In this document: one piece after another, positions 1 to 40,271 of the stretch | Layout of the letters: every line of letters begins with the position of its first letter | Position numbering within the stretch: position 1 is the stretch's first letter | Virus record (IMG/VR): IMGVR_UViG_3300010266_000003 | Span: 1 to 40,271 of that record | Strand: one strand, 5' to 3' | Origin: a virus | Length of the DNA: 40,271 nucleotides | Made by a program: the position numbers and the translations under genes | The notes under the pieces: generated by a model | Seen by the model: only the letters and a program-made list of their open reading frames with translations | Told to the model about the DNA's origin: nothing | Databases searched by the model: none

Positions 1-119
1 CGGCCAGCCAAATGAGCTTGTCCACGATACCGTCCCAGCGCTTGGCGGGCTTCTCGGTGAGGGCCTTCACGTCGGTCTTGATCTCCTTCACGTCGGTCTC
101 CACCGTCTCCTGCCGTGTC
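1..119 (+). repeat. Terminal direct repeat copy 1 (circularisation overlap)
   Basis: Read by eye, 1-119 (cggccagccaaatgagcttg...ctcctgccgtgtc) is identical to 40153-40271. It lies inside the XhlA-like coding sequence. Confidence 0.9.
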
Positions 120-250
120 GCCAGCACCGCCACGGAGGACACCAGTTTGTCCAGGTTGTCCTGTCGCTCCACCACCTTGTCCAGCCGGTGGGTGTTCGAT
201 TTGCTCCGCTGATCAATTTCGGCCACCTTGACCGCGATGTCCTCCGCCAT
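1..250 (-). CDS. XhlA-like lysis-associated membrane protein, 5' part (continues across the circular junction)
   Basis: ATG at 250-248 translates to MAEDIAVKVAEIDQRSKSNTHRLDKVVERQDNLDKLVSSVAVLATRQETVETDVKEIKTDVKALTEKPAKRWDGIVDKLIWLA. This is a coiled-coil N-terminus. The reading frame continues into 40152-40109, giving 97 aa in total. The gene sits directly after the holin. Confidence 0.7.
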   Translation of the reverse strand, partial: MAEDIAVKVAEIDQRSKSNTHRLDKVVERQDNLDKLVSSVAVLATRQETVETDVKEIKTDVKALTEKPAKRWDGIVDKLIWLA

Positions 251-253
251 GGC

Positions 254-502
254 TTACTCCTCCCTGGCCCTGATTTCGTCCTTCAGGGCGTCCCCTGCAA
301 GGGCGGCCTGTGTAAAGCTGTTGTTCTTCCACCACGCCGCCAGGGAGGCGGCGATGGTCCAGCCGGTGGCGATGAGGGTGTTGACGTCCTCGTCCGCGAT
401 GGGGATGGTCTGGACGCCCAGCATGCTCAGCACCTGGTTGACCAGGGCCAGCAGCAGTACAACGGTCCGGGCAATCGTGCCCGCGCTGATCTTGTTGGTC
501 AT
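254..502 (-). CDS. Holin (XhlB/SPP1-type)
   Basis: Internal ATG at 502, preceded by GAGGAG, encodes 82 aa. Sequence is MTNKISAGTIARTVVLLLALVNQVLSMLG...TGWTIAASLAAWWKNNSFT, with two hydrophobic helices and the WWKNNSFT motif typical of this holin family. The longer ORF-track start at 745 overlaps the endolysin and is rejected. Confidence 0.8.
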   Translation of the reverse strand: MTNKISAGTIARTVVLLLALVNQVLSMLGVQTIPIADEDVNTLIATGWTIAASLAAWWKNNSFTQAALAGDALKDEIRAREE

Positions 503-518
503 GATAAGTACTCCTCTC

Positions 519-1919
519 CTAATTTGCCGCGGCCAGCTTTTGCAGCAGGTCCGCGCCGTATCGGTACGCCTCCAGGTAGTCCATGGTCTCCTCGGCCAGC
601 CCAAAGCGCGCCTGTACCGTCTGCCGGTTCGTCTTTGCACACGGCCCTCCCTCGCACAACGCCAGGAATGCCTCCCAGGCCCCGCTTGTGTGCCGGATGG
701 TGTACGGACAGTCCTTGCCGTTCCAGTGATTGTGCTGGACCACATGACCGATGGGGATACCGTGCTCCTCCATCAGCAGCCGCACCAGCGAGGCCGCGTT
801 TTCTCTGGCCTTGGCAAAGTCGCCGTCCGCGTTGACGCAGATCTCGACCCCAATGCTCCGGGCGTTGCCGGTCCCCTTGGGGCCGTCCCCCGCGTGGTAG
901 GCCGTCTCGCCGTCGGGCAGATGCTGCACAATAGCGTGGTCGTCCACCGTGTAGTGCCAGCTTACCAGAGCGGCCTCTCCGGCGGCGCTGTTCAGGTAGG
1001 AGCCATGGGCCGCCGCGTCGGCGCCCCTGGCCGCGTTGCCCGTCTCATGGATGGTAATATAGCCGCACGGGTTGACACCGCACGGGCGGTTCTTCCGCCC
1101 GGCGTCGATGTACCGCGCCTGGATGCGCAGGCCGTTGTCCGTGACCCGCTGCGCGGCCTCCACAGCCTCCAGATAGTCCAGACTGACCCAGCCCTTCTCC
1201 GTCTGTCCCCAGCCGTCCCGCGTGGCCGTGACCGTTACCACAGTGCCCTGCGCGTAAGCGCCGACCTTGGAATAGCCCGTTCCGGGGCCGCTGCGGATGT
1301 TCACGCCCACCGAGGGTGTCACCTGGTATGCTTCGCTCATTGGCTTGTCCTCCTTTTTGCGCAGCCACACGGCCAGATAATTGTGCACCCGACGGGAGCT
1401 GCTGATTTTTTGCCCTGTGAAATCGCACTGGGAGGACCCGCCGCCGTCCAGCATAATGGCCGTCTCAGCTCCCAGCCTGTGGAGGGCTGTCCTCAACGCC
1501 TCCGGCGTGGTGGGGGTGTCCGCACAATACAGTAGCAGCTTGTCCCCCGTCAGCGCCATGGCGGTACGAGGCCGGACGCCGCCCACATCCGGGTTATAGA
1601 GCATAGCGTCCTGCATACCGATCATGGGGGTAAGCATCTCCACGCCGCTGATGTAGTTTTTGGCGGCAGCGGGCAGCGCGGCCAGCTTAATGTCCGCCTT
1701 ATCCCACGCATAGCCCCAGCATCCCCAGGTCTCTTTGGACAGGACCACACCGTCCACTTTGAGGTGGCCAACTGGCTTGCCAGTAGTCATGCTGTAAAAT
1801 CCGGCATTACAAATATAGTCCGCATCCCCCTTGACCTGCGCCATGCTGCGTCCGCCGCCCGGGATAATGGCGATGCGCTCGATGTCCCCCAGCGGAATGG
1901 AGGCGATGTACTTAGCCAT
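519..1919 (-). CDS. Three-domain endolysin: NAGPA/phosphodiester-glycosidase-like N-terminus + SH3 + N-acetylmuramoyl-L-alanine amidase (amidase_2/PGRP)
   Basis: 466 aa. C-terminal amidase motifs: ITIHETGN, WHYTVDD, AYHAGDG, SIGVEICVN, HNHWNGKDCP. Central SH3-like block: VNIRSGPGTGYSKVGAYAQGTVVTV...GWVSLDYL. N-terminal block: ICNAGFY...RTAMALTGDKLLLY...IMLDGGGSS, resembling DUF2233/NAGPA. Confidence 0.85.
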   Translation of the reverse strand: MAKYIASIPLGDIERIAIIPGGGRSMAQVKGDADYICNAGFYSMTTGKPVGHLKVDGVVLSKETWGCWGYAWDKADIKLAALPAAAKNYISGVEMLTPMIGMQDAMLYNPDVGGVRPRTAMALTGDKLLLYCADTPTTPEALRTALHRLGAETAIMLDGGGSSQCDFTGQKISSSRRVHNYLAVWLRKKEDKPMSEAYQVTPSVGVNIRSGPGTGYSKVGAYAQGTVVTVTATRDGWGQTEKGWVSLDYLEAVEAAQRVTDNGLRIQARYIDAGRKNRPCGVNPCGYITIHETGNAARGADAAAHGSYLNSAAGEAALVSWHYTVDDHAIVQHLPDGETAYHAGDGPKGTGNARSIGVEICVNADGDFAKARENAASLVRLLMEEHGIPIGHVVQHNHWNGKDCPYTIRHTSGAWEAFLALCEGGPCAKTNRQTVQARFGLAEETMDYLEAYRYGADLLQKLAAAN

Positions 1920-2229
1920 CAGCCGCCTCCACAGCCCCGCGCATCAGCTCCACCGCCTCGGCGTACCGCCCAGCCCTGTGTAGCTCCACCAGCGCCTTGT
2001 AGTGGTCAAATAACGCCTGAGTGAGGGCCGCTCCCTCTCGGGTCAGTCTGGGCAGGTCCTCCGCCAGCGCGGCGTAGTCCACATTCCCCGCGCCCCTGTA
2101 GTGGGGCAGCGTGGGGTCCCCGGCGTTCCTGACGTCGGCCAAAAACATATCCTTGGCGTGCTGCGGCTCCACGTGATTGACTTCGGCGATGTCCATGATC
2201 TCATTGATGTACTCGTACAGATGCTTCAT
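1912..2229 (-). CDS. Hypothetical protein
   Basis: 105-aa ORF with RBS GGAAAGGAAG. It overlaps the endolysin start by 8 nt. Confidence 0.65.
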   Translation of the reverse strand: MKHLYEYINEIMDIAEVNHVEPQHAKDMFLADVRNAGDPTLPHYRGAGNVDYAALAEDLPRLTREGAALTQALFDHYKALVELHRAGRYAEAVELMRGAVEAADG

Positions 2230-2260
2230 AGCTGACTTCCTTTCCGGCCAAGTTGGCCTG

Positions 2261-2377
2261 TCACATATGGATAATCTCTTCCGCCTGATCGGCAGTGATC
2301 CACTTCGGGGCCATGGAGCGCACCTGCTCCGCCGTCAGACGGCCCAGACGATACTGAATGCGGATAAACTCAACCAT
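2261..2377 (-). CDS. XkdX-like small phage protein
   Basis: Translated by hand as MVEFIRIQYRLGRLTAEQVRSMAPKWITADQAEEIIHM (38 aa). It is too short for the ORF track. Size, position after the tail fibres and sequence pattern fit the XkdX family. Confidence 0.55.
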   Translation of the reverse strand: MVEFIRIQYRLGRLTAEQVRSMAPKWITADQAEEIIHM

Positions 2378-2540
2378 CGCCTGTCCCTCCCATCATCAGC
2401 TCCAGCATGGCCGCCTCCAGCGCGGAGAGCCGTTCCGTCACTGTGGGCGAGATGGGGGGCTGGGCCTGTCCCATGGCCTCCAGCTCCGCGAGTTCTTCTG
2501 CTGTGGCGTCGCGGTAGATGCCGTTATCATAAACCCTCAC
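2370..2540 (-). CDS. Small hypothetical protein (XkdW position)
   Basis: GTG at 2540 follows GGAGGGGGGGAG. Translation is (M)RVYDNGIYRDATAEELAELEAMGQAQPPISPTVTERLSALEAAMLELMMGGTGDG. Its stop overlaps the next gene's ATG. Confidence 0.5.
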   Translation of the reverse strand: MRVYDNGIYRDATAEELAELEAMGQAQPPISPTVTERLSALEAAMLELMMGGTGDG

Positions 2541-2554
2541 GTGCTCCCCCCCTC

Positions 2555-3907
2555 CTAAATCAGTGCATATACTTTCACAGTAGTCCCAACCGGGAAACTG
2601 TTCGAGCTGTTTTGTTGCTGCAAATACAGCCCCGTTCCAACCGATGTTTCAACTCCGTAGGCTTTCATTGCATCCCTTGTCGTCGGTGTAGCCCCAAGCT
2701 GCAATTTGGTCCAAATCGTATTGTCAGACAGCTTAAATATTTCTAAAGCACTGGCCGCAATCGCATTCGTGTAAGCCTGATACCATGCAAGGTTGCTGCT
2801 TATCTGATGGATGCTGTCCCCAAGCCAGTAATTTGTTGTACCTCCCGACCCTGTCGCAGGGACAGAGATTAAAATCAGCATATAGGCATAATCTGTCGCG
2901 GATATTCCGAGTTCTATTTTTACAACAGCTTCTGTTAGGCTGATATTCTTGATGACCTGCATAGCGCCGCCCCCACCCGGCGCGCTCACCTTGCCCCACG
3001 CTCCGTCCACCACGCCCGCATACATGCCGTTGTCCTCTGCGGTCACCGTGGGGAGGCCGACGCCATCCGCACCTGCGGGACCCTGCGGGCCGGTGTCTCC
3101 GGTGTCACCTTTGGGCCCTTGCGGGCCTTGGATGCCCGGTTCCCCCTGGTCTCCTTTTGGGCCTTGCAATCCCTGGGCGCCGGTATCGCCCTTCGGCCCC
3201 TGCGGGCCTTGCTCCCCGGTGTCTCCCTTGGGCCCCGCTGGTCCCTGTTCTCCTGGATCTCCCTTCTCTCCCTGGGGACCAGCGGGACCGATAGGTCCCT
3301 GTTCTCCTCTGGGACCCGTCGCCGATACGCCGGTATCCACGCCGCCGACGACCCAATTCCCGTCGGGCCCAATGTTGGGGGCCGCCCCGCCGGAGTAGAC
3401 GCCGGTATCCTGATACGCACCGCTCTCCAGGTCCCACACCATCCACGTCTGATCTCCGGACAGCTTGGGCGGGTGGACCACCGCCGCTTCCGCCCGGTCT
3501 GCGGCGGCCACTGCGTCGGCCTTGGCCTGCGTGACCCTGGCCTCCATCTGGGCAAGCTCCGAGGGCTCAACGCTCGGAAATGCCTCCGCAGCGTTGATGC
3601 TCCCGCTCACCAGCAGCTCAAACTGGTTGCTGTGGGCCACCGTATCCCCTTTGAGGCCCCGGAGCTGACAGCGGTACAGCCCGTCGGAGGCCAGGATATC
3701 CCGCGTGAGGTCCACCCACAGCACGTCCCCGGTCCGCTCCAGGTCCACCACGTTCTTTGCCTTCCCCAGAGCCATATCCAGCTTCACCGCCCACCCCGCG
3801 TCCAGGTCCGCGGCGATCTCCAGCCGCCGGTGCAGGTGGTCCGACTCATATCCGAGCTCCCGGTCCCTTACTTCCATCCGCACACGCCAGTTATCAAGCC
3901 TGATCAT
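2555..3907 (-). CDS. Tail fibre with collagen-like (Gly-X-Y) triple-helix region and low-GC C-terminal tip
   Basis: 450 aa. It contains about 30 consecutive GXY triplets ([46 protein letters not shown]...). The C-terminal 130 aa are encoded by visibly AT-richer DNA. Confidence 0.8.
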
Positions 3908-4014
3908 ACCTGCGCCTCCTCCAGCAGCGCCTGGACCTCGTCCCGCCAGCGCAGGGGCACGTCGTCGATGGTTTTCAGCCCCTTGCGGATCAGGTCAACG
4001 TACAGCTTAGACAC
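3904..4014 (-). CDS. Small conserved phage protein
   Basis: GTG at 4014 follows GGGAGGTGAG. Translation is (M)[35 protein letters not shown] (36 aa). Its stop overlaps the fibre ATG. Confidence 0.5.
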
Positions 4015-4390
4015 TTGTCTCACCTCCCAGCAACGTCTCAGCCAGCTCCGCGATGGCGAGCTGCGCCGCAGTGTTGTTGTCTTCTGCCACCTGGGCCAGC
4101 TCCGCCACGGCGAGCTGCGTCTGAGTGAGCGCGTCCGGCTCCGGCTCTGGCGCAGGGGTGGGCGTTGGGACGGGGAGCTGTGTCAGGAGGATCGATCCGC
4201 CCGTCTGTTCCACCCGCAGCCAGTCGACCACGGTATAGGAGGCCAGCAGAAACGGCCCGTCCTCAAGTTCGGCCCACACCTCCAGGGCCTCTCCCAGCTC
4301 CACCGGCTCCGCCGTCTCTAGACATACCGTCTGTGCGCCAGGGACAAAGGACAGCAGCTCCGCCTCCTGGCCGTTGGTTTTTAAGATCAT
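4007..4390 (-). CDS. Hypothetical tail-fibre-associated protein
   Basis: 127-aa ORF with RBS GAGGAGGGTGGAG. It lies between two fibre modules. Confidence 0.65.
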   Translation of the reverse strand: MILKTNGQEAELLSFVPGAQTVCLETAEPVELGEALEVWAELEDGPFLLASYTVVDWLRVEQTGGSILLTQLPVPTPTPAPEPEPDALTQTQLAVAELAQVAEDNNTAAQLAIAELAETLLGGETSV

Positions 4391-4402
4391 GCTCCACCCT
4401 CC

Positions 4403-4843
4403 TCAGTTAAAAACATAAAATTTAGCCGCCGTCCCATCGATGCCATAGGGAACGCGAGAACCGTTGCTATAGGTGTGCCTCACCAAAAGCGTATCAAAGG
4501 TGACGGAAAAGAAACTTCCCGTGTATCCAGTGCTTGCCGCATTGGATTTGGTTATATTCAGCCCTGATGCATAAAATTGTGCTGATGTAGCTGAATCTGT
4601 TACTCCCGCCGCAGCTCCAAAAACTGTGATGTAATAGTCAGTTGACTCGCATGCCATCATCAATATTGGGCTCCCGATAAGCAGGGATTTCAATTCCGCC
4701 GCAGTAATTCCGCTGAACGTAAAGTCTCTAAAAGATGTGGAGGTGGAGGTGCAGGTCGCGTCGATTACCTTTCGAAGTTTCTTCCCGCTGCACAGCTTGG
4801 TCGACAAATTGTCACCCATCACCGGCAAAATACAATCGCTCAT
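4403..4843 (-). CDS. Hypothetical protein, likely fibre tip / receptor-binding accessory (low GC)
   Basis: 146-aa ORF with RBS AAGGAGGGGA. It is Ser/Thr/Gly-rich and looks beta-rich. Sampled lines are about 42-52% GC, against above 60% in the neighbouring genes. Confidence 0.6.
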   Translation of the reverse strand: MSDCILPVMGDNLSTKLCSGKKLRKVIDATCTSTSTSFRDFTFSGITAAELKSLLIGSPILMMACESTDYYITVFGAAAGVTDSATSAQFYASGLNITKSNAASTGYTGSFFSVTFDTLLVRHTYSNGSRVPYGIDGTAAKFYVFN

Positions 4844-4855
4844 CTCATCCCCTCC

Positions 4856-6010
4856 TTACACCGTGCCCACGAGCTGGATCGGTATATTGACGGACGGGAT
4901 CGCGCCGTCGGTCTTGGTGTAGACCCTGATTTTGCCGGCCATGGTCTCGATCCGGCGGATGTTGTTGCCGAACTCCTCCACCATAAGCTCCGAGGCAGCA
5001 ACGTCGGAGGTCTGCACCACGCCTACGCAGGGGGTCATGGCCGCCGTAATACCAGATACTGTGATGTCCTTGTAGTACCCGCCCCCAGATACCGCCGTCC
5101 ATGTTCCAGTGGGGATCGTTGCCGTATACCGGTACGTCACCGCCGCCCCGATGTCCGCCGGGGTGGGCTTATTGTGCTCGCCGTAGAGGCGGTACTGTGT
5201 AGTGCCTTCGGTCCGTTTTGTCAAGAGCTTGAGCGCATCCACAAGGTTGACCGTTTCGCCCCCGAGTTTTAGGCCGTTGCCTTCGCTTCCATCCAACAAC
5301 TGGTTGTATAGTCCAATGGCCCCGCCGTTTTGGTCCTGCTGTATCGCAGTGCGCCGGCCGCTCGTGGCGTCCTTTATCCAAAACGCGCCGGCTGTTTTGT
5401 TGATGGTTAAATCAGCGCTCAGCGTTCCGCCCGTTAGGGGCAGGTAGCCCTCCAAATCGCTGTCGGTGGCAATCTGCCCCCATACGGACCACACATCACC
5501 GCTGTACATCCGATAATAGGCTTTGGTGGGCTTAGTCGTCGAGGTTAGCCGGACAGTCAGCGTTTGTACCACTCCGCCGGACCCGTTTGCCTCGATCCTG
5601 AGCAAGCCCCAGTCCGCTGTTTCCCCTGCCGGCCAGTTGGCACAGGAGTTATGGACGAGGAGGCACCCAGGCGTTTTGCAGGTATCCAGGTCTGCGGTGG
5701 TTGAGGACCCCAACATGCCAAATGCCCCCACATCACCCGCCGTCAGGGTGATGTCCGCGCTGAGGGCCTTGCCGTTCACCTTCCGGGTCGTGGGGACCGC
5801 CCCCACCTGGGCCGCCGTGTGGGTGTGATCCCCGTCCGCCTTGGCGTTCCAGGCCGTCCGCTCCGCCGCGCTGACGTGCTTCACCCCGTCCGCTTCGTGC
5901 GCCGCCAGCGCCGCGTCGATGACATCGGCGTTCCGGTTAAATACTGTGATGTCGTAAGATTCGTTTGCTGCGGGCTTGGTCAGCCCGTAGTTGGTGGTCT
6001 CAGCCGCCAT
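4856..6010 (-). CDS. Tail fibre protein
   Basis: 384 aa. The N-terminus MAAETTNYGLTKPAANESYDITVFNRNADVIDAAL is the conserved phage tail-fibre N-terminal motif. It follows the baseplate genes. Confidence 0.8.
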   Translation of the reverse strand: MAAETTNYGLTKPAANESYDITVFNRNADVIDAALAAHEADGVKHVSAAERTAWNAKADGDHTHTAAQVGAVPTTRKVNGKALSADITLTAGDVGAFGMLGSSTTADLDTCKTPGCLLVHNSCANWPAGETADWGLLRIEANGSGGVVQTLTVRLTSTTKPTKAYYRMYSGDVWSVWGQIATDSDLEGYLPLTGGTLSADLTINKTAGAFWIKDATSGRRTAIQQDQNGGAIGLYNQLLDGSEGNGLKLGGETVNLVDALKLLTKRTEGTTQYRLYGEHNKPTPADIGAAVTYRYTATIPTGTWTAVSGGGYYKDITVSGITAAMTPCVGVVQTSDVAASELMVEEFGNNIRRIETMAGKIRVYTKTDGAIPSVNIPIQLVGTV

Positions 6011-6545
6011 CGGAAAACACCTCGCTTCTCAGTTCCTCATGTGTATGTGCCGCCAGAGCGGCGTGGGTATAGGCCCCCAGCATGGCATGGGTGTTGAAGA
6101 GCAGGGACACCGACAGCACCATATCCGCCGGTGCGCTTCGCTCTACCAGTGCCTTCACGTCCTCGAAGGCCGATTTAGAACCCAGGTCCAGCTTGACCTC
6201 CAGTTTATGGAGGCCATAGTCGATATCCATGGTAAACCTTCCATATCCCGCCAGGGACCGCAGTTGGTTGTAGAGGACCCGCTTGGTAATGGGCGGCTGC
6301 TCGATGATCTTGGTGATGATGCGCACCCGGCGGGAATTTAGGTCGTCGGCGTCTTTGCCTGTGAGTCCCAGAATATCCTCCCATCGCTCCACGCCCCACT
6401 CAGACAGGGTATAGGCCGAGAACTCTCTCGCCATGCCCTCCACAGCGGCCCGGGCCACATCCGCCTCCGGAGAGAGCGCGTCGGAGAGCGCCCTGAACTC
6501 AGCGAGGGTTTGCAAGAACTCCGGCCACTTGTCAAGCAGTGACAT
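6000..6545 (-). CDS. Baseplate/tail protein, XkdU-like (DUF2313)
   Basis: 181 aa with RBS GGGGGAGGTG. It lies after baseplate J. Sequence MSLLDKWPEFLQTLAEFRAL...EWGVERWEDILGL resembles the DUF2313 family. Confidence 0.65.
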   Translation of the reverse strand: MSLLDKWPEFLQTLAEFRALSDALSPEADVARAAVEGMAREFSAYTLSEWGVERWEDILGLTGKDADDLNSRRVRIITKIIEQPPITKRVLYNQLRSLAGYGRFTMDIDYGLHKLEVKLDLGSKSAFEDVKALVERSAPADMVLSVSLLFNTHAMLGAYTHAALAAHTHEELRSEVFSDGG

Positions 6546-7617
6546 TGGACACCTCCCCCAGAATAGGGATTTGGTCGGCCTGAAGGGTCAGGTTGGCGGC
6601 TGTACCGTTGAGCTTGGTCTCCGCCGCGTCCAGCACGCCGTTTACACTCAGGATGCGGGCCTCCACGTGCCCCACCCGCACTACAGAGGCAGCGTCGTCC
6701 GCCCACGCTGCAATTACCTCGTCCAGATACCCCTGGATCGCCGCTTCCACGGCGCTAGCCAGCCCCGCCCAGGTGTACCCATCTTGGAAGGTAAGCTTAG
6801 CGGACACCGCAACGGTGCACCCAGTCACTCCCGCTACGGTCACGCAGTGATCAATAGGCGCCAGTCCCTTCCCCTCTCCCTGATATCCCTCGGGATCTAT
6901 CGCGGCCTGTACAGAGGCCACCAGTTCCTGGGACGGCACTCCTCCGGCGGAAGTGGTGACGACCAGCTTCACCGTGCCGCCTCCGTTCCAGGCCCGATAG
7001 ACCTTCACCCCGCCCACGCCGGGCAGAGCGGAGACCTTGGCCTTGTAGTCGGCCACATTCCCCGCAAAGGCCATCCCCGCAAAGGACGCTATGTACCGGG
7101 CCCGCAGCGTGTCATCATCCTCCTCATCCTCGCCGTGGATGAGCACGTCGGCCAGTGTGGCGCTCCCCAGACCGTCGATGTGGTCAATGGGGAACAGCAC
7201 TCCGGTATAGGCGTTGCCTATCTCACCCGCCGTTTCGCAGGTGAGCCGGTAGGCTCCGTCGGCAAGTCTCTCCCCGGCGGCGTAGTTCACCGAGCCGCCG
7301 GAAAAGCGGCTCCCGGCCGGTATCTCCATGGCGGCGCCCTCCGCGTCGGTGAAAATACCTTTGCGCACCGCCTGGGTGGCGGCAAGGCGGAATATCCCCC
7401 GCTCCTTGGCCTTGTTGGTGAGATCCGCTCCCGCAGCCGTATCCGGGAATGCCCGGTCCATCTCCGCCGACTGGAGGGAATAGAACTCTGCCAGCTCCGC
7501 GGCCAGCGGCGCAACGGCGTCATAGATCACCGAACCCTCCCGTTTATCCAGCCCTGCGCCCACTCGCGCCAGGCACCGGGTCATGATGGTTTCAAACGTC
7601 TGCTCACTGTAGTCCAT
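6532..7617 (-). CDS. Baseplate J-like protein (XkdT-like)
   Basis: The start was trimmed to ATG 7617 (MDYSEQTFETIMTRCLARV...), immediately after the upstream stop at 7619. The product is 361 aa, and its size and position fit baseplate J. Confidence 0.75.
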   Translation of the reverse strand: MDYSEQTFETIMTRCLARVGAGLDKREGSVIYDAVAPLAAELAEFYSLQSAEMDRAFPDTAAGADLTNKAKERGIFRLAATQAVRKGIFTDAEGAAMEIPAGSRFSGGSVNYAAGERLADGAYRLTCETAGEIGNAYTGVLFPIDHIDGLGSATLADVLIHGEDEEDDDTLRARYIASFAGMAFAGNVADYKAKVSALPGVGGVKVYRAWNGGGTVKLVVTTSAGGVPSQELVASVQAAIDPEGYQGEGKGLAPIDHCVTVAGVTGCTVAVSAKLTFQDGYTWAGLASAVEAAIQGYLDEVIAAWADDAASVVRVGHVEARILSVNGVLDAAETKLNGTAANLTLQADQIPILGEVSNVTA

Positions 7618-7618
7618 A

Positions 7619-8035
7619 TCAAACCTCCACCTCTCTCTCCACCGCAATGTCGCCCAGCGCGGTCTCCACCGTGAAGGACACGGCCAAGGCACGTCGGGAA
7701 CTCCGGGTGAATGTGAAGTCCCGTACCGCCGTCACCCGGTCATCGGCCAGCAAGGCCTCGGAGATGACCCGCTTCGCCTCGCTCTCCAGCCCTGTACCGC
7801 TCCGGCCCGGCAGCCTGGACAGCTCCGTGCCATAGTTCCAGGAGTAGATGGGCCAGGTGAATCGCTCCGTACTCAGGATCATGTAGACGGCTTGGCGCAT
7901 GGCTTCCAACCCGTCCACCCTGCCGGTCACCCTCCCGGCGTCAAAGTCGATGCGGTAAGTCTTGGAGGGCTCCTCCCTGCTTGCGCGGGTCTCCACCTCC
8001 GGTAAGAGCCCCGCCCCTGCCGGTGTCAGCGCCAT
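7619..8035 (-). CDS. XkdS-like baseplate protein (DUF2634)
   Basis: 138 aa containing YRIDFDAGRVTGRVDGLEAMRQAVYMILSTERFTWPIYSWNYG. Confidence 0.65.
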   Translation of the reverse strand: MALTPAGAGLLPEVETRASREEPSKTYRIDFDAGRVTGRVDGLEAMRQAVYMILSTERFTWPIYSWNYGTELSRLPGRSGTGLESEAKRVISEALLADDRVTAVRDFTFTRSSRRALAVSFTVETALGDIAVEREVEV

Positions 8036-8038
8036 GCC

Positions 8039-8272
8039 TCAGCACCTCCCCAGCACGAGGAAGCGCTGTCCCCCCAAGTCCCGCAGGAGGATCAGGCCGT
8101 CTCCCGGCTCGAAGGCGGCTCCCCGGAAGGTGAGCAGTTGGGCCGCTCCCAGTTCAAAGCGGTCGTCCACCTTCACCCGCAGAGGCGAGGCGGAGACCAC
8201 CGTGCCAAAAAATAGCGCCGCCGGGTCCGGTCCCGCACCGCCGGCCGCCTTTTTGATCTGCTCGATCAGCAT
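8039..8272 (-). CDS. XkdR-like protein (DUF2577)
   Basis: Internal ATG at 8272 gives MLIEQIKKAAGGAGPDPAALFFGTVVSASPLRVKVDDRFELG... (77 aa). The longer ORF-track version overlaps the upstream gene in another frame. Confidence 0.6.
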   Translation of the reverse strand: MLIEQIKKAAGGAGPDPAALFFGTVVSASPLRVKVDDRFELGAAQLLTFRGAAFEPGDGLILLRDLGGQRFLVLGRC

Positions 8273-9222
8273 CCCGCCATCAACAGCGTCATTTTTACCG
8301 TCTCCTTTATGATGTCGTGGGTGCACTCGTCGATGATGTACCACCCTTTCAGCCCCCGGTCCGCGATGTCCACGTAGATGGACCGCCCCGCCCGCAGGTC
8401 CAGGTCCCCCTCCAGGGCGGAGAGCTCCAAGCTCACGGCGGGCCGGTTGTAGAGCTCCAGCATCTGCTGGGCCTGCGCTTTGAGCTGTCCGGCATTGAGC
8501 CCTTTGCCCGCCTTTTCGTAGTGCTGAAGCACGCCCCAGCGCCGCATCCTGGCCGAATCCTTGACGATGTACACATCCCGTTTTCCGGTGCTCTTGTTGT
8601 CCTGGACCAGCTTGACCTGGTTTGCCGTATCGGAGTCGATGCTGCTCTCCCAAGTGTATCCGGTGGCCAGACTCCCGTCCCCCACAGCAAGGATGGAGCG
8701 GCCCCCCTCCACGTCGGAGAGGCGCAGCGCGCCGTAGTCGTCCCACAGCACGTACATCTTTCCGGTGTTGATGAGCGTGCGGTCCAGGGCCTCCAGGATG
8801 ATGTCGAACAGGGTCTTTCCATCCATGGTCATGGATGGGATGACATATCCGGTGTTGTCCATCTCCCCCGTCTTCAGCTCGAAGTCGGCGGCGATCTGGG
8901 CGGCGATTTGATCCGCCCGTTGTCCCTCAAAGACATAGGTGTCCTTGTTCTTCAAATAGCGGAGCTGGTCATAGGCCGTGACCGTGATCTCCTCCTTTTC
9001 GCTTCCGCCCAGCTTGAAGAGGTATCCGTAGAAGATCTTCCGGTCCCCGTCCTTCAGCGCCAGGATATCCCCGTGGGCCAGGGTGAAGGACCCGTCCCGC
9101 AGCAGGGTGAGGTCCATCTGCCCCGGCGCGCCCCGGCGTACGGTCTTCACCGTGCAGGCCGTGACCAGCCCCGAGAGCTCACGGGTCTCTCCGCTGTCCA
9201 GATTCTGATGCAGCAGCTCCAT
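8266..9222 (-). CDS. Tail hub / late-control-D-like protein (XkdQ-like)
   Basis: 318 aa with RBS GAGGTGAG. It lies between the LysM protein and the DUF2577 protein, as in PBSX-type tails. Confidence 0.6.
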   Translation of the reverse strand: MELLHQNLDSGETRELSGLVTACTVKTVRRGAPGQMDLTLLRDGSFTLAHGDILALKDGDRKIFYGYLFKLGGSEKEEITVTAYDQLRYLKNKDTYVFEGQRADQIAAQIAADFELKTGEMDNTGYVIPSMTMDGKTLFDIILEALDRTLINTGKMYVLWDDYGALRLSDVEGGRSILAVGDGSLATGYTWESSIDSDTANQVKLVQDNKSTGKRDVYIVKDSARMRRWGVLQHYEKAGKGLNAGQLKAQAQQMLELYNRPAVSLELSALEGDLDLRAGRSIYVDIADRGLKGWYIIDECTHDIIKETVKMTLLMAGC

Positions 9223-9231
9223 GCACTCACC

Positions 9232-9909
9232 TCACAGTGTGAAAATCTGTCCGGGGTAGATGGTGTATTTGGGCACGCTCTTCCCCCGGTTGCCCGCGTC
9301 GATCACGTCTTTGTTCTTCTCGTAGAGATCCGGGTAACGGCTCCCGTCGCCGTAGCACCGCCTGCAAATGGACCACAGACAGTCACCGGACGCCACCGTG
9401 TAGGTCTTGGCCGTCTCCGGCTCGCCCTCCCTGGGCGCCTGTTCCACCACGGCCTTGCCGGCGGCGTCGTCGGGCAGGGTGACCCGCCGCGCCGCCGGCG
9501 CCCGATACTCCTTGAGCTTGAGGGTGTAGGAGAGGTCTCCCACCGTGCCGAACTGCTCGGCATAGGTAAAGTCCTCGATGGCAAACGCGGTGTTGAGGTC
9601 CAGGTCGAAGCCCTCCAGAAGCATCCGCAACGGTTTTTTTGCGTCTCTCTGTGCCTGGATGGCCCGTACGCAGGCCATGGGCTGGGAGACCGGGCCGGAG
9701 ACCCAGGGGGACTTTGCCGCCGGGAATACGGAGGAGATCGTGATCTCCCGCAGTTTCCGCGTCCGGAGGAGGGAGACCTCCCCCAGTGAGAGCACCTTGG
9801 CTGTGCCGTTGTCCCCGGCGCACTTGACCTCCAGCTTTTCCGGCAGGACGGGCAGGGTCAGGCTGCCCACCGCAAACTCCAGAACGATACTGTACTTTTC
9901 TCCGCTCAC
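9232..9909 (-). CDS. LysM-domain tail protein (XkdP-like)
   Basis: 225 aa. The C-terminal LysM-like block is YTVASGDCLWSICRRCYGDGSRYPDLYEKNKDVI...YTIYPGQIFTL. The GTG start overlaps the TMP stop (GTGA). Confidence 0.75.
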   Translation of the reverse strand: MSGEKYSIVLEFAVGSLTLPVLPEKLEVKCAGDNGTAKVLSLGEVSLLRTRKLREITISSVFPAAKSPWVSGPVSQPMACVRAIQAQRDAKKPLRMLLEGFDLDLNTAFAIEDFTYAEQFGTVGDLSYTLKLKEYRAPAARRVTLPDDAAGKAVVEQAPREGEPETAKTYTVASGDCLWSICRRCYGDGSRYPDLYEKNKDVIDAGNRGKSVPKYTIYPGQIFTL

Positions 9910-11846
9910 GCGTACGCCCCCTCCGCCGAAATGGCGATCTCCTCCTCCAGCACCTGGGCAATGGAGGAGACCACCTCGTTCACGTCCACCCGTTCGCTGA
10001 TTCTGGCGTCCATGGATACGGTGGGGGTGAGGGTGACGAAGTTCTGCACATACCGCATCTCCGCCACGTCCTTCATAAACTTCAGGTCCTCGTCTGCGAT
10101 GTTCACCTCGTCGGCCATGGCGCCGGTGTTGGCGGCGGTGGCGTCAACCCCCTGCTGGAGCGCGTCCCAGTCGACACTGTCTGCGCCGCCGAATAGTCCC
10201 GCGGCCTTGCTGGCCAGGCCCTCACCAAGGCTATACCCGGATTTCCATGCATCCTTGTAATCAAAGCGCACGGGAATCTCCGGGGCAGACCGGTCCAGGG
10301 TAATGGCGTTTTCGTTTTTTCCCCAGGCCAGCACGTTGCCCTTTAGTGCTTCCAGGCCGGATGTCCAGTCCGTACCAAAGATGGCGTCGATGATCTTCGT
10401 CACCACCTGCCCCAGCGAGAGAAACCACGAGATGATCTGTCCAATCAGGTTTGCGACGGCTCCACCGAAGGAGTCAAAGCCTCCGTTGACTACGTTGAGG
10501 ACAAATTCGATCACACCCAAGAAAGGCGTTACAAAATTGTTCCATGCTAGTTGAAGCAGGGCGTTCAATAGTCCGATCACGGTATTCATCACCGCTGCGG
10601 CCAGTGTGGCCACCGCCCCGAAGATGATTCCTGTGGCGGATACTGATGCGCCCGTGAGCTTGTTGAATGCGGCTACTGCCGCAAACAGCACGCCCACCAG
10701 CAGCAGCACACCCATCACCACCCAGGTGATGGGCGAGGCCAGGAGCGCGGAATTGAAGGTGAATACCGCGGCGGAGGCCGCCGCCGAACTCCCGCTCAAC
10801 ACACCGAAGCCGATGGACAGCAGGTTCACCGCAAAGTGATACGCCCCCGTTACGGCCCCCGCGATGGCGGTCCAGTGGGCGGCGACCTGGAACACCGCGA
10901 ACGCGCCCCCCAGTCCCAGCACCAGCGGGCCGATGATCCGGATGTTGTTGGCCAGCCAGTTGATGGCGGTGAGGAGCGGGTCCAGGGCCTTAATGGCGAT
11001 GTTGGCAGCCAGCGTCCCCACCTGTGCCCAGGTCATGGGCGTTTCCTCAAATCGCTTCTCCACCTCGTCGGCGGTGTTGAACATGGCCGCCTTGATCACG
11101 TCCGCCGTCAGCAACCCCTCGGAGGCCCAGTCCTTCATGGACCCTTTCGCCCCCTGCACGTTTCTCATATAGTCCTCAATGGCGTTGGCCAGCAGGGACG
11201 CATTTTCGGTGATGGAAACATACTCATCCCCTTGGAGACGCCCGCTGCCCATGGCCTGAGTGAGTTGGCGCATGGCTGCGGACCTAGTCGCTTGGTCAGC
11301 CCCAGACAAAGCGAAGTTTTTATTCATGAGTTCAGTAAAAGCGATGATCTCGTCATTACTGCCAAACGCTTTTCCCGCCAAAAGTCCCAATTTTGATACC
11401 GACTCAGCCACATCCGTATAGGCAGCCCTGGCGCGCATGGCGGAGGCGAATATTTTGTTTTCCAGCTCCGCCACGCTGCCGCCGTCGTCCACGATCAACC
11501 CCAGCCGCGCCCGGTTTCCGGCGATGGTGTCTGACAGCCCCACCAGCTTGGACACGCCGAAAGCCGCCGCGGCCGACTTGACATACCCGCCGACTTTGCT
11601 CCATGCGCCGCCCACCGCCTGGGCCTGCCGTTCCGCCTGAGTCTGCTGATCGTTGAAGCGGTCTACCTGGTCTGCGGCGCGCAGGATGGATGCCGATGCC
11701 CGGTCATACGCCTCGCCTGGATTTGCGGTCTCCGTGATCACGCCCGTCTCCCGCAGCGCCGCGTTCAATTGCCGGGTATACCGCTCCATCCGGTTCAGCG
11801 TCTGGGTCATCTGATCCCGGATCGCCATTGTGGTCGCTATGGACAT
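9906..11846 (-). CDS. Tail tape measure protein
   Basis: 646 aa, the largest tail ORF. It has a helical N-terminus and Gly/Ala-rich hydrophobic segments. It lies directly downstream of the chaperone frameshift pair. Confidence 0.85.
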   Translation of the reverse strand: MSIATTMAIRDQMTQTLNRMERYTRQLNAALRETGVITETANPGEAYDRASASILRAADQVDRFNDQQTQAERQAQAVGGAWSKVGGYVKSAAAAFGVSKLVGLSDTIAGNRARLGLIVDDGGSVAELENKIFASAMRARAAYTDVAESVSKLGLLAGKAFGSNDEIIAFTELMNKNFALSGADQATRSAAMRQLTQAMGSGRLQGDEYVSITENASLLANAIEDYMRNVQGAKGSMKDWASEGLLTADVIKAAMFNTADEVEKRFEETPMTWAQVGTLAANIAIKALDPLLTAINWLANNIRIIGPLVLGLGGAFAVFQVAAHWTAIAGAVTGAYHFAVNLLSIGFGVLSGSSAAASAAVFTFNSALLASPITWVVMGVLLLVGVLFAAVAAFNKLTGASVSATGIIFGAVATLAAAVMNTVIGLLNALLQLAWNNFVTPFLGVIEFVLNVVNGGFDSFGGAVANLIGQIISWFLSLGQVVTKIIDAIFGTDWTSGLEALKGNVLAWGKNENAITLDRSAPEIPVRFDYKDAWKSGYSLGEGLASKAAGLFGGADSVDWDALQQGVDATAANTGAMADEVNIADEDLKFMKDVAEMRYVQNFVTLTPTVSMDARISERVDVNEVVSSIAQVLEEEIAISAEGAYA

Positions 11847-11850
11847 AGGC

Positions 11851-12431
11851 TCACCCGCCTTTCCGCCGCCGTGCGGCCCGTTTTTCGTTCTGCACCTGCT
11901 CGTCGATGGAGGCGTAGATAAAGGCCCGTTCCCGCAGGGGAAGGGCCATGAGCGCGCCGGGCAGTATTTTCAGCCTGTGGAGGGCGTAGTGGGCGTACAT
12001 CGCCTCGCCGTCGCCCTCCCGGATCAGTTTTTTGCCTCGTCCCTCAGCTCGTCCATATCGCTGGAGAAGCCGTTGAGCTCCATGATGGCCGTCATCAGCT
12101 CGTTGAACTGCCCGGGCTTAAGGATCTTTCCCATGAGTTCGTCCTCTCCCACAGCTCCGTATCTGGCCTGGAGCTGGGCGTCCTTGAAGTTGGGCTCAGT
12201 ACAGCAGGCGGCCGCCAGCCGGCTCACATACATTTCCTGGTCGGTCTCCGCGCTCCTCTGCCGCGTCCTTTTGTCAAAGCTCACCTTCTGGCAGGTCTTG
12301 CGGATGGCCTTATTCTCGGCCTCGGTGATGGAGTGGATGAGAAAGGGGTGGGGGAATCCGGAGATGTGTACCTCTGCGGTCTCCTGGGCCGCCGCCTCGC
12401 CCTCCATTAGAAAATCATACAGCTTGCCCAT
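11851..12431 (-). CDS. Tail assembly chaperone, -1 frameshift fusion product (about 193 aa)
   Basis: A hand translation of the -1 frame after A_AAA_AAC stays open for 58 codons. It reads LIREGDGEAMYAHYALHRLKILPGALMALPLRERAFIYASIDEQVQNEKRAARRRKGG and stops at 11853-11851, 4 nt before the TMP ATG. Confidence 0.6.
12024..12431 (-). CDS. Tail assembly chaperone (XkdN-like), zero-frame product
   Basis: 135 aa with RBS AAAGGAGCA. It lies between the tube and TMP genes and ends ...DEAKN on the slippery sequence. Confidence 0.8.
   Translation of the reverse strand: MGKLYDFLMEGEAAAQETAEVHISGFPHPFLIHSITEAENKAIRKTCQKVSFDKRTRQRSAETDQEMYVSRLAAACCTEPNFKDAQLQARYGAVGEDELMGKILKPGQFNELMTAIMELNGFSSDMDELRDEAKN
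12027..12033 (-). promoter_or_regulatory. -1 programmed ribosomal frameshift slippery heptamer A_AAA_AAC
   Basis: The minus strand reads GAG GCA AAA AAC TGA, so the X_XXY_YYZ pattern sits right before the zero-frame stop. Confidence 0.6.
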
Positions 12432-12460
12432 TGAGCATGCTCCTTTCCGTTAAAATGACG

Positions 12461-12488
12461 GCCTCCCCACTGTTCGGAGTGGGGAGGC
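12461..12488 (-). terminator. Hairpin between tube and chaperone genes (attenuator/terminator)
   Basis: Perfect 11-bp stem GCCTCCCCACT/AGTGGGGAGGC with a 6-nt loop. Flanking T-rich runs are short. Confidence 0.45.
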
Positions 12489-12497
12489 TCGATTTTC

Positions 12498-12956
12498 TCA
12501 AAGCTTTTGGAAACTCTCCAGGATCTCAAAGTCCTCGAAGGTGAAGTCCACATCCTCCTCCAGCGGGTCGTCAGAGTCGCCGTCCAGCTTGGCCAGGAGG
12601 ACGGAGTCCAGATTGACCCCCAGCAGCATCATCCGCTGGGAGCCCGCGCCGGAGGCGGGGTCGGTGTTCTCAATGACCATATCGAAATAGGCGTCCACCC
12701 CCGTCCGCTTCCACTCGGAGAGCTTGGCGCGGAAGAGGGGCGAGAGATAGTAGAGGGTCATGGAGCCCGTGCCCTCCGCGCCGGTGGTCTTGTGCCCCAC
12801 CATGCGCATGCCGATGGCCTTCACCTGCCCCTTGGACTTCTCCACCGTGGCTTCGATGCTCTTGGCGAAGAACATCTCCTCGTTGTTGCCGTCGATCTTG
12901 GCGTAGGCCCGCCCCTCCTTGCCGGAGATGGTGTCCTGCGTATCCAGTGTTCTCAT
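12498..12956 (-). CDS. Tail tube protein (XkdM-like)
   Basis: 152 aa with RBS AAAGGGGG. It lies immediately after the sheath gene. Sequence includes ISGKEGRAYAKIDGNNEEMFFAKSIEATVEKSK. Confidence 0.8.
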   Translation of the reverse strand: MRTLDTQDTISGKEGRAYAKIDGNNEEMFFAKSIEATVEKSKGQVKAIGMRMVGHKTTGAEGTGSMTLYYLSPLFRAKLSEWKRTGVDAYFDMVIENTDPASGAGSQRMMLLGVNLDSVLLAKLDGDSDDPLEEDVDFTFEDFEILESFQKL

Positions 12957-12971
12957 ATTGTACGCCCCCTT

Positions 12972-14303
12972 TTAGTTGACCGTCACGGTCATGTAGAGCT
13001 TTTCCATGCTGTCGTTGGGGGTGAGGGCGCAGGAGACGGACACGTCCCGCTTGCCGCTCCCCTGGAGCACGGTGATGTCGTCGGGCACAAAGCCGCTGAT
13101 GGCGTCGATGCCCTCGTATTCCTTTCCGAGGGCCACCAGGTCGGCCTTGAAGAGGGCCCGGCCCGTATCGCTGTTGGTCTGGGTCCCAAGGTAACGCTCC
13201 CCGAAGATCCGGGCCACGTCGTTGGCCCAGCCGTCCATGACCCGCACCACCCGGTTAGATGTCCAGTCCTCGCTCACCCCGCCGCCGAAGGTGGTGCGGG
13301 TGTTGATGTCGGAGAGGACCCGGGCCTTGCCGCTGTCGGCGTAGAAGACAAACTCTCCCGCCTGGATGGCGGCCTCGTACTGCCCTTTGGTGTACTTGAC
13401 GTCCACATCCACCGCGCCGTCATAGGCGGTGTTGGTGAGGGACTCGTTCACCTCCGCCCCGGCGGTGGCGCCGGTGACCCAGGCCACGGCCTTGTCGCCG
13501 GTGAGCACGGTGCCGTCGGCGAGCTTGACGCCGTTTTTCACACTGAGCATCCCAATGCTGTCGGCGGTGGTGTACTGATAAAGCACCCCCACCACCTTGC
13601 GTCCGTCCTCGTCCCGCAGCCGCTTGACGAAGGCGTCCACCAGGGCCTTAACCGCAGCGTCGGTGCCGGGGTAACCCACAGCGTTAAAGCTCTCCACCTC
13701 CAGGGCGGTGAGCCATGCGGTGTACGCCGCGGTGTTCACCGTGCCGTTCGTTCCGCCGGTGAGGGCGGTGGCGGCCGCCGCCGTCAGGGTCTCCGCCGTG
13801 CCGAAGCTCACAAAGTCGTTGGCCTTCAGGTCTGCCGCGCCGCCGGACTTGGCCACGGTCTGCCGGTCCGTCTCCGCACCGTCCAGGTAGGTCACCACGT
13901 CCACGTCGCTGGAGCCGTTGGCCAGCAGCGCCACCTTGATGTCGTTGCCCCTTGTGCCGCCCCATCGGGCGGTGACGGTCATGCCTCCCACCGTGGCGCC
14001 GGCCTTGCTCCCACCGGCGTTCACCCGGTACACCAGCAGGGTCGAGCACCGCTTCAGCGCTTCCCGGATGAGCAGCAGCTCCGCCGCCGTGGCGTCATGG
14101 CCGAACACCTCCAGCGCCGTCTGGTTGAACTCCCCCGCCTCCAGGGTGTAGATCTGGCCCTCCGGCCCCCAGTCCAGCTCCAGGGGCAGGGCCGCCGTGC
14201 CCCGCGCTCCCAGGGTGGCCGCGTTGGCATAGCCCACAAAATTGATATAGCTGCCGGGCAGGATCTTGTTTTGCACCGTAAAGGTGCCGCCTCCCATAGG
14301 CAT
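12972..14303 (-). CDS. Contractile tail sheath protein (XkdK-like)
   Basis: 443 aa. The N-terminus MPMGGGTFTVQNKILPGSYINF is typical of this sheath family. The tube gene follows it. Confidence 0.85.
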   Translation of the reverse strand: MPMGGGTFTVQNKILPGSYINFVGYANAATLGARGTAALPLELDWGPEGQIYTLEAGEFNQTALEVFGHDATAAELLLIREALKRCSTLLVYRVNAGGSKAGATVGGMTVTARWGGTRGNDIKVALLANGSSDVDVVTYLDGAETDRQTVAKSGGAADLKANDFVSFGTAETLTAAAATALTGGTNGTVNTAAYTAWLTALEVESFNAVGYPGTDAAVKALVDAFVKRLRDEDGRKVVGVLYQYTTADSIGMLSVKNGVKLADGTVLTGDKAVAWVTGATAGAEVNESLTNTAYDGAVDVDVKYTKGQYEAAIQAGEFVFYADSGKARVLSDINTRTTFGGGVSEDWTSNRVVRVMDGWANDVARIFGERYLGTQTNSDTGRALFKADLVALGKEYEGIDAISGFVPDDITVLQGSGKRDVSVSCALTPNDSMEKLYMTVTVN

Positions 14304-14313
14304 TCTGTTTCAC

Positions 14314-14742
14314 CTATCCTTCCTTGTCGTTGATCGTTTGCGCCAGCGTCTGCATCGTCTCTCCGCCCCGCGCCTCCCAGAAGAGGAGGTCCGCGTCAAA
14401 GGTAAACTGAAAGCAGCGCTGTTCGCCGTTCTCCCGGGCGCGGCAATTCTTAAGGCGCACCGTGCGCCCATCTGTCTCCAAAGCGCGGAAGCCGTCGTAC
14501 AGGGCCTCCGCCCAGTCCTGGTAGGCCAGCGCGTCCTGGTCGGCCCGAAAGTAGAGGATCTGAACGCTCACAGACCTCTTGAAGCGCCGGTCCAGCTCCT
14601 GCCCCTGCTCTGAGTCGATCAGCCCGATATACAGGCAGCCGTCCGCCTCCCGGGGGATGTCGTCCACATAGACCGGCCGGTCCGGCCACAGTGTCCGCAG
14701 GCGGGCCGCGACCGCCCGGGTCAGTTCGTTCAGTGTCATCAT
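14314..14742 (-). CDS. Hypothetical tail-completion protein (XkdJ position)
   Basis: 142-aa ORF, overlapping the upstream gene by 4 nt. The call rests on position only. Confidence 0.6.
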   Translation of the reverse strand: MMTLNELTRAVAARLRTLWPDRPVYVDDIPREADGCLYIGLIDSEQGQELDRRFKRSVSVQILYFRADQDALAYQDWAEALYDGFRALETDGRTVRLKNCRARENGEQRCFQFTFDADLLFWEARGGETMQTLAQTINDKEG

Positions 14743-15308
14743 TTCAGCCCCTCCCGCAGGAATTTGTCCTGCTTTCGCCTGAGCCGGTTAGGTTGGGTCT
14801 TTAAGGTATTCCGCTTTGCGCGCATCATCGTAAAATGGCCCTTAACATAACCCACTTGAACCGTATCCATCGATACTGTCTCGCGGTTTACGTGATGTTC
14901 AATGGCGTGGGGTCCAACCCACATCCCACCGGGGTATCCAGGCTGATAAATAAAGGTTTTCCCTGCCCAATACCCTGGAACAAAGTGGGACCGGAAGCCG
15001 TACTCCAAGTGCTTGGCATACTCGGCGTTGTTGTAGACGTCGATGGAGTAGGTCTTTCCCCGCACCCGGGCCTTGCAGCCGTCGCTGACGTCCTTGGAGC
15101 GCGTCCCCACCCTCCGGTCCCCCGCATGCCAGTTCTCCCGGTAATTGCCGGTGTTCACGATGCCTTCCGCCTTACAGATGCGCCTGGCCTCCGAGGCGGC
15201 GTGTACCCCCTCCGCAAGGGCCAGCGCGCGCATAAACTCCGGCGCCTGCTCCTTCAGGGCGGCAAGCTTCCGCTGGAACTCCTCCAGCTCACGGTTGTCC
15301 ACACTCAC
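14739..15308 (-). CDS. HK97 gp10-like head-tail joining protein
   Basis: 189 aa containing EFQRKLAALKEQAPEFMRALALAEGVHAASEARRICKAEGIVNTGNYRENW. Confidence 0.6.
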   Translation of the reverse strand: MSVDNRELEEFQRKLAALKEQAPEFMRALALAEGVHAASEARRICKAEGIVNTGNYRENWHAGDRRVGTRSKDVSDGCKARVRGKTYSIDVYNNAEYAKHLEYGFRSHFVPGYWAGKTFIYQPGYPGGMWVGPHAIEHHVNRETVSMDTVQVGYVKGHFTMMRAKRNTLKTQPNRLRRKQDKFLREGLK

Positions 15309-15679
15309 GCCAGGTCACGCTCCTTCAGCCGCGCCTCCTGGTGGGTGGCGTAGACCGCCGGGCGTCCCTCCACGGCGTAGGCATACGTCCGCCCGAACCG
15401 TGACACCTCCACCCGGTCCCCGGGCTGTACGTCCAGCTCGGGGGCCAGGAAGAGGGTGGCGTCATAATCGATCTCATTCTGCGGAGCGCGCTGCCCGCTG
15501 CCGTCCGCACCGTCCCGGGACAGGGCGCAGGCCACGCCGGTATAGACCGCCGCCGGCCTCGGCCGGGTCAGATCTCCGTCCAGGACCGTCTCCATGCGGG
15601 AGATCACCGCGGTATCCTCATAGGTGCCTTCGATGGCGGCGCGCTCCGCCGCCGGGTTTCCGAAGCCCATGGCGCTCAC
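15305..15679 (-). CDS. Head closure / head-tail adaptor protein
   Basis: 124 aa. The call rests on its position between the connector and the gp10-like gene. Confidence 0.5.
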   Translation of the reverse strand: MSAMGFGNPAAERAAIEGTYEDTAVISRMETVLDGDLTRPRPAAVYTGVACALSRDGADGSGQRAPQNEIDYDATLFLAPELDVQPGDRVEVSRFGRTYAYAVEGRPAVYATHQEARLKERDLA

Positions 15680-16053
15680 CTCCGCAGTCTGCGATACCCG
15701 TTCAGGGCCTCCCGCCAGCCGAAGAAGGCGCCGCCCTCCGCAAGGTCAAAGGTCCCCGCCGTGGCGGACGCCCCTCCGCTCACGGCAAAGGAGGTGGACA
15801 CGTCCCCCCGTTTCACGGAGGCCACCGGCCCCGCGGCAGTCTCTTCGCCGCCCAGCGCCGCCCCCTTCCAGTAGGCGGCCGTCATCAGCACCAGGGGACG
15901 CTCCAGCCCTTCTGGAAGGGTATCCCAGTGGATGTAGCCGAGCACGCGATCCTCCACCGTCCGGAGGGCAAACTCCAGCAGCGTGTCCTTTTCCGTCCCG
16001 GAGAGCCCCAGCAGCGCCTTCAGCAGGGCAAGCCGTTCATTCAGGCGGTCCAT
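15676..16053 (-). CDS. gp6-like head-tail connector (DNA-packaging) protein
   Basis: 125 aa, immediately downstream of the capsid gene. Sequence includes DTLLEFALRTVEDRVLGYIHW. Confidence 0.55.
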   Translation of the reverse strand: MDRLNERLALLKALLGLSGTEKDTLLEFALRTVEDRVLGYIHWDTLPEGLERPLVLMTAAYWKGAALGGEETAAGPVASVKRGDVSTSFAVSGGASATAGTFDLAEGGAFFGWREALNGYRRLRR

Positions 16054-16054
16054 C

Positions 16055-17152
16055 TCAGCCTACCAGCTTCACCGCCATGGTCTCGTCCAGGGTCTTGACG
16101 CCGTAGATGATGTCCAGAGAGACCGTGTCCTTCTTGGTGTCCTGGTTATAGCCGTACACCACCCGGACGCCCAGGCCGTCGTGGCTCATGATCGCGGCGT
16201 TGGCCGCGCCCATGGGCAGGGCCAGGGGGCGGGTGACCAGGGCGATGGCGTTGCGGTGGAAGGCCAGGGAGTGGGGCTTGGAGGCCAAATAGGCGTCGGC
16301 GTTGGTGTAATCCTTCACCAGCTCTGCGTCGATGCCCACCTCAGCCACTGCACTGGAGGCGGCGGTGGCGTCGGCGGTGAAGTGGTAGCGGTAGCCGTCC
16401 AGGATGAAGCAGTCGCCCTTCTTCACGGTGGCCGTGGCGGCGGTGACGCTGGAGAGCGCCACCTTGGTCTCCCCCTTCGTGCCGCTCACCTTGAAGGCGG
16501 TGGCGTTGCCCGCAGTGGCCGCCAGGGAGTCGGGGCAGTTCTGGTCCATGTACGTGTCCAGCGTGTACACCCGGCCCAGCTCGGCGTTGCGCAGGGTCTC
16601 GCCGTTACCCGCGTAGGCCACCTTCGAGAGATTGTCGGTGAGGGCGTAGCGGTACTTATGGGTGGGGTTGAGCACCAGCCTGCGCATATCCAGGGGGACC
16701 TTGGCGATGTCCAGGGTCTTGGACAGATTGGCGATGTCCGCCAGATTGGTGGGGGACGCGGTCGCGGTCACGGACGCGCTGATGTTGGCGCATTCGTTGA
16801 GGATGTCCTCGTCCACCGCCTGGGCGATGGCCCGCATGGCGGGGGCGATGAGCTGGGTGGAAAAGTCCTTGATGTCCAGGGTCATCTCCTTGCTGGTCAC
16901 CTCAAAGGACACGTCCCGGTGCCGGTCGATCTTCACGGCCACGCTCCCCTCGGAGGCGTCCTGCCGGATGATGGAGCCGGTAAAGTTCTTGGCTGTAAAC
17001 TTGGCGGGCTTGCGGATGGTCACGGTGTCGCCCACCTGTACGAACTCGTCGGAGTAGTCCCGGTGGACCAGGTTGGCGGCGATCAGGTTGTTCTCCAGGA
17101 CGATCAGGGACTCCCGGGCGATGACGGAGGGAGTCAAAAATGTGTTTGCCAT
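16055..17152 (-). CDS. Major capsid protein (P22-coat-like family)
   Basis: 365 aa with RBS AAAGGAGA. The N-terminus is MANTFLTPSVIARESLIVLENNLIAANLVHRDYSDEFVQVGDTVTIRKP, typical of the P22 coat family. Confidence 0.85.
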   Translation of the reverse strand: MANTFLTPSVIARESLIVLENNLIAANLVHRDYSDEFVQVGDTVTIRKPAKFTAKNFTGSIIRQDASEGSVAVKIDRHRDVSFEVTSKEMTLDIKDFSTQLIAPAMRAIAQAVDEDILNECANISASVTATASPTNLADIANLSKTLDIAKVPLDMRRLVLNPTHKYRYALTDNLSKVAYAGNGETLRNAELGRVYTLDTYMDQNCPDSLAATAGNATAFKVSGTKGETKVALSSVTAATATVKKGDCFILDGYRYHFTADATAASSAVAEVGIDAELVKDYTNADAYLASKPHSLAFHRNAIALVTRPLALPMGAANAAIMSHDGLGVRVVYGYNQDTKKDTVSLDIIYGVKTLDETMAVKLVG

Positions 17153-17338
17153 GTTGTACTATCTCCTTTTCTGTTTGATGTTGTCTCCTGCATGCATGAA
17201 ACTGTCACGCTGCGGGCTGAGCGCATGGCCGGTCGAATAAGCACGGACTCCGCGAAAAATGCCGTTTGGCCTCCGGCCCAACCTGTTTTTTCGTCTGCGT
17301 CCTGACTTGTTCTCCCTATGCGCCTGCCCTCCGCGCTT

Positions 17339-17989
17339 CTAATTTCTCGGGAAGCCGGTTTGCTTTTCACGGTAGGCCGCGTACTCCTCCATGGAGAGCT
17401 TCCCGAGTTCCTCCATGGTGTAGTCCTTGGGGGGTTCTCCCCCCGTGGGCGGCGCGGGCTGTGCCCCCTTCAGGGGTGGCTGTGCCGGATCTTGGCTCGG
17501 CTTGAACAGATAGGGCTTGGCCTCCTGGATGGGCTTGAGCAGGTCCTCCAGATCGGTTTTTAGTCCGCCGTCCTCGCCGATCTGGATCTTCTCCAGGTCC
17601 AGCAGCCCCAACACGTCGGCGGGGTCGTGGACTCGCCCGGTCAGGGCCATGCGCACCGCGGTGTCCTTCTGGATGCGGGCAAGCTCCTTCCTGTGGTCGG
17701 TTTTCAGGGTCTCAATGGTCCCCTTTGCCGCGGCCACGTCCTCCGCCAGCTTGGCGGGGTCCCCGGAGCCGCCCAGGGCCTTCACGGCCTCCGCGGCGGA
17801 TTTCAGCGCAGTCTCGGCGGAGGCGGCCCGGCGCTTCTCGCCGTCGTACTTGTCCGCCGGCACATAGCTCCCGTCGTTCCCCACCACCAGGTCCAGGTCC
17901 TTGCCGTCCTTGCCCTTGCCCTTCAGTGCGGTCTCTACCTGTGCGGACAGCTCTTCCCCAAGGATGGTCTTGACGCTCTCGATGATCAT
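17339..17989 (-). CDS. Scaffolding protein (GP20-like)
   Basis: The start was set at ATG 17989 after GAGAGGAG. Translation is MIIESVKTILGEELSAQVETALKGKGKDGKDL.... The protein is helical and charged and lies upstream of the capsid gene. Confidence 0.7.
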   Translation of the reverse strand: MIIESVKTILGEELSAQVETALKGKGKDGKDLDLVVGNDGSYVPADKYDGEKRRAASAETALKSAAEAVKALGGSGDPAKLAEDVAAAKGTIETLKTDHRKELARIQKDTAVRMALTGRVHDPADVLGLLDLEKIQIGEDGGLKTDLEDLLKPIQEAKPYLFKPSQDPAQPPLKGAQPAPPTGGEPPKDYTMEELGKLSMEEYAAYREKQTGFPRN

Positions 17990-18104
17990 GTGTGTCTCCT
18001 CTCTGGCTGTTTCTATAGCGACTTCCACGCTCTTTGCCGCCCCTGTTGGTCTGGGACAGGGAGCCCAAAATGGTATGAAAAAAGCACCCTCTCAGGTGCT
18101 TTCA

Positions 18105-18302
18105 TCAACAATTGTCCAGGCTGACCGCCGCATAGCAGCAGCGCCCGTTTCTCCAGGCCGCACACCCCTCTTGGGGGCACTCCATCATGGTGTAGGTCCA
18201 CGATGTGATCTGCTGGGTACTGTCGCACTGCCCTTCGTCGCCGTACTCATTCGTGACTTGCAGCACCTGTTTTTCCTGCTTGCGGTTATACGGGCAGATC
18301 AT
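18105..18302 (-). CDS. Small Cys-rich hypothetical protein
   Basis: 65 aa with RBS AAAGGAGG and 7 Cys residues (MICPYN...QCDST...ECPQEGCAAWRNGRCCYAAVSLDNC). Confidence 0.65.
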   Translation of the reverse strand: MICPYNRKQEKQVLQVTNEYGDEGQCDSTQQITSWTYTMMECPQEGCAAWRNGRCCYAAVSLDNC

Positions 18303-18330
18303 AGGCCCCGCCTCCTTTCAGGCATAAGAA

Positions 18331-18356
18331 AACCACCGCCCCGGAGAGTGGTGGTT
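18331..18356 (-). terminator. Intrinsic-terminator-like hairpin inside the head module
   Basis: The minus strand reads AACCACCAC-TCTCCGGG-GCGGTGGTT followed by TTCTTAT. It lies directly after the stop of the 69-aa acidic ORF. Confidence 0.45.
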
Positions 18357-18565
18357 CAGTCGTTGGATTCAAAGATTTCGTCGTAGAGTTTCTGGAGTTT
18401 GATCCCATCCTCTGACAGGTAATTTTGGCTGTCATCTAATTCGTCAATGATCAGATCATCTATTGCCAGCAAGAGCGCTTCGTCCGTTGGCTCGGCAAGC
18501 AGTTCATCCAGACGCGGGATCAACGGAGCAAGCTCCAATCGCTGCTTCTCGGTTATTTTTATCAC
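18356..18565 (-). CDS. Small acidic protein, candidate immunity partner of the MuF C-terminal domain
   Basis: 69 aa. The GTG start overlaps the MuF stop (GTGA) and follows RBS AAGGAG. The protein is very acidic (LLAEPTDEALLLAIDDLIIDELDDSQNYLSEDG) and the DNA is low GC. Confidence 0.6.
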   Translation of the reverse strand: MIKITEKQRLELAPLIPRLDELLAEPTDEALLLAIDDLIIDELDDSQNYLSEDGIKLQKLYDEIFESND

Positions 18566-20115
18566 TGCTCCATCTCCTTTCTGCTGTGTCGCGGATTGGC
18601 TTGAATGATCGTCCCGGTATCAGGATTCACTGTTACAATGGCTTCCTTTCCGAAATACCGGACGCTCACTCCCTTTTTCCCTCGCCTGGAATCCCTTCTC
18701 TCCGGGTTTGTCAGCGCTTCCCTCACGCTGGAGATTTCCACGCCAGACCTTCTCTCCTCGACGGACCCGATTACTCTGCTTACGAAATGATCTGATTTGG
18801 CGACAATTTCTGTTCCATCAGAAGTTATGACCCCAACCAACTCCGCATCAATCTGAGCCGCTGTATCTTGGTACAGCTTAAAATCGGCAAGCGGGGTCAA
18901 GCCCCCATTCCCGATATCTCTGGCATACGCTTTAAACTGCGCATAGTCATCTCCACTGCTGTATTTTATATTCTGGAACGCTTCAAATGTGGCCGGCGCA
19001 TTTTCCCCAAGCTTCTCCTTCAATCGCTGGTATTGTTCTTTATCCGAAGCTATATTATACACCCTTTTGCGCTCACGTTCAACATATCCTTCGCCATGCT
19101 CTGCCACCTGCCGCTGATACCACTCCTCATAGGTCATACGCTCCGGCATTTTCTCTCCGGCGGCGGCCCAATCCGCCTGCTCCTCCGGGTCCCACTCCAC
19201 CGTGGTGCACCGGTCGTTTGGGTGCATGGGCGGGTAGTTCACGCCGGTCTGCGCCTCGGCCACCTTGAAGCGCTTGCCGTCCAGCGCCCCGCAGACGGCG
19301 CAGGTGCGGCTGTCCAGCGTGGCCATGAACTCATACCACTCGATGCCCGCCGCCTGGTAGGCGGCGCGGTCCGCCTCGTTGTGGAAGTGATTGAGCTCGG
19401 TGCGCACCAGCCGTTCCGCTGCCTTGTAGCTCTGGCCCATCTGCTCCGAGAGCGACTTGGATAGGGGGCCGATTCCCGTCCCCTTGATGAGCCCCTGGGT
19501 GAGGTCCTGCCGGAGGCTGAAAAGCAGGGCCGTCTTGTTTTGCCATAGCCGGTCGGAGAAGTTCGCCCCGCTCCACGGGTAGGACATCACGTGCTCTACC
19601 ATGCCCACGTCGATTCCGGCCACCTCCCAGATGCGCCCCGCCCTCTGCTGGATGTCGAAGGACTTTTTGTAATAGCTCTCTCGGTACGCCTCGCCGAACT
19701 CTTCCGACATCTCCCGCATGCACCTGGCGCACAGCTCGTCCAGCGTCATCTCCATCTGGCCGCACATCGCCTCCAGCCGGTCCATCCGGCTCCGGTAAGA
19801 GAGCGCGTCCAGCTCGGCCTTCAGCCGGGCCTTGATCTCCTGGTCTGTCTCAGCGTTGATCCGCTCCACCCACTCCCCCAGCGAGGCCTTCCACTCTCTG
19901 GCCTCCGCCCGGTTCAGGGCTTTTACGGCCTCGGCGTAGGTCAGCCGGTTCTCTCTGGCGTAGCGCACGTAAAAGTCGTTGATCTGCCGGCGCAGGTCCC
20001 GCAGGGCCGTCTGGTAGGCGTCGTACAGCCTGGCGGACAGCTCCGCCCCTCTGGCGTAGGCCTCCGCCTCCCGCTGGAGGGCCCGGGCCGCCCAGTAGTC
20101 CTTATTCGCCGCCAT
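18562..20115 (-). CDS. Head morphogenesis protein, SPP1 gp7 / Mu F family, with about 170-aa C-terminal extension
   Basis: 517 aa. The MuF core is LNHFHNEADRAAYQAAGIEWYEFMATLDSRTCAVCGALDGKRF...YPPMHPNDRCTT. The extra C-terminal domain contains SDHFVSRVIGSVEERRSGVEISSVREALTNPE...VRYFGKEAIVTVNPDTGTIIQANP. Confidence 0.8.
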   Translation of the reverse strand: MAANKDYWAARALQREAEAYARGAELSARLYDAYQTALRDLRRQINDFYVRYARENRLTYAEAVKALNRAEAREWKASLGEWVERINAETDQEIKARLKAELDALSYRSRMDRLEAMCGQMEMTLDELCARCMREMSEEFGEAYRESYYKKSFDIQQRAGRIWEVAGIDVGMVEHVMSYPWSGANFSDRLWQNKTALLFSLRQDLTQGLIKGTGIGPLSKSLSEQMGQSYKAAERLVRTELNHFHNEADRAAYQAAGIEWYEFMATLDSRTCAVCGALDGKRFKVAEAQTGVNYPPMHPNDRCTTVEWDPEEQADWAAAGEKMPERMTYEEWYQRQVAEHGEGYVERERKRVYNIASDKEQYQRLKEKLGENAPATFEAFQNIKYSSGDDYAQFKAYARDIGNGGLTPLADFKLYQDTAAQIDAELVGVITSDGTEIVAKSDHFVSRVIGSVEERRSGVEISSVREALTNPERRDSRRGKKGVSVRYFGKEAIVTVNPDTGTIIQANPRHSRKEMEQ

Positions 20116-21544
20116 TCAACCCGCCCCCGCCGCCGTGGTCGTCGAACAGCCCCGCGCCGTAGCGCTCCAGCTCCTGTCGCTTTTCGGCCTCCACGGCCTC
20201 CAGCTCCCCGTCCACATCCTTGACCCAGGGATGGTTTTCCAGCAGGGTCCGCCGGGACAGTAGTCCGGCGCTTGCGTTTACGTTGGCGATGATATCGGTC
20301 TCGTTCACCGGCAGGTCCATATTGAAGGCGATGGAGAATGTACTGTCTGAAAAGTCCCCCGCGCCCGTGGCCTGGAGCCAGGTGTCCAGGAAAGGCTTGA
20401 GCCGCCGGAATGTGTCCTGGAGTTCGTCGGCTAGGTCGGCGCAGTCGGCGTCCAGATCCATGTACCGGAAGCCGATGGCCGAGCCGGAGGCGTTGCCCAG
20501 CTCCGGGTCCTTGGTGTCCACGGCGGAGGCGAAGTCGAAGAGGTCTCGCCGCTCCGCGTCCAGGAAGCTCATCACCGCCGATACGTCCAGGTCGGCCTGG
20601 AGCTTGTCCACGCCGCCGTCGCCCTCCACCTTCACGGCCAGGGCCTCCCGCAGATCCCGCACAAACTCGTCCAGATCGGCCCCGCCGTAGTTTTTCAGAA
20701 TGTAGACGAACTTGGCTACATCCCGCAGCACGTCGGCGGTAACGGAGGTCTGCCAGTTGTAGTCATCGATGAGATCCCGAACATAGTGGCACAGGGACAG
20801 CTCCTCCTCGTTATAGCGCAGCCACACCAGAGGAGGCCGTTCCCAGTTGTAACCCTTGCCCCCCAGGGTGAAGTGGGGCTCAGTCCATCCCCCCGCCTCC
20901 GTGCCGTGTCCGGTGTCTACCCGATACTCCCCCGAGCCGTCGGTGCATAGAAACCACAGCACGCCGCCGGAGAACCAATATTCCGCCCGGTGGATCACCC
21001 GCTTGTCCCGGCCCACGTAGACCACCTGGGGGTAAAAACGGATAAAGCCGTCCAGCTCGCTCCGCTCCGTGTCCTTCCACAGCGGGACCAGCTCCCGGGC
21101 GGGGATGCGCAGAAAGCACAGCTCCCCGGCCTCGCCGATGTAGGGTTGGAGCCAGGCCACGCCGCACTTGACCGCGCCCCGCCCCAGAGATTTAACCTTG
21201 CGCCGGAAGGTCGCGTCGAACAACGTCTCCAGCGCCTCCCCGTATGCCTTGTCCTCCGTCTCCACCGCCCAGGGGCGGGCCAGGAGGTAGCGCACCTTCT
21301 GGTCCACCAGCTTCCGGTAAATGGGATGCTCGATCCTGGCATTGGAGCGCTCCTTGATGTCGTTGGTCTTGCGCTGCACATCGGAGCGGTTGCGGTAATA
21401 AGCGTCGGCCTCCAGCAGCTCCCGATACTGCGGTGAGCGCAGGAACTCCCGGATCTCCTCGCTCACGATCTGGGCAAGGGTCATGGGCGCGTTTGCCGGG
21501 TCGGAGAGGGCCGCACTCACCATCTCGGTCTGTGTATAGGTCAT
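20102..21544 (-). CDS. Portal protein (SPP1 gp6-like)
   Basis: 480 aa with RBS GAGGTGAG. It lies between the terL and MuF genes. Confidence 0.85.
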   Translation of the reverse strand: MTYTQTEMVSAALSDPANAPMTLAQIVSEEIREFLRSPQYRELLEADAYYRNRSDVQRKTNDIKERSNARIEHPIYRKLVDQKVRYLLARPWAVETEDKAYGEALETLFDATFRRKVKSLGRGAVKCGVAWLQPYIGEAGELCFLRIPARELVPLWKDTERSELDGFIRFYPQVVYVGRDKRVIHRAEYWFSGGVLWFLCTDGSGEYRVDTGHGTEAGGWTEPHFTLGGKGYNWERPPLVWLRYNEEELSLCHYVRDLIDDYNWQTSVTADVLRDVAKFVYILKNYGGADLDEFVRDLREALAVKVEGDGGVDKLQADLDVSAVMSFLDAERRDLFDFASAVDTKDPELGNASGSAIGFRYMDLDADCADLADELQDTFRRLKPFLDTWLQATGAGDFSDSTFSIAFNMDLPVNETDIIANVNASAGLLSRRTLLENHPWVKDVDGELEAVEAEKRQELERYGAGLFDDHGGGGGLNGGE

Positions 21545-21548
21545 ATTC

Positions 21549-22811
21549 TCACCTCAAAATCTTCAGCGCCGGGCCGGTCATATCGTCCTCACAGGCGTAG
21601 CGCACGGCGTCGATGTGGTGGTTGTCGTGGTCGGGGAACCCCGCCTTGAAGTTGCCGTCTCCGTCCCGATCCAGCTCGTAGCCGGTGAACTCCTTCGCCG
21701 TCTCGGGGCAGCGGGCGGGGTCGATGACGATCTCCTCCAGGTCCTGGAGCCATTTGACCCCATACTCCACCGAGTCGGGTCCTTTCCGCGCGCCCACCAC
21801 CCGCAGGCCGTAGTCCCGGACCTCGGCGATACTTTTGGGCTCGGCGGAATCGCAGACAATCCGCCCGTTGCTCCCCGCCCATGGGAGGATGCGCCTGGCC
21901 GCCTCCCGGTTGGATAGGCGTACCTGATGGATCTCCCGGAAGAGATAGAGCCGCCGCCTCGTCTTGTCGTAATGTCCCTCGTTGTAGGCAAGCGGGTCGG
22001 TGGCGTAGCCCCAGTCCAGCCCCCGGCGGATGTGGTCGAACCGCCCGATCTCCTCGTCCGGGATCGCCCGCAGCGTCACATTGTCAAAAACCTCTCCGCC
22101 GGTGCCCGTCACCTCTCCCAGGTACTCGTGGGCATAGGCCATCGGTTTAACCTCCCGCAGGTGCTCGGCCTCCAGCAGGAATTGTTCCCCCAGCCAGGCC
22201 CGGGGCACCGTGCGGTAGTCCGTCCGGTGTACCAGCGTGTCCGGGTGGGGTGCTCCCACGTACTGGTTACACCAGCTCCGGGCGCTGCGGGGCGGGTTGA
22301 AGGTGTAGAAAAAGGCGAAGTCCGCTCCACCCCGCATCAGTGACTGGTTGATGCTGCGCAGCTTCTCCTCACCCTCGAACTCGTTGACCTCTTCGTACCA
22401 GCCGTATTTGATATATCCGCTGTCCACCTTGATGGATTTGACCTTCATCGGGTCGTCGGCCCCCCGGAACAGGATGCGCTGCCCGGTGGGCGCATAGGTG
22501 AGCGCCATGGGCGACACGCCGGTCGTCCAATAGTCCGCCGCCCCCAGGGCGTTGATGCCCCACAGGAGCTGGGCGTAGACCGACTCCCGCAGGGTCACGC
22601 CATAGCGCCGCAGGGCCACGGCGTGACTCATCACGCCTTTTTGGGCGTCCCGCATGAGGCCCATGGGGATTTCTATCCCCACGAAGGAGGACTTGCAGGA
22701 ACCCCGCCCGCCGGGCAGCCAGTAGTGGGTGTGCCTCCCTGCCGCCACATCACGGTGGACGCAGTGGAAGGCCGGTGCGATCAGCTCCGAAACCTTAGTC
22801 ATCGATATCAT
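21549..22811 (-). CDS. terL: Terminase large subunit (PBSX/terminase_3 type)
   Basis: 420 aa. P-loop-like WLPGGRGSCKSS, and a C-terminal nuclease block GFPDHDNHHIDAVRYA. The start could instead be ATG 22802. Confidence 0.9.
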   Translation of the reverse strand: MISMTKVSELIAPAFHCVHRDVAAGRHTHYWLPGGRGSCKSSFVGIEIPMGLMRDAQKGVMSHAVALRRYGVTLRESVYAQLLWGINALGAADYWTTGVSPMALTYAPTGQRILFRGADDPMKVKSIKVDSGYIKYGWYEEVNEFEGEEKLRSINQSLMRGGADFAFFYTFNPPRSARSWCNQYVGAPHPDTLVHRTDYRTVPRAWLGEQFLLEAEHLREVKPMAYAHEYLGEVTGTGGEVFDNVTLRAIPDEEIGRFDHIRRGLDWGYATDPLAYNEGHYDKTRRRLYLFREIHQVRLSNREAARRILPWAGSNGRIVCDSAEPKSIAEVRDYGLRVVGARKGPDSVEYGVKWLQDLEEIVIDPARCPETAKEFTGYELDRDGDGNFKAGFPDHDNHHIDAVRYACEDDMTGPALKILR

Positions 22812-23211
22812 CCACGATCTGTACCGGCATCCCGCCGGATACGCTGGCTTCCGTCTTGGTGGTATAACCGTACCGTGACATCCAGAGCCCCGCCAACTGC
22901 GTAGGGATCACCCCGAGCTCCAGCTTCTCACGGGTGTCCACCTCGCACTCCTCGCGCATGCGCGTAACCGTGTCAGCATATCTCTCATTTTCGGCGTAAT
23001 GCTCATAGAAAGCTGCCCGCGAAATTCCGGAGAATGCGCAAAAGCCCTCTATCGTGTATGTGACGCTGCGCTTTAATTCCGCACTGACGAACTCACTGTT
23101 TTTCGAGCTGAAATCGTGGGTCAGAACATACCGCTCATTGCAGTCCTTTTTGTATCCGCTCCAAGCTTCTTCAAGCTCTTTTGCGCTCTTAAATTTTCTT
23201 TTCCGCCCCAC
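22795..23211 (-). CDS. terS: Terminase small subunit
   Basis: The start was trimmed to GTG 23211 after GGAGGAGG. Translation is (M)GRKRKFKSAKELEEAWSGYKKDCNE.... It overlaps the terL start. Confidence 0.65.
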   Translation of the reverse strand: MGRKRKFKSAKELEEAWSGYKKDCNERYVLTHDFSSKNSEFVSAELKRSVTYTIEGFCAFSGISRAAFYEHYAENERYADTVTRMREECEVDTREKLELGVIPTQLAGLWMSRYGYTTKTEASVSGGMPVQIVDDIDD

Positions 23212-23243
23212 GCTCTCGCCTCCTCCTACTGGGCATGAGAAAA

Positions 23244-23268
23244 CCCCGCCAGTTCTCGCCCGGCGGGG
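23244..23268 (-). terminator. Terminator-like hairpin in the leader of the packaging/late operon
   Basis: The minus strand reads CCCCGCC-GGGCGAGAACT-GGCGGGG followed by TTTTCT. It lies about 30 nt upstream of the terS start. Confidence 0.5.
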
Positions 23269-23340
23269 CCTCTCCACAATCTCGTTTGTATCAGCATAAC
23301 ACATCTGCGGCAAAAAATCTTCCGGTTTTTTTCCGCATTT

Positions 23341-23778
23341 TTAAGTCTCTATTGTCCCATATAATGCAAGAGTGAAGTGTCGCAGCGCTTTATCTCGGCG
23401 GCCATACACTGCCGTTTTCTCCAATCCAAGCTCACTGCAAAGCCTGTCTACGCCGCCCTTCGTCCGGTGGATATAAAATCGCTCCAATGTCAAACGCTCC
23501 TCATCGTCCAGAACGGCCAAGCTGTCCTCCACCAGTTTTACCCAGGCCCTTGTCTGTTTCAGTGTACGTTCCAGCTCCTCCCGATGTACAATATTTGACA
23601 GCATGACGTCTTCCCGTGTGCTGCCTCCGCCAACCACCGGCGTACCGTCGGTAATTGCACTGCGAATACTCTCTGCGGAAATCTCCAGTCTCCTGATTTC
23701 ACGTGGTATATTCTCTAGTGCCAGTTTGTGAGCTTCGTACCCTTTCAGTTTGTCTATTGCTTCAAATTTCCAATTCAC
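23341..23778 (-). CDS. Sigma-70 region-4-like late transcriptional regulator (ArpU/RinA-type position)
   Basis: GTG 23778 follows GGAGGG. The C-terminus LDDEERLTLERFYIHRTKGGVDRLCSELGLEKTAVYGRRDKALRHF resembles a sigma region 4 HTH. The gene lies just upstream of terS. Confidence 0.6.
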   Translation of the reverse strand: MNWKFEAIDKLKGYEAHKLALENIPREIRRLEISAESIRSAITDGTPVVGGGSTREDVMLSNIVHREELERTLKQTRAWVKLVEDSLAVLDDEERLTLERFYIHRTKGGVDRLCSELGLEKTAVYGRRDKALRHFTLALYGTIET

Positions 23779-23780
23779 GC

Positions 23781-23981
23781 TTACCCTCCGCTCTGCCTGG
23801 CCATCCGCACCAGCTTGCACAGCCCGTAAAAGGATCTCGGATCAATCCCGGTCGATTTCTTGATCTGGTTCAGATGATACCCCACGGTCACGTAGCTTAA
23901 ATACAGCTTGCGCCCCGTTTCCACCGCATTCATGCTGCACTCGGCGTATCCCAGCACAATCTCTCTCTGGCGTTCGGTCAT
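23781..23981 (-). CDS. LuxR/GerE-type HTH small regulator
   Basis: Internal ATG 23981 follows GGAGGA. Translation is MTERQREIVLGYAECSMNAVETGRKLYLSYVTVGYHLNQIKKSTGI (66 aa). Confidence 0.6.
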   Translation of the reverse strand: MTERQREIVLGYAECSMNAVETGRKLYLSYVTVGYHLNQIKKSTGIDPRSFYGLCKLVRMARQSGG

Positions 23982-24178
23982 GCGTGTTCCTCCTTGGGCG
24001 GTTCCGGCAACGGCATCCAGTGGGTGACGGCCTTGGTGCGTGTCCCGTAGACCCGCCACCAGTCGTTTACATCCAAGCAGCCGGCTTCGACAATCATGGT
24101 GCCTTTCTTCGGCCGGCACACGATCACGCACTCAAAGGCTTTCGGCGGCCTCTCCTTGACGCTAATCCACTCACTCAC
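23978..24178 (-). CDS. DUF551-domain protein
   Basis: GTG 24178 follows GAGGAGG. Translation is (M)SEWISVKERPPKAFECVIV...VTHWMPLPEPP, the hallmark DUF551 pattern. Confidence 0.7.
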   Translation of the reverse strand: MSEWISVKERPPKAFECVIVCRPKKGTMIVEAGCLDVNDWWRVYGTRTKAVTHWMPLPEPPKEEHA

Positions 24179-24596
24179 GTTTTCCACCCTCCTCGTCGTG
24201 GATGGAACCGCAAATCTCAATGTCAACATCTGGGCGCAAATTAAACCGTCCCGCAAACACAACTGCGAATGTGTCGGTCCCGGCAGAATTGTTCCCCTCT
24301 CCATCGTCAACTCCATATTTTGTTGTTCTGATAATGTCCCCCTCAAAAATCTTATTCCCGTGCTTGTCGGTCAGGCCGGTGTACTCGCAGACCGTGGAGG
24401 GGTCAACCTCGGCATATCTGATGTCCCTTGGCATATTCCAGTCTGCAAATCCACTAAACAGGATGATGTGATCTACATCCTCGTCTTTCAGGGTGTCACC
24501 CACAGGCGCAATCATACGGTTCTCATGCCGCATATAGTACCCTTCCACCCACTCTCCATTGTCCAGCCGCTTGGCCTTGAAAAGGATTTCTCTCAT
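24171..24596 (-). CDS. YopX-family protein
   Basis: 141 aa containing MREILFKAKRLDNGEWVEGYY...VCEYTGLTDKHGNKIFEGDII. Confidence 0.8.
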   Translation of the reverse strand: MREILFKAKRLDNGEWVEGYYMRHENRMIAPVGDTLKDEDVDHIILFSGFADWNMPRDIRYAEVDPSTVCEYTGLTDKHGNKIFEGDIIRTTKYGVDDGEGNNSAGTDTFAVVFAGRFNLRPDVDIEICGSIHDEEGGKRE

Positions 24597-25015
24597 TCTT
24601 TGCCATCTCCCAGCGCCTTTTCCGCCTCCTCGCGGGTGAGGAATACGGTTTTGCCGATTTGGTCAATGTACTCCTGCTTGCAAGTCCTCTCATAGACAAA
24701 CTGCTTTCCGTGGTCGCAAAAGCTGCAATCTCCATGAGTATCAACCGACACCGGGCAAGCTAAATCGCAGTCAGGTCCAGCGTCCCAGGTGATCTCAAAC
24801 ACGGTCTTGGCGGGCAGCACCACGCACCGTCCCTCCCTGTCCGCCTGGGCCAGTGCGCAGAGGCGGTCAACTGGCATATCGCCAATGACATCTAGGATGT
24901 CCTGCAACTCTGACAGGCTCCATTGCACATCGTTATTGCGGATAACCCGTTCTGCCAGATTGTCATCGTTCAGACGGTTCAGTTCATCAACAATGCTCGA
25001 AAGTGTTCTCTCCAT
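24593..25015 (-). CDS. Hypothetical protein
   Basis: ATG 25015 follows GAAGGAGGGGTGA. The product is 140 aa and Cys-rich toward the C-terminus. Confidence 0.65.
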   Translation of the reverse strand: MERTLSSIVDELNRLNDDNLAERVIRNNDVQWSLSELQDILDVIGDMPVDRLCALAQADREGRCVVLPAKTVFEITWDAGPDCDLACPVSVDTHGDCSFCDHGKQFVYERTCKQEYIDQIGKTVFLTREEAEKALGDGKE

Positions 25016-25017
25016 GC

Positions 25018-25314
25018 TCACCCCTCCTTCAGGCCGCTTTTCCACGCCTCAATCGTTTTGCGGATGTCTTTCGTGGAATTAAGTTCCAAATATGTCGCAA
25101 TGAACTGGATACACTCCACCGCCGCATCCCTCTCCCGCTTCGCTTGCTCCAGCTCGGCCCGGAGCGCGGAGAGCGCGGCGGCGGCATCCGCCGTCATGCG
25201 CGGGATGCATCTGCTCATATCCCCGCCCGCATAGTAAGCGCAATTTCTGCACTGCCGGACGTCTGGCTGACTCCCGCACAGCCTTATGGCCTCAATCAGC
25301 TTATCAATATCCAC
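25018..25314 (-). CDS. Hypothetical protein
   Basis: 98-aa ORF in the operon, containing the CRNCAYY...C motif. Confidence 0.6.
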   Translation of the reverse strand: MDIDKLIEAIRLCGSQPDVRQCRNCAYYAGGDMSRCIPRMTADAAAALSALRAELEQAKRERDAAVECIQFIATYLELNSTKDIRKTIEAWKSGLKEG

Positions 25315-26140
25315 TATGTTTCTCCTCCATGATTGTCATCTGCTCAAACGGCGGATCATAGTTCAGCCAAATGGTCTCCTCCGCCATCGCCGTGGATGTC
25401 GTTTGTGACATCGTAGTAAATCTGTGCCACCCCTGCAGGGCGTTGTCATATAGCTCCGACCGATACCCTGACAGGACGATACTTGCCTTGCTCCGCGTGA
25501 TAAGCTCCAGCAAGCGGATATGTGCAGCGTCATCCATCTCATGGCGGTACAGTTTTCCGCTTTTCCTGGCGCTAAGCACATAAGGCGGGTCTAAATACAT
25601 CAGCACATCCTTGTTGTCATACTGCTCGATCAGACGCAGCGCATCCATGTGCTCGATCTGGACCAGGTTGGTTGTGCTGCCTCTCAGCCGGGCTGTAGCT
25701 GCTTCGATGTTGTCTGTAATTCCGGCCCACTTACAGGCTGTCCCGCCGATTCGCATTTGCTTGTGATTTCTCCACCCACATTTTCCATTTAATTTTGCCC
25801 CGATTGCCTGTGTGGTCCTGACTATGTACCTCCGCGCCTGTTCCAGCGGATCCTTACACGGCTCAAACGATAGATCATATTCCTCCCGGCTATATGGTGT
25901 AAGTTCCAGTTGCCGTTTTAGATCTTCCGGTTGATCTCGCAAGACGCAGAACAGATTCACAACGTCGCCATCCAAGTCATTAATCGTTTCTACCGCACTA
26001 GGACGCTTTCTGAAGAACACCGCCGCAGATCCGCTGAACGGCTCTACATACACCAATTTTTCATAATCTCCCGGGAAATGCGAAATGATCCAGTCCGCCG
26101 TGCCCCATTTTGATCCTGGATAACGAATAATCGCTTTCAC
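25304..26140 (-). CDS. dam: DNA N6-adenine methyltransferase (Dam/D12 class)
   Basis: 278 aa. N-terminus is IRYPGSKW...YVEPFSGSAAVFF, and the catalytic motif is YLDPPY. The GTG start overlaps the upstream stop. Confidence 0.9.
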   Translation of the reverse strand: MKAIIRYPGSKWGTADWIISHFPGDYEKLVYVEPFSGSAAVFFRKRPSAVETINDLDGDVVNLFCVLRDQPEDLKRQLELTPYSREEYDLSFEPCKDPLEQARRYIVRTTQAIGAKLNGKCGWRNHKQMRIGGTACKWAGITDNIEAATARLRGSTTNLVQIEHMDALRLIEQYDNKDVLMYLDPPYVLSARKSGKLYRHEMDDAAHIRLLELITRSKASIVLSGYRSELYDNALQGWHRFTTMSQTTSTAMAEETIWLNYDPPFEQMTIMEEKHSGY

Positions 26141-26439
26141 ATTCCATCTCCCCGTTTGCCTCTCTCATGCATCTCGGCCACCCACTGCCCATACGTCATC
26201 CCATGGGCCCGGGCCTCCGCTGCCACTTCCAAATTCTCCATGGTGGAGGTGGTCTTACCGCACCGTTTGCACTTATAACGGTAAATGATTTCTGCGTCCC
26301 CGACGCCGTAAGCAACATCGTATCTCCGTCCAATGAGCTCCCAGTCGTGTTGCGAGCAGGGGCAAATGCGCTCTTCCAGCTCCTGTACACGGCAATTTAG
26401 TTTGACAATTTCCGCTTTTAGTTTTTTATCCCAGACCAT
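26137..26439 (-). CDS. Hypothetical zinc-ribbon-like protein
   Basis: ATG 26439 begins MVWDKKLKAEIVKLNCRVQELEERICPCSQHDW...YKCKRCGKT. Confidence 0.6.
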   Translation of the reverse strand: MVWDKKLKAEIVKLNCRVQELEERICPCSQHDWELIGRRYDVAYGVGDAEIIYRYKCKRCGKTTSTMENLEVAAEARAHGMTYGQWVAEMHERGKRGDGM

Positions 26440-26591
26440 TACTCGTCCCTCTTGGCATGGGCGGCATACCCCACCACCATGCGCGTTTGCCCGCATTGAT
26501 CGCATTTTCCCTTGTCCGGGCCGGTCAGCTCGTCCAATTTGTACGCATCCTTCGCCTTTTCTGCGCAGGCATAGCAGAGCTTAATTTTCAT
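26439..26591 (-). CDS. Small Cys-containing hypothetical protein
   Basis: Translated by hand as MKIKLCYACAEKAKDAYKLDELTGPDKGKCDQCGQTRMVVGYAAHAKRDE (50 aa). It has ATGA overlap with the RusA stop and TAATG overlap with the next gene. Confidence 0.5.
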   Translation of the reverse strand: MKIKLCYACAEKAKDAYKLDELTGPDKGKCDQCGQTRMVVGYAAHAKRDE

Positions 26592-26995
26592 TTTGCGCCC
26601 CCTGACAGCTCAGCAATCGAGATATAGATCCCAGGTACTTCCGCCCAAAACTTCTCTGCGATCATAGATGCGACCTGTGCATCGTCCCTCCAAAAGCCCA
26701 CCGCCGTCATACAATCCATCAGCAGCTTTTGGATATTGTCCACGTCAGGCTTTGAGGTCCGGTACTCCCCATCCGCATGGTCTCCGCGCGGGAAGCACCA
26801 CTTCACCAGCAGCCGGATTCCCCCCTCCAGGGGCCGCTCCGGCTTATGTCCGGCCAGGTGGTCCATCAGCTTTGACCGAGCCGCCTTTACTTCATCCGGT
26901 TCATAGGGTACCGGCTTACCATTGACCACCCGCCACTTCTTTTCCTGGTGTGTGGCGGTGGGCGGGATCATCGGTATGAAAAACTCAAGCTTCAT
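26588..26995 (-). CDS. rusA: RusA-family Holliday junction resolvase
   Basis: ATG 26995 begins MKLEFFIPMIPPTATHQEKKWRV...RTSKPDVDNIQKLLMDCMTAVGFWRDDAQV. Confidence 0.8.
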   Translation of the reverse strand: MKLEFFIPMIPPTATHQEKKWRVVNGKPVPYEPDEVKAARSKLMDHLAGHKPERPLEGGIRLLVKWCFPRGDHADGEYRTSKPDVDNIQKLLMDCMTAVGFWRDDAQVASMIAEKFWAEVPGIYISIAELSGGAK

Positions 26996-27218
26996 AGTCC
27001 ACACCTCTCCAGGCACGGGTCTCTGGGTCAAATTTGATATACCCAATTTCCCTCAGAAGGTCCACCAGGTACGCGGCTAGATCCGTGTTGCATTTCACCC
27101 AATCAAGCACACGGTCACCCTGAACCGAGTATTCTCCACCAATCGCCTTTCTCTTCAAGGGTGGCATCTTTTTCGCTACGTTCAATCGCACGTCGCGTTG
27201 TCGCGTTCGCTCTTTCAC
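26985..27218 (-). CDS. Hypothetical protein
   Basis: 77-aa ORF with a GTG start after GAGG. It is the first gene after the structured spacer. Confidence 0.5.
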   Translation of the reverse strand: MKERTRQRDVRLNVAKKMPPLKRKAIGGEYSVQGDRVLDWVKCNTDLAAYLVDLLREIGYIKFDPETRAWRGVDYEA

Positions 27219-27486
27219 GTCTCTTTACCTCGCTAAAGTATCGTTTTTATCACTCTCTCACGCGCGTCTGTACTGGGCGGGTGTCCCTCCCGTGTGTGGG
27301 GGCGGCTTATGAGCCCCCACACTTTAAGGGAGGCACCCGTACAGGGAGGCTTGCCCGACTGGTATTTATACCGTTAGGTATAGTGGTGGCGGGCAGCACG
27401 TTCCCGCCACCTGAATTTTCAGGTCACGGGAACAAGTTTGGGGAACTTGCCTGTCATTCCCGCAACCTTGGTGCCGGGCGGGCACA

Positions 27487-29745
27487 TCACCAGTCTTTTT
27501 CGGATTCCGGGCATATCTTCATGGTGTTTCTGTTGACGATGTACCCGAGTGATTTGAGGGAATTTCTCACCGTTTTTTCGGCCGGCGGGGTCTTTCCCAT
27601 TGCCTCCGCATTCAGCTTAATCTCCTCGTAGAGCTCCTTCACGGTGGGGTATTCATCGTCGTGGGAGAAGCGAAAACTTTCGATTGCCATGTTGTATTGA
27701 CTCTGTTTAGAGTCACGCTGTTTCTCCGCTTTTCCCCTGCGCGCCTTCGCTCCCCGCTGCCAGATGGGTACGTCTGCTTCTGGGCTGATGTCGGCCAGTA
27801 CCCCGCTTTCGTCGCCTCGGTGGACCGGGTAATCAAACCAGAGATTGACGGGCTGAAATTTCGGGAACTCACGTAGAGTCCCCTCGATGCGCCATGCCGT
27901 GTGCGCCTCAGCAGCCTTCCTGGCGGCCTCCACAGCCTCTTGGAGAGCCCAGTATTGCTGGTCGGACAAGAGGCCCCTGCACGCCTCCATGGCCCTGGCT
28001 TCGCTGCACAGATCATCCATAGATGCCTCGGCCAGCTTACCAGCCCCCAGCAGAGCGGAGGAGCAGGCAGCGCACACTGCATTGTTGATTTCCTGCTTAC
28101 GCAGGGCTTCGGATACTTCGAGTTCGATTAGGTCCAGCAGGGCGTCTGGATCACGGGCAAATACGCCAGAGCCGCTGGCCCGGTCCATGGACCGCTTTCC
28201 GCCTTGAGCTCCCTTAGAGTGGTGGTGGCAATAGATCACTGCGCATCCAAGCTCTGTGCAGACCTTGTCGAACTGGTTGCAGAATGCGGCCATCTGATCC
28301 GCGGAGTTTTCGTCTCCGGTGATAACCTTGTAGATTGGGTCAATAACTACGGCGATGTAATCCTTTTTCATGGCCCGGCGGATCAGCTTGGGGGCCAGCT
28401 TGTCCATAGGGACAGAGCGTCCGCGCAAATTCCAAATGTCGATATTGGAAAGATTCCGCGGTTCCCATCCCAGGGCCTCGTACACCTCCCGGAAGCGATG
28501 CAGACAGGACGCGCGGTCCAGCTCGAGGTTAACATAGAGAATGCGGCCCTGCGCGCACTTGAATCCAACCCAGGGACGCCCCTCGGCGACCGAGCAGCAC
28601 AGCTCGATCAGAGCATAAGATTTGCCTGCCTTAGACGGACCAGCGATCAGCATTTTATGGCCCTGACGGAGTACCCCGTCGATCAGTGGCGGCGCCAAGT
28701 CCGGCAGATTGTCCCAGGCGTCCGCCATACACTCCGGGTCAGGGAGGTCGTCGTTTACGCTCTCGATCCATTCCTTCCACTCCGCCCAGGTCGCCTTGCC
28801 CAGATTGGTGTCGATCAGAAATTGCTTATTCCCATTGCGCATAACGCCGGGCATGCGGGACAGCCGGGAGGGGTTCCGGTTTTGGCGGTCGATCTCCAGC
28901 CCATTTTTCCTGCATACCTCATACAGGTAGTCCACTCGCTTGCGGTACTCGTCATAAGAGCATGCGTCAATGCGCACGATGGCATGAATGCTTTTGCCCC
29001 CTGAGTGCACCAGGCAGGCTACCGGCAGCTCCAGCTCGCGTATGATGGCGTTCTGCTCTTCGACCGGCATTGAGTCCGACTCCACCAGGGCGAAACGGAA
29101 CTCCGTCACATTCTCGTTCTTGCAGCCCTGTCCATCCAGGGGATTGAAGCGTATCCATGCACCGGCCTTCGGGCTGTAGTCCCCCAGTACGCTCCCGATA
29201 TCACCGCCGCACCGGCTCAGCCGTTCGATCAGCTCACCGGCAGTACGGTCCCAGTTCCCCTTGGTGGGCAGGTATTTTCCATCCTTCTCCCAGGTCTCGG
29301 TGACATATCCCACGTTCTCTCCTGCTTCAAACAGGGTCTCGAGGTAGGTGATGAGCTGGCGGGCCGGGTCCCAGTCTCCCGGCTCTGCTATTTCCTTGCC
29401 CTCCAGCCAGTTGCGATTAACCACCACCAGGTCCTCTCGGCCCCCGATGACATCGTCCCAACTCAGCTCAACACCGCCTCCATTGGGCCGCCAGCCACGC
29501 TTCATGGCCATTTGGACAATGGTTCTCGCTGTGATCGGCGCAGCGGCCCCGCGGAATGAACTCCATTTCCTTGCGCATTCTCCGGGGTGATAGCGTTTGG
29601 GGTCCCCGCTGCTCCAGCGGTCCCAGTCCTCGGAGGTATAGCCGGCTTCCTTCAAGCCCATGCCAATACCCACCCACTCCTGGTAATCCAGAGATGATGG
29701 GTCTATGTACTCCAGCGCCTCTTTCAGGCTTAGCTCACGGTCCAT
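27487..29745 (-). CDS. Primase-helicase: PriCT-2 + AEP primase-polymerase-like + RecA-type (AAA_25) ATPase
   Basis: 752 aa with RBS GGGAGAG. The N-terminus YQEWVGIGMGLKEAGY...WDRWS...KWSSF is PriCT-2-like. The middle block is LVHSGGKSIHAIVRI. The Walker A motif is IAGPSKAGKSY. Confidence 0.8.
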   Translation of the reverse strand: MDRELSLKEALEYIDPSSLDYQEWVGIGMGLKEAGYTSEDWDRWSSGDPKRYHPGECARKWSSFRGAAAPITARTIVQMAMKRGWRPNGGGVELSWDDVIGGREDLVVVNRNWLEGKEIAEPGDWDPARQLITYLETLFEAGENVGYVTETWEKDGKYLPTKGNWDRTAGELIERLSRCGGDIGSVLGDYSPKAGAWIRFNPLDGQGCKNENVTEFRFALVESDSMPVEEQNAIIRELELPVACLVHSGGKSIHAIVRIDACSYDEYRKRVDYLYEVCRKNGLEIDRQNRNPSRLSRMPGVMRNGNKQFLIDTNLGKATWAEWKEWIESVNDDLPDPECMADAWDNLPDLAPPLIDGVLRQGHKMLIAGPSKAGKSYALIELCCSVAEGRPWVGFKCAQGRILYVNLELDRASCLHRFREVYEALGWEPRNLSNIDIWNLRGRSVPMDKLAPKLIRRAMKKDYIAVVIDPIYKVITGDENSADQMAAFCNQFDKVCTELGCAVIYCHHHSKGAQGGKRSMDRASGSGVFARDPDALLDLIELEVSEALRKQEINNAVCAACSSALLGAGKLAEASMDDLCSEARAMEACRGLLSDQQYWALQEAVEAARKAAEAHTAWRIEGTLREFPKFQPVNLWFDYPVHRGDESGVLADISPEADVPIWQRGAKARRGKAEKQRDSKQSQYNMAIESFRFSHDDEYPTVKELYEEIKLNAEAMGKTPPAEKTVRNSLKSLGYIVNRNTMKICPESEKDW

Positions 29746-29748
29746 GCA

Positions 29749-31329
29749 TTACTCTCCCTGATACGTTGATGGGTCAATGCCGCGCGGCGTTTTCCAGCCG
29801 TTGGCGGCGATCCGGTCGATCATATGCTTGGCAGACTCAAAGGACCAGGTACCGACATGCCGGAATCCACGTCCCTCTAAGAAGCGAATTTGCTTGGGAG
29901 TCGTAAGTCCAGCCTCTCGCCGGGCGCCGAGGCGATCCAGCAGTAGCTTTGCTTTCCCGGCGCTCTCGATCTGGTCCGGAAGTATCCCTAGCTTTTCCAG
30001 TGTGTTCTTTTGCGCATCGCTTGGAGGCCCCATTTCCCAGCCGAAGGCAGGGGTGTATCCCGTCAAATCCTCCGCCTGAATGGACATTTCAAATTGGAGC
30101 GGGTCAACCAACCGCTGTTTCCGGCGGCGCATCTCATGGAGCTGCTTGGCAAGCGCTTCTTCGCGCTGAGCCACTACATCCTCGCTGGCCTTCTGCTCGG
30201 CCTGCTCGATATCCACGGGGCAACCGGCCGCCTCAATATTCTCCGTCATCTTCCGTGCGACTTCTTCATTTTCGCAGATGAGATTTGCCGGGTGGCAGAG
30301 CTCATGCCGCTCCGTGTGCCACAGAAAATCCAGGAGGAGGAGGTGGTCCTTTCCGCGAAACAGCCGGGTACCACGCCCCACCATCTGGCTGTAGAGACTG
30401 CGCACTTTTGTTGGGCGCAGCACTACGATGCAGTCTACAGATGGGCAGTCCCATCCTTCCGTCAGCAGCATGGAATTGCAAAGCACATTGTATTTGCCGG
30501 TGTCGAAGTCGCTGAGAATCTGCGTCCGGTCCTGGCTGGTCCCGTTGACCTCTGCGGCACGGAAGCCATGCCGGAGCAGGATGTCCCGAAATTTCTGGCT
30601 TGTTTTAACCAGCGGGAGAAACACCACCGTCTTACGGTCCGAACAATGCCGGGTCATTTCGTCTGCAATCTGCTCCAGGTATGGATCCAGCGCGGTCCCG
30701 AGGTCGCCGGCCTTGAAGTCGCCAGACTGGACGCCCACTCCGGTCAGGTCCAGTTTTAGGGGGATGGTGAGCGCCTTGATCGGCGTCAGGAATCCCTCCC
30801 GGATCGCCTTCGGCAGGGTATATTCGTACGCCAGGGACTGGAAACACTGTCCCAGGTTCCGCATATCTCCCCTGTCAGGCGTGGCCGTAACGCCGAGTAC
30901 CTTCGCTTGCCCGAAATGGTCCAGGACTCGCTGATATCCATCCGAGAGTACGTGATGCGCCTCGTCCACGACTATCGTTTGAAAATAGTCGTGCGCGAAA
31001 CGGCTGAGGCGCTTTTCGCGCATTAGACTCTGCACGGACCCAACGACGACCCGGTACCAGCTTCCGAGGCAGCTCTCATCCGCCTTTTCTGTCGCACAGC
31101 GCAGGCCGGTCGCCTGCGCCAATTTATCGGAGGCTTGCTCCAGCAGCTCTCCGCGGTGGGCCAGGACCAGCACCCGGTCTCCGGCCCGCACACGGTCCTC
31201 AATGACCTTTGAGAACACGATGGTTTTCCCGCAGCCTGTGGGTAACACCAACAGCGTACGGAGCACCCCCGTCTCCCATTCGTTCAGGATGGCCGCCTCC
31301 GCCTCCCGCTGATACGGCCGCAGCTCCAT
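29749..31329 (-). CDS. Superfamily-2 DEAD/DEAH-box helicase
   Basis: 526 aa. Motifs seen: LRPYQREA, LPTGCGKT, VDEAHH, and the C-terminal helicase motif GRGTRL. Confidence 0.85.
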   Translation of the reverse strand: MELRPYQREAEAAILNEWETGVLRTLLVLPTGCGKTIVFSKVIEDRVRAGDRVLVLAHRGELLEQASDKLAQATGLRCATEKADESCLGSWYRVVVGSVQSLMREKRLSRFAHDYFQTIVVDEAHHVLSDGYQRVLDHFGQAKVLGVTATPDRGDMRNLGQCFQSLAYEYTLPKAIREGFLTPIKALTIPLKLDLTGVGVQSGDFKAGDLGTALDPYLEQIADEMTRHCSDRKTVVFLPLVKTSQKFRDILLRHGFRAAEVNGTSQDRTQILSDFDTGKYNVLCNSMLLTEGWDCPSVDCIVVLRPTKVRSLYSQMVGRGTRLFRGKDHLLLLDFLWHTERHELCHPANLICENEEVARKMTENIEAAGCPVDIEQAEQKASEDVVAQREEALAKQLHEMRRRKQRLVDPLQFEMSIQAEDLTGYTPAFGWEMGPPSDAQKNTLEKLGILPDQIESAGKAKLLLDRLGARREAGLTTPKQIRFLEGRGFRHVGTWSFESAKHMIDRIAANGWKTPRGIDPSTYQGE

Positions 31330-31847
31330 CAGAACTTACCCGCCTGGAACGTCATCTGCTGAGGGGGAGCGCTGGGCGCCGGCGTCTGATGAGGGGCGTT
31401 CGGCGCCGCGGCCTCTTCCCGATCCAGATAGGCGTCCACATCGTTGATCGTCCGCTCTTTCCCATTGCTGTCTGTATAAGAGCGGACGCTGAGCTTCGCA
31501 CGTCCATGCGCCCCAATGACTGCATTCCAATTCATACGGACGCGCTCCCCATGCTGCCTCTGTCCAATGCTGGTGAAAAACGCGCACAACCTCCACTCCA
31601 CGCTGCTGTGCAGATACAATTTGTCCTTGATCGTGGTCGAGCCCTCCGGCTCCTTGAATTGAAGGGATACTACTGCCATATTGCAGGGGGGCAGCTTGGC
31701 TTTTGCGCTGGGGGTATATCTCTGGCGCTCAAATCCAACCACGGTGAAGTCATATTCACCCTCCGGCAATGTGGTGTATTCCGGTCCATCGTTTTCAATT
31801 TCGCTGTCCCAATCGAGCTCGTAGCCCTGGGCGTTGTATTCGCTCAT
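31329..31847 (-). CDS. DUF669-family protein (recombination-module partner)
   Basis: 172 aa with RBS AGGAGGA. Sequence includes ELDWDSEIENDGPEYTTLPEGEYDFTVVGFE. Confidence 0.7.
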   Translation of the reverse strand: MSEYNAQGYELDWDSEIENDGPEYTTLPEGEYDFTVVGFERQRYTPSAKAKLPPCNMAVVSLQFKEPEGSTTIKDKLYLHSSVEWRLCAFFTSIGQRQHGERVRMNWNAVIGAHGRAKLSVRSYTDSNGKERTINDVDAYLDREEAAAPNAPHQTPAPSAPPQQMTFQAGKF

Positions 31848-31865
31848 CTAAATATCCTCCTATGT

Positions 31866-32903
31866 TTAGAATGGAATGGGGCGCTGATCCAGGATCATTT
31901 TATAGACTTGGTCCCAGGCCCCCACCAGTACGCCGGAAACAAATGCGGGGTCATAGTTCTCGAAGGGGGTCCCCTTGGGGTAGTAGCCTCTGGATTCCAC
32001 TGCCGCCATTACTTCACGCAGATCAACACCGCTTTGCTCCATAAGCCCCTTCAAAGCCACAGCCGCCGCCGTACCCTCGTCATCAGCAGCGCAATCCTGC
32101 GCGGCATCCGGCCGCGTCTCGGTCTTCGCAGCGACCTCGGCCGCGCGGGCAGGCGCGGGGACCTCTGAACGGTTCGCGTCCGTTTTCGTCTGCCCCCACG
32201 GGATGCACGCCTGAATCGAGCTGTACTCAAACGGCAGCTCCTCTCCCAGCCCCTGCCGGTTTTTTGCGTCCCAGCAGGGATGGTGGGTCGTGTACATCAC
32301 GCGCTTGCCGCCCTGCGCCTTGATCTTGCCGTCCTCCGTACGGATCGTGTGGGTCTTGTAGTTGGCAAACAGCACCATATCCGCCCACTCCTTCAGCAGG
32401 GGGGCCGTGGTCTTCTGGAGTTTTAGCTCCCAGCGGTCATAGGCCCCCATCTCGTCCGGCTGTTCAAATTTACGCATCTTCGCATGGGCCGTAATCAATA
32501 CATTCATGCCCCGCTCCACGACCTCTTCCAGCAGATTGAGCAGCTTCCCGAAATCCTCCGCCAGATAGGTGTAGCCTTTCCCGTAGCCAAAATCCTCGAT
32601 CCCCGGCTTTTTCGACCGGGCGCACAGATCCGTGATGCACAACTGCTCCGCCCAGTCTGCGGTGTCGATGACCAGGGTAGCATACTCCCCGGGCCGGTCC
32701 CGGAAATACCGCACCTGTTCCATCAGCATGGCCCAGCTTGTCGGCCGGGGCGTCCGGGCCACATCCATGTGCTTGGTGCTCCCCTCTGTGTCGATAAACA
32801 CCGGGCGGGGGAACTTGGACGCGAAGGTGGATTTCCCGATCCCCTCCGGGCCATACACCACGATCTTCAGCGCAGTCGACTGCTTCCCTGTAATGATCTC
32901 CAT
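31866..32903 (-). CDS. AAA_24 / Sak4-like RecA-type ATPase
   Basis: ATG 32903 (TAATG overlap) begins MEIITGKQSTALKIVVYGPEGIGKSTFASKFPRPVFIDTEGS. Confidence 0.75.
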   Translation of the reverse strand: MEIITGKQSTALKIVVYGPEGIGKSTFASKFPRPVFIDTEGSTKHMDVARTPRPTSWAMLMEQVRYFRDRPGEYATLVIDTADWAEQLCITDLCARSKKPGIEDFGYGKGYTYLAEDFGKLLNLLEEVVERGMNVLITAHAKMRKFEQPDEMGAYDRWELKLQKTTAPLLKEWADMVLFANYKTHTIRTEDGKIKAQGGKRVMYTTHHPCWDAKNRQGLGEELPFEYSSIQACIPWGQTKTDANRSEVPAPARAAEVAAKTETRPDAAQDCAADDEGTAAAVALKGLMEQSGVDLREVMAAVESRGYYPKGTPFENYDPAFVSGVLVGAWDQVYKMILDQRPIPF

Positions 32904-34165
32904 TAAAAACTTCCCGCCTTCCATGCCGTGGGTTCTGCGGGCGCCTCTGCGCCTGCCGCATACCCGTCCTCAATAATGATGCTGCACTCTCCGCCAGTGG
33001 ACACCCGGGTGGCAATGCATTGCAGTCCCTCCGACTCAGCCCAGGCCCCAAATTCCCGCAGCGTCTCCAGATCCATCTGCTCCAGTTTATCCAGCAGCAC
33101 AAAACCACACTTGGGGTTGATTGCACGGACGATTGCAGTGGATACCTTCAACTGGTCCGATCCGCTCAGGTTATCCCATCGCTTCCCCTGGTAGGTCAGT
33201 TCCCCCTCCTCCACGGAGAGTCCGGGCAGGGGCAGTTTCGCACCCTGGAGCAGATCCATGCGGGATTGCCGTACCCGTTCGATCTCCGTGGTGAGGGAGG
33301 CGTACTGATTCCCATATTCGGCCGCATCCGCTTCTGCCTTCTCCTTGTCCAGATTGGCCCGCACTTTCCGGTTGATGGACTCGATATCCTGGAGGCTGCG
33401 CTCCAGCTCCTCTGTGGACTGGTCCAGGAGGTCCATGGCGTCTCTGCCGGCGATTTCGCAATCCCGGCAGACGATATCATACTTCTCCTGCATCTCATCC
33501 AATGCCCGCCGAAGCCGCTGTTTCTCTGCCTCGAGCTGCGCGGCCCTGGTGCGCTTGCGCTGGTTCTCGCCATTCTCAGCCAAAATATCCTGCTGCTGCC
33601 GGATAAGTTCACTGGCTGAGACCGGTTCATTCGGGACTCCGGGAAAATCCGGCATTTCCTTTGCAAACTTAGTCTTCTGATCTGCGATCTGGCCGATGGC
33701 ATGCCTCCTGCTGTAGAGCTCAGCTTCCTGCCGATCCAGTGCGTAAAGCTGGTCGCCCACTCCTATGATCTGGAGAAGTGTGTTCGCCTTTTCTTTGCTG
33801 CTGGACTGCATAAACCGCGGCAGGTCCAGGGCAAGCTGCTCTACAAACTCATCCAGCAATTGCTGGCCGGCGCGCCTTCCATCCGGATCGATCACCTTCA
33901 GGTCGCTGTTCTTCCCGGCCCGCTCCACTACGATGCCGTTGGAGAGCTTGACCCGCAGGTGGGGCGGGATGACGGACCCATCTCTTGCCGCCTGCGAAGG
34001 GCGGAACCGGTTGCCGCCAAGTGCCCATGCAATAGAGTCCAACACCGAAGTCTTACCCTGATTATTCCGACCGCCAATAATGGTGAGCCCTCGTTCTGAC
34101 GGTTCTACCTTGATAGCCTTTATCCGCTTGACGTTTTCCAGTTCAAGCTCATTGATTTTCACCAT
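32903..34165 (-). CDS. SMC/RecF-like ATPase with long coiled coil (AAA_23-like)
   Basis: ATG 34165 follows AGAAAGGGA. Translation is MVKINELELENVKRIKAIKVEPSERGLTIIGGRNNQGKTSVLDSI. It has a central coiled coil and a C-terminal LLDKLEQMD (Walker B-like) motif. Confidence 0.75.
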   Translation of the reverse strand: MVKINELELENVKRIKAIKVEPSERGLTIIGGRNNQGKTSVLDSIAWALGGNRFRPSQAARDGSVIPPHLRVKLSNGIVVERAGKNSDLKVIDPDGRRAGQQLLDEFVEQLALDLPRFMQSSSKEKANTLLQIIGVGDQLYALDRQEAELYSRRHAIGQIADQKTKFAKEMPDFPGVPNEPVSASELIRQQQDILAENGENQRKRTRAAQLEAEKQRLRRALDEMQEKYDIVCRDCEIAGRDAMDLLDQSTEELERSLQDIESINRKVRANLDKEKAEADAAEYGNQYASLTTEIERVRQSRMDLLQGAKLPLPGLSVEEGELTYQGKRWDNLSGSDQLKVSTAIVRAINPKCGFVLLDKLEQMDLETLREFGAWAESEGLQCIATRVSTGGECSIIIEDGYAAGAEAPAEPTAWKAGSF

Positions 34166-34256
34166 ACTTGACAAATCCCTTTCTCTGCCCCATAATAGGG
34201 GTGAAACGTTTTGTTTTGCCGCTGTCAGAGCTTAGCCCCTCTGGCGGCGGCTCTTT

Positions 34257-34712
34257 TTATGCCGGCTCCGTCAATTTTTCGATCATCTCCCGCCAGTTTG
34301 GGGGCGGTTTGATGGTCTCCCAGCGGCACACCGTGGACTGGTCCACCCCAAGCAGCTCGGCAGCCTCCCTTTGCGTCAGCCCCAGAGCAATACGAGCGTC
34401 ACGCAGCTCGCGCTTGCCCTCGGCGATCTCCTCCCTGTGGGCCTCGTAGTACCGGCGCTGGGCCTCGGCGATCTCCTCCCTGTGGGCCTCGCGGTACCGG
34501 CGCTGGGCCTCGGCGATCTCCTCCCTGTGGGCCTCGCGGTACCGGCGCTGGGCCTCGGCGATCCGCTTTTGCTTTGAGTCCATGCGGCCCAGGATGGCCT
34601 CCCGATCAATGAGCCGCCCAAGCGCAATGTCGGCATTTGTAACACAAAATGTAGACTCGATCTCTGCGTCGGCACGGGCCATTTCTGCCAGCTCTGCAGG
34701 GGTGAATCCCAT
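34257..34712 (-). CDS. HTH (XRE-like) protein with 15-aa tandem repeats
   Basis: ATG 34712 follows AAAGGAGA. The repeats are AQRRYREAHREEIAE, three copies. The C-terminal HTH is LGLTQREAAELLGVDQSTVCRWE. Confidence 0.7.
   Translation of the reverse strand: MGFTPAELAEMARADAEIESTFCVTNADIALGRLIDREAILGRMDSKQKRIAEAQRRYREAHREEIAEAQRRYREAHREEIAEAQRRYYEAHREEIAEGKRELRDARIALGLTQREAAELLGVDQSTVCRWETIKPPPNWREMIEKLTEPA
34418..34564 (-). repeat. 45-bp in-frame tandem repeat, about 3.3 copies
   Basis: The unit is cctcggcgatctcctccctgtgggcctcgcggtaccggcgctggg, starting at 34418, 34463 and 34508, with a partial copy at 34553. Copies 2 and 3 are identical. Copy 1 differs at 2 nt. Confidence 0.9.
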
Positions 34713-34782
34713 TGACAAGTCATCTCCTTTCTGCGCGGCGCTTTTTATGCCGGCTCCGCCTCCGCCCACTTGGCCGACTGGA

Positions 34783-35352
34783 TCACACGCTTGCGGGGGC
34801 CATAGTCAAAGACCACCAACCGCATCCCATTCGGTGTCCGGGCCTCCACCTTCCACCCCGCCGTCTACGGCCTCCACTTTTACGATCTTGTTCATGGTAC
34901 ACCTCCATTTCTTGCACTCCAAAGTCTAACGCGGCCCCATGGCTGGCCATGTAGACGTCCAGGGCTTGTCCATCGATCCCCGCCCCGGTGTCCTCCACCA
35001 CCCTCCAGCCGACGCCCTCTATGTAGATCTCCGTCCCGGCCGGCAGCACGTCCCAATCCGCCGCCACCGTGCGCCCCTCCTCCGGCACAGTCCCGGAGGC
35101 CGTCAGCCCGCCGGACCATTGCCCGCAGCACTTTGCGCATGGGCAATAGGCATACACGGTGTACGTGCCCAGGCTCTCAAGCCCCGGCGCGTCCGCCTCC
35201 ATCAGCTCCCGTACCAGCACAGGCCCGCCGGGATGCTTTTCCAGCGTACGGGCGATGGATGGTCCAGCATCCAGCGCGTAGACCCCGCAGCAGGCCGCAA
35301 GGTAGATGGCTGGGATCAGCGCCAGCAGGGCCAGATCACGACGGGTCATCAT
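34783..35352 (-). CDS. Membrane-anchored 3D-domain (MltA/YuiC-like) peptidoglycan hydrolase
   Basis: 189 aa. The N-terminal anchor is RRDLALLALIPAIYLAACCGVYA. The 3D core is YAYCPCAKCCG...LTASGTVPEEGRTVAADWDVLPAGTEIYIEGVGWRVVEDTGAGIDGQALDVYM. The last 38 aa are Arg/Gly-rich and of doubtful authenticity. Confidence 0.7.
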   Translation of the reverse strand: MMTRRDLALLALIPAIYLAACCGVYALDAGPSIARTLEKHPGGPVLVRELMEADAPGLESLGTYTVYAYCPCAKCCGQWSGGLTASGTVPEEGRTVAADWDVLPAGTEIYIEGVGWRVVEDTGAGIDGQALDVYMASHGAALDFGVQEMEVYHEQDRKSGGRRRRGGRWRPGHRMGCGWWSLTMAPASV

Positions 35353-35522
35353 GGCGCCACCGCCTTTTGCTTCTCGCTCTGTTCGGACAGTTCGCGCCTA
35401 TACCGGTCCGCCAGATAGCTCCCCAAGTAACGGATAGCCCACTCAGGGGGATTATATGGCCCCTCCAGCGGCTTCCCATTCAGCATCAGCACCACTTCAA
35501 ATTCTGGTTCTTTTCGCGGCAC
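35349..35522 (-). CDS. Small early hypothetical protein
   Basis: GTG 35522 follows GGAAGGAGGAG. Translation is (M)PRKEPEFEVVLMLNGKPLEGPYNPPEWAIRYLGSYLADRYRRELSEQSEKQKAVAP (57 aa). Its stop overlaps the 3D-gene ATG. Confidence 0.55.
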   Translation of the reverse strand: MPRKEPEFEVVLMLNGKPLEGPYNPPEWAIRYLGSYLADRYRRELSEQSEKQKAVAP

Positions 35523-35576
35523 TCTTTTTCTCCTCCTTCCTGACTGGCGTTGGGGATTGCCCTCCTCCCCGTCGCG

Positions 35577-35585
35577 TGATATGAT
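35577..35585 (+). promoter_or_regulatory. Extended -10-like element (TGATATGAT) upstream of the plus-strand small gene
   Basis: TG-n-TATGAT lies 27 nt upstream of ATG 35612. Confidence 0.35.
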
Positions 35586-35611
35586 TCTGGATATGGAAGG
35601 AGGTGATTGTA

Positions 35612-35812
35612 ATGCTGGAATTGACCCACGAGGAATGTCGCGAGCTCGAACGGCGTGTCGCTAAAAGCATGGTGTTTCTGAACTCCGCCGGGACGGAAGA
35701 CTCTCTCGCCTCCGTCGTAGCTCGCGTTGCCACTAGGGCCACAATCTCGACTATTCGGGAATATGAGAAGATGCTAGCTGAGAAGCAAGCTCGTCAGCAA
35801 TGTGTTGAGTAA
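35612..35812 (+). CDS. Opposite-strand small hypothetical protein embedded in the early operon
   Basis: ATG 35612 lies 5 nt after GGAAGGAGGTGA. Translation is MLELTHEECRELERRVAKSMVFLNSAGTEDSLASVVARVATRATISTIREYEKMLAEKQARQQCVE (66 aa). The antisense minus-strand ORF here looks like junk. Confidence 0.55.
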   Translation: MLELTHEECRELERRVAKSMVFLNSAGTEDSLASVVARVATRATISTIREYEKMLAEKQARQQCVE

Positions 35813-35900
35813 TATCGACTGCTTCCTGATTTCGCTGGCCTTGTAGTGCAAGTACGAGGGCAGCGATTTCTTTTGGTGTCGCCTTGATTGTTAGCTCCAT
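35751..35900 (-). CDS. Small early hypothetical protein
   Basis: ATG 35900 follows GAAAGGAGA. Translation is MELTIKATPKEIAALVLALQGQRNQEAVDITQHIADELASQLASSHIPE (49 aa). Confidence 0.55.
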   Translation of the reverse strand: MELTIKATPKEIAALVLALQGQRNQEAVDITQHIADELASQLASSHIPE

Positions 35901-35938
35901 ATTGTCTCCTTTCTAGCTGGCGTATCGAATTTGCGAAT

Positions 35939-35953
35939 TGTCTTTTTAAGACA
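35939..35953. promoter_or_regulatory. Operator-like palindrome TGTCTTTTTAAGACA (distal copy)
   Basis: This 15-mer is identical to 36188-36202. It overlaps the stop codon of the cro-like gene. Confidence 0.55.
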
Positions 35954-36164
35954 TTTTTAGATTAAAAAAAATAGCGTCTGTTTCTCGCGCCGAGAGGCCA
36001 TATCTCCTTTTGATAAAAGCGATCTCAGTCTGCTTGAACTCCGCTCCGCCGGATTCGTTTATCTTTGCATTAAGCCTTGAAAGGCTTATGCCAAGGTAAT
36101 TTGCAAGGTCTTCCTGCGTGTCGGAATGTTTGGCCATATGAGATCTGAGCAATGCCTTGTCCAT
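35946..36164 (-). CDS. Cro-like HTH early regulator
   Basis: 72 aa with RBS GGAGGTGA. The HTH is DTQEDLANYLGISLSRLNAKINE. It is divergent from the repressor gene. Confidence 0.7.
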   Translation of the reverse strand: MDKALLRSHMAKHSDTQEDLANYLGISLSRLNAKINESGGAEFKQTEIAFIKRRYGLSARETDAIFFNLKMS

Positions 36165-36187
36165 CGTTTTACGTCACCTCCGTCATA

Positions 36188-36202
36188 TGTCTTTTTAAGA
36201 CA
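36188..36202. promoter_or_regulatory. Operator palindrome TGTCTTTTTAAGACA (proximal, just downstream of the early -10)
   Basis: Perfect 6-3-6 inverted repeat within the divergent promoter region. Confidence 0.6.
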
Positions 36203-36207
36203 CTCAT

Positions 36208-36236
36208 AGTATAATCCAATGGATATGTCTTGTCAA
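36208..36236 (-). promoter_or_regulatory. Early (PR-like) promoter: TTGACA - 17 bp - TATACT
   Basis: On the minus strand the -35 TTGACA is at 36236-36231 and the -10 TATACT at 36213-36208, with an exact 17-nt spacer. It lies upstream of the cro-like gene. Confidence 0.65.
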
Positions 36237-36240
36237 GATA
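36226..36240. promoter_or_regulatory. Operator variant TGTCTTGTCAAGATA overlapping the early -35
   Basis: Imperfect copy of the same palindrome. It contains the revcomp TTGACA. Confidence 0.5.
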
Positions 36241-36246
36241 TTTTTC

Positions 36247-36275
36247 TTGATTTTTTTTAAAAATTATAGTATAAT
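36247..36275 (+). promoter_or_regulatory. Repressor promoter: TTGATT - 17 bp - TATAAT
   Basis: On the plus strand the -35 is at 36247-36252 and the -10 at 36270-36275, 30 nt upstream of ATG 36305. The 11-mer ATAGTATAATC occurs twice (36206 and 36266). Confidence 0.6.
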
Positions 36276-36304
36276 CAAGACAACAGTAATTAGGCGGTGA
36301 CATC

Positions 36305-36652
36305 ATGACAACCGGAGAAAGAATCAAAGGGCTCAGGCAGGAACTCGGAATGTCTCAGGCAGAACTGGGAGAGAAAATTGGCGTCAAAACCCCTGCTATC
36401 TATAAATATGAAAACGGGCTTGTCGTTAACTTAAAGCGATCAACAATAGAAAAACTAGCTACAGCACTAAATGTGTCTCCATCGTATTTAATGGGGTTTG
36501 ACGGAGAAGAAAAGCCCCTCACCGTTTCCGATGAGGGGCTAAACGAAGTCACTTCGATTTTTGAGCGGCTATCTCCAGATAACCGAGCCAAACTTCTCGA
36601 ACTGTCTCGCCTTTACCTAGACGCTCAGAACAAAAACGAAGGAAAGAAATAA
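36305..36652 (+). CDS. CI-like XRE-family repressor
   Basis: 115 aa. Sequence is MTTGERIKGLRQELGMSQAELGEKIGVKTPAIYKYENG...LATALNVSPSYLMG. It is divergent from the cro-like gene. Confidence 0.8.
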   Translation: MTTGERIKGLRQELGMSQAELGEKIGVKTPAIYKYENGLVVNLKRSTIEKLATALNVSPSYLMGFDGEEKPLTVSDEGLNEVTSIFERLSPDNRAKLLELSRLYLDAQNKNEGKK

Positions 36653-36908
36653 AATCATCCTTGTCTTTTGCTTGGTCATACAGTTTTATGGCGGAGTCGT
36701 CGCTTGGCATAAGTATTCCCCTTTCCCAGGGGCGCGCCTCACTGTTTTGAGCTCTTCCTAATTTTACCACATAGCACTTATTTTTGTCACTGGTAATTCT
36801 TTCCTCCATCGCGCCCTCCGATCTCCCGCAGCCCTTGTCAGTGACTTCATAATAGTACGTTTGTTCTATCTGGTCAAGCCGGAAAAGTTGCCAAATTTCA
36901 ACGTGCAT
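36549..36908 (-). CDS. Uncertain ORF convergent with and overlapping the repressor gene
   Basis: 119-aa ORF in AT-richer DNA with no good RBS at 36908. A better RBS (GGAGGG) precedes the internal ATG at 36809. It overlaps the 3' end of the repressor gene by 104 nt. I recognised no family. Confidence 0.3.
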   Translation of the reverse strand: MHVEIWQLFRLDQIEQTYYYEVTDKGCGRSEGAMEERITSDKNKCYVVKLGRAQNSEARPWERGILMPSDDSAIKLYDQAKDKDDFISFLRFCSERLGKGETVREVWLGYLEIAAQKSK

Positions 36909-37056
36909 TTTCTGCGTTTTAACAGGAGGTGAGAGACGGAATAGTCCGGATTATGGGACACGTGGAATGATATCGTTACCCAGCTGCCGAAGAATGTGGT
37001 GTCGAAAATAAGCCGCTCAAAAGTTACGCAATAATAGAACGCGAGGGGAGAATACT

Positions 37057-38352
37057 ATGGGTATCGGCGACATTTTTAAAGCGAGTGAAAATCAGCAATT
37101 GCGGCAACGAATCTCCGAACTCGAGTCCCTTATAACCCCCGAGATGAAGGACATAAGTACTGCACGTCAGCGCCTTGATGCGCTCCAGCAGGAAATATCT
37201 CTCCAAGAAGTTAAAGCGTTAGGCTTAGAAGCTGACCTAAGCCGAATACAGTCGGAAATTGACCTTGCTAAGAAGAATTTGATTGAAACAAATGACGCCG
37301 TTCTTCTTCAAGAGTTTGGTCTGTATGAGCCGGTTTATGCCTTCGCTACCTCTGACCTATACAAAACCCGACTGCTTGAAATAAGATCAGCGCAAAAAGA
37401 AATGATAAAGAATAAACAGGCTGCTACGGGTTTTACCAATTGGACGGTAAACAACAATGCCGCCAAAGGGCGAAAAATGGTCTCTGATATGCAAAAGCTA
37501 CTGATTCGCGCTTTTAATAGTGAATGCGATGAGGTGATTGGTAATATCAAATTCAACAATATAGAGTCTGGTATAAAAAGAATTACCACCTCGCGAGATG
37601 CTATTTCAAAGCTCGGCGACATAATGGGCGTTAGCATTACGCCAAAATATTATAAATCCAAGCTTGACGAGCTTCACCTTGCATATGAATATCAGGTAAA
37701 AAAGCAAGAGGAAAAAGAAGAGCAGCGACGTATACGCGAGGAGTTGAGAGAACAGGCAAAACTCCAAAAGGAACTTGAAGAAGCCCGTAAGAAAATTGTA
37801 AAAGACCGTCAGCATTATGAAAATGCTCTTAAACAAGCCAGAGAACGGTTAGACACAGAACTCAACGAGGCAACCAAAGCAGATCTACTTGAGAAGATAG
37901 AGGCGTTTGAGAGACAGCTCGAAAAGCTTGATAAGGACCTAAAGGATGTGGACTATAGGGAAGCAAACCAAAAAGCTGGGTACGTGTACATCATATCTAA
38001 CATCGGAGCCTTTGGAAATGATATTTTTAAAATTGGGATGACAAGACGATTGGACCCAATGGACAGGATAGACGAACTTGGCGACGCTTCTGTGCCATTT
38101 AAATTCGATGTGCATGCAATGATTTTTACTGAGGATGCCCCCAAATTGGAATCGGCGCTCCATCACGCTTTTGAATCTAGAAAAGTTAATATGGTAAACA
38201 ATAGACGCGAATTTTTCAGGGTATCTCTTGACGAAATAAAGAAGGTCATTCAAGAAAACTTTGATAAATCTGTTGAGTTTGTCGATTCACCATACGCGGA
38301 GCAGTATAGGCAGTCTCTTTTAATCCAGAAACAGCTCTCAAAATCGGGATAA
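37057..38352 (+). CDS. Coiled-coil + DUF4041-like + T5orf172 (GIY-YIG superfamily) nuclease-like protein
   Basis: 431 aa with RBS GAGGGGAG. Central block: FGLYEPVYAFATSDLYKTRLLEIRSAQKEMIKNKQA...LLIRAFNSECD. C-terminal block: GYVYIISNIGAFGNDIFKIGMTRRLDPMDRIDELGDASVPFKFDVHAMIF...NRREFF. Sampled lines are about 35-40% GC. Confidence 0.8.
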   Translation: MGIGDIFKASENQQLRQRISELESLITPEMKDISTARQRLDALQQEISLQEVKALGLEADLSRIQSEIDLAKKNLIETNDAVLLQEFGLYEPVYAFATSDLYKTRLLEIRSAQKEMIKNKQAATGFTNWTVNNNAAKGRKMVSDMQKLLIRAFNSECDEVIGNIKFNNIESGIKRITTSRDAISKLGDIMGVSITPKYYKSKLDELHLAYEYQVKKQEEKEEQRRIREELREQAKLQKELEEARKKIVKDRQHYENALKQARERLDTELNEATKADLLEKIEAFERQLEKLDKDLKDVDYREANQKAGYVYIISNIGAFGNDIFKIGMTRRLDPMDRIDELGDASVPFKFDVHAMIFTEDAPKLESALHHAFESRKVNMVNNRREFFRVSLDEIKKVIQENFDKSVEFVDSPYAEQYRQSLLIQKQLSKSG

Positions 38353-38357
38353 AAAAT

Positions 38358-38390
38358 GCCTCCCACGGTACTCGCAATACCGTGGGAGGC
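38358..38390. terminator. Perfect 13-bp hairpin after the nuclease-like gene
   Basis: GCCTCCCACGGTA-ctcgcaa-TACCGTGGGAGGC. An A-tract lies upstream on the plus strand, so the U-tract falls on the minus-strand transcript. Confidence 0.5.
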
Positions 38391-38455
38391 GGGAAGGTGT
38401 AGACCACAGAGCGGCGGCTACCCTTCTATTTTATCGGAATAGGAGGATTTTGTCA

Positions 38456-40033
38456 ATGCGCAGGGCTGCAATATATGCACGGTACTCAAGCGACCTCCAA
38501 CGCAGCGAATCCATCGATGCGCAAATTCGAGCGTGTAAATATTATGCGCAGCGCTTTGATCTGGAGGTCGTGCGTATCTATGCTGATGCCGCCAAATCCG
38601 GCAAGAGCACAAAAAAGCGTGAAGATTTCCTAGATATGATGGAGGATGCCGCTCGGGATATCTTTGACGTACTGTTGGTACACAAACTTAGCCGATTCTC
38701 GCGCCGAGGCACCGATACCCTGAACAACAAGGAGAGGCTGGACTCGTTAGGCGTGGAGCTTATCTCTGTCACGGAGCGTCTTGACGACACTCCAGAAGGT
38801 CGCCTTATGCTCTATGTCATTACTGGCATGAATGAGTTCTACTCTGCGAACCTCGCCGCCGAAACTATGAAAGGGCTCCGCGAAAACGCGTATAACGGGA
38901 AGCACACCGGCGGTCTCCCCCCTCTGGGGTACGATGTTGACCCGGTTACGAAGAAACTAACAATCAATCCGTCCGAGGCGGAAGCTGTGCGCATGATATT
39001 CTCCATGTACCTGTCTGGTTGTGGATACGGTGAGATTGTAGACACACTAAATGCGCATGGATACCTCACCAAACGAGGTGCGCCATTTGGGCGGAACTCG
39101 ATCCATGATATTTTGGTCAACGAAAAGTATACCGGCTTGCTGACCTATGACAAAATCGCCTCAAAAACTCCGGATGGGAGAATGAACCGGCGCAAGTTCA
39201 AGGCTGAATACTTAAAAATCGAGGATGGATGCCCGCAAATTATTACCAAAGAGGACTTCGAAAGGGTGAAGGAAACAATGGCGCAGAATAAGCGTGCCCC
39301 GAAGACTACGGCGGTTGAGAATTATCTGCTTTCTGGGAAACTTTTCTGCGGAGAATGCGGTGCCAGGATGTGCGGAGAGCGTCATAAGGTCCGGGACACT
39401 GCATACTCCTATTACATCTGTAACGAGGGAAAGCGCTGTAAAACTCATCGCCTGTCCGTCCGAAAAGAGATCGTAGAGAATATGGTCTTTGATGCACTCA
39501 ACAGGATGGTGCTCTCAGAAGCGTCGGTGGATGCCATAGCTCATGCAGCCGTTGGAAGCTATGAGACCCAGAAGCACGCCGCTGACACCCTGGAAGCTGA
39601 GATTGCAGAATGCGAAGTCAAAATAGCGAACCTGGTAAAAGCCATTGCTACTGGCCTTGATGAACCAGAGTTACGGGAAGAAATGGCGCGGTTGAAGCAG
39701 CGCAAGGCAGAATGTCATGCCATGATGGAAACCCTTCGGGATAATGCGGATCAGCGCAAAAGTGTGGCGGAGTGGAAGGCCTATTTGCGACGCTTCTGTG
39801 ATATAAACGCCTTGCCCGATGAGGATAAGAAAGCGTTGATCGCTGTTTTTGTAGATCGGATTCTTCTGTTTCCAGATGGCGGCCCAGGCCCAAAGGGCAC
39901 ATATAGAATTGAGGTGGAGCTCAACCCCAATCATGTTGAGCCTAGGGAAGGCAACGGCCTCCCGCTGCCAGAAAACCCACAAATAACAGTATTTAAAAAC
40001 GGTTTTGTGGTATTGAATGGCAGAGGCAATTAG
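38456..40033 (+). CDS. Large serine recombinase (integrase)
   Basis: ATG 38456 follows GGAGGA. The resolvase-type N-terminus is MRRAAIYARYSSDLQ...VLLVHKLSRFSRR. It also has a recombinase domain, the zinc-ribbon-like motif CGECGARMCGERH...YYICNEGKRC, and a C-terminal coiled coil. Confidence 0.9.
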   Translation: MRRAAIYARYSSDLQRSESIDAQIRACKYYAQRFDLEVVRIYADAAKSGKSTKKREDFLDMMEDAARDIFDVLLVHKLSRFSRRGTDTLNNKERLDSLGVELISVTERLDDTPEGRLMLYVITGMNEFYSANLAAETMKGLRENAYNGKHTGGLPPLGYDVDPVTKKLTINPSEAEAVRMIFSMYLSGCGYGEIVDTLNAHGYLTKRGAPFGRNSIHDILVNEKYTGLLTYDKIASKTPDGRMNRRKFKAEYLKIEDGCPQIITKEDFERVKETMAQNKRAPKTTAVENYLLSGKLFCGECGARMCGERHKVRDTAYSYYICNEGKRCKTHRLSVRKEIVENMVFDALNRMVLSEASVDAIAHAAVGSYETQKHAADTLEAEIAECEVKIANLVKAIATGLDEPELREEMARLKQRKAECHAMMETLRDNADQRKSVAEWKAYLRRFCDINALPDEDKKALIAVFVDRILLFPDGGPGPKGTYRIEVELNPNHVEPREGNGLPLPENPQITVFKNGFVVLNGRGN

Positions 40034-40063
40034 TCCTCTGCCATTTTATTTTCAAATACTAAA

Positions 40064-40099
40064 GCCCGCCCCTGGGACTTAGGCATCCTTGGGGCGGGC
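40064..40099. terminator. Bidirectional terminator between convergent integrase and XhlA-like genes
   Basis: GCCCGCCCC...GGGGCGGGC, extendable to an about 14-bp imperfect stem with an 8-nt loop. It is flanked by AAA on one side and TTTCTT on the other. Confidence 0.6.
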
Positions 40100-40108
40100 T
40101 TTCTTCGC

Positions 40109-40271
40109 CTATCTCACGATCTGTGCCGCAAGGAATCCCACAGCGCCCGAGACGGCCAGCCAAATGAGCTTGTCCACGATACCGTCCCAGCGCTTGGCGG
40201 GCTTCTCGGTGAGGGCCTTCACGTCGGTCTTGATCTCCTTCACGTCGGTCTCCACCGTCTCCTGCCGTGTC
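40109..40271 (-). CDS. XhlA-like protein, 3' part (duplicated overlap plus unique C-terminus)
   Basis: The same frame as 1-250 ends ...IWLAVSGAVGFLAAQIVR with TAG at 40111-40109. The C-terminal segment is hydrophobic. Confidence 0.7.
   Translation of the reverse strand, partial: TRQETVETDVKEIKTDVKALTEKPAKRWDGIVDKLIWLAVSGAVGFLAAQIVR
40153..40271 (+). repeat. Terminal direct repeat copy 2 (circularisation overlap)
   Basis: Identical to 1-119. Confidence 0.9.

Follow-up and report, generated by a model that had tools for sequence, protein, structure and literature searches.

A predicted toxin-immunity cassette at the 3' end of a phage MuF gene, with an unnamed tail family and its acidic partner

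The window analyzed in this study is the whole 40,271-nucleotide stretch of viral DNA in IMG/VR record IMGVR_UViG_3300010266_000003. Positions 18319-19119 of the window, on the minus strand, were interpreted with a probability of about 0.72 as a horizontally exchanged toxin-immunity-type cassette on the 3' end of a temperate-phage MuF gene, encoding a predicted RNase tail and its inhibitor. The cassette has defined boundaries, the tails at its fixed junction are polymorphic among relatives, and the tail is strictly paired with a small acidic open reading frame (ORF). The tail represents an unnamed, widespread family in a class already known, that of the phage MuF polymorphic toxins, and not a new kind of system.

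Head module and the MuF gene

The features discussed in the text are the following.

20102-21544, minus strand: portal gene (ORF; SPP1_portal), overlapping the MuF start
18562-20115, minus strand: MuF / SPP1 gp7-type minor head protein gene (ORF of 517 aa; PF04233, TIGR01641, phrog_115)
19120-20115, minus strand: conserved MuF core of high GC (residues 1 to ~332), 96% identical in DNA to L050
18319-19119, minus strand: exchangeable cassette, from the pre-toxin linker through the tail domain and the 69-aa ORF to the hairpin, with no L050 homology and low GC3
18904-19119, minus strand: pre-toxin linker (residues ~333-404), motif (D/E)QY..L...LG.NAP..F..F..IKY
18565-18903, minus strand: C-terminal tail domain (residues 405-517), with a BECR-like core at ~426-512 after a connecting helix
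18356-18565, minus strand: acidic ORF of 69 aa, predicted cognate inhibitor/immunity protein, with a GTGA overlap with the MuF stop
18330-18357, minus strand: hairpin closing the cassette, weakly terminator-like (-16.6 kcal/mol, z = -2.3)
19054-19082, minus strand: sigma-70-like promoter match TTGAAC-17-TATAAT (10/12 hexamer matches), speculative

In the window, the terminase lies upstream of the portal and MuF genes, and the scaffold and capsid genes lie downstream. The MuF protein matched PF04233 (Phage_Mu_F; Pfam) at residues 201-305 (E = 7.2e-19, 69 bits against a cut-off of 29.6), TIGR01641 (NCBIfam) at residues 202-306 (E = 8e-28, 97 bits against a cut-off of 39.65), and phrog_115 'minor head protein' (PHROG) at residues 4-426 (E = 6e-106). 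Since the Pfam domain ends at residue 305, the ORF continues for ~210 further residues; an earlier sequence-only reading, in which the core ended at about residue 300 and a tail of ~170 residues followed, was right about the extension but not about its length.

A large serine recombinase is encoded at 38450-40033 of the same window. It was assumed to belong to the same element, and the phage was accordingly classed as temperate. The window contained no tRNA genes, and megablast of positions 16000-23000 against GenBank phages gave no match. The relatives were annotated as Clostridiales/Oscillospiraceae.

Boundaries and composition of the cassette

The closest relative, L050, shares 96% DNA identity with the window on both sides of the cassette. 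Its homology runs from 22000 down to 19120, ends at MuF residue ~332/333 (after MTYEEW), and returns at 18318, so that 18319-19119 is the sole non-homologous stretch within 16000-22000. The composition changes over the same stretch: GC and GC3 were 0.658 and 0.905 in the MuF core, 0.458 (the lowest GC of the region) and 0.448 in the linker, 0.519 and 0.566 in the tail, 0.471 and 0.571 in the 69-aa ORF, and 0.643 and 0.835 in the scaffold gene. Altogether, GC3 was 0.45-0.57 in the cassette versus 0.84-0.92 in the flanking portal, MuF-core, scaffold, and capsid genes. The cassette is thus foreign in composition, and the low GC noted earlier for the tail and the next gene against a high-GC core is seen in both measures. 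The linker had no Pfam match; its motif is also found ahead of unrelated tails in L008, L048/L051, and L052.

The hairpin begins inside the stop codon of the 69-aa ORF, lies within the non-homologous block, and is followed by UUUUCUU, a weak U-tract. Hairpins were folded directly, because the terminator scan reported neither of them. Of the terminator-like hairpin suggested earlier, the hairpin is present, but it is only weakly terminator-like (weak U-tract, not flagged by the scan). The promoter-like site, located in the cassette, precedes both the tail and the 69-aa ORF; two such sites were found in 3.5 kb, compared with 0.7 +/- 0.9 in shuffles. Because M515 is the first in-frame Met of the tail, translation of such a transcript would begin with the 69-aa ORF.

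Different tails at the same junction

The MuF core of L050 is 92% identical in protein sequence and carries a tail matching Pfam CdiA_C (E = 1.5e-16), with no 69-aa ORF. In L048 and L051, a 60%-identical MuF bears a DUF6883 tail (E = 5e-16) and a DUF4926-like ORF of 51 aa, for which the best match was an SH3-type family (MSSS). L049 has an ADPrib_exo_Tox tail (E = 1e-24) and an ORF of 134 aa, L052 has another differing tail at the same junction, and L053 encodes a short MuF with neither a tail nor a small ORF at its stop. L001, L008, and L052 carry tails and small ORFs for which there was no Pfam match. The 69-aa ORF is missing from L050 and from L048-L055. A comparison proposed earlier, whether the core is conserved while the tail and the downstream ORF vary together, came out as expected: the L050 swap comprises exactly the tail, the 69-aa ORF, and the hairpin. 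The suggestion of a swappable toxin-immunity-type cassette is likewise supported, as relatives have CdiA_C, DUF6883, or an ADP-ribosyltransferase at the junction, or lack a tail.

Displaced tails have left remnants. L008 belongs to the same phage lineage as L009 and L010 and has a 69-aa ORF identical to theirs, together with a different tail and new small ORFs; a 16-codon stub of the old tail (LIQVNPRHSQGGNARG) is retained ahead of the 69-aa ORF. L001 has a degenerate old-tail stub, and L049 a full orphan module that includes part of the MuF domain. Decayed remnants, in which a truncated tail and the acidic ORF are kept, were found in L007, L012, and L056-L059, the pairs of L056-L059 being located in chromosomes outside intact prophages. 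The ORF is therefore retained as an orphan once the tail has been displaced.

The tail family

An exhaustive profile search found 1046 cluster representatives of the tail family (50% identity, E <= 1e-3). A word-indexed homologue search had returned 5 clusters and made the tail appear very rare, which was an artefact. Alignment A1 was used for the viral locus search; A3 was too diverse. Among the best 150 matches, 148 were checked for position: the domain was C-terminal in nearly all of them, with a median of 2 residues between its end and the end of the protein. When 66 full-length proteins of the family were scanned, PF04233 was found in 44 and PF06152 in 14; no classical secreted-toxin carriers were present, and all recognised carriers were MuF proteins. 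One family member also contained an LPD3 domain.

The tail has a pI of 9.7, and its conserved residues are K440-x-x-H443, R447, R456, S484, N497, T500, Q505, and N507. In 137 family representatives, H443, R447, R456, N497, and Q505 were each 99% conserved; the H-x-x-x-R pattern pointed out earlier corresponds to H443 and R447. No family of Pfam or NCBIfam matched the tail at threshold, and neither the tail nor the 69-aa ORF was annotated by PHROG. Searches of both against PDB sequences, with single sequences and with profiles, gave chance matches alone (e.g., an antibody light chain). The DUF4258 profile did not match the tail at E <= 10 or 38 of its relatives at E <= 5. Sub-threshold Pfam matches among 38 tails were Colicin_D (1.6e-3, 1/38), PBECR3 (0.022, 1/38), and REGB_T4 (0.098).

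Predicted fold of the tail

The AF2 models of the tail had pLDDT values of 81.8 and 88.5 (pTM 0.78 for the latter). The 88.5 model has helices at 442-449 and 461-469 and strands at 473-479, 482-488, 492-497, and 502-508. Two helices and a four-stranded sheet correspond to the core layout of the BECR fold, in which an antiparallel four-stranded sheet follows the helices; extra strands are placed ahead of the His-bearing helix. In Foldseek searches against the PDB, the top 18 matches were all BECR RNase toxins, the best being CdiA-CT NC101 (E = 0.028, probability 0.97), along with HigB and three RelE structures; colicin E5 ranked 27th. All PDB matches had E > 1e-3 and TM-scores of 0.44-0.50. Among the BFVD matches, one (E = 0.015) was named 'cytotoxic translational repressor' and another (E = 0.063) was a DUF4258 protein. 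The predicted tail fold thus resembles BECR RNase toxins at a level below formal significance. From the resemblance to DUF4258/BECR-type RNases seen in the sequence-only reading, the BECR part stood, with the same limit on significance, but not the assignment to DUF4258, which had no Pfam match.

RelE and HigB prevail in the full-length fold matches.

H443 (motif K440-S-x-H443) stands at the beginning of helix 1, which fits the BECR trait of a conserved His in the N-terminal helix, often preceded by Lys. BECR RNases classically have a conserved S/T in strand 4. Strand 4 of the tail contains Q505 and N507, and the conserved alcohols are S484 (strand 2), S/T495 (strand 3), and T500 (turn). A BECR fold is no guarantee of activity, because the PBECR domain of Mu gpF is inactive according to the PBECR section of Iyer et al. 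2017 (PMC5512222).

The acidic partner

The 69-aa ORF has a GTG start in the GTGA overlap with the MuF stop, and AAGGAG is found 7 nt upstream. Its product has a pI of 4.05 and a net charge of -13.5, in line with the strongly acidic, overlapping ORF described earlier. An acidic ORF of the same family follows the tail in 34/34 IMG/VR loci with readable downstream DNA, at a distance of -26 to +13 bp. These partners are 65-95 aa long and have pI values of 4.1-4.9; about half have a 4-nt start/stop overlap. The pairing spans 30-61% tail identity, and a same-family ORF also follows the tail in L007, L009, L010, and L012. Tail and ORF identities were correlated (rho = 0.57, Mantel p = 0.0005), the tail-core correlation was 0.17, and the partial rho was 0.60. 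The tail and the ORF diverge in step with each other, and this does not depend on the MuF core.

The 69-aa ORF had no relatives in Pfam, NCBIfam, or the PDB, its protein had no recognisable DNA-binding domain, and no described immunity family was matched. The protein is predicted to be an immunity protein or inhibitor of the tail domain.

Proposed explanation and alternatives

In the proposed mechanism, residues ~333-404 would be a pre-toxin linker common to otherwise unrelated tails, and residues ~426-512 would make up a basic domain of BECR type (colicin-like/RelE-like), for which metal-independent endoribonuclease activity is predicted. H443 (K-x-x-H, at the start of the first helix) is the candidate catalytic His; the polar residues R447, R456, N497, and Q505 are likewise nearly invariant. 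The translationally coupled 69-aa protein is predicted to bind and block the tail in the producing cell. The tail may enter the capsid via the MuF-portal interaction and then be released with the DNA into the next cell. We infer the RNase activity, the inhibition by the 69-aa protein, and the capsid incorporation and release of the tail. Ecologically, the tail could act as a weapon, aimed at competitors or superinfecting phages, or could assist in taking over the host.

A further reading of the cassette is more doubtful. The acidic protein might be expressed alone in lysogens (possibly from 19054-19082), because the tail has no in-frame Met ahead of M515, and might protect them against the RNase tails of related superinfecting phages. 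Because of such protection, the ORF would be selected for in remnants and after tail displacement. MuF tails and orphan immunity would then act as virion-delivered, kin-discriminating warfare, with the linker as a recombination handle. The VENN motif of CdiA is such a handle, and the QY..LG.NAP..F..KY linker is likened to it.

It is unlikely that the tail is a silent RNA/DNA-binding or portal-docking domain for head assembly, non-toxic, and kept unoccupied until packaging by the 69-aa protein as a chaperone or nucleic-acid mimic. A comparable role in assembly has been proposed for the inactive PBECR of Mu gpF. All recognised carriers are MuF proteins, so a MuF-specific, non-toxic role is conceivable; no toxin family was matched at threshold, the PBECR section of Iyer et al. 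(PMC5512222) provides the precedent of an inactive domain in Mu gpF, and strict pairing with co-divergence would suit any obligate two-protein module, e.g., a domain and its chaperone. However, the 92%-identical core of L050 carries CdiA_C without the 69-aa ORF and L053 is tailless, and the tail is therefore dispensable for the assembly role of MuF. The other tails that occupy this site are recognised toxins, and H443, R447, and R456 are nearly invariant, unlike the degenerate Mu domain. Moreover, the ORF outlasts the tail, which a chaperone role would not account for.

Type II RelE-family modules consist of a stand-alone toxin gene and an upstream DNA-binding antitoxin. That the pair is such a toxin-antitoxin system for prophage addiction or abortive infection (a RelE-like toxin with a labile acidic antitoxin), and not a delivered effector, is improbable. 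The prevalence of RelE and HigB among the full-length fold matches and the persistence of truncated tail-ORF pairs in chromosomes outside intact prophages (L056-L059) speak for it. Against it, the toxin part belongs to a virion protein encoded in the late operon and stand-alone copies of this part are N-terminally truncated fragments, the inhibitor is encoded downstream, not upstream, and lacks a recognisable DNA-binding domain, and the locus shows displacement in the style of polymorphic toxins.

That the 69-aa ORF is an ordinary, conserved head-module gene between MuF and scaffold, unrelated to a tail without a dedicated partner, was initially given weight, since L001 and L008 have the ORF after other tails (in L001, L004-L006, and L008, a 65-69% identical ORF lies after a MuF whose other tail has its own overlapping small ORF), but it was rejected as highly improbable, given the 3' stubs of the old tail directly before the ORF in those loci, its absence from L050 and L048-L055, the 34/34 pairing over 30-61% tail identity, and its co-divergence with the tail, not the core.

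Comparison with known systems

MuF polymorphic toxins followed by a small ORF have been described (Jamet et al. 2017, PMC5576092; for the system, see also Zhang et al. 2012, PMC3482391). As in the MuF toxins of Jamet et al., the gene here has an N-terminal MuF domain, directly follows the portal gene in a temperate phage, has a variable C-terminal extension, and is followed by a small ORF of <150 aa (here 69 aa), and relatives bear recognised toxin tails at the same junction. Unlike those with named domains, the tail matches no Pfam toxin domain and would be classed as a 'C-terminal extension with unknown domain'; unlike in the described MuF systems, the partner ORF matches no described immunity family.

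A similar arrangement is found in MuF-DUF6883 (BECR-Tox3)/DUF4926 (bioRxiv 10.64898/2026.08.28.747851), where a BECR-type domain is C-terminal to Phage_Mu_F and a conserved small ORF follows. This pair occurs in L048/L051 behind the same linker motif as in the window MuF, but the tail here has no DUF6883 match and the 69-aa partner no detectable similarity to DUF4926. In colicin D and PBECR3, Lys precedes the catalytic His (same preprint). MuF-PBECR fusions with a His in the N-terminal helix are described in the PBECR section of Iyer et al. 2017 (PMC5512222); the likeness extends to a phage BECR domain on MuF, the extra modeled strands before the helix, and LPD3 in one family member. Here, the PBECR3 profile matched only one of 38 tails, and below threshold (E = 0.022). 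That section names no immunity partner, whereas the tail family had one at every locus examined here.

CdiA-CT(NC101)/CdiI (PDB 5I4Q/5I4R; PMC5737660) and colicins D and E5 also have a small basic BECR domain at the end of a large delivery protein. In CdiA-CT(NC101)/CdiI, the toxin (chain A of the complex) is neutralised by a small protein encoded directly downstream, and its catalytic residues are Arg200 and His248 (PMC5737660). The tail shares with this toxin 23% identity over 73 columns (E 0.028), and Arg200/His248 sit elsewhere than the candidate H443, the His being in a different element. The carriers differ too: here it is a protein of the phage head, and in those systems a type V secretion or colicin scaffold. 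Like CDI/Rhs orphan modules, an incoming tail-immunity cassette displaces the old tail and leaves the old immunity gene with a 3' toxin stub (L008, L001); unlike in those modules, the displacement takes place within a phage late structural operon.

Significance

MuF toxins were defined by bioinformatics, and a recognised toxin domain was found in 34% of the C-terminal extensions surveyed by Jamet et al. (PMC5576092), so about two thirds have no known domain. One such MuF extension can now be assigned to a large family of ~1000 clusters at 50% identity, with a predicted RNase fold, candidate catalytic residues, and a strictly linked acidic partner family that was previously unannotated. The cassette boundaries are given at base-pair level, and orphan-immunity footprints are placed inside a phage structural operon. 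The predicted toxin/inhibitor pair is testable for the toxicity of MuF proteins, their packaging and injection, and their targets.

Composition and exchange of the cassette

The genes of the head module treated here all lie on the minus strand:

21549-22811 (-), large terminase (Pfam)
20102-21544 (-), SPP1-type portal (Pfam)
18562-20115 (-), MuF, an SPP1 gp7-type minor head protein, 517 aa (ORF and Pfam)
18356-18565 (-), 69-aa ORF (ORF)
18105-18302 (-), 65-aa Cys-rich ORF (ORF)
17339-18028 (-), scaffold (Pfam)
16055-17152 (-), probable major capsid gene (ORF; assigned from position alone)

MuF residues 201-305 matched Pfam Phage_Mu_F, residues 202-306 matched TIGR01641, and the match to the PHROG 'minor head protein' profile extended to residue 426. 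The sequence-only reading had the ORF running about 170 residues past the MuF core; the extension is present and amounts to ~210 residues beyond the Pfam domain. The GC dip described for the tail and the following gene is real and sharp: GC3 (GC at third codon positions) was 0.905 for MuF residues 1-337, 0.448 for residues 338-404, 0.566 for residues 405-517, 0.571 for the 69-aa ORF, and 0.835 for the scaffold gene.

The closest relative, sought with the MuF core (residues 1-340) as the query, was the IMG/VR contig IMGVR_UViG_3300010270_000026 (L050), with a 92% identical core. Between 22000 and 19120 the DNA of the two was 96% identical; it showed no homology from 19119 to 18319, and from 18318 onward identity was again 88-96%. 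Within the non-homologous block lie MuF residues ~333-517, the 69-aa ORF, and the hairpin behind it, and nothing else. L050 lacks the 69-aa ORF, and its replacement tail is Pfam CdiA_C (E = 1.5e-16); the immunity gene of that tail is either elsewhere or absent. No ORF of at least 40 aa separates the MuF stop from the MICPYNRK ORF in L050 (5548-5681).

The junction MTYEEW(Y)Q is common to more distant MuF cores with differing contents behind it.

Contents behind the junction in more distant MuF relatives (locus, core identity, content)
L048/L051, 60-61%, DUF6883 and a DUF4926-like 51-aa ORF
L049, 51%, ADP-ribosyltransferase (E = 1e-24) and a 134-aa ORF
L052, 37%, unannotated tail and an 80-aa acidic ORF
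L053, 33%, no tail: 351-aa short MuF, no small ORF at its stop

Related MuF genes thus keep the core and vary jointly in tail and downstream ORF, as had been predicted, and the tail is not an integral part of MuF in all relatives. The cassette (18319-19119, -) is a discrete, horizontally acquired unit, polymorphic at one fixed junction that recognised toxins also occupy, and we put the probability that it is exchangeable at about 0.95.

The pre-toxin linker (18904-19119; MuF residues ~333-404), for which no Pfam family matched, carries the motif (D/E)QY..Y...LG.(N/D)AP..F..F...KY. The motif is common to the window, L008, L048, L051, and L052, and is found ahead of four or more unrelated kinds of tail. 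The breakpoint between the related phage loci L008 and L009 falls within it, after DQEQY, and by analogy with VENN in CdiA it may serve as a recombination handle.

Two regions outside the cassette were also recorded. The 65-aa Cys-rich ORF (MICPYNRKQ...), between the cassette and the scaffold gene, has a strong RBS and no Pfam match. It is kept outside the swapped block (DNA 88% identical in L050, there shortened to 49 aa), and a homologue occurs in L001 from 6264 onward. It is followed by a strong hairpin with a U-run (18066-18106, -; -16.1 kcal/mol, z = -4.7), with conserved TTTTTTCATACC on its 3' side. At the right end of the window, a DUF4041 + T5orf172 (GIY-YIG-like) protein (37057-38352, +), possibly of defence type, adjoins a large serine recombinase (38450-40033, +); the region 37057-40033 is probably the lysogeny/integration end of a prophage.

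Tail family and predicted fold

Word-indexed search found only five tail clusters, and exhaustive profile search recovered 1046 representatives at E <= 1e-3, 449 of them at E <= 1e-10. In the 148 checked of the best 150, the median distance from the end of the domain to the protein C-terminus is 2 residues. Among 66 full-length proteins (the window MuF and 65 carriers), PF04233 was present in 44, PF06152 in 14, and LPD3 in one, so the module rides on two different MuF families; carriers outside MuF, of the kind usual for secreted polymorphic toxins, were absent from this set. Among 137 representatives, H443, R447, R456, N497, and Q505 were each 99% conserved, G450 100%, S484 95%, T500 92%, and N507 96%. 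The MuF C-terminus is basic, with pI 9.7 over its final 92 residues.

Of two AlphaFold models of the tail, the one from a shallow alignment reached pLDDT 81.8, and the one of residues 426-517 from a 109-sequence alignment reached pLDDT 88.5 and pTM 0.78. A short N-terminal beta-hairpin, a helix starting at H443, a second helix, and a four-stranded antiparallel sheet follow one another, which corresponds to the 'pre-alpha + alpha + beta1-4' layout of colicin-like BECR RNases; extra strands in the phage versions (PBECRs) and a lysine ahead of the catalytic histidine are described in the same source (bioRxiv 10.64898/2026.08.28.747851).

Foldseek against the PDB gave nothing below E = 1e-3. All 18 top matches were BECR RNase toxins, HigB and RelE from three organisms included, and Colicin E5 ranked 27th. 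The best match was CdiA-CT NC101 (E = 0.028, probability 0.97, 73 columns, 23% identity), the toxin in chain A of the NC101 complex structure and a BECR tRNase (PMC5737660). Matches that reached significance in the library of viral folds were unannotated phage proteins; a RelE-type 'cytotoxic translational repressor' (E = 0.015) and a DUF4258 protein (E = 0.063) ranked after them. None of 38 tails had a family match at threshold at the sequence level; the sub-threshold noise included Colicin_D (1.6e-3), PBECR3 (0.022), and T4 RegB (0.098). Of the DUF4258/BECR-type likeness suggested earlier, the BECR half agrees with the PDB matches, which fall short of significance; the DUF4258 half has a single fold match, and no profile match at threshold places the tail in DUF4258 or in any named BECR family. 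A BECR-type fold is likely, and the tail is modelled as a basic domain of BECR-like topology with near-invariant His and Arg.

The acidic partner ORF

The 69-aa ORF is strongly acidic (pI 4.05) and starts with a GTG overlapping the MuF stop as GTGA, as had been read from the sequence, with AAGGAG 7 nt upstream. The hairpin proposed behind it was found (18330-18357; -16.6 kcal/mol, z = -2.3); it is only weakly terminator-like, with a poor U-tract, and went unreported in the terminator scan.

Of 35 IMG/VR tail loci spanning 30-61% tail identity, 34 extend downstream of the tail, and each of these has an ORF (65-95 aa, pI 4.1-4.9) whose start lies between -26 and +13 bp relative to the MuF stop; about half of the loci show the 4-nt overlap of the window. 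An HMM of the 69-aa family recognises the closer ORFs (best E 4.5e-29), and those furthest away (E ~0.2; no match in L047) were assigned through position, size, and acidity. The pairing also occurs in L007, L009, L010, and L012, and in one representative (P0079) tail and partner are fused in frame. Pairwise identities of tail and ORF were correlated (Spearman 0.57, Mantel p = 0.0005; 0.60 with the core controlled for), against 0.17 for tail and MuF core. Pairing and correlation together indicate that tail and ORF move and diverge as a unit, independently of the carrier. The 69-aa ORF, whose family has no relatives in Pfam or among PDB sequences, is an obligate, translationally coupled acidic partner of the tail.

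A sigma-70-like promoter match (19054-19082, -; TTGAAC-17-TATAAT, 10/12) lies inside the low-GC cassette. As the first in-frame Met of the tail is M515, a transcript from this site would translate the 69-aa ORF first. The match may be due to chance in AT-rich DNA.

Displaced tails, orphans, and remnants

L009 and L010 carry the tail (69% identical) and the partner ORF P0013. In L008, of the same phage lineage, MuF is unchanged as far as ...DQEQY and P0013 is identical, whereas the tail differs and two new Cys-rich small ORFs are present; a 16-codon stub of the 3' end of the old tail (LIQVNPRHSQGGNARG) stands immediately ahead of P0013. In L001-type phages the tail is of a third kind, and behind it lie, in this order, a 57-aa ORF, a degenerate stub, and the 69-aa homologue. 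The partner ORF is retained as an orphan after tail displacement, as in CDI and Rhs loci, where an incoming toxin/immunity cassette takes the place of the previous toxin end and the earlier immunity gene stays behind as an orphan.

The L008 Cys-rich (CxxC-type) ORFs, 61 and 63 aa (5010-5394), lie behind the tail, and a 76-aa zinc-ribbon-like ORF occupies the equivalent position in the L002/L003 remnant. None has a Pfam match, and they are possible alternative immunity or partner proteins.

Degraded remnants with a truncated tail and acidic ORF occur in chromosomes of Hominimerdicola (L056-L058, 4001-4553) and Romboutsia (R. maritimum, L059, 4001-4663). The N-terminally truncated fragments adjoin the partner ORF and keep the His/Arg motif, with no other phage genes nearby. 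One tail fragment is present on at least 59 contigs, and that of L056 may lie near possible tRNA genes (by-eye reading of the translated sequence only). In L049 (Oscillospiraceae MAG CAYWVF010000018.1), a complete orphan module (6144-7333) lies downstream of the MuF-ADP-ribosyltransferase and its ORF. It consists of a MuF domain reduced to its C-terminal half and fused with a second ART-like tail, and of an overlapping 145-aa ORF. This tandem array resembles CDI and Rhs loci but sits in a phage head module.

Predicted mechanism and place among known systems

The sequence-only reading is confirmed in what it observed and supported in its interpretation. The tail would act as an endoribonuclease, and the 69-aa protein would bind and block it in the producing cell, by analogy with Barstar, colicin immunity proteins, and CdiI; we consider this RNase toxin/inhibitor mechanism fairly probable. 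The fusion would enter the capsid through MuF, in keeping with the description of both SPP1 gp7 and Mu gpF as components of the head (PMC5512222), and would be let out along with the DNA. Such putative virion delivery is plausible. Candidate targets are a competitor, the host of a superinfecting phage, or the phage's own new host; the roles proposed by Jamet et al. (PMC5576092) and Iyer et al. (PMC5512222) differ.

The locus agrees with the MuF polymorphic toxins of Jamet et al. (PMC5576092) on every architectural criterion tested except a recognised toxin domain, which places it in the class they call 'extension with unknown domain'. Among described systems, MuF-DUF6883 (BECR-Tox3) with its DUF4926 partner comes closest; in the 60%-identical relatives this arrangement has the same linker motif ahead of it. 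The novelty is limited to three points: a toxin-like domain family, its partner family, and clear evidence of cassette displacement within a phage head operon.

Follow-up and report, generated by a model that had tools for sequence, protein, structure and literature searches.

A SNIPE (PD-λ-1) family gene without a transmembrane helix in the lysogeny module of a temperate phage of gut Clostridia

Organization of the lysogeny module

Here, we analyse a stretch of viral DNA of 40,271 nucleotides (the window; IMG/VR virus record IMGVR_UViG_3300010266_000003, positions 1 to 40,271) that derives from a temperate myovirus-type phage of gut Clostridia; the best match among species-representative genomes, in a Christensenellaceae MAG, is 71% identical. 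The lysogeny module extends from position 35501 to the end of the window and contains, between a repressor candidate and an integrase, the gene that is the subject of this study:

35946-36164, minus strand: divergent open reading frame (ORF) of 72 aa in the Cro position (role from position; no Pfam match)
36305-36652, plus strand: Cro/CI-type HTH repressor candidate, 115 aa (Pfam HTH_3, E=1.4e-15; PHROG transcriptional regulator/repressor families)
36549-36908, minus strand: antisense ORF from the ORF list, 119 aa (86 aa by other gene callers), overlapping the repressor 3' end
37043-37050, plus strand: ribosome-binding site GAGGGGAG, by direct sequence reading
37057-38352, plus strand: SNIPE / PD-λ-1 family gene, 431 aa, subtype without transmembrane (TM) helix (ORF; PADLOC PD-Lambda-1; PHROG 1847)
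37057-37092, plus strand: conserved N-terminal peptide MGIGDIFKASEN, aa 1-12, candidate membrane-targeting or docking motif (conservation, motif enrichment)
37093-37314, plus strand: coiled-coil region, aa 13-86, interrupted at aa 27-29 by a TPE break that is nearly invariant (AlphaFold2 helices)
37315-37701, plus strand: DUF4041 structured region, aa 87-215 (Pfam label 'SNIPE'; Pfam model at aa 147-202, i.e., 37495-37662; pLDDT ~87-92 at aa 100-210)
37642-37965, plus strand: long charged alpha-helical linker, aa 196-303 (AlphaFold2 helices; aligns with the E. coli SNIPE linker)
37978-38253, plus strand: GIY-YIG (T5orf172/MUG113) nuclease domain, aa 308-399 (Pfam)
38358-38390, no strand assigned: perfect hairpin with a 13-bp stem and a 7-nt loop (arms 38358-38370 and 38378-38390), an inverted repeat after the stop codon
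38450/38456-40033, plus strand: large serine recombinase (integrase; Pfam Resolvase, Recombinase, Zn_ribbon_recom)

A first-pass annotation made from the sequence had placed a 431-aa plus-strand ORF with its own ribosome-binding site between repressor and integrase, and this arrangement is borne out: the ORF starts with ATG, GAGGGGAG ends 6 nt before it, and HTH_3 and serine recombinase genes lie on its two sides. A promoter-like site (36247-36275) lies by the repressor candidate, and the divergent 72-aa ORF is kept with the cassette in L004-L006 and L008-L010. The antisense ORF has a minus-strand promoter-like site (36877-36849) and a terminator-like site (36540-36513), but gave no match in four profile libraries and no TM segment in its translation. 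The attP crossover lies at ~39963-39975, within the integrase 3' end, where the homology of integrated copies ends.

An in-frame TAG at 37009-37011 precedes the ATG and all three upstream frames are crowded with stops. As tblastn gave no match to a TM remnant upstream either, a longer N-terminus of the 431-aa protein is excluded, be it a longer TM-bearing frame or a pseudogenised TM extension. In the 148-nt gap 5' of the gene, a simple scan for sigma-70-type promoters gave no plus-strand site. Expression in the lysogen is thus assumed from the position of the gene and from its orientation, which it shares with repressor and integrase, all lytic genes running the other way. The perfect 13-bp inverted repeat that the first-pass annotation had noted after the ORF is present; its T-run (ATTTTTTATC) lies on the minus strand, with none on the plus strand, so that the hairpin would by consensus be a terminator of leftward transcription and serve the opposite strand, not the gene that it follows.

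The gene has a GC content of 41.7% (GC3 of 42.1%), above the 35-40% counted by hand in the first-pass annotation, whose figure of about 62% for the structural genes agrees with the 60-66% found here. Low GC as a sign of foreign origin of this one gene was considered and rejected, because the whole lysogeny module is low in GC (46.9%; repressor 44%, integrase 50%) and the host flanks of integrated copies, at ~50%, resemble the cassette (47%) more closely than the structural genes (61%).

In a related module (L091), the repressor is followed directly by a homologous integrase and the SNIPE-family gene is absent, with homology restarting at 38428, just beyond the hairpin; this was the one locus returned by an integrase-based search of IMG/VR for relatives without the gene. 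The gene is therefore accessory cargo, as had been claimed at first pass. Three integrated prophages (L003, L007, L010) carry the identical gene in the same cassette with host genes flanking, and the unit of this gene and the integrase (36699-39975) is 99% identical across phages with differing immunity and replication modules. The identical protein (P0001) occurs on 28 contigs and appears in 68 of the collection's blocks, on several phage backbones. It is unnamed in every source of the collection searched, and homologues in phage records are variously labelled 'hypothetical', 'ATPase', 'helicase' or 'membrane protein'. No membrane-protein partner is consistently conserved next to the gene: in a survey of 65 TM-less loci, made with mechanical ORF calls, a small TM ORF lay upstream in 9 and downstream in 9. 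With a repressor, an antisense ORF free of TM segments and an integrase as its neighbours, the gene is a single-gene system without an obligatory partner.

Domain architecture and family membership

The PD-λ-1 family was described as an E. coli system (Vassallo et al. 2022, PMC9519451) and renamed SNIPE in 2026 (Saxton et al. 2026, PMC13190303). The PADLOC PD-Lambda-1 model PDLC03976 matched the 431-aa protein almost end to end (E=1.6e-156, 520 bits; residues 12-428 aligned to positions 67-477 of the 491-position model), the second PD-Lambda-1 model PDLC03977 matched with E=4e-147 and PHROG 1847 with E=3.7e-152, whereas NCBIfam gave no meaningful match. Similarity to the family profile thus spans the full length of the protein. 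Over aa 82-431 it is 42% identical to the product of the PD-lambda-1-annotated gene of E. coli phage PhiR26_1, in which each of the nine residues that the SNIPE paper names is present (E223, N250, L253, W257, E264, K305, I308, T319, E414). Judged from these profile and sequence matches, the protein is clearly a member of the SNIPE (PD-λ-1) family, of the TM-less subtype.

The first-pass annotation had proposed a single-gene anti-phage nuclease, carried as cargo, that combines DUF4041 with a T5orf172/GIY-YIG domain, and named the absence of either profile as grounds for giving the idea up. Both profiles are present and strong, and together with the PD-Lambda-1 match they support the proposal. 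Pfam DUF4041 (PF13250) matched aa 147-202 over all 56 model positions (E=1.8e-20, 73 bits versus a cut-off of 27), MUG113 matched aa 324-399 (E=3.9e-19) and T5orf172 aa 308-399 (E=4.4e-18), all with scores above the Pfam curated cut-offs. The DUF4041 domain is central, as in SNIPE, with pLDDT ~90. The FGLYEP... block read as DUF4041-like at first pass lies upstream of the 56-residue Pfam model, but it does fall within the conserved family core and contains the invariant residues Q85, G88, Y90 and P92. The other parts of the architecture that had been recognised by eye also hold. AlphaFold2 predicts N-terminal helices at 4-24 and 28-78, in agreement with a coiled coil, with P28 and E29 of the intervening break at least 90% conserved; it further predicts helices at 196-267 and 271-303, in agreement with a long charged helix between DUF4041 and nuclease, where the alignment with E. 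coli SNIPE is continuous. The C-terminal block of the T5orf172/MUG113 type is confirmed by the Pfam matches. Nine nuclease residues are invariant in 62 sequences (Y309, Y311, K325, G327, R330, R331, E365, N378, N381), among them the predicted catalytic E365 (codon GAA, 38149-38151), to which E414 of E. coli SNIPE is aligned.

Structural comparison only leans in the same direction, and for part of the protein. For the C-terminal domain alone, Foldseek ranked the GIY-YIG nucleases Slx1 and HIGLE first (probability 0.7-0.9), though with non-significant E values of 0.08-0.5, so that the GIY-YIG fold expected at first pass leads the ranking and has its catalytic residues intact but falls short of statistical significance. 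Whole-chain Foldseek against the PDB returned coiled-coil matches only, none at E<=0.001, and a sequence profile search of the PDB returned coiled-coil noise only, the best match being the P22 tail needle gp26 (E=0.052).

The order of parts is shared with E. coli SNIPE: a variable helical region, DUF4041, a long charged helix and a C-terminal GIY-YIG domain of the T5orf172 type. Both are also one-gene systems and both occur on temperate phages; for the E. coli type, the example is the lambdoid phage PhiR26_1. Stand-alone T5orf172/MUG113 proteins and the PADLOC candidate PDC-S57 have the same type of C-terminal nuclease domain, but neither DUF4041 nor the long helical regions; the PDC-S57 match (E=4.6e-20) is confined to the nuclease domain at aa 305-400. 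A GIY-YIG homing endonuclease of the I-TevI type was set aside as a candidate identity, as Pfam found no homing DNA-binding domains, the nuclease lies C-terminal to DUF4041 and the gene sits in a lysogeny module.

A conserved N-terminal peptide in place of a transmembrane helix

E. coli SNIPE begins with a TM helix (residues 6-24) that has a Kyte-Doolittle mean of 3.37, whereas the present protein begins with a short conserved hydrophobic peptide, MGIGDIFKA, followed by a coiled coil, and its highest 19-residue mean is 0.96, within the GIY beta-strand. The remark at first pass that the lack of a TM segment would distinguish this protein from membrane-anchored versions is correct, and it is here that the gene is of interest for the mechanism. 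An N-terminal TM anchor is also not universal in the family, being present in 66% and absent in 34% of 474 SNIPE homologues (PMC13190303). The same TM-less form with the same start is found in 110 of 118 close homologues that include the N-terminal region.

The first residues are strongly conserved. The majority-residue frequency is 0.81 at aa 1-12 compared with 0.40 at aa 30-80, and the peptide is conserved to the same degree as the catalytic domains. N-termini of TM-less SNIPEs include MALLDFLKRKEL, MGLFDFFKK and MGIGDIFKA. The motif M-[GAS]-Φ-x-D-Φ-F-K occurs in 20 of 52 TM-less but only 1 of 77 TM-bearing homologues (p=1.3e-8, an optimistic value, as are all p-values for this looser pattern, which was defined after the sequences had been seen). 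A stricter motif, drawn from the sequences of the close clade and then applied to distant representatives, was found in 10/52 TM-less and 0/77 TM-bearing forms; following a TM helix, it was found in 2 of 79 cases versus 1.8 expected by chance. Across the wider family, motif and predicted TM helices are mutually exclusive. Within the close clade, TM modules have been placed ahead of the motif in six of the eight TM-bearing forms.

The MGIGDIFKA peptide of the present protein is only weakly amphipathic (hydrophobic moment 0.50, 83rd percentile of the protein's own 11-mers, shuffle p ~0.06) and has a net charge of -1. Like the TM-less SNIPEs of Saxton et al. 2026 (Extended Data Fig. 10), the protein has no predicted TM helix and has a coiled coil in its N-terminal region, and like the example in Extended Data Fig. 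10b it has no globular N-terminal domain. The membrane association of such forms was ascribed to DivIVA-like, type III secretion ATPase-like, PH or DUF4428 regions (PMC13190303), none of which Pfam detected in the N-terminal region here. A Pfam scan of ten N-terminal regions (E up to 1) gave only generic coiled-coil families, all below gathering scores, and N-terminal homology to DivIVA, PspA, MinE, PH or DUF4428 was rejected on the same scan, which held nothing above noise. In the main text of Saxton et al. (PMC13190303), the M-[GAS]-Φ-x-D-Φ-F-K peptide and the terms 'amphipathic', 'peripheral' and 'MinE' do not occur.

The motif shares its extreme N-terminal place with the membrane-targeting sequence of MinE (residues 2-12) and with helix α0 of PspA/Vipp1 (MGLFDRxxRV). 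The pattern in common is a small residue, a hydrophobic one, any residue, Asp, a hydrophobic one, Phe and then basic residues; the comparison used the full E. coli MinE sequence. MinE has L3, L4, F6, F7, L8 and R10, K11, K12 (PMC5473585), and PspA/Vipp1 combine the MGLFDRxxRV motif with an EDPE linker (PMC13051332), where the SNIPE clade studied here has its conserved TPE break after the first helix. The present peptide is poorer than both in hydrophobic residues (I3, I6, F7) and is negatively charged overall. The likeness does not go beyond a short motif: profiles of PspA_IM30, MinE and DivIVA gave no match, similarity to PspA_IM30 or MinE does not continue beyond the first ~8 residues, and the protein is a member of neither family.

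Discussion

SNIPE is a membrane-anchored GIY-YIG nuclease that cleaves phage DNA while it is injected, and the action of this single-gene nuclease on incoming phage DNA was shown experimentally (PMC13190303). Its DUF4041 domain binds DNA and probably also tape-measure proteins, the exchange E414A abolishes defence, and an induced resident prophage is not affected (PMC13190303). By homology, it is probable that the protein described here acts as a single-protein anti-phage nuclease by the mechanism of E. coli SNIPE, carried as cargo of the lysogeny module. It would be made constitutively by the lysogen and kept inactive on, or close to, the cytoplasmic side of the membrane. Upon injection by a foreign tailed phage (siphoviruses being the most likely), DUF4041 would engage the DNA together with the tape-measure or ejection complex, and the C-terminal GIY-YIG domain, with E365 as its catalytic residue, would then cleave the DNA before infection takes hold. 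Expression, defence activity, target range and localisation are in this way inferred from the E. coli system. The setting differs in several respects: the hosts are gut Clostridia and thus offer no LamB/ManYZ entry route, the tape-measure-tuning positions deviate (E223 aligns to I, W257 to H), and the carrier is a myovirus, whereas phages of this morphotype escaped restriction by E. coli SNIPE in the BASEL panel (PMC13190303).

Lacking a TM helix, the protein must avoid the host chromosome by other means. E. coli SNIPE(ΔTM) localises to the nucleoid, cuts host DNA and is highly toxic (PMC13190303), so that a natural TM-less form needs a mechanism of control. Our preferred guess is peripheral binding to the membrane or to a partner via the MGIGDIFKA peptide and the coiled coil. 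In its specific form, namely that in TM-less SNIPEs, the present one among them, a short N-terminal amphipathic peptide displayed on a coiled-coil oligomer takes over the membrane attachment otherwise given by a TM helix, the proposal is a tentative one that we would rate as possible but rather doubtful, suggested by conservation and motif distribution.

The protein could instead be a soluble, auto-inhibited nuclease of the abortive-infection type, released by a phage component to degrade phage and host DNA so that the infected cell dies. The missing TM helix, the lack of a neighbouring membrane partner and the weak amphipathicity of the peptide would fit, as would the behaviour of E. coli SNIPE(ΔTM) at the nucleoid, where host DNA is cut, and the auto-inhibited state inferred even for membrane-bound SNIPE (PMC13190303). 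We nevertheless consider such a suicidal mode of action unlikely. SNIPE is documented as a direct, non-abortive defence (PMC13190303), and the peptide is conserved as strongly as the catalytic domains, next to a far more variable coiled coil; its mutual exclusivity with TM helices across the wider family fits an alternative localisation device better than a purely soluble protein. Moreover, close relatives have repeatedly acquired TM modules ahead of the same sequence, which suggests that selection favours placement at the membrane.

Lytic phages and homing endonucleases often contain T5orf172/GIY-YIG domains. A nuclease used in the phage's own lytic cycle or in competition between phages, for degradation of host or competitor DNA or as a homing-type GIY-YIG enzyme, and not for defence of the lysogen, would be in line with this distribution, with the PHROG matches and with homologues placed elsewhere in phage genomes, for instance among the ES18 tail genes and close to the replication genes in PhiR26_1. 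Yet the full-length architecture is that of SNIPE and not of a homing endonuclease, the gene lies in neither an intron nor an intein context and runs against all lytic genes, ES18 gp19 was annotated as a possible moron that brings a putative terminator of its own, and SNIPE leaves an induced resident prophage unaffected (PMC13190303); a lytic role is therefore very unlikely. Hardly credible, finally, is a decayed and inactive remnant left after loss of the anchor, to which the absent TM helix and the first ~66 unmatched positions of the PADLOC model could be taken to point. Against decay stand the intact ORF with invariant catalytic residues, the identical protein in 68 blocks on several phage backbones, the TM-less form and start common to 110 of 118 close homologues, the strong conservation of the first 12 residues and the lack of any leftover TM extension upstream.

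Defence of the SNIPE type is already known and the present gene adds one more member; a gene that had gone unnamed can now be annotated confidently as a SNIPE/PD-λ-1 family defence nuclease. The TM-less subtype to which it is assigned bears on the question of how a non-specific nuclease whose soluble form kills E. coli avoids the host chromosome when it has no membrane-spanning anchor, and the conserved N-terminal peptide, as a lead and not yet a result, offers a mutational handle on this question. If a peptide anchor is indeed used, it would explain how such a nuclease is tolerated without a TM helix; attachment would be reversible and sensitive to lipid state or curvature, and the nuclease could accumulate at sites where phage injection disturbs the membrane. 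Among temperate phages of gut Clostridia, the unit of SNIPE gene and integrase passes between different backbones at 99% identity, and the defence that it is predicted to encode is hence actively spreading in the human and animal gut.

Family assignment and domain architecture

The gene at 37057-38352 is an additional member of a known and mechanistically understood defence family, SNIPE, and belongs to a subtype lacking transmembrane (TM) helices that has been reported before. The family was discovered as PD-λ-1 in an E. coli functional screen (PMC9519451) and was characterised and renamed SNIPE in 2026 (PMC13190303). The PADLOC PD-Lambda-1 model covers nearly the entire protein (E=1.6e-156), which also matches PHROG 1847 (function unknown; E=3.7e-152). 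Pfam places DUF4041 at aa 147-202 (E=1.8e-20) and T5orf172/MUG113, of the GIY-YIG nucleases, at aa 308-399 (E about 1e-18). The first-pass annotation, which had recognised both domains and suggested an anti-phage nuclease, was right in substance.

A gene of E. coli phage PhiR26_1 annotated as PD-lambda-1 encodes a protein with 42% identity over aa 82-431 that carries all nine residues named in PMC13190303. Its E414 aligns to E365 here, and that paper reports loss of defence upon E414A mutation. GIY-YIG signature residues are invariant among 62 homologues. The AlphaFold2 model (mean pLDDT 77.6) predicts helices at the N-terminus, then a DUF4041 region modelled with confidence, two long linker helices and a small alpha/beta C-terminal domain. 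GIY-YIG nucleases Slx1 and HIGLE rank first in fold comparison of the C-terminal domain alone, with non-significant E-values, and matches in the whole-chain search were dominated by coiled coils. Deposited phage homologues are named inconsistently as 'putative phage membrane protein', 'ATPase', 'helicase', 'chromosome segregation ATPase' or 'putative regulatory protein' (e.g., KC348604 phiS10, MF197383 Poushou, OL774867 MismyG, MW221967 PMBT9), and the homologue ES18 gp19 is a 'possible moron' in its genome annotation.

Genomic context and cargo status

Features of the phage genome
25304-26140, minus: D12-class N6-adenine DNA methyltransferase (E=1.7e-23)
26588-27046, minus: RusA resolvase (E=2.1e-28)
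36513-36908 region, minus: antisense ORF, 119 aa in mechanical ORF calling (86 aa in gene-caller predictions elsewhere)
6 nt 5' of the SNIPE ATG, plus: ribosome-binding site GAGGGGAG, from sequence reading
37057-38352, plus: SNIPE gene, 431 aa, ORF confirmed
38358-38390, 3' of the SNIPE gene: perfect 13-bp inverted repeat

The ORF, its own ribosome-binding site and the hairpin that follows were all found as first described. An in-frame TAG at 37009-37011 makes a start farther 5' impossible, and upstream of the gene stops occur throughout all three frames. The T-run of the hairpin is confined to the minus strand, so that it is no textbook plus-strand terminator. A near-consensus promoter-like site on the minus strand (TTGACA-17-TAAAAT, 38456-38428) is aimed leftward into this hairpin; the pair (38348-38456, minus) would yield a transcript of ~70 nt or, alternatively, insulate the SNIPE gene against antisense transcription, and the arrangement may be due to chance.

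The GC content of the gene, initially put at 35-40%, is slightly higher (41.7%). The contrast with the rest of the phage stands (60.6% for positions 1-35500) but is not gene-specific, as the lysogeny module from 35501 onward has 46.9% GC overall. Host DNA beside integrated copies (L003, L007, L010) has ~50% GC, the lysogeny module 47%, and phage structural and replication genes 57-61%; the part of the phage that departs from the host is the GC-rich part and not the cassette.

The first 119 bases (1-119) are identical to the last 119 (40153-40271), and the window is thus a circularly closed, complete phage genome (unique length ~40,152 bp) and no chromosome fragment. The phage encodes a myovirus-type tail, including sheath and baseplate wedge as well as a tape-measure protein of 646 aa, and portal, major head protein and endolysin genes are present. 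The D12-class methyltransferase possibly has an anti-restriction function. In the translation of a 170-aa HTH protein (34257-34769, minus), three tandem units of ~15 residues (AEAQRRYREAHREEI...) precede the HTH domain.

The switch region comprises, in order, a 72-aa ORF (minus), an HTH repressor (plus), the antisense ORF, the SNIPE gene and a large serine integrase. The antisense ORF, for which no family match was found, extends into the repressor gene at its 3' end. It is served by a promoter-like site of its own (36877-36849) and by a strong terminator-like hairpin (36540-36513), and could code for a small protein or act as antisense RNA modulating the repressor. A hairpin of 11 pairs at 38422-38446 has the integrase ribosome-binding site, GGAGG (38442-38446), as its 3' arm and could limit integrase translation.

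An identical SNIPE protein is listed in 68 blocks of a public collection; the reading covered 23 contigs, and all 8 places displayed carry the cassette. The cassette is present on phages with differing replication modules and in integrated prophages adjoining host genes (MerR, ABC transporter, NUDIX, sigma-70 family sigma factor), and 36699-39975, spanning SNIPE and integrase, is 99% identical even with a different repressor (L003, L007). On viral contig L091, whose integrase is 68% identical, the integrase lies 141 nt behind a CI-type repressor, without SNIPE, and homology to the window starts at 38428, immediately beyond the hairpin. This SNIPE-free equivalent identifies the gene as accessory cargo between repressor and integrase, as had been proposed. 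Repressor-like and serine-recombinase-like neighbours recur near more distant homologues in other Clostridia; homologues were found across Oscillospiraceae, Christensenellaceae and Lachnospiraceae, and on contigs assigned to Bacteroidota and archaeal MAGs.

Integrated copies (L003-L010) diverge from the phage form at 39963-39975, ~60 nt before the integrase stop (ORF 38456-40033), which places attP within the integrase gene at its 3' end. The C-terminus of the enzyme changes on integration (called lengths 505, 525, 530 and 741 aa by locus), and there are at least two junction sequences (L003/L005/L007/L010 versus L004).

Missing membrane anchor and conserved N-terminal peptide

In agreement with the first reading, which saw no TM segment, the SNIPE protein has no hydrophobic segment: its maximal 19-residue Kyte-Doolittle mean is 0.96, compared with 3.37 for residues 6-24 of E. 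coli SNIPE. TM-like N-termini occur in only 8/120 closest homologues. In six of these eight (P0015, P0037, P0058, P0063, P0068, P0070), one or two TM helices directly precede the sequence that opens the present protein, MG[IL]GD[IL]FKA. In some the internal Met is retained. This looks like repeated recent acquisition of membrane anchors, and internal initiation could give both TM-bearing and TM-less forms.

According to PMC13190303, 34% of SNIPE homologues have no TM helix and are suggested to reach the membrane via DivIVA-like, type III secretion ATPase-like, PH or DUF4428 regions. None of these regions was detectable in the protein here, and no membrane protein was consistently present next to TM-less SNIPE genes.

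Among 150 representatives of 50%-identity clusters, we compared 52 full-length TM-less with 77 TM-bearing proteins. An M-[GAS]-[ILF]-[ILFG] start, a looser pattern fixed post hoc with the data already seen, occurs in 20/52 TM-less versus 1/77 TM-bearing proteins (p=1.3e-8) and in 15/487 control ORFs. The stricter x-D-Φ-F-[KRHN], taken from the close clade and applied to distant representatives, occurs in 10/52 versus 0/77, and after TM helices in 2/79, with 1.8 expected by chance. Within the own clade, conservation is 0.81 at residues 1-12, equal to the catalytic domains, and 0.40 in the next coiled coil. The peptide resembles the membrane-targeting sequence of MinE (hydrophobic L3, L4, F6, F7, L8; basic R10-K12; PMC5473585) and the beginning of helix α0 in PspA/Vipp1, MGLFDRxxRV (PMC13051332). 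The present copy, MGIGDIFKASEN, is a weak example of this type: it contains three large hydrophobic residues, carries a net charge of -1, and its hydrophobic moment is not significantly above shuffles. That the peptide serves as a peripheral membrane anchor of TM-less SNIPE is a tentative proposal; its retention in close-clade TM-bearing forms would also fit a docking role. The terms 'amphipathic', 'peripheral' and 'MinE' are absent from the main text of PMC13190303, and the peptide is the sole lead beyond published text that we found.

Proposed function

The gene probably encodes a SNIPE-family defence nuclease; we hold the individual mechanistic steps with less confidence than this. The lysogen would express the protein, which would cut foreign phage DNA at entry by GIY-YIG cleavage guided by DUF4041. 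PMC13190303 describes SNIPE without its TM helix as toxic because the protein then cuts host DNA. We consider it unlikely that the present protein is instead a soluble nuclease of the abortive type. A nuclease serving the lytic cycle or competition appears improbable, and a dead remnant, given an intact reading frame with its signature residues, highly improbable.

In PMC13190303, E. coli SNIPE restricted siphoviruses and none of the BASEL myoviruses or podoviruses. The carrier here is a myovirus, a morphotype that E. coli SNIPE left unrestricted in that set. If this specificity carries over, the gene would shield the lysogen from phages of other types without excluding relatives of its carrier.
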